Positions 1 through 64,000 of a DNA stretch of 64,000 bases are shown here, one piece after another. This DNA is from Eledone cirrhosa (taxonomy: Eukaryota). The position numbers were made by a program, and so were the translations under genes. Numbering within the stretch: position 1 is the first letter of the stretch; each line of letters starts with the position of its first letter. The notes below the pieces were generated by a model that was given only the letters and a program-made list of their open reading frames with translations, did no database searches and was not told the DNA's origin. Where the stretch lies: positions 7,750,001 through 7,814,000 of the forward strand of contig OZ024756.1 of the NCBI GenBank assembly GCA_964016885.1, read 5' to 3'.

Positions 1-328
1 TACAGGAGAAGGAGGACATCTACGGACCATTGATGAGGAGTTTACAAATCCAGTATCCAAGATACACCTTTAGCTTCATACCCATCATTATTGGTGCTAC
101 GGGTTATATACCAACCCGCTTGGACCAAAGTATGACTGAACTTGGATTTGCGGACAAAAAACGCAGCTCCCTAATTCATAGTCTACAAATGGCTGCGATA
201 GCTGGCACCTTCAAAATTTGCAAAACATTCTTGCGATTCAAGGGATGACAATTTATTTTCTTTTACAACCTTGCCACCAGGAAGGTGGCCGGTCAAAAAA
301 ATATACTCGAAATTAAGAGAAAGAGAAA
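1..328 (+). mobile_element. 3' end (RLE endonuclease tail + 3' UTR) of an R4/Dong-like non-LTR retrotransposon
   Basis: ORF 30-248 (FIPIIIGATGYIP...LQMAAIAGTFKICKTFL) parallels the C-terminus of the next element (FMPVIMGTG...GTVKICKTF); it ends in (TACA)n at 329-400. Confidence 0.8.
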
Positions 329-400
329 ACATACATACATACATACATACATACATACATACATACATACATACATACATACATACATACATACATACAT

Positions 401-3400
401 GATTTATTTAATTGTTATAAAATGGCAAAATACAATCCCTCCATTGGCTATATGAACAGAATGAAGCTACACTGGGACGAAATGCACCCAGAGCTAAATT
501 ATTTCACAGCGAAACAATTACGCCAACAAGCGACGTTATTGAACGTAAAAATAAGATAAATAGTATTAATTGTAAGTCCCCCACAACAAACATGTTATCA
601 ACAACACGTGCTACAGGTCGCCATGCTACTAGACTTCCTAGCAGCCTGGTCGAACAGCGCCTTGAAACAACTATGCCTGTAAGAAACTTGACACCACCTG
701 TACCATCTAAGTCTACCTCAAATGCTGGGGAAAACACTATCGATAATAATAATAATCGATGAAATTTGACACCACGTGTACCATCCGAGTCTACCTCGAC
801 TGTTGTAGAAAATGCTATCGATAATGATAATAAAGAAAAGTATAAACAATTGAAAATTTCCCTCAATAAAATCTTCCAGAGAGAAATTAATTCATGTATA
901 AAATCTCTCTTGCTGAACGTGTTAAAACGACAATGTTTAATAACAAACCAAATGATGAAATATTACGTGTTATTGACGAAATAGGGGATGAATATTTACG
1001 ACGGATAAAAACCCCAACATTTTGGCAAATCAACGCCTGTTTATATGCCTTAGCAACGACAGTGAAGCATTATCTTGGTGATAACAGAGATATTAACAAA
1101 AACAAAACCCCACAAAAAATACCATCATATATAACTAAAATAGAAAAAAAGATTGCTGACCTACGAAAAACCATAGGATATGCGACAATGCTTCTTACAT
1201 GCAAACAAACACAAATAAATCTCACTTCTCACCAACAAAGAGTGAACAATAAAATAGAGACGATGTTTGGTAATAGTAGAACCAGAACTCTTCAATATAA
1301 GCTGATCACCCTCTAACAAGAATTGGGAGCTGCTAGCGAAAAACGCCGATACCTAAAGAAAGTAGATGAAAGAAAAGTTCTTAATAAAAGATTCAGACGA
1401 AACCAAACATCAGTCTATAGAGATATGAAGAACAAAATAATAAGTGTCACTGAGGCCCCATCCCAGAAAGACATAGATTCCTTTTGGAGCAAAATATGGG
1501 GTGAAAAGAGGAATTCAACCGAAAGAACTATTGCTCCTACACTAAAACAAAAACATACGAAATAAGTGAGGGTACCCTTGAGACTGTGATAGGAAAGCTC
1601 CAAGATAAGAAAACACCACGAAGAGGCACGATTGTCGGCTACTGGTACAAAAAAGTGATATTCTATCGGAGGTATCTTGCTAACCTCTACCAACACGTTC
1701 TTAAGGGAGATACACTTATACCAGAATGGTTGACATTAGCACAAACATTACTGGTCCCCAAGAACAAAGACACCCAATTGGCAAAAAACTACCGACCCAT
1801 TGCATGCCAGAACCTGATGTATAAGATGTATACAGCCTGCCTGAACCTATTCCTCCAAGATCACTGTGAAAATAATAACATCATCACAGATGACAAGCAG
1901 CTGGAAAGAAGGGGGTTTGGGGATGTACTGAACAACTCCTAATCAACAAAACTGCAATGTCGGAGGTGCGACAACTTATGAGGAATATGGCTACAGTCTG
2001 GCTGGACTACATGAAAGCTTTCGATTCTATTCCCCACTCTTGGATCATAGAGGCCCTTCAACTTGCTAAAGTCCCAGACATTATTGTCAGAGCCATAAAG
2101 AAGCTGTCTTCTTCTTGGGCTACTATCCTAAGGTTAAAGATAGAGAAGAATGACTCTATTTTCACTGATAATATAAAATATCGCAGGGGTATATTTCAGG
2201 TAGACAGTCTCTCTGTGATATTATTCATCTTGTCATTAAACCCCTTGTCCTTTCTGCTCAAGAAATGTGAGGGATACATCATTGGCTCACAGGAGGACAG
2301 AAATACGAACCTAACCCATAATTTCTTTGTGGACGATTTGAAACTCTATGCCAAGAACATGGATGGGATGAAGAAAAATCTTGACCTGGTTACAACGTTC
2401 TCAAAGGATATAGGAATGGAGTTTGGCCAAGATAAATGCTCATACATGACTGTAAAGCGGGGAAAAACAACAACCCAATCTAGTAACATTGTCATCAATG
2501 GCCTAACTGTTTCACCGATATCTGATGAGGACTGCTACAGATACCTGGGGATAGATGAGAACATATCCTATAATGGTATCTGTAATAAGGAACGCGTAAC
2601 CAGGGAATACTACACCCGATTAAGAAAGATTTGGTCATCGGAACTCTCTGCGCAAAACAAAACAGTGGCTCACAATGTGTTTGCTGTGCCTGTCCTAATA
2701 CCAACGTTTAGAATACTTAATTGGACGATAGACGAAATCCAAGCAGTTGATGTTGGAACTCGAAAAATACTGAACAACACCGGAAACTTCCACATCAACA
2801 GTGACATAGACCGCCTTTACTTGAAACGTAAGCAGGGAGGCAGAGGCCTAACATCAGTCCAGACAGAATTTGAATGTCGCATCATATCCCTCCGACAACA
2901 TCTACGAACCTCGAAGCGTAGGAGCCCGCTTCTCGAGCAAGTCTATCTGCATGAAACAGATAAGATCATGAGAGTTGAGAAGGAACTCCTTGAGAGATAT
3001 TCCCTGTGTGATAATCAAAAACTCATACCCAGGGAAGTCGCTCAGCAGTATCGCAGTGAATCCATAGATGAAAAACTGCATGCTTATCAGCAAAATATCA
3101 TGCATGGATATGTTGCCAGGAAGCTGCAGAGTGAGAGTAATATAAATAAGGAAAGTAGTCTATCTTGGACCAACAACCGCTATATTGGCTCCCACTTTGA
3201 AGGATACGCTTTTGTAATCCAAGAACAGGAGATTAGCACGAAATACCTGATTCACAAAAGAGATAGGGATGTAGGCAAAACACCCAGATGTGATAACAAG
3301 TGCAGATTCTGCCGAACTAACGTCGAGGATATCACCCATGTCATCAGCAGCTGTCCAAAGATGTCATTGCGGTACTATCTACCTATGAGGCATGATGTAG

Positions 3401-4110
3401 TGGCCAAAACACTGTACAATGCAGTCCGTAAAAAAGATAGCCCCGATAATAAACACATTAAAAGCTACAGCAATGTGGAAGACATCCATGTACATAATAT
3501 AAAAGAGTACTGGTGGAATGTTTCAGTAAAAACACCAATAAAATGCAGGCATTATGATATGGGACAGGGAGAAGAAAGCATGCACAGTAGTGGATATTAG
3601 CTGCCCAGCAGATGCCAATATAATATCAAAGATTAGCGAAAAGGAGAATATTTATGCAGAACTGATGAGAAATCTGCAGATACTCCACCCTGATTATACT
3701 TTCAGATTTATGCCTGTGATTATGGGCACTGGGGTATGTTAGTAACTGCCTCAATACAAATCTTGAGAAGCTAGGCTTCACAGGAACAGAAAGAACACAA
3801 CTAGAAGGGAAATTACAAGTACAATCAATTAATGGAACAGTAAAAATATGTAAAACATTCCAAAAATTGTGCATCTAATAACTGCATATACACATGTACT
3901 GATACAAAGCATATACACATGCACACATACAACTCAAAACATCCACATCCACACATACAATATCATCCATATCTACACATGCATGCATGCATGCATAATC
4001 TACCTAGTTGTTGTGTAAATTCCAATGAGAGTCTTGTGTCTATGTTATAAACCGACTCTCTCTCTATTGGTAAAACATTTGTGAAATTATAAAACCAGAA
4101 CACACACACC
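401..4110 (+). mobile_element. R4/Dong-like RLE non-LTR retrotransposon, near full length, frameshifted
   Basis: N-terminal GYMNRMKLHW..TAKQLRQQA, RT motifs NYRPIAC, WLDYMKAFDSIPH, RGIFQVDSLS, FVDDLKLY, YRYLG, GGRGL; zinc knuckle CRFC..EDITHVISSC, RHD and RLE VVDISCP..K...Y. Split across ORFs 894-1316, 1323-1565, 1586-1942, 1957-3600 and 3554-3742. Confidence 0.9.
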
Positions 4111-4409
4111 AGAAGAACATACACACACTCACACACACACGCATACACCTCCCCCCCCCATATATATATATATATATATACAAAAGTGGTATGTTTAGAA
4201 AGTGTTGTTTATTCCCATCCTTCTTTATGAAAACGGGAGTCCGTCCAGAAATCCCCTTTTAATACCAGACCCTTAGCTAGATCTTACAGATAGCATTCCT
4301 TGTCGGTAACTCTTGCTATAAATCTATGTCTATATAGTTCACCTGCCATACAACCATGACATATTATATATCACACACTTGGAACACATCTGGACTAGCC
4401 TTTGCTCCA

Positions 4410-4660
4410 TTACTACTACTACTACTACTACAACAATTACTACCACTACTACTATTACTACTACAATAAATACTACTGCTGCTGCGACTACTGATACTGC
4501 TGTCGCTGTTGCTGCTGCTTCAAATACTACTATTACTACTACTACTACTGATGTTGCTGCAAATACTACTGCTACTATTACTGCTACAAATACTACTACT
4601 ACTACTCCTGCTGCTTCAGCCGCTGCTGCTGCTGCTGCTGCTGCTACAACTACTACTAAT
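4410..4660. repeat. (ACT)n/(GCT)n trinucleotide microsatellite
   Basis: Direct reading; it abuts the SINE tail. Confidence 0.9.
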
Positions 4661-5085
4661 AATGGTTTCTTATATAGGCATAAGGCCAGTAATTTGGGGG
4701 GGAGGGGAAAGTCGATTAAATCGAACCCAGTGCATGACTGGTACTTTATTTATCGACCCCATAAGGATGAAAGGCAAAGTTAACCTCGGCGGGATTTGAG
4801 CTCAGATCATAAAGAGCCGTAACTCTATGCTGCAGAGCATGGCGTCCGACCTTCTACCGATACTGCCAATTCACCAATGTTTCTAGTTTAGGTACAAGGC
4901 CATCAATTTGGGGGGAGGGGAAAGTCGATTAAATGACTACAGTACATTACTGGTACTTTATTTGATCGACCCCGTAAGGATGAAGTGCAAATCAAACGTC
5001 GGCGGGATTTAAACTCAGAACGTAAAGGGACGAAACTGTATATCGCGAAGCCAAGCGTCCGGACGCTCTACCGATACTGCCAATC
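4659..5085 (-). mobile_element. Two tandem tRNA-derived SINE copies (octopus-type family)
   Basis: Reverse complement of the 49359-50425 family: A-box-like TGGCAGTATCGG, B-box GAGTTCAAATCC-like, body CCTTTCATCCTTACGGGGTCGATAAAATAAAGTACCAG. Confidence 0.85.
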
Positions 5086-5451
5086 GCAAACACGTGTTTA
5101 TTTCCCTCTTCCTCTTTATCTCTCTCTCTTTCTCCCTCCCCCTCTCTTCCCCCCTCTTCCTCTCTCTCTCTTTCACTCTCTCTCTCACACTTTCACTCAC
5201 TCACTCTCTGCTACTCACCATCTCTCTCACTTCCTTCATCGACCCACGCCGTACGATATTCTTTCCTCGCTCACATTCGCACGGATAAGATGCGTCTTTG
5301 CCTTCTCGTCAATATTCGCACATTCTTATGTTCAAAATGAATTATTGACTTGATTTTCTCATTGTTTCCTCTCTTTACGTTGCCTCACCATTCGTGTAGG
5401 TTTACCTGTCTCTCTTTCTCCACACAACTCTTTTTATCCCAATATCCTTCG

Positions 5452-5499
<48 letters not shown>

Positions 5500-5507
<8 letters not shown>

Positions 5508-5704
5508 CAGATTAAAGTTTAAGCAAAGAATCGCTGCTTTCACCCTTAACGGAATCTTCTTAAACTAACAAAGTCAATCTGTAAACGCAGAAGTGGATAT
5601 TTAAAAAAACGTTGCAAATATTTGCTCTACGGTTCTTATATATTGGATATATATTTTTCCTTATCGAGCCCTCTTTGGATTTTAGTCTTCAAACTTATTA
5701 TTAT

Positions 5705-5710
<6 letters not shown>
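5500..5710. repeat. Dispersed TA-flanked repeat (second copy 13165-13470, inverted terminus 45719-45760)
   Basis: Near-identical sequence; the 13165 copy has a ~95-bp internal extra segment; both are bounded by (TA)n. Confidence 0.8.
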
Positions 5711-5735
<25 letters not shown>

Positions 5736-5826
5736 CTAAATTGGGATAATACTTAAGTATATCCTAATGTTTGTTGAGTGAGATGGAATTGGTCGGAGTA
5801 TCGTTTAAGGCTTTCTCTGTTTATGT

Positions 5827-5864
<38 letters not shown>

Positions 5865-5870
5865 ACATGT

Positions 5871-5922
<52 letters not shown>

Positions 5923-5928
5923 ACATGT

Positions 5929-5968
<40 letters not shown>

Positions 5969-6370
5969 ACATGAACAGAGAAAGCCTTAAACGATACTCC
6001 GACCAATTCCATCTCACTCAACAAAAATTAGGATATACTTAAGTATTATCCCAATTTAGAGTTTGGGGTGCTAACTAATCAGTATTTCTTTGAAAATTGG
6101 TTGTATTATTTTATATGAGACATTATTAAGTAAATATCTCTTTCCTTCCAGACGGCCGTTTCGTTATAAGATTTCTACAAATTGGGATAAATAATGTCCA
6201 GGTTATGTAGAAACTTGTATATAATCCGTAGTTTCATACACAAGCGGCCTTTTATAAGCTCATCAGTGGATGCCCAAATTAATATCGATATACGAATTAT
6301 ATTGACATCAATATAATGGTGATGGTTTCCCTCAGCGCTAAGAAGAGACCGGTAGATTAAAATCCAGCAT
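5736..6370 (-). mobile_element. pLTR-like fragment with degenerate HHR (6224-6271, minus) and inverted terminal arm
   Basis: Arms 5736-5831 and 5963-6059 are reverse complements around (TA)n; minus strand reads atcca-CTGATGA-stem-GAAA-cTA-cggat. Confidence 0.6.
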
Positions 6371-6421
6371 ATATATATATATTAACAAAAGTTCTCCTCT
6401 GTATGTTGTTTGTCTCATTAA

Positions 6422-6506
6422 TAACGGTTTCTCATATAGGCACAACGCCAGCAATATTGGGGGAGGGGAAAGTCGATTAAATCGACCCTAGTACATTACT
6501 GGTACC
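6422..6506 (-). mobile_element. SINE 3' fragment
   Basis: Matches the 3' part of the 4659 copy. Confidence 0.75.
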
Positions 6507-6724
6507 AGATTAGAGCAAACATCACAAGCGCTCTATCTCAAAATTATTTTTGAAAAGCATTAGAAATGCACAACCGGTAAAGACTTAAAACTAAAACTGA
6601 ATACTAACCAGTACTTATTACTAATTTATACTTATTCCTAACTAAACTATTTTTCACTGGGAAAAATGTCAGCATTTTCTTTTCCTTTTACTAATATATC
6701 ACAACTCGTGTGTTACACCTCTAG

Positions 6725-6810
<86 letters not shown>

Positions 6811-6974
6811 TTATAAAGAAAACGAAAAATCAGTGATGCATCTGGACTTAGTTTATTCCGTGTTACAAATCTTTCGCCGGCATGTAGCTCTAGTCATGGT
6901 GCTTGTATGGATCTGGCTGATTCTGAAATAGAATCACCCAGATCCATACAAGGACCATATATATATATATATAT

Positions 6975-7404
6975 ATATTTATTTAAAGGTTAAACAATGT
7001 TCATTGAATAAATCAAAGAATTAGTTTTACAATAGATTGGAAGCACTCAAGAGTGATGGTTTTCCAGAGTTATTTATATTAATTCAAAATATTAACAAAA
7101 ATAGACATTCGTGTGATCAATTATATTTTATTATACATATTTCAGAGGTACTGAGCTATCTTCAAGGGTACGTCCTCATCAGATAAAATAACATTATGCA
7201 TGACATACCCTGACTTAGTAGATGGTTAAGATTCAGTCATGGTAGTATGACTGAATCTTAACCATCTACTAAGTCAGGGTATGTCATGCATAATGTTATT
7301 TTATCTGATGAGAACGTACCCTTGAAGATAGCTCTGTACCTCTGAAATATGTATAATAAAATATACTTGATCACACGAATCTCTATTTTTGTTAATATTT
7401 TGAA

Positions 7405-7412
<8 letters not shown>
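6975..7412. mobile_element. Fold-back pLTR palindrome with outward-facing HHRs
   Basis: Arms 7076-7240 and 7247-7412 around a 6-nt loop GGTAGT; TA-flanked; HHR motif in each arm. Confidence 0.85.
7298..7362 (+). ncRNA. Minimal type I hammerhead ribozyme (mirror copy 7125-7189, minus)
   Basis: attttat-CTGATGA-stem II-GAAA-tatgta-TA-ataaaat; stem I is 7 bp. Confidence 0.75.
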
Positions 7413-7454
<42 letters not shown>

Positions 7455-7456
<2 letters not shown>

Positions 7457-7906
7457 GGCGATGAATTAGTTTTGCGAGGTTTTTTATATGAAATCGTGTG
7501 TCGAAACAAATATTGTTATAATTGGGGAGGGTCATATTTGTGTAATATTGCCAGAATTAATAACAGAACACACTCACTGTTTGGTTGGTTTTCGCTTTTC
7601 GCTTCTGTGTCTTTTATAACGGTAATCTAATTTATTCGGTCCTCAATGTTGCCATTGACTGACCGGCGGTCAAAAATAATACAGATACAATATAGACACA
7701 AACATATATATGATAAACTATATATATATATGTGTTTTAGTCCTATTGTATCTGTATTATTTTTTACCGCCGGTCAGTCAATGCAACATTGAAGACCGAA
7801 TAAATTAGATTACCGATATAAAAGATACAGAAGCGAAAACCAACCATACAGTGAGTGTGTTCTGTTATTAATTCTGGCAATATTACACAAATATGACCCT
7901 CCCCAA

Positions 7907-7910
<4 letters not shown>
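7455..7910. mobile_element. Head-to-head pLTR/ORF-start palindrome related to the 33669-40822 PLE
   Basis: Arms about 7515-7705 and 7730-7908. The left arm encodes (minus) MTLPNYNNICFDTRFHIKNLAKLI, versus [24 protein letters not shown] in the large element. Confidence 0.85.
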
Positions 7911-7975
<65 letters not shown>

Positions 7976-8005
7976 ATGTGTGTGTACAAATATAAAATAT
8001 ATAAA

Positions 8006-8041
<36 letters not shown>

Positions 8042-8074
8042 AACATGTTATACATACATATGTGTGCGTGTATA

Positions 8075-8126
<52 letters not shown>

Positions 8127-8128
8127 AA

Positions 8129-8179
<51 letters not shown>

Positions 8180-8180
<1 letters not shown>

Positions 8181-8889
8181 GATATATTAACAAATGGAAA
8201 CTATACTTATAAAACCATATTTATTTCATTATACATATTTCAAGGACACCATGTTAAATTATGGTGTGCTTTCATCAGATAAAATATAATATAGATCAGT
8301 TTTATAAATAAATATTGACGTACCCTTAACGAATGCGACCATTTCTGTTGGAAGCTCCCGGATAGTGGGGTTATAAATTTATTTATACTATTATGTAAAT
8401 TAGTGTCGGATATTTTTAAATCACAGTAGATTTAAAATAAGCCGTTGGGGTATGGAGAGAGGGGAAGAGAAAAAAGAAAAAAGAAAAAGCAGCTTTAAGA
8501 GGAAAATAAGAAAACGAGAAAAAGAGAAAGAGAGAAAGAGAAGAAAAAAGAAAAGAGAAAAGAGAAAGCGAAAGAGAAAGCCCTAAGTGATAGGTTGTTG
8601 TATTAGCATACATTTTAAGATGAAGTAAAAAAATAAATATTTTTGGATGAGTAAAGTAAATAAGTAAATAAGCGTGAATGGAAAATACTCGTGAATGGAA
8701 AATGAATTTTAACCAGTGTTTAAATATGATTAAGTGTTTAGTTTATCAATTAAATTATCCATCAAATTATTGAGATCTATACATTAAAAGTTGAGACCTA
8801 TATATTATTAAAAATCTATATATTATTAAAACCCATATATTATTAAAAGAATATATTCATATAAATACGTACGCACACATACATACACA

Positions 8890-8987
<98 letters not shown>

Positions 8988-9410
8988 ACACATACCATAC
9001 ACATAGATAAAGGACTTTTTATGTATAAGATATAGGAATTTTCTTAAACTTATATATTTTTCTGAGAAACCAGAGAAAAAACACGGAGAAAAATATTTCT
9101 ATGTAATAGCAAAACAACGTGAAAGAAATTAAGTTATTTACCTATATTAAATGTTATAAATGTCAAGATAACAAAGGAAATTTAAGATTATAGAAACCTT
9201 ATGTTATAATACAAATCTTATATTATAAATTTTATATTTAGTAAATCCACCTGTTATGTAGTTGTGACTGTTATTGTATAAGTTTGTTTATCACGAACCT
9301 TAAGGAGACCCTTATAACCGAGTGCATTTGAATTGTATGCATATATATATACACACACAACTCCCACATATATAGACATAGACATAGATACACATACAGG
9401 TAGATATGCA

Positions 9411-9507
<97 letters not shown>

Positions 9508-11330
9508 TACAGTACATAGTATAATTGAAGTACATAATTTATAAAAAAACAGATAAAAATGAATTATATACGATTGGAAATATATTCTTACAATTATAAG
9601 CAATATAACTTTAAAGCAATGTAATTTTTTAAAAATATAATTTTAAAAAATTACAGAATATCTTAAGATATAATTTTAAAATAAGAATATGTATAAACAA
9701 TTCCGTATAAAATTTAAATTTTGTATACAATATTTAACTCTCAGTATGTTTAACTTAATTTTATAACTATATGAGAAATTTTCAAAGAAAAAGAAAGAGA
9801 AACTTTCAAAAGAGAAACTTTCAAAAATAGGAGAAACCTTTCAAAGAAAATATTTTCTCCTTTTAAGAGCTTTCGGTATGTTTATCTAGAAAAATTTACT
9901 AGGAAAAAATGTTTATATTTGAGAGTTTAAGCAGTCAAATGAAGGAATCTAATGATTTATCGATAGGTTCAATATATTAATAGAATTAATTATATATTAC
10001 ATTTTAAATTTATATTTAAACGTTGAGTTCAATCTATGTCTGCAGCAACTGAATAGTTTGCTTCTTACATTTAGGGAATTTGCTTTTTAATATAAAGAAT
10101 ATTTCCTCTATACAAAGATCACAATTTTCTGAAGAGGAATTAAAAGGAGTAGCTTATGAAATAATATTCCAAAGTAACGGATATTTAACGTTCTTTAATT
10201 TGAGGTCCCATAATAAGCTACATAGAGAAGTTGAAGATTTTTTGTTTAAATGTGTAAAAGAGCTTTTATGGTTATTAAAGCGAGATTTAAATCTGTGAAA
10301 GTGGATCCTACATAATTAAATGAATTTAAATTAGTTATTACATTACAATTATATACTATATTTTTAGCTAAGCAATTGTTATTTAACGGACAATTAGATT
10401 TATTTCTACAGTTACATTTATCAAATTGGATATTGCTGGGGTTATTAGTGGTATTTTGGTTAGGTTTTAAATTTCTATTATTAATTCTATTAATATTCTG
10501 CGCTAAATTTTTGGTGGATGAATAAGTTAATTTTATAGTATGTCTATTAAAAATTGAGTAATATGTTATGTGTTCTAGGGAAGCATTTGTCAAGAGCTTT
10601 AAAAAATAGTTTAGCAATATGAGTTTTAATATTTAATGAGAAAGGAATAGCGAACCATATATATTCCTAATTCTATTTCTTTTTTTGTTTTCCGAATTAT
10701 TATAAGGTTTTTTATTATAGTTGTTAAAATTGTTAGCATTATGGTTAGTTGTTATATTATTATTATCAATGTATTTAATTTTATTTCTATATCCAGCTCT
10801 ACCTAACGATTCGTTGTAATAGTGTGCTTTATCATCAAATATATTCTTATTAGCTGAAATTCTAGAAATGCGTTGTTGTACAGAATTCACTATAGTATGT
10901 TTAACAGATCTGGCGTGATTAAAATTAACGTAGTTTAAGTTCTCGTTTAGTTTGTGAAAAGGATAATGAAGACATGTGTTAAAGTTTAATGTTACATCTA
11001 GAAAATTAACTATTTTATGGTTATTCTCTATTTCTACTTTTAGATTAAGGTAATTAAAATCTGTATAATTTCTTTTCTTTTCCTATTTAATTCACAGTTA
11101 TTATTTTCGATAAGTAAAAGCATGATCTATATTATATTTTATCTGATGAAAGCACACCATAATTTAACTTGGTGTCCTTGAAATATGTATAATGAAATAA
11201 ATATGGTTTTATAAATATAGTTTCCATTTGTTAATATATCGTATTTTTACTCCAATAATTTGTTGAGTGTTTATATCAGTTATAAAAATATTTCCTTGTT
11301 GTATCCCAACAATTTAAATAGAACTTATAT
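8180..11330 (-). mobile_element. 5'-truncated Naiad-type PLE (RT thumb + GIY-YIG) with 3' pLTR and an inverted pLTR at its 5' end
   Basis: RISRISANKNIF..YYNESLGRAGY, IFNRHTIKLTYS, CxCx5C motif CNCRNKSNC, IVY..YVGST, CDLCIEE..CCRH; pLTR 8180-8298 is the reverse complement of 11123-11241. Confidence 0.85.
11136..11198 (+). ncRNA. Minimal type I hammerhead ribozyme (mirror copy 8223-8285, minus)
   Basis: attttat-CTGATGA-aagcacacca/tggtgtcctt-GAAA-tatgta-TA-atgaaat. Confidence 0.8.
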
Positions 11331-11998
11331 ATATATATATATATATTTATATTATGCTTATATAGCAGAACGTATGTGTAAAAGAAACCACACTGCAATA
11401 ATATGAGTGCACTGTGGCTCACTCTGTGAAACTATAGGACATAAGACTCTTTGTCATGGGAAATCATCTGGCCTATATCTATTCGACTGTAACCAAAGCA
11501 TGCTTCCTGTCCTTGCGTTTGTGTGCCCTCATATGCATCTATGCCTTCAACTCTCTCTTGTTATATTTTGATAAATATATATTTTTTAATTAGATTTTTA
11601 ATTAGTTTTTAATTTCGGTTTTTTAATTTTTTTATTTTAATTTTAATTGTTAATGTTAATTTAGAATTTTTTTTATTTTTTTTTTTATTTTATAAATTTT
11701 TTTATTTTTTAATTATTGTTTAATTAATTATTATTATTATTATTTTTTTTTTTTTAGTATTCTTCCTTTTCTTTTTTCTTTACTGCCTTTACTGATTCCT
11801 TCACATGCATCTATCTCTTGTGTGATTACTTCAGTTTATTTAATTTTATTTTTCTTTGTTTTTCCTTACTCTGACTAACAACCCTATTATGTATCATCTC
11901 TATTCTCACTATTATCCTATGATCCTGTACCATATATCTATTGTTCTTATGATGTAGGTCCGTAGAGCTTATCTTCATTATTGTATTTTTGTTTTTAA

Positions 11999-12045
11999 CG
12001 CTCTGATGAGTACTGCCCCATGGTAGTGATGAAAGACTGTCAGCG
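11999..12045 (+). ncRNA. Type I hammerhead ribozyme candidate
   Basis: cgct-CTGATGA-g-tactgcc/ggtagtg-at-GAAA-gactg-TC-agcg, followed by AATAAA. Confidence 0.65.
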
Positions 12046-12119
12046 AATAAAAATTGATTGATGTTATAAGTGCTCTTTGTTTTCTCTTACTATATGTATA
12101 TATACATGTGTGTGTGTGT

Positions 12120-12151
<32 letters not shown>

Positions 12152-12154
12152 CAA

Positions 12155-12331
12155 TAATTGTTTCTATTTTAGGCACAAGGCCAGCAATTAATCAGTACAT
12201 TACTGGTACTTTATTTTATCGACCCTGTAAGGATGAAAGGCAAAGTAAACCTCGGCAGGATTTGAACTCAGATCGTAAAGGGACGTAACTATGCTGGAAA
12301 GCATGTCCGACGCTCTACCGATACTGCCAAA
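12155..12331 (-). mobile_element. tRNA-derived SINE
   Basis: Same family as 49359-50425. Confidence 0.85.
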
Positions 12332-12521
12332 TGCACAATAATGAGAGGTACACCGATATATGTGTATACATATATTCCCTTGATAAGTCGGCAAACCTCG
12401 CAAAAATGTTACATCTCTATGATATAGGATATTACTTAGTAGCCACGAAACTGTGTAGTCGGGAATTTAAAGAAAAAATGGGTATTTATTTATGTCTAAT
12501 ATTTCTTCTTTCTTTATAATG

Positions 12522-12606
<85 letters not shown>

Positions 12607-12660
12607 TTTCTGCTGCTTAAACCATTTTGTTTGTTTACCCTAGCGTCCCCTTTATTTACG

Positions 12661-12764
12661 TGTCCCAACGACTTTTTTTTACCCGTTGCTCGCACTAACC
12701 TGAGGTATATGGCCTTTAATGCGACGAAATGCTTACGACGGTTGGATGGCCACTGATGAGGACA
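12661..12764 (+). ncRNA. Permuted (type II-like) hammerhead variant, copy 1
   Basis: tgtcc-hairpin-hairpin-c-GAAA-tgct-TA-17 nt-CTGATGA-ggaca; homologous to 55208-55309. Confidence 0.5.
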
Positions 12765-13099
12765 AACTTTTTCATATGTAACCCATTTGCAGCGCCGCAG
12801 CTCCATTATTATCATATATATATATATATATATAATAGACCTATTCCATTCTTTCTTGTTTATCGCTTTCTCTTTAATCCTTCTTCCATTCTTCTGTAAA
12901 CAGGGAATCCGTTCATCATATTTCACTGCAACAGGTACCAATTGCAGGTTCTATAACCTCCTCGAAACAATGCCGACAATACACAACTAAGTAAAATAGA
13001 AGATTAATATTTCCGTATCACCAATGTTGGGATTGTTTCTCATGATTCAATATACATAAGGATGTATCGTAACATATGTATAGGAATTTACGTATATAC

Positions 13100-13169
<70 letters not shown>

Positions 13170-13464
13170 TAACAGATTAAAGTTTAAGCAAAGAATCGGT
13201 GCTTTCACCCTTAACGGGATCTTCTGAAACTAACAAAGTCAATCTGTAAACGCAGAACTGGATATTTCAAAAAACGTTGCAACCGGAGGAAGACAGGAAG
13301 ACGATACTTTGGTTCATGGTGACGTTCGCTGGCAAAGAACGGGAAAAAACGAATAATACGTCATTAATATTTTAATAAATATTTGCTCTTCGGTTCTTAT
13401 ATATTTAATATATGTTTTCCTTATCGAGCCCTCTCTGGATTTTAGTCTTCAATTTTATTATTAT

Positions 13465-14390
<926 letters not shown>

Positions 14391-15422
14391 ATATAAAGTT
14401 TTATATATATCATATATGTGGTATTGTTTCTTGTTTCTCTGAATTGAAAAATAATTTCCTTCTATTAACATGTATCGGGATAAGTAATTTAAGAAGTGGT
14501 AACAAGGCAAATATAAAGACAAAATAACTGAACAAAATAAACCAAAAAACATACAGAGCTATCATACTATTCATAGTGTGTTGTTGTACACTGCTGAAAA
14601 TTACTTTCTTTTGCCTATCTTGAAAATATGATTGATGGTAACATTACTGTTAGTAGACAGCCGACAGTTCGTACGCCTACATTCTAATTTCTGAAAATTC
14701 CGAAAAACGACTTTGCTTTTTTGCTTCAGGGGACGATTTTTCAATAAATATCGTTTTGTGTTATTTTCTATTTCTCACATTCTTTCTAGCTGGGTACCAT
14801 TTCTTCTCTTGCTTACATCCATAATTTTCTGGCTTGCATATTTCCATTTTTGTTTTAGTATTTTCTGTACTGTTTATTTTTCATTGTTTGTTTTTTTGTT
14901 GTTTTGTTGTTGTATTTTCATCTAAACCTCATCATTTTCCATTTTCTCGGTTTTTTTCTTCAAGTTTCCTTATTTTCTTTCTTTCTACATTTCTTTAGTA
15001 TTTCATTCACTCGTTTTGTAATCCGCCATTTTTTATACGTCATCAACAAATTATAATCCGGTTTGATTTGAAACCAATTATACTAATTTGTTTCGAGATT
15101 GGAATAAATTTTATTCCAATGTCATTGCTGTTACATTGTGATATTTACCTGATCAAAAGTTTTACCACACTCTGCCTCAGGATACAGAGCTTTAAATATA
15201 AACATAAGTAGCATTGTACAAAGACTGATTGTATACAGGCATGGTCCCGTCACTCCTAATAGAGTCGTGGGGGCGTCATAGTTGCGTAGGACGTTTTACA
15301 GGGCATTTTAAGCCTGTCACCGCCCACCCCTCTCTCTCTCTCTCCAGGTCTGAACTTTGCCTGAAATTCTTTCGAATTCGATAAAAACGTACAAGTCCAG
15401 TAGTGGTGTCGCCTCCTCTTCT

Positions 15423-15462
<40 letters not shown>

Positions 15463-15594
15463 TATATATACTTGCAGAAATCGGTACAGGAGATATGATC
15501 CGCCATGTTTAAGATATTCATGAGACGCTGCATGCTACTACTGCGCCCCAAGTACCCTCATCAGGTATCAGGTCCATTCACATACTACATTATA

Positions 15595-15754
15595 CAGGCT
15601 GTACCAAAGTCTATATTTTTTAACAAATGACCATATAAGCATGCGGAAACTTGTACAACACATGCCTGAATATAAAGTTTTGTAAAGTTATTTACATATT
15701 AACCATTTGTAAAAATTGTAAATAAAATCAGATGATTATTTTTTATACACCCTG
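15595..15754. mobile_element. Tc1/mariner-type MITE
   Basis: TA|CAGGCTGTACCAAA...TTTTATACACCCTG|TA: imperfect TIRs with TA target duplication. Confidence 0.7.
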
Positions 15755-15994
15755 TACTTCATACTGTATGGAAGAGATTCTCACAGTGTGTGGTACAGCC
15801 CCCGGGGGGTCTAGGGGAGCGGTGGGGCGGTAGAAATGATACAATAGTATATTAAATATCAAATAATACATAGAAACACATTAAAATAAAAAAAATATAC
15901 AATATTTATTTATGCATAGTGTATATTATATTATTTATTATATAATATACACTTATATATTATTTACAATTTTCATGTAGGTAGTATAAAGTAT

Positions 15995-16240
15995 CTTAAG
16001 CCAGAAGGCTCATTAGGACGGTGCTTATTCCGGGTTCATGGTGTGAAGCGACTGAGAGTACAAGATTTCTCCTGGACAGGACGCCAGTCCATCGCAGAGT
16101 TAAACCCCCAGCTATTGCTGGCACTCATTTTCAGCTGAGTATACTGGAGCAACGTAAAATGAAGTGTTTTGCTCAAGAACACAACAGGCAACCGAGGAAT
16201 CGAACCCACAACATTATGATCGTAAGTCCCACGCGCCTCC
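15995..16240 (-). mobile_element. Second tRNA-derived SINE family
   Basis: Minus strand has B-box GGTTCGATTCC followed by GTGTTCTTGAGCAAAACACTT, a common SINE central segment. Confidence 0.7.
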
Positions 16241-16388
16241 ACGTGCGTGTAGGCAGGTCTCTCTGGAAATAAAGTTGAGGGCACTGAAGGTATTACATGA
16301 CCGCAAGGGTGACAGTGGACCAGAATGTTCGAGTACCTTTGATGTATAGGATACACGTATAAACCGTACAGAGGCGAGATTAAAATTA

Positions 16389-16561
16389 CCGTAAATCCCG
16401 GCGCTGAAGACGCTTCGTTTACGAGCACACACCCGAATTTTGACAACCAAAAAAAGTCTTGGAACAAAATAATAAAAAAAAATTCGGCCTCCAGGACGCA
16501 TGGTAGATTTTTGAGACTTATTTTAGGAAAAAAGTAGCATCTTCGAGGCCGGAAAATATGA
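16389..16561. mobile_element. Tc1/pogo-type MITE
   Basis: TA|CCGTAAATCCCGGC...GCCGGAAAATATGA|TA imperfect TIRs. Confidence 0.55.
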
Positions 16562-16571
16562 TATATATATA

Positions 16572-16636
<65 letters not shown>

Positions 16637-16698
16637 TATATATATATATATTTTTAGTTATGTAATAAATAACATAAGATAATTTATTATTATTATAA

Positions 16699-16769
16699 TA
16701 ATTTTTTTCTGATGAATGAAGACAGACATAAGTGTCAAGCTCTTCAAGAAAACATTGCTAAATGAATTA
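16699..16769 (+). ncRNA. Hammerhead candidate inside a 34-bp inverted repeat (16651-16684 / 16769-16802)
   Basis: CTGATGA-a-tgaaga..tcttca-a-GAAA-acattgc-TA; stem I is weak. Confidence 0.5.
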
Positions 16770-17237
16770 ATTATCTTATGTTGTTTATTACATAACTAAA
16801 AAGCTCTGAAGCCTACATAGAGCACTCTCTTTTCCTTTACCTTTCCTACGGAAACACTTCATTTATATATATATATATTCTTCCCTACGGTAGAAAAATC
16901 TTTGGTCATTTGAACGGCTGCTATTTTTAGTAGCAGTACATTGACCTGTCCACCTAGCCTTTGCTTTTGCACACGGTACCAGGCAGAATTGTTTCATCCC
17001 TCATTCACTCTCATCCGGGAACAATTGTGTGTGACACCAGTTTGTGTTTGGAACTCGAGAATTTTATATTCTCCGAGAGAGAAAAGCCTTCTGACGACGA
17101 TCTATTTCTCAATGGAAAAACCGGTTGGATTATCTGTTTATTTTGGGATCAGAAAACGCGGTAAAGGCACATATAGTAAGTACATTAAAAAATGTTTAAA
17201 TTTATTTTAAAACTTTTTCTCTATTTGCTTGACCTTG

Positions 17238-17326
<89 letters not shown>

Positions 17327-17330
<4 letters not shown>

Positions 17331-17726
17331 ATACTTGGGAAGGGTCATATTGTTGTAATAATATTGCCAGAAATAATAACGGAACACACTCACTGTCTGG
17401 ATGGTTTTCGCATCTGTATCTTTTATATCTCGATAGTTAATTCATTTGGCGATCAATGTTTATCATTGACTGACCAACGGTCAAAAATACAGATATAAAT
17501 ACATATATATAGTCTACGAAAAAAGTTCTTTCGTTGCACATCTGTAACATCATCAGAAAAATGGCGTAGACATACAATACAACAAGAGGCAACATAATAG
17601 TACCACTGATGATGTTGCAGATGTGCAACGAAAGAACTTTTGTTAGATTATATATATGTATTTATATCTGTATTTTTGACCGTTGGTCAGTCAATGATAA
17701 ACATTGAGGGCCAAATGAATCAACTA
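17327..17726. mobile_element. Head-to-head pLTR pair with HHRs at 17512-17571 (minus) and 17606-17650 (plus)
   Basis: CTGATGA-t-gttgca/tgcaac-GAAA-gaac-TT; same family as 7455-7910. Confidence 0.8.
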
Positions 17727-17799
17727 GAGGCACTCCGTCGTAACCGACGGAGTGCCTCTAGGTTAGATAAAAGTAAGAAAAATAGAGAGAGAAGGAGAT

Positions 17800-18180
17800 T
17801 TAGAGGTTGAAATATATTAATGTTGATAAAGAGATGTTGAGTGGGATTTAAGCAAATGGAGATGGTGAGAATTATGAATCATGAGATTTGTGCAGGATAA
17901 GGAATGGATAAACATAATTGTAGGAAGACCGTGTTTGGCTAGATGGCTATGAGAGGAGAGGCAGAGTAAATGATGCTTTGAGAGGGTGTTAATAAGGAAT
18001 GTTGGAGAACATAGACGACCGGTCGGGGTCAGAAACAATATAGGGTGATGGTTAGATGAAAGGTATGAGATAGCTAGGAAGAGAATTTCCCAGGAAGAGG
18101 TCGGATTAGAAATAGTGTGTGAGAAAAAGTTACAGAGAATGCAAGGTGGAATGATAAAAAGTGAGATAAAAGCAGGCAGC
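17800..18180 (-). pseudogene. Highly degenerate PLE RT palm/thumb fragment
   Basis: WEILFLAIS..., KHHLLCLSSHSHLAKHGLP resemble the FLD and Y.S.HP..K..IP segments of PLE RT. Confidence 0.45.
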
Positions 18181-18884
18181 TAAAATGGAACGAAATTACA
18201 CTTGGAGAAAATAAAGAATACGCCAGATAGACAGACAGACAGATATATAGATAACTACATAGATTAACAGAAATACTGACAATATATATATACTATCTTA
18301 TCAAGTATTTGACCAATCACAGTTTGTATTAGGATAAGTGTTACAAAGATTGATTTTCTGGACTTTAATATTCCATCTAGTAAAAGATCTCCTAAGCGTA
18401 AGATAGTCTACGTTAGCCAGGGAATTGCTTTTCTCCACGAATCAATCGGCCATCTTAACTCTATTTGTTTCTCTATCAGACGCCATTCCCATGAAGTGTT
18501 CTGTTCTTAATCCTTCGTTTTCTTAGCCTATTAGAGAAATAGATTACGTTAGATTCCAGCAAACCTCTTCTTCTATAAGTCAACACAGGTCTTCAGCTTA
18601 CCCAATATACATTTTCCTTATTTTACAATATATTCCAATTTCAGTCGGGAGAATGAATTGAATGGAAAAAGGTTGATGATGGAAACCAAAATGGAGAAGA
18701 TAGCGTCATTAGAATGTATGATAGAATGAATTTGACAGAGATATTAGAGGGAACTAAGCCGTATATACCTGGTATCGACTCTAAAACTGATACTAATCAC
18801 AGTTATTCCCCTTTAATGATGTCACTCTTCATTTAATGACATTTTCGACAGAGAAATTATAATATATTCGTGTTGGCACAAGTG

Positions 18885-20030
<1,146 letters not shown>

Positions 20031-20301
20031 TGCCAATCGAAGAAGAAGGAACTAGAAGGGAAATGACCAGTTATTGGCCAGTGTTGTCAGATTGATTTCT
20101 GTGTAATTGTAACTGTCATATAGTTGTGGAAGTAATGGTGGTGCGGTCAGTGATAGATGTTTATTATAGACAGCAGCATGACAGTGATAAGGGTGTAGAA
20201 ATAGCGGATATACTGGTAATTAGGGCCTCGATAGACCGCTAGAAATAGATATTATTGATGTGATATAGGAAATATCTTATCATTAAGTCAGGGCAGTCAA
20301 G

Positions 20302-23300
20302 AGGATGGTGGTAAGGATGGTGGTAAGATGGTGGTAAGGATGGTGGTAAGCATGGTGGTAAGATGGTGGTAAGGATGGTGGTAAGCATGGTGGTAAGATG
20401 GTGGTAAGGATGGTGGTAAGGATGGTGGTAAGATGGTGGGAAGGATGGTGGTAAGGATGGTGGTAAGGATGGTGGTAAGATGGTGGGAAGGATGGTGGTA
20501 AGATGGTGGTAAGATGGTGGTAAGGATGGTGGTAAGCATGGTGGTAAGGATGGTGGTAAGCATGGTGGTAAGGATGGTGGTAAGGATGGTGGTAAGATGG
20601 TGGGAAGGATGGTGGTAAGGATGGTGGTAAGCATGGTGGTAAGCATGGTGGTAAGGATGGTGGTAAGGATGGTGGTAAGGATGGTGGTAGGGATGGTGGT
20701 AAGGATGGTGGTAAGGATCGTGGGCAGGATGGTGGTAAGATGGTGGTAAGATGGTGGTAAGGATGGTGGTAAGGATGGTGGTAAGCATGTGGTAAGCATG
20801 GTGGTAAGGATGGTGGTAAGCATGGTGGTAAGGGTGGTGGTAAGGATGGTGGTAAGCATGGTGGTAAGGATGGTGGTAAGATGGTGGTAAGATGGTGGTA
20901 GGATGGTGGGAAGATGGTGGGAAGGATGGTGGTAAGATGGTGGGAAGGATTGTGGTAAGATGGTGGTAAGGATGGTGGTAAGATGGTGGTAAGATGGTGG
21001 TAAGGATGGTGGTAAGATGGTGGTAAGGATGGTGGTAAGGATGGTGGTAAGATGGTGGTAAGATGGTGGTAAGATGGTGGTAAGATGGTGGTAAGGATGG
21101 TGGTAAGATGGTGGTAAGGATGGTGGTAAGGATGGTGGTAGGATGGTGGTAAGGATGGTGGTAAGGATGGTGGTAAGGATCGTGGGCAGGATGGTGGTAA
21201 GATGGTGGTAAGATGGTGGTAAGATGGTGGTAAGGATGGTGGTAAGGATGGTGGTAAGCATGTGGTAAGCATGGTGGTAAGGATGGTGGTAAGCATGGTG
21301 GTAAGGGTGGTGGTAAGGATGGTGGTAAGCATGGTGGTAAGGATGGTGGTAAGATGGTGGGAAGGATGGTGGTAAGTATGGTGGTAAGATGGTGGGAAGG
21401 ATGGTGGTAAGGATGGTGGTAAGGATGGTGGTAGGATGGTGGTAAGGATGGTGGTAAGGATGGTGGTAAGGATGGTGGTAAGCATGGTGGTAAGGATGGT
21501 GGTAAGGATGGTGGTAAGGATGGTGGTAAGGATGGTGGTAGGATGGTGGTAAGGATGGTGGTAAGGATGGTGGTAAGATGGTGGAAAGATGGTGGGCAGG
21601 ATGGTGGTAAGGATGGTGGTAGGATGGTGGTAAGATAGTGGTAAGATTGTGGTAAGGATGGTGGTAAGATGGTGGGAAGGATGGTGGGAAGGATGGTGGT
21701 AAGGATGGTTGTAAGATAGTGGTAAGATTGTGGTAAGGATGGTGGTAAGATGGTGGGAAGGATGGTGGTAAGGATGGTGGTAAGGATGGTGGTAAGGATG
21801 GTGGTAAGGATGGTGGGAAGGATGGTGGTAGATGGTGGTAAGATGGTGGTAAGGATGGTGGTAAGGATGGTGGGCAGGATGGTGGTAAGGATGGTGGTAA
21901 GATGGTGGAAAGATGGTGGGCAGGATGGTGGTAAGGATGGTGGTAGGATGGTGGTAAGGATGGTGGTACGGATGGTGGGCAGGATGGTGGTAAGGATGGT
22001 GGTAAGGATGGTGGGAAGGATGGTGGTGAGGATAGTGGTAAGATGGTGGTAAGATGGTGGTAAGATGGTGGTAGGATTGTGGTAAGATGGTGGAAGGATG
22101 GTGGGAAGGATGGTGGTAAGGATGGTGGTGAGGATAGTGGTAAGATGGTGGGAAGATGGTGGGAAGGATGGTGGTAAGGATGGTGGTAAGATGGTGGGAA
22201 GGATTGTGGTAAGATGGTGGTAAGGATGGTGGTAAGGATGGTGGTAAGATGGTGGTAAGATGGTGGTAAGATGGTGGTAAGATGGTGGGAAGGATGGTGG
22301 TAAGGATGGTGGTAAGATGGTGGGAAGGATTGTGGTAAGATGGTGGTAAGGATGGTGGTAAGGATGGTGGTAAGATGGTGGTAAGATGGTGGTAAGATGG
22401 TGGGAAGGATGGTGGTAGGGATGTTGGTAAGATGGTGGTAAGATGGTGGTAAGATGGTGGTAAGATGGTGGTAAGATGGTGGTAAGATGGTGGGAAGGAT
22501 GGTGGTAAGATGGTGGTAAGATGGTGGGAAGGATGGTGGTAAGGATGGTGGTAAGATGGTGGGAAGGATTGTGGTAAGATGGTGGTAAGGATGGTGGTAA
22601 GGATGGTGGTAAGATGGTGGTAAGATGGTGGTAAGATGGTGGGAAGGATGGTGGTAGGGATGTTGGTAAGATGGTGGTAAGATGGTGGTAAGATGGTGGT
22701 AAGATGGTGGTAAGATGGTGGTAAGATGGTGGGAAGGATGGTGGTAAGATGGTGGTAAGATGGTGGGAAGGATGGTGGTACGGATGGTGGGCAGGATGGT
22801 GGTAAGGATGGTGGTAAGGATGGTGGGAAGGATGGTGGTGAGGATAGTGGTAAGATGGTGGTAAGATGGTGGTAAGATGGTGGTAGGATTGTGGTAAGAT
22901 GGTGGGAAGGATGGTGGGAAGGATGGTGGTAAGGATGGTGGTGAGGATAGTGGTAAGATGGTGGGAAGATGGTGGGAAGGATGGTGGTAAGGATGGTGGT
23001 AAGATGGTGGGAAGGATTGTGGTAAGATGGTGGTAAGGATGGTGGTAAGGATGGTGGTAAGATGGTGGTAAGATGGTGGTAAGATGGTGGTAAGATGGTG
23101 GGAAGGATGGTGGTAAGGATGGTGGTAAGATGGTGGGAAGGATTGTGGTAAGATGGTGGTAAGGATGGTGGTAAGGATGGTGGTAAGATGGTGGTAAGAT
23201 GGTGGTAAGATGGTGGTAAGATGGTGGGAAGGATGGTGGTAAGGATGGTGGTAAGATGGTGGGAAGGATTGTGGTAAGATGGTGGTAAGGATGGTGGTAA

Positions 23301-25135
23301 GGATGGTGGTAAGATGGTGGTAAGATGGTGGTAAGATGGTGGGAAGGATGGTGGTAGGGATGTTGGTAAGATGGTGGTAAGATGGTGGTAAGATGGTGGT
23401 AAGATGGTGGTAAGATGGTGGTAAGATGGTGGGAAGGATGGTGGTAAGATGGTGGTAAGATGGTGGGAAGGATGGTGGTAAGGATGCTGGTAGGATGGTG
23501 GTAAGGATAGTGGTAAGGATGGTTGGAAGGATGGTGGTAAGATGGTGGGAAGGATTGTGGTAAGATGGTGGAAAGATGGTGGGCAGGATGGTGGTAAGGA
23601 TGGTGGTAGGATGGTGGTAGGATGGTGGTAAGGATGGTGGTAAGGATGGTTGGAAGGATGGTGGTAGGATGGTGGTAAGATGGTGGTAAGATGGTGGTAA
23701 GGATGGTGGTAAGATGGTGGGAAGATGGTGGTAAGATGGTGGTAAGATGGTGGTAAGATGGTGGTAGGATGGTGGTAAGATGGTGGGAAGGATGGTGGGA
23801 ATGATGGTGGTAAGGATGGTGGTGAGGATAGTGGTAAGATGGTGGGAAGGGTGGTAGTAAGATGGTGGGAAGGATGGTGGGAAGGATGGTGGTAAGATGG
23901 TGGGAAGGATGGTGGGAAGGATGGTGGGAAGGATGGTGGTAAGATGGTGGTAAGATGGTGGTAAGATGGTGGGAAGGATGGTAGTAAGATGGTGGGAAGG
24001 ACGGTGGTAAGGATGGTGGTAAGGATGGTGGTAAGATGGCGGTAAGATGGTGGTAAGGATGGTGGTAGGATGGTGGTAATGATGGTGGTAAGGATGGTGG
24101 TAAGATGGTGGTAAGATGGTGGTAAGATGGTGGGAAGGATGGTAGTAAGATGGTGGTAAGAACGGTGGTATTAATGGTGGTAATGATGGTGGTAAGGATG
24201 GTGGTAGGATGGTGGTAAGGATGGTGGTAATGATGGTGGTATGATGGTGGTAAGGATGGTGGTAAGGATGGTGGGCAGGATGGTGGTAAGGATGGTGGGA
24301 AGGATGGTGGGAAGGATGGTGGTAAGGATGGTGGTAAGATGGTGGCAAGATGGTGGTAAGGATGGTGGTAAGATGGTGGTAAGATGGTGGTAAGATGGTG
24401 GTAAGATGGTGGGAAGGATGGTAGTAAGATGGTGGTAAGAACGGTGGTAATAATGGTGGTAATGATGGTGGTAAGGATGGTGGTAGGATGGTGGTAAGGA
24501 TGGTGGTAATGATGGTGGTATGATGGTGGTAAGGATGGTGGTAAGGATGGTGGGCAGGATGGTGGTAAGGATGGTGGGAAGGATGGTGGGAAGGATGGTG
24601 GTAAGGATGGTGGTAAGATGGTGGCAAGATGGTGGTAAGGATGGTGGTAAGATGGTGGTAAGATGGTGGTAAGATGGTGGGAAGGATGGTGGTAAGAACG
24701 GTGGTAAGAATGGTGGTAAGAATGGTGGTAATGATGGTGGTAAGGACGGTGGCAAGGATGGTGGCAAGGATGGTGGTAAGGATGGTGGTAAGATGGTGGT
24801 AAGATGGTGGTAAGATGGTGGGAAGGATGGTGGTAAGGATGGTGGTAAGCATGGTGGTAAGGATGGTGGTAAGGATGGTTGTAAGGATGGTAATAAGGAT
24901 GGTGGTAAGGATGGTGATAAGGATGGTGGTAAGGATGGTGGTAAGGATGGTGATAAGGATGGTGGTAAGGATGGTGGTAAGGATGGTGGTAAGGATGGTG
25001 GTAAGGATGGTGGTAAGGATGGTGGTAAGGATGGTGATAAGGATGGTGGTAAGGATGGTGATAAGGATGGTGGTAAGGATGGTGGTACGGATGGTGGTAA
25101 GGATGGTGGTAAGGATGGTGGTACGGATGTTGGTA
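20302..25135. repeat. 4.8-kb (GGATGGTGGTAA)/(GATGGTGGTAA) minisatellite
   Basis: 11-12-nt units with recurrent variants and higher-order blocks. Confidence 0.95.
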
Positions 25136-25868
25136 TAAGTTGGGAGCAAATGGAAGGATTTACACGGACTAAATAAGCCTGTATTGCATGACAGAAATAT
25201 ATTCCGGGTTGAGATATTTATGGAAGTACAAATTAGCAACATGGAAGGTAGGAGTCAATGCTGGGATGTGAGGTGATAAGAAGGTGATAAACATAAGGAG
25301 AGAAGAGATTGAGAATTGTAACAGAAATACATAATATGCCAGTGTATATGTATATACATATGTATATATAGATGTATATATATACACGCACACACATATA
25401 TATATATATATTTATATATGGTGGCTGCCAACTCGTTTTCGAGTACGGCCACTACCATATATCCATGTAGGAGAACTCCTACCGATGAGCTGAACGAGTG
25501 TGACTTTTTAGTTCAGCCAGCGACTTGAAAACTCCGGTACAAACACTACACTTGTGACAATTATTGACACATAGTGCTGGGCCCATGGTACCATGTGACG
25601 ACAAGTGCAGAGAGATCTCCAGATATAAAGAAATGCCTGTGCCCTGAAGCTTTTATAGTGATCAAAGGCACAGCACAAAGCCAGTCCCACTCTCTTAACC
25701 AAGATCATATTTACCAAAAAGAAGAACAAGTGAACAAGGGCAAGGGAGCTCTTAAGTGTCAATGGCCATCCAAAATCACCGGGAAAGATGACCCCTTAGC
25801 CTTTGTCAAGGCAGAATTCTAGGAGAAGGAAAACTCTGATATAACACCTGCAACCCTGATGGTATCCA

Positions 25869-26218
<350 letters not shown>

Positions 26219-26229
26219 GTATATATATA

Positions 26230-27000
26230 CGTGGGAAAGTAAAAATCGGAGAATAGACCGTTAAAACATGTTTATTTAAAATATCACCTACGTACGTTTC
26301 GCCCAGTTGTTTTGAATATCTGAGGTATCCAGCAGAGCGCGCGTGCGCTTGAAATGGGGTCGGTCGGGCACAGTTCAGCGGCCGAAGTAGTTCTTTCAAT
26401 ATTGGGAGTGGGGTGGCGTTAGCTGTCAGTCCTTTATCTGCCTGCTTGTTAAATGTTAATGTTGTTGTCTCGCTTGAGTGTGTGTGTGTGTGTGCGTGTG
26501 TTGTTGCCTTGTTCCTCTGTATTGGCAGTGTAGTATGTTTGTATGGTGGAATGCTACTGTGTGTGTGTGTGTGCGTGTGTTGTTGTCTCGCTTGTGTGTG
26601 CGTGTGCGTGTGTTGCTGCATCGTTTGTCAACTTAAACCAGCCACCTCAATTCGCTTCTCTCGGATCGATTGTTTATTTGCGGCTCTATGCGTTTCATAA
26701 AAAGTGGTTCCTTGATACGTAACGTGCCGACGTTTCTTTCAGTCGCTAGAATTGTGACAATGGGCCTTCCGTCTTTGTTTCCGCATTTGTCTATGTGTTT
26801 CCGGAAAGACGAGGCCCTGGTTTTAGTGTGTTCCTTGATCCGGATGTGCAAAGGTCGGATTGCGCTACCTATATAGTATTGGTTGCACTTGTTGCATTCG
26901 ACAAGCGGAGGACACGTTTCGAACCTTTCCGACAGACAACCTTTTCCCCACCCCGGAAAAAAATCCCAGTTGATGTATGTGAATCCGAAATATATAGGGA
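26230..27000 (-). mobile_element. 5'-truncated PLE: GIY-YIG domain + 3' UTR
   Basis: YIG..RPLHIRIKEH..SSFRKH..LRIKE..PQINNRSE; related to 56063-56512. Confidence 0.8.
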
Positions 27001-27039
27001 CAATTAAATCTCTCCCAAGGTAACTCTCTCTCGTGTTGT

Positions 27040-27205
27040 TATTTTATTTTATCCTTTATACTCTTTCCTTCATTCCTCTACACGTCTTATACACACCACG
27101 CATCTCAACGTACACCCACTTACATCTCTCTCTCCACCACCGGATCTTGTTACCCGGAGATTTACCCATTTGCATTGTCGAGGCTTCCAAACGACTTAAA
27201 GATAT
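27040..27205 (+). repeat. Dispersed ~165-bp repeat ending in (TA)n (second copy 57088-57250)
   Basis: The two copies are near-identical and each lies next to a PLE GIY-YIG fragment. Confidence 0.8.
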
Positions 27206-27292
27206 ATATATATGTATATATATATATATACATATGTATATATATGTATATATATATATATATATATATGTACATATATGTATATATGTACA

Positions 27293-27403
<111 letters not shown>

Positions 27404-27404
27404 G

Positions 27405-27437
<33 letters not shown>

Positions 27438-27494
27438 TTATATATATGTATATATATATGTATATATATGTGTACATATATATGTATATATATG

Positions 27495-27579
<85 letters not shown>

Positions 27580-27580
27580 G

Positions 27581-27615
<35 letters not shown>

Positions 27616-27650
27616 GTATATATATGTATATATGTATATATATGTATATA

Positions 27651-27721
<71 letters not shown>

Positions 27722-27732
27722 GTAAATATATG

Positions 27733-27797
<65 letters not shown>

Positions 27798-27820
27798 GTA
27801 TATATATATATGTATATATG

Positions 27821-27908
<88 letters not shown>

Positions 27909-27913
<5 letters not shown>

Positions 27914-27952
27914 ATACTTTGGGAGGGTCATGTTGCCAATAATTCAGAAACG

Positions 27953-27955
<3 letters not shown>
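27909..27955. mobile_element. 47-bp fusion of the two termini of the 33669-40822 element
   Basis: ttgttatactttgggagggtcatgttgccaataa (=33669-33702) joined to ttcagaaacgaaa (=40810-40822), inside (TA)n. Confidence 0.85.
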
Positions 27956-27994
<39 letters not shown>

Positions 27995-27995
27995 G

Positions 27996-28028
<33 letters not shown>

Positions 28029-28266
28029 GTATATATATGTATATATATGCACAAGGATGATGGTGGTTGTCCAGAAATAGCCGTCGAAACGGCTTGCGCT
28101 CTGCCGTCGGGGTCTTGAACCTTTCCTCTATATATATTATATATAAGGTCTAAGGTCTGTCTTTATATATATTTATGTATTTGGCAATATACCGTATGTT
28201 TAATTAAAAACATTTTGAAGACCGTTATGTCAATTACTTCTTTTTTCGGCAAAGGAAGGGAGAGAA

Positions 28267-28307
28267 GCTGACATATTCTGTTTCACACAGTTGGTGATCC
28301 TCAGAGC
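28267..28307 (-). ncRNA. Type I hammerhead ribozyme between 46-bp inverted arms (28178-28223 / 28383-28428)
   Basis: gct-CTGAGGA-t-cac/gtg-t-GAAA-ca/tg-TC-agc, with a canonical GUC cleavage triplet. Confidence 0.75.
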
Positions 28308-28530
28308 ATTTGTCGAAAATTTTAGAGGCTGGATTCTTATAGAATTCCAGTAATAATCACTATTTTAAAAATGATAGCACGAGGTCTTCAAAATGTTTTT
28401 GATTAAACATACAGTATATTGCCAAATATACTATACATACATTCATGGATACATCGCTATTTCAGAGCACCAATCCTAATTGTTATACATACATATATAT
28501 ATGTATAGTATATATAAATATATATATATA

Positions 28531-28626
<96 letters not shown>

Positions 28627-28652
28627 CTATATATATATATAAATATATATAT

Positions 28653-28692
<40 letters not shown>

Positions 28693-28721
28693 CTATATAT
28701 ATATATGTATATATATATAAA

Positions 28722-28822
<101 letters not shown>

Positions 28823-29182
28823 CTATATATATATATATATATATAAATACTATATATATATATATATATAAATACTATATATATATATATATATAAACAC
28901 TATATATATATATATATTATTATATATATATATATACTATATATATATATATATATACTATATATATACTATATATATATATATACTATATATATATATA
29001 TATATACTATATATATATATATATACTATATATATTATATATATATATATATATACTATATATATATATATATACTATATATATATATATATACTATATA
29101 TATATATATATATTATATATATATATATACTATATATATATATACTATATATATATATATATATTATATATATATATATATA

Positions 29183-29252
<70 letters not shown>

Positions 29253-29361
29253 GTATATATATACTATATATATATATATATTATATATATATATATATTA
29301 TATATATATATATATACTATATATATATATTATATATATATATATATATTATATATATATA

Positions 29362-29406
<45 letters not shown>

Positions 29407-29408
29407 AC

Positions 29409-29574
<166 letters not shown>

Positions 29575-29933
29575 TATATATATATATATACTATATATAT
29601 ATATATATATATATACTATATATAAATATATATTATATATATATATATATACTATGTATATATATATATTATATATATATATATATACTATATATATATA
29701 TATTATATATATATATACTATATATATATATATACTATATATATATATATATTATATATATATATATATATACTATATATATATATATATACTATATATA
29801 TATATATATACTATATATATATATATACTATATATATATATATATACTATATATATATATATATACAATCTATATATATATATATATATATATATACTAT
29901 ATATATATACTATATATATATATACTATATATA

Positions 29934-29979
<46 letters not shown>

Positions 29980-30180
29980 TATATATATATATATATATAT
30001 ACTATATATATACTATATATATATATATATACTATATATATACTATATATATATATATTTATACTATATATATATATATACTATATATATACTATATATA
30101 TATATATATACTATATATATATATATATATACTATATATATATATATACTATATATATATATATATATACTATATATATA

Positions 30181-30218
<38 letters not shown>

Positions 30219-30221
30219 TAT

Positions 30222-31291
30222 ATATTTCGTTTCTGATTTTGTTTAGCAAGATTCTTTATTTGAAATCGTGTGTTGAAACCGATATTGTTATACTTTGGGA
30301 GGGTCATGTTGCCAATAAGAAACACACGCACCAGCTGCTTTCACTTCAATTTAATTTATTATATATTTATAAATTTACAAATTTATAAATTTCTGGTTGG
30401 TTGGTTGGTTCCACAACCAGATAGTTGTTTATATATATATAGTCATAGTTCTTTCGTCACACACTCTGTGACCTCTTCAGTGACTGGGGATTTCTTTCTT
30501 CGTTTCTGTGCCTTTCCTTTCTTCTATCCTACGCCATTTTGTTTGTGTGTGGGTTGCGTGCTCAGTTTGCGCATGCGCCACATCCGGGTGTCTGTGTGTG
30601 TTTGTGTTCATTTTTCTATTTTTCTATTTATATTTTTCTATTTGTTTGTTTATTTATTTATTTATTGTTGGTTGGTTGTTTGTTCTATGTGTGTGTGTGT
30701 TTTCATTTTGTCTTGTGTGTGTTTTCAATTGTAAGTTGTTTGTTCTATGTGTGTGTGTGTTTTCATTTTGTCCTTAATTGTAAGTTGTGATGTTGCTGTT
30801 CCACTCATATTTTCTATTTAATTTTGGTTTTAATTCTTTTATGCCTCTGTAATTTGCCTAAACATTGCGTCTTTCTTGTGTGTGGATTCTATTTTTATTT
30901 CTATGCTCTCTAATTTACCCTTGTGTTCTATCTTAGCATGTTGGTAGGGCACAGATGATTCTTTATTATCTTGGAGGTCTCGCCAGTGTTCATTTATTCG
31001 TTCCCCTATACTACGAGCTGTCTCACCTATGTACACTATATTTTTGTTTCTACATTGTCCTTCAGTACATCTTATGCTATATACTACATTTCTAGTTTTA
31101 CAGTTAATATGGGGGCTTATTTTACAGGTTATACATTTCTTATCTATACATGAGGGTCTTTGGAACGGGTATGTCTTGCTAATAAGTGTTTTTACGGAGG
31201 TACCAGGTCTTTCTACTATCTTAATATTGAGATTATGTTTCTTTAGGGCCCTTCTAAATTTGTAGGCTAGTTCGCCTCTAGGGGTTGTATT
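30222..31291 (-). mobile_element. 5'-truncated copy of the large PLE (GIY-YIG + pLTR, HHR 30441-30485)
   Basis: Near-identical to 33669-34686 plus the terminal extension; 7-bp deletion near 30843. Confidence 0.95.
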
Positions 31292-31357
31292 ATATATATA
31301 CTATATATATATATATATATACTATATATATATATATATTATATATATATATATATA

Positions 31358-31402
<45 letters not shown>

Positions 31403-31436
31403 ATATATATATAAATATACTATATATATATATATA

Positions 31437-31488
<52 letters not shown>

Positions 31489-31611
31489 TATATATATATA
31501 TATATATACTATATATATATATATATATATATATACTATATATATATATATATATATATACTATATATATATATACTATATATATATACTATATATATAT
31601 ATATATATATA

Positions 31612-31645
<34 letters not shown>

Positions 31646-31803
31646 TATATATATATATATATACTATATATATATATACTATATATATATATATATACTA
31701 TATATATATATATATACTATATATATATATATATACTATATATATATATATATACTATATATATATACTACATATATATATATATACTATATATATATAT
31801 ATA

Positions 31804-31834
<31 letters not shown>

Positions 31835-31855
31835 GATATAGATATATTTATATAC

Positions 31856-31887
<32 letters not shown>

Positions 31888-31954
31888 ATATATATATATA
31901 CTATATATATATATATACTATATATATATATATATACTATATATATATATATAC

Positions 31955-31986
<32 letters not shown>

Positions 31987-32002
31987 TATATATATATATA
32001 TA

Positions 32003-32070
<68 letters not shown>

Positions 32071-32156
32071 TATATATATATATATACTATATATATATAT
32101 ATATACTATATATATATATATATACTATATATCTATATATACTATATATATATATA

Positions 32157-32216
<60 letters not shown>

Positions 32217-32312
32217 TATATATATATATATACTATATATATATATATATATATATACTATATATATATATATGTATATACTATATATATATATATATAT
32301 ATATACTATATA

Positions 32313-32348
<36 letters not shown>

Positions 32349-32455
32349 CTATATATATATATATACTATATATATATATATACTATATATATATATATAT
32401 ATATATATACTATATGTATATATATATATATATATACTATATATATATATATATG

Positions 32456-32488
<33 letters not shown>

Positions 32489-32498
32489 CTATATATAT

Positions 32499-32856
32499 GG
32501 AAAGTTATATTTAAATTGTTGGGTTAACAACGAGTAAATATTTATAACTGATATAAAAGCACTCAACAAGTATTTGGAGTATATTTATGATATTAAATAA
32601 ATGGAAACTATATTTATAAAACCATATTTATTTCGTTATATATATTTCAGGGATATCATATTAACAATATGTATAATGCCTGTTTTATACGAACTAATAT
32701 TTTCTACGGGATAAAACATAGCGGTTTTAAATTCTGCATCGTTTATGTCTGGTTATGTTTCATTTTCTCTTTTTCATTTTCTCTTTTTTCTCTCTATATA
32801 ACGGCTATTTTTTCTCTCTTAACTACATACATCTCTCTTTACATTAATACTAGAGC

Positions 32857-32887
<31 letters not shown>

Positions 32888-33300
32888 ATGTATCAACCGA
32901 TACTCAACTTCCTAGTTTCTCTATCTATCTCTATCTATCTCTTTCTTTTTTCCTCTCTCTATATATATTTCTCTGTTTCTTTACATGAAGTTCTTCTCTT
33001 TATCTATCTTTCTATATCTCTCTATTTAGTCACATGCATTTCTTCTTTTTCTTCGTTTCTCTTTCTTTCTCTCTTTATCTCTTTCTTTTTACAACTGTCC
33101 ACAATATTTTTTACTGCCAAATCAACCTCCCAAATGCAAGGTGATTGAAAGGTATGTCGTATCTATTTATTTATAAGACTGTTTATATTGTATTTTGTCT
33201 GAAGAAGGCATAACATATTGTTAATATGATATCCCTGTAATATATATAACGTAATAAATATGGTTTTATAAATATAGTTTCCATTTATTTAATATCATAT
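32499..33300. mobile_element. Head-to-head Naiad-family pLTR pair
   Basis: Arms 32586-32681 and 33206-33298, same family as 8180/11330; HHR 33192-33255 has GAAA mutated to GTAA. Confidence 0.8.
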
Positions 33301-33320
33301 ACTATATATATATATGTATA

Positions 33321-33380
<60 letters not shown>

Positions 33381-33642
33381 TATATATATTCTACATATAT
33401 ATATATATTACATATATATATACTATATATATACTATATATATATATATAGTATATATATATACTATATATATACTATATATATATATACTATATATATA
33501 TATATACATATATACTATATATATATATATACTATATATATATATATATATATACTATATATATACATACTATATATATATATATATATATACTATATAT
33601 ATACTATATATATATATATATATATACTATATATATATATAG

Positions 33643-33668
<26 letters not shown>

Positions 33669-33673
<5 letters not shown>

Positions 33674-36600
33674 ATACTTTGGGAGGGTCATGTTGCCAAT
33701 AAGAAACACACGCACCAGTTGCTTTCACTTCAATTTAATTTATTATATATTTATAAATTTACAAATTTATAAATTTCTGGTTGGTTGGTTGGTTCCACAA
33801 CCAGATAGTTGTTTATATATATATAGTCATAGTTCTTTCGTCACACACTCTGTGACCTCTTCAGTGACTGGGGATTTCTTTCTTCGTTTCTGTGCCTTTC
33901 CTTTCTTCTATCCTACGCCATTTTGTTTGTGTGTGGGTTGCGTGCTCAGTTTGCGCATGCGCCACATCCGGGTGTCTGTGTGTGTTTGTGTTCATTTTTC
34001 TATTTTTCTATTTGTTTGTTTATTTATTTATTTATTGTTGGTTGGTTGTTTGTTCTATGTGTGTGTGTGTTTTCATTTTGTCTTGTGTGTGTTTTCATTT
34101 TGTGTGTGTTTTCAATTGTAAGTTGTTTGTTCTATGTGTGTGTGTGTTTTCATTTTGTCCTTAATTGTAAGTTGTGATGTTGCTGTTCCACTCATATTTT
34201 CTATTTAATTTTGGTTTTAATTCTTTTATGCTTACTGCCTCTGTAATTTGCCTAAACATTGCGTCTTTCTTGTGTGTGGATTCTATTTTTATTTCTATGC
34301 TCTCTAATTTACCCCTGTGTTCTATCTTAGCATGTTGGTAGAGCACAGATGATTCTTTATTATCTTGGAGGTCTCGCCAGTGTTCATTTATTCTTTCCCC
34401 TATACTACGAGCTGTCTCACCTATGTACACTATATTTTTGTTTCTACATTGTCCTTCAGTACATCTTATTCTATATACTACATTTCTAGTTTTACAGTTA
34501 ATATGGGGGCTTATTTTACAGGTTATACATTTCTTATCTATACATGAGGGTCTTTGGAACGGGTATGTCTTGCTAATAAGTGTTTTTACGGAGGTACCAG
34601 GTCTTTCTACTATCTTAATATTGAGATTATGTTTCTTTAGGGCCCTTCTAAATTTGTAGGCTAGTTCGCCTCTAGGGGTTGTATTGATGAACATTACACT
34701 CTGGTATTTATTGCTATCATACCATGAGTTTATTCTATTGGCCTTGTTCTTAGTTCTTTCTATTCTATTCCAAAATTTGCTCCTATACAAGGGGCAGGTC
34801 CCATTTATGTCATTATTTACCATTTTTTCCCATTTGGTTCTGGCTCCTTTATACACTCTGATTCTATCTCTCTGATTGTAGCCAGAGAACTGCATACGGT
34901 GGATGAAGTGTTGTATGTGTCTCTCTAGTTCTTCGGGGTTGCACATGCGGGACACATTTCTCATCACCCGTACCAAATCCGCAATCAGTATGTTGATTTT
35001 GGTATGGTCCGAAATGGCCGAGTTTCGGTGGATCAGATGTTTGGAAGTCATGGGTTTGGCATAATGGGAATGGAGGATTTGTTTTTGGTTGTTAATTGTA
35101 TCTAACCAGAGCTCTGTGTCTAGTACAGGTAATCGATGGTTGGGGTGTCTACTTGGGTAGTCTATAGTAACTCTAATGCTCTGGTGGATGGAGTTTGCTA
35201 TTTGCTGGATGCTTTCCATTGTGTTTTTCTCTAGTTCCTGACTGTTCTTTAGTGGGGGTGTCTTAACTACGATGTTTATATCATCTACGTAGCGGGAGTA
35301 CATTATCAGGGTTAAGCTGTCTCCTAATTGTTCATTAAGTTTTTGTTTAAGTCTACTGTCCCACCATACCATGAATAAGTTAGCTATGTCGCCTGCAATG
35401 CTAACACCAATGGCTGCTCCTTCCTCTTGGGCATATGTTTTACCATTAAATTTGAACATATGTTCCTTAAGGGTTAATTTTATGCTGGCCCCTACCGCAT
35501 GTGCAATAATTTTCTTCAGTTCATCGTGGTTTTCGGGTGTCCGTATGGCTCTGGTCCACCCGTTCCATCTATCTGTATGGGTTTTCTTGGCCATTGAGGT
35601 AATGGTAGGTGGTCTGCCTCTTGCTGGTCTTGTAGGGCACAGGTTGCTAAGGTCATAAGTGTCTAGGTAACTATTACTATGGGTAAGCTTAAGTAGAAGT
35701 CCCAGCTCACTGGTATCAATCCCACGGAACTCAACCTTGCTCTCGCTGATCATTTCGACGCATTTCTCCACAGCAAAATCCACGTCAATAGATGGATACA
35801 GGGACACAACATCCATACTGCCTATTATGCAGTTTGTTAGGTCCCCAGATCGGTTACCCGCGCCGATTCTGCTGAGGAGGTCCTCCGTGCTGTCACACAC
35901 ATCTGGGGACATCTCAATGATGGGGCGTATGATCAGGGAGAGGAAGTAGGACAGTCTGTAGTTACTAGCAATGTTAGCCCCACAGACTGGCCGTGTTGGT
36001 GGTCCCGCGACGGGGTCCCAGCCCGTTTTATGGTCTTTTCGAAGCCCATACAACGCCGGCACGTCATTGTTCCAGGCCTGGAAGTTGTTGGCAGTCCTTT
36101 TGTTGGGCTGCATTATATTTGTCCACATCACCATATGGGCATTGAGGGTTTTTCTCTATCCTCATGCTCCTGTGGTGTTACCTCTCTTGTGTTAGTGATG
36201 TGGGGTTGCATTGCCTGGATGTAGTTTGGCAGGCTGTCAACCGACATTCTGCCAGACTTGTCTGTTGGAAAGCATGCTATCTCTCCATTACGCGAGCGCT
36301 GCATGAGCTTACGCAAGCCATTTGCAGATTCTTCTCCCAGTTGCTGGGCCTCTATTCTATTATGCTTCTTGCTATACTGTTCTATAATATTTCTAAGTTC
36401 GGATTTAGCTATACTAAATTGTGCTTCTGTTTGTTCATCGACCTGCGACGGCAACTGCGTGCGTTTGTTAAATGGCAAAGTCGTGGCGTGGACTCGTCGT
36501 AGGTCGAATGATTTATCGGAGGGGTTATAGAACGGAGAGTTCCAGGCTGCTGCTTTGTGTGTACTAGTGCTATTGTTATTGTTAGTTGTGTTGTTTCTAT

Positions 36601-38148
36601 TTCCACCAACAGCAGCAGCCTCAGCTTCATGGTTGTTTCTATGTCTCTCATAATTACTCCTGTCTCTTACCACTGGCTCAATGTTGTTATCTACCCTATT
36701 TTGTGTGTCTGTGTGTTCGTCTTGGTTATTCTCTTTGTCCTTAGTCTCCCATCTCCTTTTCCTTTTAATCCTATTACTTTCTCTTATTTCTCTGATTTCT
36801 GTGCTACTGTCATTACTTGTTTTCTGTGTCTGTGTGTTTGTTAAGATTGTGGTGGTGGTGAGAGGCATTGAATGCGTGTGTGTTGTTGTTGTTGATGTGT
36901 GTTGTTGTTGATGTGTGTTGTTGTTGTCTCCGTGTGTGTGTGTGTTATCGTTGTTGTGTGTGTTGTTATTGTTGTTTGTGTTTGCGTGTCTGTTGTTGTT
37001 GTATCTGGGTATGTTGCTATTGTTGTTGTTGTTGATGTGTGTGTTGTTGTTATTGTTGTCTCCGTGTGTGTTGTTATTGTTGTTTGTGTCTGCGTGTCTG
37101 TTGTATCTGGGTATGTTGCTATTGTTGTTGTTGTATCTGGGTATGTTGCTATTGTTGTTGTTATTGTTGTGTGTGTCTGTGTGTCTGTTGTTGTTGGGAT
37201 GTGTGTTGTATATGTGTGTGCGTATATTGTTGCTTTTGTTTTTGTTTTTGATGCTCCAGCGTAGTTTCGTAAATGATTTTTCTATTTCTGACAGACAACT
37301 AATCATATTTACCTTCTTGAATGTCGCAAATTTGGGTGGCAGACGTAACACAGACATTTCATTATTATCTATTTCCGTGTTTCCATAAATGTTGGTATTT
37401 TCATTGTTGAACTCTTCAGATAATGAGGTGTCGGCCATGTTGATACCGTCAATTTTGTCGGGATATCTATTGGTATACTCTATAGTATCCCGATTTAGCT
37501 TTGCCTGTTTAAGCCACTTTAATTTTCTGTTAAAGTGCTTATTACATTCTTGAGTAATGTACTGTTCTTCGGGGCGTATAAGGCTTATAAATGTTAGTTT
37601 TTCTGTTGGTGTGGTGATTTTAGATATTTCTTGTATTAGGTTACGCTTTAGTTTTTCTTGATGACTTAATTCTCTATAGATCTTCTTTTTTATGTTTAGA
37701 ATTAAAGTTCGTTTTAGCCTATCTGCTTGTTTTTTGGTGAGTTGTAATCTTCTAACGTCGGTATTGATGGTGTTGGTGTAGATTCTAGAAGTGGTGCACA
37801 GTTTTATGAAGCGTAGTTGTCGAGATGTTATGGTTTTTCGTAGACAACAGAACATGGTGGTTTTCAGTATGTTGTTAGCCTGGCTAAGGCTTACGATATT
37901 TCGTTTCTGAATTTGTTTAGCAAGATTCTTTATCTGAAATCGTGTGTTGAAACCGATATTGTTATACTTTGGGAGGGTCATGTTGCCAATAAGAAACACA
38001 CGCACCAGTTGCTTTCACTTCAATTTAATTTATTATATATTTATAAATTTACAAATTTATAAATTTCTGGTTGGTTGGTTCCACAACCAGATAGTTGTTT
38101 ATATATATAGTCATAGTTCTTTCGTCACACACTCTGTGACCTCTTCAG
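33669..38148 (-). mobile_element. Full-length Penelope-like element with 5' partial pLTR and 3' pLTR
   Basis: Direct pLTR repeats 33669-33864 and 37959-38148 flank a single RT-EN ORF; HHR at 33825-33869. Confidence 0.95.
34161..37981 (-). CDS. PLE polyprotein (N-terminal, Asn-rich linker, DKG-like motif, RT, GIY-YIG), ~1273 aa once a 1-nt homopolymer frameshift at 36149-36153 is restored
   Basis: PTDKSG, LYGLRKDHK, TRPV, SMDVVSLYPSI, QEEGAAIG, SRYVDD, VLD, NVVY..C..C..YIGET..ERINEH..H...H, ITEA..LN. The run is 5 T here versus 6 A at 38293-38298 in the sister arm. Confidence 0.9.
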
Positions 38149-38181
38149 AAGGTAGGTTGACAGCCTGGCAGACAAGTCTGG

Positions 38182-40822
38182 CAGACAAGTCTGGCAGAAT
38201 GTCGGTTGACAGCCTGCCAAACTACATCCAGGCAATGCAACCCCACATCACTAACACAAGAGAGGTAACACCACAGGAGCATGAGGATAGAGAAAAAACC
38301 CTCAATGCCCATATGGTGATGTGGACAAATATAATGCAGCCCAACAAAAGGACTGCCAACAACTTCCAGGCCTGGAACAATGACGTGCCGGCGTTGTATG
38401 GGCTTCGAAAAGACCATAAAACGGGCTGGGACCCCGTCGCGGGACCACCAACACGGCCAGTCTGTGGGGCTAACATTGCTAGTAACTACAGACTGTCCTA
38501 CTTCCTCTCCCTGATCATACGCCCCATCATTGAGATGTCCCCAGATGTGTGTGACAGCACGGAGGACCTCCTCAGCAGAATCGGCGCGGGTAACCGATCT
38601 GGGGACCTAACAAACTGCATAATAGGCAGTATGGATGTTGTGTCCCTGTATCCATCTATTGACGTGGATTTTGCTGTGGAGAAATGCGTCGAAATGATCA
38701 GCGAGAGCAAGGTTGAGTTCCGTGGGATTGATACCAGTGAGCTGGGACTTCTACTTAAGCTTACCCATAGTAATAGTTACCTAGACACTTATGACCTTAG
38801 CAACCTGTGCCCTACAAGACCAGCAAGAGGCAGACCACCTACCATTACCTCAATGGCCAAGAAAACCCACACAGATAGATGGAACGGGTGGACCAGAGCC
38901 ATACGGACACCCGAAAACCACGATGAACTGAAGAAAATTATTGCACATGCGGTAGGGGCCAGCATAAAATTAACCCTTAAGGAACATATGTTCAAATTTA
39001 ATGGTAAAACATATGCCCAAGAGGAAGGAGCAGCCATTGGTGTTAGCATTGCAGGCGACATAGCTAACTTATTCATGGTATGGTGGGACAGTAGACTTAA
39101 ACAAAAACTTAATGAACAATTAGAAGACAGCTTAACCCTGATAATGTACTCCCGCTACGTAGATGATATAAACATCGTAGTTAAGACACCCCCACTAAAG
39201 AACAGTCAGGAACTAGAGAAAAACACAATGGAAAGCATCCAGCAAATAGCAAACTCCATCCACCAGAGCATTAGAGTTACTATAGACTACCCAAGTAGAC
39301 ACCCCAACCATCGATTACCTGTACTAGACACAGAGCTCTGGTTAGATACAATTAACAACCAAAAACAAATCCTCCATTCCCATTATGCCAAACCCATGAC
39401 TTCCAAACATCTGATCCACCGAAACTCGGCCATTTCGGACCATACCAAAATCAACATACTGATTGCGGATTTGGTACGGGTGATGAGAAATGTGTCCCGC
39501 ATGTGCAACCCCGAAGAACTAGAGAGACACATACAACACTTCATCCACCGTATGCAGTTCTCTGGCTACAATCAGAGAGATAGAATCAGAGTGTATAAAG
39601 GAGCCAGAACCAAATGGGAAAAAATGGTAAATAATGACATAAATGGGACCTGCCCCTTGTATAGGAGCAAATTTTGGAATAGAATAGAAAGAACTAAGAA
39701 CAAGGCCAATAGAATAAACTCATGGTATGATAGCAATAAATACCAGAGTGTAATGTTCATCAATACAACCCCTAGAGGCGAACTAGCCTACAAATTTAGA
39801 AGGGCCCTAAAGAAACATAATCTCAATATTAAGATAGTAGAAAGACCTGGTACCTCCGTAAAAACACTTATTAGCAAGACATACCCGTTCCAAAGACCCT
39901 CATGTATAGATAAGAAATGTATAACCTGTAAAATAAGCCCCCATATTAACTGTAAAACTAGAAATGTAGTATATAGAATAAGATGTACTGAAGGACAATG
40001 TAGAAACAAAAATATAGTGTACATAGGTGAGACAGCTCGTAGTATAGGGGAAAGAATAAATGAACACTGGCGAGACCTCCAAGATAATAAAGAATCATCT
40101 GTGCTCTACCAACATGCTAAGATAGAACACAGGGGTAAATTAGAGAGCATAGAAATAAAAATAGAATCCACACACAAGAAAGACGCAATGTTTAGGCAAA
40201 TTACAGAGGCAGTAAGCATAAAAGAATTAAAACCAAAATTAAATAGAAAATATGAGTGGAACAGCAACATCACAACTTACAATTAAGGACAAAATGAAAA
40301 CACACACACACATAGAACAAACAACTTACAATTGAAAACACACACAAAATGAAAACACACACAAGACAAAATGAAAACACACACACACATAGAACAAACA
40401 ACCAACCAACAATAAATAAATAAATAAACAAACAAATAGAAAAATAGAAAAATGAACACAAACACACACAGACACCCGGATGTGGCGCATGCGCAAACTG
40501 AGCACGCAACCCACACACAAACAAAATGGCGTAGGATAGAAGAAAGGAAAGGCACAGAAACGAAGAAAGAAATCCCCAGTCACTGAAGAGGTCACAGAGT
40601 GTGTGACGAAAGAACTATGACTATATATATATAAACAACTATCTGGTTGTGGAACCAACCAACCAACCAGAAATTTATAAATATATAATAAATTAAATTG
40701 AAGTGAAAGCAACTGGTGCGTGTGTTTCTTATTGGCAACATGACCCTCCCAAAGTATAACAATATCGGTTTCAACACACGATTTCAGATAAAGAATCTTG
40801 CTAAACAAATTCAGAAACGAAA
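38182..40822 (+). mobile_element. Inverted 5'-truncated arm of the same PLE with intact RT + GIY-YIG (stop 40286) and 3' pLTR
   Basis: Reverse complement of 33669-36264 plus a ~60-nt longer 3' end. Confidence 0.95.
40578..40622 (+). ncRNA. Minimal type I hammerhead ribozyme of the PLE pLTR
   Basis: agtca-CTGAAGA-g-gtcaca/tgtgac-GAAA-gaac-TA-tgact; 5-bp stem I and 6-bp stem II. Confidence 0.85.
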
Positions 40823-40930
40823 TATATATATATATATATATATACTATATATATATATATATATATACTACATATATATAGTATATATATATATATATAT
40901 ATATACTATATATATATATATATATATACT

Positions 40931-40973
<43 letters not shown>

Positions 40974-40992
40974 TATATATATATATATATAG

Positions 40993-42666
<1,674 letters not shown>

Positions 42667-42723
42667 CTATATATATATATAGTATATATATATATATATT
42701 TATATATACTATATATATATATA

Positions 42724-42793
<70 letters not shown>

Positions 42794-42963
42794 TATATAT
42801 ATATATATATATATACTATATATATATATATATATATATACTATATATATATATATATATATATATACTATATATATATATATATATATACTATATATAT
42901 ATATATATATATATACTATATATATATATATATATATATATACTATATATATATATATATATA

Positions 42964-42999
<36 letters not shown>

Positions 43000-43103
43000 T
43001 ATATATATATATATATATATATATACTATATATATATATATAGTATATATATATATATATATATATATACTATATATATATATATACTATATATATATAT
43101 ATA

Positions 43104-43150
<47 letters not shown>

Positions 43151-43153
43151 ATA

Positions 43154-43203
<50 letters not shown>

Positions 43204-43269
43204 TATATATATATATATAGTATATATATATGTATATATATATATACTATATATATATATATACATATA

Positions 43270-43300
<31 letters not shown>

Positions 43301-43342
43301 CTATATATATATATATATATATATATACTATATATATATATA

Positions 43343-43380
<38 letters not shown>

Positions 43381-43472
43381 TATATATATATATATATATA
43401 TATACTATATATATATAGTATATATATATATATATATATATATACTATATATATATATATATATATACTATG

Positions 43473-43505
<33 letters not shown>

Positions 43506-43574
43506 CTATATACATATATATAGTATATATATATATATATATATATATAGTATATATATATATATATATATATA

Positions 43575-43650
<76 letters not shown>

Positions 43651-43655
<5 letters not shown>

Positions 43656-45090
43656 GTGTAATGAATTCTTTTACAATGGTATTAGCTCAAAAGGAAATAT
43701 TCCTGAGCCGTGTATAAAAGTAATATATATGAGTAATATATATGATGAAACAGATACCAACACATCTGTATTTATATTGCAAAAGAAAATTAGCCAGAAT
43801 GAAGAATATTAATTATTTTACCACAGTTCGTCCACATCGATTTAAAATAATAAATCGAGAAAAACTAGCTGCGCTGCCAAATGGCTATGATGTTTATACA
43901 TATTTAAATTTCAAAATCAAACCTGTTCCGTAGATAAGTTTAAACCTTAAAATCCAAACATGTTTCGAGATGAATAAGTGTATAAGTGTAGGAATATCAT
44001 GCCACTGCTCTCCTCAGTAAACATCCAGAGACAATTGATAAGCTTCACTTCTAAATAATTTAAAAGACTGTGTGACGCACATGGGTTCACAGATTCAAGC
44101 TAGTCTCATAACCGTACTGCTAGAAATAACAGTCGTATATATGAGGCGAATTTCAGCTCAACCAGGAGCAGTTATATTAAGTGTAATGAATTCTTTTACA
44201 ATGGAATTAGCTCAAAAGGAAATATTCCTGAGCCGTGTATATATGAGTAATATATATGATGAAACAGATACCAACACATCTGTATTTATATTGCAAAAGA
44301 AAATTAGCCAGAATGAAGAATATTAATTATTTTACCACAGTTCGTCCACATCGATTTAAAATAATAAATCGACAAAAACTAGCTGCGCTGCCAAATGGCT
44401 ATGATAGCCATTTGTCGATTTATTATTTTAAATCGATTTGGACGAACTGTGGTAAAATAATTAATATTCTTCATTCTGGCTAATTTTCTTTTGCAATATA
44501 AATACAGATGTGTTGGTATCTGTTTCATCATATATATTACTCATATAGTATATATATATATACACGGCTCAGGAATATTTCCTTTTGAGCTAATTCCATT
44601 GTAAAAGAATTCATTACACTTAATATAGCTGCTCCTGGTTGAGCTGAAATTCGCCTCATATATACGACTGTTATTTCTAGCAGTACGGTTATGAGACTAG
44701 CTTGAATCTGTGAACCCATGTGCGTCACACAGTCTTTTAAATTATTTAGAAGTGAAGCTTATCAATTGTCTCTGGATGTTTACTGAGGAGAGCAGTGGCA
44801 TGATATTCCTACACTTATACACTTATTCATCTCGATCGAAACATGTTTGGATTTTAAGGTTTAAACTTATCTACGGAACAGGTTTGATTTTGAAATTTAA
44901 ATATGTATAAACATCATAGCCATTTGGCAGCGCAGCTAGTTTTTGTCGATTTATTATTTTAAATCGATGTGGACGAACTGTGGTAAAATAATTAATATTC
45001 TTCATTCTGGCTAATTTTCTTTTGCAATATAAATACAGATGTGTTGGTATCTGTTTCATCATATATATTACTCATATATATTACTTTTAT
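43651..45090. mobile_element. Palindrome B of the same 525-bp unit
   Basis: Period 43657 to 44182; centre near 44402; HHRs at 43952-44022 (minus) and 44778-44852 (plus). Confidence 0.8.
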
Positions 45091-45126
45091 ATATATATAT
45101 ATATATATATACTATATATATATATA

Positions 45127-45176
<50 letters not shown>

Positions 45177-45294
45177 TATATATATATATATATATATATA
45201 CTATATATATATATATATATATATATACTATATATATATATATATATATACTATATATATATATATATATACTATATATATATATATATATATA

Positions 45295-45395
<101 letters not shown>

Positions 45396-45403
45396 TATAT
45401 ATA

Positions 45404-45487
<84 letters not shown>

Positions 45488-45536
45488 TATATATATATAT
45501 ATATATATAGTATATATATATATATATATATATATA

Positions 45537-45568
<32 letters not shown>

Positions 45569-45757
45569 TATATATATATATACTATATATATATATTATA
45601 TATATATATATACTATATATATATAGTATATATATATATATATATACTATATATATATATATATAGTATATATATATATATATATATACTATATATATAT
45701 ATATAGTATATATATACTAGTAATAATAATGAAATTGAAGACTAAAATCCAAAGAGG

Positions 45758-46005
45758 GTTATAAAGGAAGTCTGTTATAAAGGAAGTGTATTATAAAGGA
45801 AGTGTGGTTATAAAGGAAGTGTGTTTTAAAGGAAGTGTATTATAAAGTAAGTGTCTTATAAAGGAAGTATGTTATAAGGAAGTGTGTTATAAAGGAAGTG
45901 TGGTTATAAAGGAAGTGTGTTATAAAGGAAATGTGTTATAAATGGCGTGTGTTATAAAAGGCTTGTGTTATAAAGGAAGTGTGGTTATAAAGGAGGTGTG
46001 TTATA
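45758..46005. repeat. ~17-19-bp minisatellite (GTGTTATAAAGGAAGT)
   Basis: Direct reading. Confidence 0.9.
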
Positions 46006-47730
46006 GATGAAAGTTATTTCAGATATAACATGCAGAGGATCCAAGTCTGACTGATGTGAAGATAAAATGTTTGATGCATCATTACTTGAAGGTTTCTGTT
46101 TGAAAAGATATAAAATCTGTAGATTCGTTGGTGAAATGTAGCTTTTAAAAAGATGACCTGAACACATAGCTCAATAGGGAACCGGTATCAGAAATTCTTT
46201 GAGAATTAATTGATGTATTGAGACTCACAGAGAAAATATGTTCCAATCTAGACGGCAAGTAAGGTTCTTCAACCATATTAAATCCCGTCTATTGTAATTG
46301 CTTTTGGACATCCTCTCTGTCGACATGTAATCCCCTTTCTGTGGCCTCATCCTGACTACCTTTTAATAATGTATTTGATACTCAAGTTGATCATGTTGAT
46401 TGTAATTCACACGATTAGAAGATTAATTAATAACTAGAGATGATGTACCACCAATATCATACCTTCAAACATTAGCTATATCTTCATTTGATTGTTTTCT
46501 CTTACATTCTTCGAATGTTCCTTATTAGAGTTGATTAACATTCTAATATACGATGTACAATGCTATCCAGGATCGGAAACATTTCCCGTTTTATGAAAGA
46601 CTTAATTATGCCATCATCCTTGTATAACCACCATCATTCCTGTATAACCACCATCTAGTGGTTCTAATACCTATCATCCTTGTATAACCACCATCATCAT
46701 TGTATAACAATCATCATCCTTGTATAACCACCATCAAGTGGTGTTAACCTCCATCATCCTTGTATAACCGCCGTCAAGTGGTTCTAACCACCATCATCCT
46801 TGTCAAATCACCCTCAAGTGGTTATAAGTGCCATCATCCTTGTATAACCGCCATCATCCTTGTATAACCGCCATCCTTGTATAAGCACCATCATCCTTGT
46901 ATAACCACCATCATCCCTGTGTTTCCACCATCATTTTGTATAACCGTCATCATCCTTGTATAACTAACATCATCCTTGTATAACCACCATCATCCTTGTA
47001 TAACCACCATCAAGTGGTTTTAACCCCCACCATCCTTGTAAAGCCACCATCATCCTTGTATAACCACCATCAAGTGGTTCTAACCACTATCATCCTTGTA
47101 TAATCACATCATCCCTGTATAACCAATATCATCCCTGTATAACTACCATCATCCTTGTATAACCATCATCAAGTGGTTCTAACCACCATCATCCTTGTGT
47201 AACCACCATCAAGTGGTTCTACCCACCATGATCCTTGTGTAATCACCATCATGTGGTTCTAACCACCATCATCCTTGTCTAACCGCCATCATCCTTGTAT
47301 AATCAGCAGTATCCCTGTATAACCACCATCATCCCTATAAAACCGCCATCATGTGGTCCTAACCACCATCAAGTGGTCCAATTCGACTTTAGGCCTAATA
47401 AGACTTGAAACAATGAAGTGACCTTTCGGATGATTACAGTTCTGAGAAGGTCGTTCTTTGACTCCATCAGAGAAATCTAAAGAAATCTTACTAGATCTTC
47501 ATCAGATATATTAATGGTGATTAATAGAAATTGAAGTTTGCCTCATTTCTTTTCTTAATGGAATAAACATTTCTTTAGTAATTCCTACTTTGTAGATCTC
47601 AACTATATCATTCTATATTAATTACCACAAATAAATGTATTAATACAGATATCATGTACAGTAAAATATTTAGATTATCATAATCTTTTGTACAGCATTG
47701 CTGTAGTTTCTATTGGGATAATTCTAAATA
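46005..47730 (-). pseudogene. Degenerate Naiad-type PLE RT interrupted by a minisatellite
   Basis: Minus strand reads DIVEIY..ITKE (motif A-like), INISDEDL, LYKDDG.II (motif C) and RDLIW in the expected order. Confidence 0.55.
46610..47380. repeat. 20-bp minisatellite CATCATCCTTGTATAACCAC with alternate CATCAAGTGGTTCTAACCAC units
   Basis: Direct reading. Confidence 0.95.
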
Positions 47731-47801
47731 TATTTCCTATAAATCATATGCAGTAATATATGTATATACATATAAGTACACATATATACTTACACATATA
47801 T

Positions 47802-47834
<33 letters not shown>

Positions 47835-47855
47835 TACATATATATATATACATAC

Positions 47856-47892
<37 letters not shown>

Positions 47893-47931
47893 CATACATA
47901 TATATATATATATACATATATATATACATAC

Positions 47932-48006
<75 letters not shown>

Positions 48007-48023
48007 CATATATATATACATAC

Positions 48024-48088
<65 letters not shown>

Positions 48089-48177
48089 CATACATATATA
48101 TATATATACATACATATATATATATATACATATATATATATACATATATATACATACATATATATATATATACATAC

Positions 48178-48266
<89 letters not shown>

Positions 48267-48311
48267 CATACATATATATATACATACATATATATTTACA
48301 TACATATATAT

Positions 48312-48350
<39 letters not shown>

Positions 48351-48352
48351 CA

Positions 48353-48388
<36 letters not shown>

Positions 48389-48517
48389 CATACATATATA
48401 TATACATACATATATATATATACATACATACACACATATATATATACACACATATACACATATATATATACACACATATACACATATATATATACACACA
48501 TATACACATATATATAT

Positions 48518-48565
<48 letters not shown>

Positions 48566-48649
48566 ATATACATGTATATATACACATGTAGATATATACA
48601 CATGTATATATACACATATATACATATATATATATCCTCATATATATAA

Positions 48650-48710
<61 letters not shown>

Positions 48711-48803
48711 AAACCAAATGGTAAAATTATAATATAAAATTAAATCAAATTGTTTAGAACTACAAGTGAAGTCATTCTTTTCCTTTTTTTAATCTATATA
48801 TAT

Positions 48804-48903
<100 letters not shown>

Positions 48904-49010
48904 GTGTGCGTGCGTGTACATGTTTGTCTATATTTATACATAAATTATATTGTCATGAAATATGATTTACTATATGTTTCCGTTTACTATTTCAATTATT
49001 CGTGATTAGG

Positions 49011-49093
<83 letters not shown>

Positions 49094-49241
49094 TAAAGGT
49101 AAGCAGTGTCTTACTATTTTCAAGAGAAATAGTTGGATGTATTCTTTAGAAAGTAAAACACTTTGTTTATATTTTAAAATATTAAAGATAACATTCAACA
49201 AAGTTGGATCTAATACAGAACCGCTGAAACGAGAATATATT

Positions 49242-49284
<43 letters not shown>

Positions 49285-49358
49285 TAGTAGTAGTAGTAGT
49301 AGTAGTTGTAGTAGTAGTAGTAGTAGTCATTCATTTTTATTATTATTAATGTCATCAA

Positions 49359-50425
49359 GGGCGGTGGATTGGCAGTATCGGTAGAGCGTCGGACGCCATG
49401 CTAGGGCGGTGGATTGGCAGTATCGGTAGAGCGTCGGACGCCATGCTAGGGCGGTGGATTGGCAGTATCGGTAGAGCGTCGGACGCCATGCTAGGGCGGT
49501 GGATTGGCAGTATCGGTAGAGCGTCGGACGCCATGCTTTGCAGCATATTTACGCCGAGTTTTACTCTGCCTTTCATTCTTACGGGGTCGATAAAAATAAG
49601 TACCAGTAATGCACCTGGGTATTTGCTGGCCTTGTGCCTAAAGTAGAAATTATTATTATTAATGTCATTAGGCCGGTGGAGTGGCAGAATTGGTAGAGCG
49701 TCGGTGGCATATAGTTACGGCCCTTTACATCCACAGCTCAAATCTCACCGAGGTCAGTTTTGCTTTTCATCTTTACGAAGTCGATAAAATAAAGTACCAG
49801 TAATACACTTCGGGCGATTTAATCAACTTTCCCCTCACTTAAAATTGCTGGCCTTGTGCCTAAATCAGCAACCATTATTATTATGAGTTCAAATCCCGCC
49901 GAGGTTAACTTTGCCTTTCAGCCTTACGAGGTCGATAAAATAAAGTACCAGTAATGTACTGGGTTATTGCTGGCCTTGTGCCTAAAGTAGAAACAATTAT
50001 TATTATTGTTATTATTCAAGGCAGCAGTGGGAACGGTCGGACGCCATCCTTTGCAGCATCGAGTTACGGCCTTTATGTTCTGAGTTCAAATCCGACCGTG
50101 GTTGACTTTGCCTTTCATCCTTACGGGGTGTATAAAATAAAGTACCAGTCACGCACTGGGTCGACTTAATAGACTTTCCCCTCCCCTAAAATTGCTAGCC
50201 TTGTGCCTATATAAGAAACCATTATTTAAGGCAGTGGATTACCAGTATCGGTAGAGAGTCGGACAATATGCTTTGCAGAATAGATTTACGTCCCCTTACA
50301 GTCTCAGTTCAAATCCCGCCGAGGCTAGCTTTGCCTTTCATTGTTACGGGACAGTTAAAATAAAATATCAGTAATACACTGGTGTAATTGCTGGCCTTGT
50401 GCCAAAAGTAGAAACCATTATTATT
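49359..50425 (+). mobile_element. Head-to-tail array of five SINE copies; the first has four 45-bp copies of its 5' head
   Basis: A-box TGGCAGTATCGG, B-box GAGTTCAAATCC, (ATT)n tails. Confidence 0.9.
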
Positions 50426-50744
50426 TTAAATTCTGCTGTGATTAAAACTACATTTATCCGACGCTACGTCTGCACATTACTTCTAAAGAAATTAACACAT
50501 CAAAGAATGCCTAAACTATTTCGGACATGTTGTGTGAAGAGAATAGAGATGATCTAATGGTGATATGATTGTCTTATAAATGTCTTTTACAACTTGAGAA
50601 TGTCTTGTAGTGGGTAGGATGTCTTGTAGTGGGGAGTCAGAAGTCATGTCGACAGGACTGACAAAATATGAGAAATATATGACCACACCCTCCTCCTCCT
50701 CCCCTCTCATCTCCATATATTTCCTTTTCCTTCACACTCTCATC

Positions 50745-50814
<70 letters not shown>

Positions 50815-51195
50815 TCTATTTATCTATCTATCTGTCTATCTATCTTTCTCTTTCACTCTCTCTCTCTCACTCACTCACACTCACACTCTCTCTCTATCTC
50901 ACTCACTCACTCACTCACTCTCTCTCTCTATCTCACTCACTCACTCTATCTCTCTCTTTCATCTCTCACTCTCTCTCTCTCTCTCTCTTTCATCTCACTC
51001 TCTCTCTCGCTCTCTCATCTCCAGCGCTCTCTCTCTCTCTCTCTCTTTCCGGCTCTCTCTGGAAGCACATATACGCACACTCATACATACACACACACAC
51101 GCATACACACTCACAAACACACAAGTACGTTATAAATATATTTGTGTGGGTATGAGGGAGTGTGTGTGTGTGTCTATATATATGTGTGTGTTTCC

Positions 51196-51229
<34 letters not shown>

Positions 51230-51391
51230 ATACACACACACACGAGCAACCGAGGATATAATGAATATTTTCCCTATAATCCGGTTTAACTATCCATAGT
51301 TAGTGGAGTTAGAGAGTCCACTATCCAAGGAAAACTTCAACCGTTTAAGGTATTTTTCTTGGTTATGTCAAAATTTATAAAACACACTTTC

Positions 51392-51453
51392 TATTTTATC
51401 TGATGAAAGCGTACCAAAGTTGTTGGTACCCTTGAAATATATATAATAGAATA
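51392..51453 (+). ncRNA. Minimal type I hammerhead in a solo Naiad-family pLTR (about 51300-51592)
   Basis: tattttat-CTGATGA-aagcgtacca/tggtaccctt-GAAA-tatata-TA-atagaata. Confidence 0.8.
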
Positions 51454-51590
51454 AATATGGTTTTATAAATATAGTTTTCCATTTATTTAATATCATTGAA
51501 TATTATACTCCAGAAAACTTGTCGAGTGCTCTGAATCAGTTATAAACATTTATATTTGTTGAATTAACAACAAATTGAATATCCCTTCTA

Positions 51591-51649
<59 letters not shown>

Positions 51650-51754
51650 TTTCTTCCTCCAAGTCTATTGAGCACTTGCCGGCATATCGCGAAATTGCGT
51701 TTCGTTTTGTTTTGGACGCCGCCGAAATACGATCTCGATGAAATTATACTTATA

Positions 51755-54255
51755 TATATAGTAAAACTGTAGATTAGATAATATAGAGAGTGTGATATAG
51801 TAAGACTATAAATTAGATAATATAGAGAGTGTGATATATATAGTAAGACTATTGATTAGATAATGTAGAGAGTGAGATATAGTAAGAATATGGATTAGAT
51901 AATCTATAGTCTTACTATATCACACTCTCTACATTATCTAATCTATCATCTTACTATATATATATCTCACTCTCTACATTATCTAATCTATAGTTTACTA
52001 TATCACTCTCTCTACATTATCTAATGTATAGTCTGACTATATCTCACTCTCTACATTATCTAATCTATAGTGTTACTCTATATATCACACCCTCTACATT
52101 ATCTAATCTATATTCTTACTATATATCTCTCTCTACATTATCTCATCTATAGATTAGATAATGTAGAGAGTGTGATATATATAGTAAGACTATAGATTAG
52201 ATAATGTAGAGAGTGTGATATAGTAAGACAATAGATTAGATAACGTAGAGGGTGAGATATATATAGTAAGACTATAGATTAAATAACATAGAGAGTGAGA
52301 TATATATAGTAAGACTATAGATTTGATAATGTTGTGAGTGCAATATAGTAATACTATACATTAGATAATGTAGAGAGTGTGATATAGTAAGACTATAGAT
52401 TAGATAATGTTGAGATTGAGATATATATAGTAAGACTATAGATTAGATAATGTAGAGAGGGTATTATATATAGTAAGACTATAGATTAATAAATGTAGAG
52501 AATGTGATATAGTAACACTATATAGTAGATAATATAGAGAGTATGATATATATATTAAAACTATAGATTAGATAATGTACTGAGAGTGATATATTAAGAG
52601 TATAGACCAGATAATATAGAGAGTGTGATATATATAGTAAGACTATTGATTAGATAATGTAGAGAGTGAGATATAGTAAGAATATGGATTAGATAATCTA
52701 TAGTCTTACTATATCACACTCTCTACATTATCTAATATATAGTATTACAATATCTCCCTCTCTACATTATCTAATCTATCATCTTACTATATATATCTCA
52801 TTCTCTACATTATCTAATCTATAGTTTACTATATCACTCTCTCTACATTGTATTATGTATAGTCTTACTATATCTCACTCTCTACATTATCTAATCTATA
52901 GTGTTACTCTATATATCACACTCTCTACATTATCTAATCAATTGTCTTACTACATATATCACACCCTCTACATTATCTAATCTATATTCTTACTATATAT
53001 CTCCTTCTACATTATCTCATCTATAGATTAGATAATGTAGAGAGTGTGATATATATGGTAAGACTATAGATTAAATAACATAGAGAGTGAGATATATATA
53101 GTAAGACATTAGATAATGTTGTGAGTGCAATATAGTAATACTATACATTAGATAATGTAGAGAGTGTGATATAGTAAGACTATAGATTAGATAATGTAGA
53201 AGTGTGATGTAGTAAGATTATATATTAGATAATGTTGAGAGTGAGATATATATAGTAAGACTATAGATTAGATAATGTAGAGAGGGTGCTATATATAGTA
53301 AGACTATAGATTAATAAATGTAGAGAATGTGATATAATAACACTATATAGTAGATAATATAGAGAGTATGATATATATATTAAAACTATAGATTAGATAA
53401 TGTACAGAGAGTGATATATTAAGACTATAGCCCAGATAATATACATAGTGTGATCTATATAGTAAGACTATAGATTAGATAATGTAGAGAGTGAGATATA
53501 GTCAGACTATATATTAGATAATGTAGAGTGTGTGATATAGTAAGACTATAGATTAGATAATGTAGAGAGTGAGATATAGTAAGAATATAGATTAGATAAT
53601 CTATAGTGTTACTATATCACACTCTCTACATTATCTAATCTATAGTCTTACCATATCACACTCTCTACATTATCTCATCTATAGTCTTACTATATCACAC
53701 TCTCTACATTATCTAATTTATATTGTTACTATAGATATCTCACTCTCTACATTATCTAATCTATAGTCTTACTATATATATCACAATCTCTACATTATCT
53801 AATCTATAGTCTTACTATATATATCTCACTCTCTACATTATCTAATCTTACTATATCACTTACTATATCACTCTCTCTACATTATCTAATCTATAGTCTT
53901 ACTATATCACTCTCTCTACATTATCTAATATATAGTCTTACTATATCTCACTCTCTACATTATCTCATCTATAGATTAGATAATGTAGAGGATGTGATAT
54001 AATAAGACTATAGATTAGGTAATGTAGAGAGTGTGATATATATATTAAAACTATCGATTAGTTAATGTAGAGAATGTGATATAGTAAGACTATATAGTAT
54101 ATAATTGTTGAGAGTGTGATATATATAGTAAGACTATAGATTAGATAATGTAGACGGTGACATATAGTAAGACTATAGATTAGATAATGAAGGGAGTGTG
54201 ATATACTAAGACTATAGATTAGATAATGTAGAGTGAGATATATATTGTAAGACCT
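51755..54255. repeat. 39-43-bp satellite with six orientation switches
   Basis: Unit ATAGATTAGATAATGTAGAGAGTGTGATATAGTAAGACT alternates with its reverse complement. Confidence 0.95.
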
Positions 54256-54567
54256 TAAGCACTTACTGATGAATGATGGTTCCTGGTCTAGATGATACTT
54301 GTTACTGGGAACGATAATTGGTGATTGGACCCAATCATTGGATATTATAGGCATCATATTCTGGAATTATCATGAAACCGCCGTATATGTTAGCTTTAGG
54401 CAATTTTGACTTAATTCTTTCTATGAGTGAGTACATTACGTGGGTAAAAATTCTGAAGACACGAATGCAAGGACAATATCCGGTCATCGGCTGTCTTCTG
54501 TGGAGCGTCATAGTTTTGAATGCATTAAAGACGGACTGTTCACCACTGTGCATTATATATATTTGTA

Positions 54568-54735
54568 TAATTGTTTCTACTTTTTGGCACAAGGCCAGCA
54601 ATTACCCAGTACATTACTGGTACTTTATTTTATCGACCCCGTAAGGATGAAAGGCAAAGTCAACCTCAGCGGGATTTGAACTCAGATCGTTAAGGGACGT
54701 AACTATGCTGGAAAGCATGGCATCCGACCCTCTAC
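54568..54735 (-). mobile_element. tRNA-derived SINE
   Basis: Same family as 49359-50425. Confidence 0.85.
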
Positions 54736-54747
54736 TATATATTTGTA

Positions 54748-55365
54748 TAATGCAATGAAATATCTATGATCGTCGGCAAATCACTGATGAGGCACTTATT
54801 TTATTACATGTTATCCATGTGCAACCAGCAGTATTCTTCTCCCCATTTTTTCACATATATTTACCTAAACTGCGATTCTGTTTTTTTCTCTCTCTCTCTC
54901 TTACTGCTCCCTCGCTCTCTCTGTTTCTCCTACTTTCTTTCGCCCCCTCTGTCATGTCAGTTAACTCTTCCTCACACTTCCACTCATTCACTCACTGTTT
55001 CTCCTCTTCTCACTTCACCCCGTTCGCGACGAAATCATTTTCTCTCTTTCTCACATTTGAATTCGCTCCTGAAAGGTCTTTGTTCTAAGCGCTCATATAT
55101 TCACCTAGCTTATGCTAACAGAATAACTATGAAGCTTGTTCTCTTCCTTCTACGGTTAGCTATCCTCTTTGTTGTTATCTTGTTTCACTCGCTTTACGCG
55201 TTTTAATTGTCCTAATAACTTAATTTAGTTATTATTGCACCGACGTGATGTATATGATTTTTAATGCAATGAAATATCTATGATCGTCGGCAAATCACTG
55301 ATGAGGGACTTATTTGATTACATGTTATCCATGTGCAACCAGCAGTATTCTTCTCCCCATTTTTT

Positions 55366-55372
<7 letters not shown>
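54748..55372 (+). mobile_element. Non-coding 514-bp-period partial tandem element carrying the permuted hammerhead (55208-55309)
   Basis: Direct repeats 54748-54860 and 55262-55372; ends in (TA)n. Confidence 0.7.
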
Positions 55373-55399
<27 letters not shown>

Positions 55400-55405
<6 letters not shown>

Positions 55406-55592
55406 AAGAATATTTTCGAAACAGCGAGCGAGTTTGAAATTATGTAATTCAATTTTAAAATAATTTCTTTTGTGGACCTTTACATTTTCTAGGTATAAAG
55501 GGTTCAGTTCTATTTTGGATGCCTAATTTATAAATAATTTCAGAAGCTTCTCTATTTAAAGTTGAAAGATCTTCGTTAATGAATGTTTTATA
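55400..55592 (-). pseudogene. Naiad-type PLE pre-RT fragment
   Basis: YKTF..LNREASEIIYKLGIQNRTEPF resembles the segment preceding the K.HK motif. Confidence 0.45.
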
Positions 55593-55607
55593 TATAATAT
55601 GTATATA

Positions 55608-55653
<46 letters not shown>

Positions 55654-55657
<4 letters not shown>

Positions 55658-55696
55658 TCCTGATGAAGGGTAATGACCCGGAAACATGTTCATTGT
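55654..55696 (+). ncRNA. Minimal hammerhead with palindromic stem III loop
   Basis: acagtc-CTGATGA-a-gggt/accc-g-GAAA-catg-TT-cattgt. Confidence 0.65.
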
Positions 55697-55836
55697 TCCT
55701 CACAGCCAGTGTTGAACAAACAGGTGATGATCCGTCACCGGCACAACTTCAACGTTTGTTTACAAACGAATCGAACATTATTATTAATATTCGATATAAC
55801 CCATACGTACATATGTATATATGTGTGTATGTATAC

Positions 55837-55868
<32 letters not shown>

Positions 55869-55989
55869 ATGTTTGTGCGTGTACGTGTGCATACTTATAT
55901 ATATATATTTATGTTTATATACATATATATAATATATATATATATGGAGGACATTGTAGTTTACTTGAAGTATTGCGTAGTCGCGTATA

Positions 55990-57030
55990 AACGTTTGGAG
56001 GAGACCAAACACGAGGCACTAACTCTGGCTTCCTGAAGCTCCCACACTTCAGTGACGAAACAATGACAGCCATCCGCAGAGCTATCGGGCGAGAAGGACT
56101 AGATATCCAGCTAGCCCACCCAGGAACTTCTCTACGCAGACAGCTAACCAAAAGACACTCCACCAGACATGACAGCCGCTGCAGGCTAGCCAACTGCCCC
56201 ATCAACGACACAGACCTATACCACCAGGCTTACGTCGTATACAGATTAGAGTGCGACAAATGCAGCAATTTCTACATAGGTAGCACCACCAGACCACTTC
56301 ACATTAGAATAAAAGAACACCTCAACACTAACGCTTCCTCATTTAAGAAACACCTAGTGAAATGCAAAAACACCGACAAAATCATAATAATTAGGATAGA
56401 AGCTAAGGAAAGAAACCTCGGCAATCTTAGCATTAAAGAAGCACTAATTATAGACAAAACACAACCGCCAATCAATAATAGACTAGAACTCAACACCCAG
56501 TTTTTAACATGATAGAGCATCTAGGCCCACACTTACACCTCCACGTACCATCTCTCTCACACACACACACGCACACTTATTCCTTCACTTATTCTCTCTC
56601 TCTCACACACATACACACACATAGACCAGTTTTAACATGATAGAAGATCTAGCCCCCACATTTACATATAAACATATCCTTTCACACTCACACACACACC
56701 ACTCGCACGCACACACGCATGCTTACACCTTCACGTATTCTCCCACACACACTTAGACATCCATGTCCAAAGGGAGACAACCCTTTATCCACCTAACATT
56801 CACTCTTTGACATTATACATAGAATGTAATTTCTATACTATTTCCTATCAGCATGACTTGGCAAGCTAATTAGAACACTGGATTAACCCCTTTACTTCCC
56901 TCCGAAGAAGAGATATTATCTCGAAAATTAAGGATATTCAAATAAATTTAAGGTAAAAGAATATCTTTTGCATTTGTATTTATATTCTATATCCATATCT
57001 GCATTGTTCTGGACTTCCAACTCCAAACGT
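55990..57030 (+). mobile_element. 5'-truncated PLE: GIY-YIG ORF 56063-56512, 3' UTR, degenerate HHR near 56897-56935
   Basis: VVYRLECDKCSNFYIGSTTRPLHIRIKEH..IKEALII..PPINN. Confidence 0.85.
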
Positions 57031-57471
57031 TTATATATATATATATATATAAGAGAGAGTATTGAAGTTTGCTTGAAGCATTGTGGAATAATTTTATCCT
57101 TTATACTCTTTCATTCATTCTTCCACACATCTCATACACACCACGCATCTCAACGTACACCCACTTACATCTCTCTCTCCACCACCGGATCTTGTTACCC
57201 GGAGATTTACCCATTTGCATTGCCGAGGCTTCCAAACGACTTAAAGATATTTACATATATATATATATATATTTATTTATTTATTTATATGTATATATGT
57301 ATATTTATTTATATGTATATAAAACATATCCATACGTATATATGTATATATATATAATCATATATATCGACATAAATATAGATATATATGAATATATATA
57401 GACATAAATATAGATATATATGAATATATATAGACATAAATATAGATATATATGAATATAAATAGACATAA

Positions 57472-57544
<73 letters not shown>

Positions 57545-58115
57545 CATACATCCCAAGCCATTTCAATTATGCTTTCCAAATATAAGAATAGGTAATTAAG
57601 AAAAGAAAAGTATCTGGCATTGGTAGAAGCTCTGCGAATGTTCTGGAAATCTACTGCATAAATCTGACATAAGAAGATTAGCAAAGTTTATCACTTATTG
57701 GAAAATCTCGTGGAAAGCTGTCACACACTCCACCATTGACGTTATTTCACGATAACTTCGTTTAATCATACATTTTACTACGGCACTCTTACACACACAG
57801 ACACTCTCTCTCACACTCTCTCTCTCATCCCCCCTCCCCTCTTCTCTCACTCTGATATATATATATAAACACAAACATTAATAAATGTATGGATATATAT
57901 ATATGTGTGAGCGTATATATGTAGTGTATATATATATGTATGTATAAATATGTGTGTTTATATATATATATGTGTATCTATCTATATGCATATATATATA
58001 TATGTATATATACATGTATATAAATGTGTATATATATCTATCTATATGTATATAAATGTATATATATATCTATCTATATGTATATAAATATATATATATA
58101 TATATATGTATATAA

Positions 58116-58164
<49 letters not shown>

Positions 58165-58394
58165 CATATATATGTATATATGTGTATATATATATCTATC
58201 TATCTATATGTATATATGTGTATATATATATGTATGTACATATATATATGTATGTACATATATATATGTATGTACATATATATATATGTACATATATATA
58301 TCTATGTACATATATATATGTATGTACATATATATATGTATGTACATATATATATATATATGTACATATATATATATATGTACATATATATATA

Positions 58395-58433
<39 letters not shown>

Positions 58434-58467
58434 GCATACATATATGTGAGTGTGCGTGCGAGTTTTA

Positions 58468-58519
<52 letters not shown>

Positions 58520-59366
58520 CACAAAGTTTTATCAAGTAACGCTGAAATGTTAATCTCGTGGATTTTTACGATGAACTGGTGAAATGCAGAAAGCATCTTT
58601 TAGTGATTGTATGGAGATAATTTTACTGGCGATGTTATTACTGCGGAGGGGGTGGTTTAAAGAGAGGGGCTTATTGTTTCACATTCTTAAATAGTAGCTG
58701 TCTTGATCAGCAATCTCCTTGACAGTCAGTCTAATAGAAACTTGGTTAGCATTATATGCTTTCAATAACCTACTGTTTAATGATGTTATAGCAGATTGCA
58801 TGTGTTGAGGATATATTCCTAGAAAATCGCAACTACCCACACAGCCACTAACCCATCCCCCTTTTTTTTTTCATTCATCACGAAGGAGGCCATCTTGCAA
58901 AGGATCACGTATTCAGCTTCCTTCCTCTTAGATCCAAATGTCTCAGTTTAAATTATGCCTTGTTGGTTAAAATAAATATCTCTAACATAAAACAGCTGGT
59001 TTAATACGAAATCCATCACATTCATGTAAATTTAATCGATCCTCCGTCATTATCGACGGTGCATATTCTCGTGTTTCGCTAATCAAATTTACTCACTGAT
59101 TTATCGTTTACCTGATTGACTATTCCTCAAACATTTATAACCCTTAACCCCTTCGTCACCGTATTTCTAATTAAATACACTCTATTTCAATTAACTAATG
59201 AAGAAGTTTGAAACATTTACTAAAATTAATAATTATTTAATTACGAAGACAGTCGCTTAACAAATCTTAAATCATTCTAATTTAACTAGGAACACCTTAA
59301 AATGGGTGGTTTTCTTTCATTGAACCAGAGACAGTTTTGGTCGGGTTAATATCAAAAGATTCAATT

Positions 59367-59821
59367 AATGAAAAATTTTGAGGGATTTACTAAAATGTTT
59401 GAATTACTTCATTACTAAGATACCAACTTAATGTATGGTCTTATATAAAATTGTGTTTAAAGGTTTTAATTTAAATTGGAACCCTTTCAAATTGGTGGTT
59501 TTGTTTCAATGAAAAATATTGAAGGATTTACTAAAATGTTTGAATTACTTCATTACTAAGATACCAACTTAATGTATGGTTCTTATATAAAATTGTGTTT
59601 AAAGGTTTTAGTTTAAATTGGAACCCTTTCAAATGGGTGGTTTTGTTTCAATGAAAAATATTGAGGGATTTACTAAAATGTTTGAATTACTTCATTACTA
59701 AGATACCAACTTAATGTATGGTTCTTATATAAAATTGTGTTTAAAGGTTTTAATTTAAAGTGGAACCCTTTCAAATGGGTGGTTTTGTTTCAATGAAAAA
59801 TATTGAGGAATTTACTAAAAT
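59367..59821. repeat. ~142-bp tandem repeat (about 3 copies) derived from an adjacent MITE-like element (about 59146-59365)
   Basis: Periods of 141-142 bp; shares TTTACTAAAAT and AAATGGGTGGTTTT with the upstream TTAA-started segment. Confidence 0.75.
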
Positions 59822-60062
59822 TCAACCACGAAAGAATGATAGAAAAATTTAAGCTGAGCCGGATTAGAAATTAGGGAGCAGAGAGCCGGAACAAATACTG
59901 CAAGGTATATTGTCAAGAGGGAGAGACACTGCAAAGTGTGATTACTGGGCTACAGAAGACGCAGAAATAAGCATAATTATTAAGATAACAACTTAATATA
60001 TGGTTCTTATATAAAACTAGACTGTTTTCCATACGCTGACGTGTGTGTGCGTGTGTGCGTGT

Positions 60063-60097
<35 letters not shown>

Positions 60098-60795
60098 CAT
60101 ACATGTATATGCATGAGTATATAAATACAAACGTCCAAACACACACACTTACAAAAATACACACACAGACATACATTTACACACACATATACATACATTC
60201 AGACACAGCGTAGTTTTTTCACCACCCTCCTCCTTCCTTTTACACACACATACACTCACGCAAGCAGCTGACGTAAAGAGAGAGGAGTAGTATGAGGTAG
60301 TCAAACTACTCCTCTCTCTTTAGGTATTGTGACAGAATCGCAGGAAATTATATATAGATTATGTTTAAATGATTTAATTTAAATAGGAACCCTTTAAAAG
60401 GGGGGATTGTGTTTCAAAGTCGGTTTTGGCCGGGTTAGTATCCCTTTTTAAATACCCCAACAGAATCAGCATGATAAGTGTTATATATAGCTCTCCCTTT
60501 CAATTACATATGCACTCAATCCAACAAGCTTCAACGTAAGTCCGGTCTACCAAATACCCTTTTCAGGCTATGCTAATACCCCCATTAATATTATATAGTG
60601 AATAAAAGTCCTTCAGTCGATGTTCGCCTCTTTCTCCGAAAAGCCACAACGGGGTGAAGCAATTTCTAAAATGTTTGATATATTTGTCAAAGGTGGTTAA
60701 CAATTCTGATATGAAGGAAGGGTCCGGTCAAGTGTTAATAAGATTGAGTTGGAGAACGGTCTAGAAGTATATATAAACACAATGTATGTAGTATA

Positions 60796-62719
60796 CAGGC
60801 TGTATCAAAAGGAATCATCCGATTGTATTTACAATTTTTACAAATACTCCATTTGTAAATAACTTTATAAAAATTTATAAAAGTTATAAAAAAAGAATCA
60901 AACTTTATATTCAGACATGTATTGTACAAGTTACCACATGGTTATATGTTAAGACATGCATTGTACATGTTACCACATGGTTATATGTTAGGACATGTAT
61001 TGTAGAAGTTACCACATGGTTATATGTTAAGACATGTATTGTACATGTTACCACATGGTTATATGTTAGGACATGTATTGTACATGTTACCACATGGTTA
61101 TATGTTAGGAGATGTAGTGTACATGTTACCACATGGTTATATGTTAGGACATGTATTGTACAAGTTACCACATGGTTATATGTTAAGACATGTATTGTAC
61201 ATGTTACCACATGGTTATATGTTAGGACATGTATTGTACATGTTACCACGCGGTTATATGTTAAGACATGTATTGTACATGTTACCACATGGTTATATGT
61301 TAGGACATGTATTGTACAAGTTACCACATGGTTATATGTTAAGACATATATTGTACATGTTACCACATAGTTATATGTTAGGACATGTAGTGTACATGTT
61401 ACCACATGGTTATATGTTAGGATATGTAGTGTACATGTTACCACATGGTTATATGTTAGGACATGTATTGTACATGTTACCACATGGTTATATGTTAGGA
61501 CATGTATTGTACAAGTTACCACATGGTTATATGTTAAGACATATATTGTACATGTTACCACATGGTTATATGTTAGGACATGTAGTGTACACGTTACCAC
61601 ATGGTTATATGTTGGGATATGTAGTGTACATGTTACCATATGGTTATATGTTAGGACATGTAGTGTACATGTTACCACATGATTATATGTTAAGACATGT
61701 ATTGTACATGTTACCACATGGTTATATGTTAAGACATGTATTGTACATGTTACCACATGGTTATATGTTAGGACATGTATTGTACAAGTTACCACATGGT
61801 TGTATGTTAAGACATATATTGTACATGTTACCACATGGTTATATGTTAGGACATGTAGTGTACATGTTACCACACGGTTATATGTTAGGACATGTATTGT
61901 ACAAGTTACCACATGGTTATATGTTAAGACATGTATTGTACATGTTACCACATGGTTATATGTTAGGACATGTATTGTACATGTTACCACGTGGTTATAT
62001 GTTAAGACATGTATTGTACATGTTACCACATGGTTATATGTTAGGACATGTATTGTACAAGTTACCACATGGTTATATGTTAAGACATATATTGTACATG
62101 TTACCACATGGTTATATGTTAGGACATGTAGTGTACATGTTACCACATGGTTATATGTTAGGACATGTAGTGTACATGTTACCACATGATTATATGTTAA
62201 GACATGTATTGTACATGTTACCACATGGTTATATGTTAAGACATGTATTGTACATGTTACCACATGGTTATATGTTAGGACATGTATTGTACAAGTTACC
62301 ACATAGTTGTATGTTAAGACATATATTGTACATGTTACCACATGGTTATATGTTAGGACATGTATTGTACAAGTTACCACATGGTTATATGTTAAGACAT
62401 ATATTGTACATGTTACCACATGGTTATATGTTAGGACATGTAGTGTACATGTTACAACATGGTTATATGTTAGGACATGTATTGTAGATGTTACCACATG
62501 GTTATATGTTAAGACATGTATTGTACATGTTACCACATGGTTATATATTAGGACATGTATTGTACATGTTACCACATCGATATATGTTAGGACATGTATT
62601 GTACAAGTTACCACATGGTTATATGTTAAGACATGTATTGTACATGTTACCACATGGTTATATGGTGATTTGTTTAAAAAATGTAGACTTTTGAAATATA
62701 GCATTTTTAATACATCCTA
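60796..62719. mobile_element. Tc1/mariner-type MITE inflated by a 39-bp satellite (about 45 units, 60912-62664)
   Basis: TA|CAGGCTGTATCAAAA...TTTTAATACATCCTA|TA; the flanks match 15595-15754 in reverse orientation. Confidence 0.75.
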
Positions 62720-62767
62720 TATATATAATAAGGCGGCGAATTGGCAGTCGTTAAAATGTCAGATAGA

Positions 62768-64000
62768 ATGCATGTCAAACTCAGGAACCCCAAGGGCCGC
62801 ATGGGTCACATATGTGTTGTCTGAGGGCCGCAAAAGACACCTAATTAAAGTCATTTAATAAAATTGTATTGCAGAAAAATTTGTTACTTAAATTTAGAAA
62901 CCTACAATGTGCTTACAAATGTTTTAGCAGCATTCATGAATAGAAAGTAATGAAGTGGTTTGACAAAAAAAAATAAAATTTAAAATGTCAACATATACTT
63001 GCAGCTTGCAACAGCAACAAATACATTGTACACAAATTACAACAGTTCAAAACTGAACATTTATTTGTTACTATTCAACTATTTTTAGTGTTTTGTCCTG
63101 AAGCTTAACACCTCTTTTTGTTGCCAATTTTTGGTATGTCTGGTTGAAATGTCTGTACAGTTCTGACTTTGATCAGAGATGACAAGTGCTGATCTGTCAG
63201 CCTTGTTCTCTGAGAAGTTTTTTGTTAATTTCACGAAGGAAAATATTTGTCCACTCACATAGGTAGCACCAAACATTGCCATAATCTTTGTGACAAACTT
63301 TCTGAAGTTTTTCAACTTTTCAGGAAGGTAGAAAAGAAAGCAGGTATCTCCACTTCAAGATACTTTGCTCTGAGTGTAGAATCTGACTGCATTTCCAATA
63401 GTTCCATCTAAAGGTTTTCTTCTTCCTTGGCAACATCAAGGGTGGGTGGTGCTGAGAATAATGTAAAGTGGTGTTCAAAAGATGAGAAATCACAAAATCT
63501 TTCCTGAAATTCCTTTGACAACAATTCCAGGTGACTGTCATACTTAGCAAGGCTAAGTACAGACCAGTATTGAAAGTGTTTTTCAGCTCTTTGCACGTAG
63601 GAAAATGAACTAAATTTTTATTTGACAACTGTGACTACCATAAGCTTAGTTTTGTAATGAAGATCTCGATCTCAACACACAACTGAGTGATGGGTTTGTT
63701 TTACCGTGTAATTTCAATTTCAAATTAAGATCAGTTAATTGTGCAGTAATATCCACAGCAACAGTCAGATCTTGGAGCCAACTTTCATCTTTTATTTCAT
63801 CTGTTTTGACTTTTCATCTCCAAAAAGATAATTATTTCTTGTCTCAACAAATAGAATCTTTTCAGCACTTTGTGACATGACAACCAACAGACTTCTGTGT
63901 CGAATGGAACATCGGTGAACTGATTATCCAAATCTTCCAACAACTGGCTGAACTGACGGTGGTTGAGAGCACGGCCTCTGGTATAGTTCACTGTCTGTGT
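62768..64000 (-). mobile_element. hAT (SPIN/Charlie, GTF2IRD2-like) transposase relic with its 3' terminus
   Basis: ALNHRQFSQLL..TEVCWLS..VLKRF, LVHFPTC, EFQERFCDF, AMFGATYVSGQIFS; terminal region CATGTCAAACTC..GGGCCGCA; multiple frameshifts. Confidence 0.9.

Follow-up and report, generated by a model that had tools for sequence, protein, structure and literature searches.

Hammerhead ribozymes are classed by which of their three loops is open, and those reported from animal repeats are mostly of type I. A 64,000-nucleotide stretch of contig OZ024756.1 of Eledone cirrhosa (hereafter the window), consisting of AT-rich and microsatellite-rich animal DNA, raises the question of whether a hammerhead can also be opened at the core itself. 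Two repeats in it had originally been predicted to carry both hammerhead core boxes in permuted order, with a branched junction in place of stem II. Judged from its sequence, the repeat motif is real, structured and present in multiple species, and it most likely works as a hammerhead. We further consider it somewhat probable that it forms a permuted hammerhead with three loop-closed stems, which would cut the RNA of a 514-nt element into units for Penelope-like copying into (TA)n.

Both copies contain GAAA-N4-TA-N17-CTGATGA-GG, at positions 12726-12761 (copy 1) and 55271-55306 (copy 2). The permuted order of the core boxes and their identical spacing were thus found as predicted, together with TGTCC, hairpin A and hairpin B lying 5' of GAAA in both copies and a (TA)n tract at the end of each. 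The two copies are homologous (68% identity over 101 nt, BLASTN E 2.5e-4), and the excess conservation of the core boxes on which the prediction depended was observed: in a 71-nt ungapped block reaching from hairpin B through the G after CTGATGA, 13/13 core bases are identical between the two copies compared with 36/58 of the remaining block (Fisher p 0.0045), a contrast that is partly circular because the cores had drawn attention to the copies. BLASTN identified a third, partial copy at 54748-54860 that was absent from the original list. CUGANGA, GAAA, the A15.1-U16.1 pair and an NUH site are present in all three copies, in the order GAAA, cut site, CUGAUGA and with loops I and III closed. 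A strict version of the permuted pattern has three matches in the window and none in 200 dinucleotide shuffles, and a loose version also has three (shuffles: mean 0.19, maximum 3); two of the three matches in the window are the two terminal repeats of one element. With a covariance model built from two copies, only the three copies already known were found; the following match had an E value of 0.51. Copy 1 is likely a decayed family member. A candidate for a decayed inverted copy at 54380-54570 was rejected, as its score of 47 was equalled by about 20 of 946 window tiles. The positions of all features are collected in Table 1.

Table 1. Positions in the window of the motif copies, the predicted RNA parts (numbered on copy 2), the surrounding element and the Penelope-like elements
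Feature	Position	Strand	Basis or remark
Copy 1, a divergent member truncated at its 5' end and flanked by two (TA)n tracts	12604-12813	+	motif at 12661-12764
Copy 1 pseudoknot	12695-12700/12740-12745	+	6/6 pairs
Copy 1 predicted cut	after 12735	+	sequence
Closing helix P, 5' strand GTCC	55209-55212	+	predicted partner 55306-55309; formed in MFE fold; invariant
Side hairpin A, 8 bp and 6-nt loop	55213-55234	+	3 two-sided changes relative to copy 1
Hairpin B as stem II, 5 bp and 25-nt loop	55235-55269	+	1 two-sided change
Loop II-loop I pseudoknot, 5' strand	55240-55245	+	6/6 pairs in both copies
Position 11.1, one unpaired base (C/T) between hairpin B and GAAA	55270	+	sequence
Core box GAAA (55271-55274), 1-bp stem III with 4-nt loop, U16.1-A17	55271-55280	+	sequence
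A15.1-U16.1 pair	55274/55279	+	core identical in both copies
Predicted cut	after 55280	+	sequence
Stem I, 4 bp and 9-nt loop I	55281-55297	+	4/4 pairs in copy 2
Pseudoknot 3' strand in loop I	55285-55290	+	pairs with 55240-55245
Core box CTGATGA (55298-55304), G55305, P 3' strand	55298-55309	+	sequence
G55305, position 10.1 or extra base 9a	55305	+	register alternatives
Non-coding 627-bp element: one 514-nt unit and 113-bp direct terminal repeat, (TA)n end	54748-55374	+	
5' terminal repeat, truncated	54748-54860	+	GAAA 54757, predicted cut after 54766, CTGATGA 54784
Presumed SINE-like repeat (54572-54735) between identical 16-bp stretches 54556-54571 and 54736-54751	54556-54751	+	
Inverted pair of autonomous Penelope-like elements	33670-40821		ORF with RT and GIY-YIG
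Penelope-like ORF, RT and GIY-YIG matches	34161-36155	-	domain search
Type I hammerheads of the Penelope-like pair	40583; 33864; 30480; 38148	+; -; -; -	scan

The layout proposed for the RNA was upheld in its permuted order and its branching by sequence, inter-copy covariation and family variants, but the replacement of stem II by a junction was not borne out. The strand following CTGATGA can form at most one pair (G with C/U) with the strand preceding GAAA, and the latter pairs with an upstream strand to form hairpin B. Hairpin B, which has a loop of its own, is thus read as stem II, and the branch as the place where the chain enters and exits. Nor does hairpin B directly abut GAAA, as had been described, since one unpaired C or T intervenes at position 11.1. 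Two registers can be drawn for position 10.1. In the first, the G after CTGATGA occupies 10.1 and pairs with 11.1, as G-U or G-C. In the second, 10.1 is the purine on the 5' side of hairpin B, paired A-U in copy 2 and, with a bulge, G-C in copy 1; the G after CTGATGA would then be an extra base as in Penelope hammerheads. Three closed loops and a chain exit at the 9/10 step are predicted in either register. As stem II, hairpin B would stack under the core; the chain ends would leave at the A9/10.1 step, and the GTCC/GGAC helix together with hairpin A would hold them in a four-way branch. Pairing of this helix, originally given as TGTCC with GGAC, is predicted in both copies; it is, however, invariant and without covariation, and its register is shifted by one base between the copies.

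A pseudoknot that the original prediction had overlooked, and that was proposed before the family variants were collected, joins the first six bases of loop B to the first six of loop I with six pairs in both copies. Three of these pairs are unchanged, one is a wobble and two are changed on both sides, one of them by a double transversion (G-C to C-G). When the columns of the two loops were shuffled 20,000 times, a shared helix of at least 6 bp with at least two two-sided changes arose in 0.2% of cases. The pseudoknot would dock stems I and II, thereby offsetting the 1-bp stem III, and would supply the activating contact between loop I and loop II; both copies and family variants preserve this predicted 6-bp helix. 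In the 8-bp register of hairpin A, three pairs are changed on both sides and two of eight are broken, both in copy 1. Hairpin B has one two-sided change among its five pairs, and stem I has one as well, with two of its four pairs broken, both in copy 1, in agreement with its description as tgat/atca in copy 2 and degenerate in copy 1 (4/4 versus 2/4 pairs). The statement that the sequence changes while pairing is kept thus holds for hairpin A (6/8 pairs), hairpin B and the pseudoknot, but not for P, which is invariant, or for stem I of copy 1, which is half broken.

The 16 pairs counted carry four two-sided changes and two breaks; at least four such changes with at most two breaks were reached by 0.3% of 100,000 random placements, in which the same 22 observed substitutions were re-used. 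In the model pairing, drawn from the same two copies that were used for covariation, 32 of 34 cells are paired (94%) compared with at most 50% for slid registers, and the shuffle of the covariation program, which had two rows only, gave a weaker result of 29/500. Folding energies lend the model little support: shuffled sequences fold about as well as either copy (z between -0.24 and -1.40). The nested model has energies of -6.8 and -1.0 kcal/mol, and the pseudoknot duplexes have -8.6 and -5.4 kcal/mol. In the MFE fold of copy 2, the pseudoknot helix is preferred over hairpin B, and copy 1 adopts a different fold.

Parts of the element are present in 9 of 13 listed runs, carrying six species labels; none of these runs is labelled as RNA, which has no bearing on whether the element is expressed. 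Contigs of four of these runs (four species labels) were aligned to 54861-55374 and gave 1,445 matching contigs in run X1, 32 in X5, five in X7 and two in X8. The summed depth of X1, which is no copy number, is highest over the ribozyme end; the many variant contigs suggest many copies. Among the 40 variants listed of 54, seven fall inside 55208-55309. Three of them lie in loops (A55223T, T55249G, T55277C), and the other four make up two complete pairs, G55242A/C55288T in the pseudoknot and T55236C/A55268G in hairpin B. Seven listed variants without an orphan change have a chance probability of 7e-4, computed ignoring the other 14 of the 54 and shared ancestry. G55242A accounts for 59% and C55288T for 45% of X1 depth, and the pseudoknot pair also occurs in X5, where all four paired variants share a depth of 8.29. 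Six of the seven variants have this depth in X5; as it adds up two records, they probably belong to one subfamily and are dependent events. T55249G is near 100% in all four runs, and T55277C is found at 16% of X1 depth, its partner being absent among the 40 variants listed of 54.

All six listed variants that have an ungapped homologue carry the base of copy 1. No listed variant falls in the 13 core bases, which is expected by chance 24% of the time, and P is without variation across the copies and the listed family variants. One X5 contig has an extra base after 55288, within the 3' strand of the pseudoknot, and in six X1 contigs the bottom pair of hairpin A is mismatched. Both compensated family pairs lie in CpG contexts, and CpG decay alone could produce two compensations. 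As a separate observation on loop B, copy 1 and the majority of the family have the same 11-nt stretch (TGAGGTATATG, at 55246-55256 and 12701-12711), and a weak inner stem within this loop is seen in copy 1 only.

In the 627-bp element, copy 2 forms the 3' terminal repeat. The element holds 1.2 units in the window with one hammerhead per unit, has a GC content of 39%, and contains predicted cuts 514 nt apart. Its terminal repeats (54748-54860 and 55262-55374) are identical at 111/113 positions; the differences are at 54793 and 54802, and the change at 54793 in the 5' repeat falls in the P strand. The 5' repeat keeps stem I and loop I and is without the P 5' strand, hairpin A and the 5' half of hairpin B. 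Outside the element, a repeat that we take to be SINE-like is inserted at its 5' edge. This insertion is flanked by a 9-bp inverted repeat (54549-54557 and 54746-54754), which may be a fold-back of the 5' edge from before the insertion, as in Penelope 5' inversions, or chance.

The junction from 55374 to 54861 was found in contigs of X1 (three) and X5 (one), i.e. in two of four runs, and its recurrence in both makes the partial tandem a trait of the family. As insertions reach 94 and 78 nt beyond the predicted cut before they end, reverse transcription did not start at the cleaved 3' end. By analogy with the model in the accessible text of PMC4209133, this would fit a circular or multimeric template that was read for more than one unit. 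Cleavage after A55280 and after its repeat counterpart 54766 would release a 514-nt RNA, which would circularise; reverse transcription would then begin at a TA-matching site about 80-95 nt beyond the cut and go round the circle more than once, leaving a partial tandem.

Penelope-like elements are a candidate helper class. The Penelope-like ORF in the window has an Octopus vulgaris protein as its best named relative (69% identity), and elements of this kind have been reported to form partial tandems, to be truncated at the 5' end and to target microsatellites (10.1101/2021.04.23.441226, as far as its accessible part goes). A BLASTN comparison within the window gave no link of the 514-nt element to a particular helper, the best match to the window's elements being 13 bp (E 0.46). 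In the window, 19 type I-like candidates were listed by a scan for CTGANGA with GAAA-N4-TH after it, and the type I hammerheads there use the same GAAA-N4-TA layout as the permuted motif.

Going by the available portions of PMC7229834 and bioRxiv 10.64898/2026.07.22.740005, the element resembles animal non-LTR retrozymes in being non-coding, low in GC and arranged head-to-tail, in having one hammerhead per unit and in having Penelope-like elements beside it, and its 514-nt unit lies within their range of 51-972 bp. In the same sources, type I hammerheads define non-LTR retrozymes and type I descriptors underlie the published pipelines, whereas the local order in the element is permuted; circular RNA was shown there for animal retrozymes and is a prediction for the element here. 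Penelope minimal hammerheads, in the accessible text of PMC4209133, share with the motif a 1-bp stem III with a 4-nt loop, a stem I of 4-5 bp and the location in terminal repeats, and tolerate an extra base between 9 and 10.1, where the chain of the motif is predicted to exit. They are of type I, with a loop 1 that is ill defined and a loop 3 that is palindromic, whereas the motif has the permuted order, a 6-bp loop-loop helix and a half-palindromic loop III.

Type II hammerheads (GSC order), as the accessible part of PMC3088659 describes them, share with the motif the order GAAA, cut site, CUGAUGA and a loop I engaged in a Watson-Crick pseudoknot. Their stem II, however, is open-ended and without a loop, and their pseudoknot partner is the 3' tail, whereas stem II of the motif has a 25-nt loop 5' of GAAA, the covarying partner lies 5', in loop B, and the chain ends exit via an extra helix and a hairpin. 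The open stem II with 3'-tail pseudoknot was described from bacteria and archaea (PMC3088659, PMC6155905, both in their available text); type II is common in bacteria and present in archaea, and most eukaryotic repeat hammerheads are of type I (PMC3088659, same text). Since two type II features and one feature of non-LTR retrozymes differ, the element is not counted as a member of either group.

Two further systems come into consideration, each according to what is openly available of the papers cited. The PK hammerhead (Zhan et al. 2024; PMC11300833) also has an extra stem-loop and a 6-bp pseudoknot helix, but its pseudoknot replaces helix II, whereas helix II of the motif is a separate hairpin and the pseudoknot is distal (PMC11300833, PMC12192606). 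The SGC, CSG and GCS permutations (Eckert et al. 2023; PMC10085705) are natural rewirings in which stems I and II are joined by an extra helix. They are non-circular, whereas the motif has the circular GSC order, its oddity being the break next to CUGAUGA, and the accessible text of that paper knows of no insertion longer than 1-2 nt between CUGAnGA and its stems.

It is possible, if less than probable, that the motif is a fourth circular permutation of the hammerhead, with all three loops closed, the backbone opened between A9 and stem II, a four-way-branch clamp and monomer cleavage by way of the 6-bp helix in spite of the 1-bp stem III, in a high-copy retrozyme family that spans several octopus species and is invisible to type I descriptors. 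If true, opening at the core 9/10 step would be an exit point that published permutation schemes assume to be closed, and type I descriptors would miss whole retrozyme families in animals. It would also bear on Perreault's suggestion, in the accessible part of PMC3088659, that repeat propagation may require type I architecture. Furthermore, such a core, its free ends at stem II and its loops intact, would make a useful engineering scaffold.

Instead of the monomer, the active form might be a domain-swapped dimer of the terminal repeats, with a type I or III core formed across the 514-nt unit and the branched fold as a storage state. The single base pair of stem III would suit such a dimer, as would the self-complementary central two bases of loop III in both copies (AT, GC), which give a swapped stem III with 4/6 pairs, and the truncated 5' repeat, which keeps exactly GAAA, cut site and CTGATGA. 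With a stem III of 1 bp, animal hammerheads show poor cleavage as monomers, and dimer dependence is documented for Penelope-type minimal motifs, both in the accessible text of PMC4209133 and PMC7229834. We nevertheless regard the dimer as unlikely: loop III is not fully palindromic, T55277C is common in X1, and a dimer, too, would require P, both hairpins and the pseudoknot, which all fall within 102 nt, so the architecture would still be out of the ordinary.

It has also to be weighed whether the structure is real and selected but non-cleaving, an RNA signal for a helper reverse transcriptase with inherited core boxes. Such a signal would be in keeping with insertions that end 78-94 nt downstream of the predicted cut and not at it, with the conservation of non-core blocks such as the 11-nt stretch of loop B, and with the spread of Naiad elements without hammerheads (10.1101/2021.04.23.441226, in its accessible part). 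It seems quite improbable in view of 13/13 identical core bases between copies that are 68% alike, and of a loop I-loop II contact that is the hammerhead-activating one in the available text of PMC3088659. An ordinary decayed repeat, with rearranged Penelope hammerhead boxes and covariation produced by CpG decay and post-hoc helix choice, is very hard to maintain. The folding z-scores are indeed non-significant, only two full sequences were aligned, two compensations are of CpG type and the structure was drawn from the same two copies; but a double transversion accounts for one of the pseudoknot changes, four more two-sided changes come from hairpin A and stem I, and the family variants fit a helix proposed beforehand.

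For the permuted hammerhead, it had been expected that standard models would miss the motif. The Rfam hammerhead search indeed gave no match to copy 1 or copy 2, but it equally missed the ordinary type I hammerhead at 40583 that served as a control. A targeted Rfam scan gave no match for copy 1 and three weak snoRNA matches for copy 2 (E 2.5-7.2); identity as a C/D-box snoRNA was rejected as a chance overlap with TGATGA. In the whole window, the 150 listed of 331 Rfam matches were all microsatellite-driven and below gathering scores. Permuted-pattern loci in collections numbered 36 viral, 6 metagenome and 21 prokaryote; from these 63 loci, 47 matches fitted the filter pattern and 0/47 passed the structure filter, which both window copies pass. 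The literature covered, mostly open-access main texts including PMC7936874, PMC6765202 and PMC11662667, contains no report of such an architecture, nor of an octopus family of such hammerheads.

Several other repeats of the window carry type I hammerheads. In those at 40583+, 33864-, 30480-, 38148-, 17606+ and 17556-, loop III (GAAC) is non-palindromic and CTGANGA is followed by an extra base. Stem II of the hammerhead at 17606 (GTTGCA/TGCAAC) resembles hairpin B, and downstream of hammerheads of this type a hairpin like stem I and loop I of the motif is found (17677-17693+, 17467-17483-, 7656-7672-). The latter resemblance is probably due to chance, because the pattern was post hoc, the model gave an E value of 0.51 and the site has an alternative hairpin of its own. 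Between 41191 and 45087, a 1.4-kb repeat occurs as nested copies in direct and inverted orientation, four of which have a type I-like hammerhead (42330+, 44783+, 44017-, 41553-) with a long loop II and a palindromic loop III (CATG). Finally, the window contains a broken non-LTR reverse transcriptase ORF at 1894-3600 (RVT_1, E 3.5e-15), a 5-kb GGT-rich low-complexity array with a G-skew near 1 at 20239-25254, and a long tandem array at 60906-62664, with a unit of ~39 bp and its longest matches offset by multiples of 78 bp.
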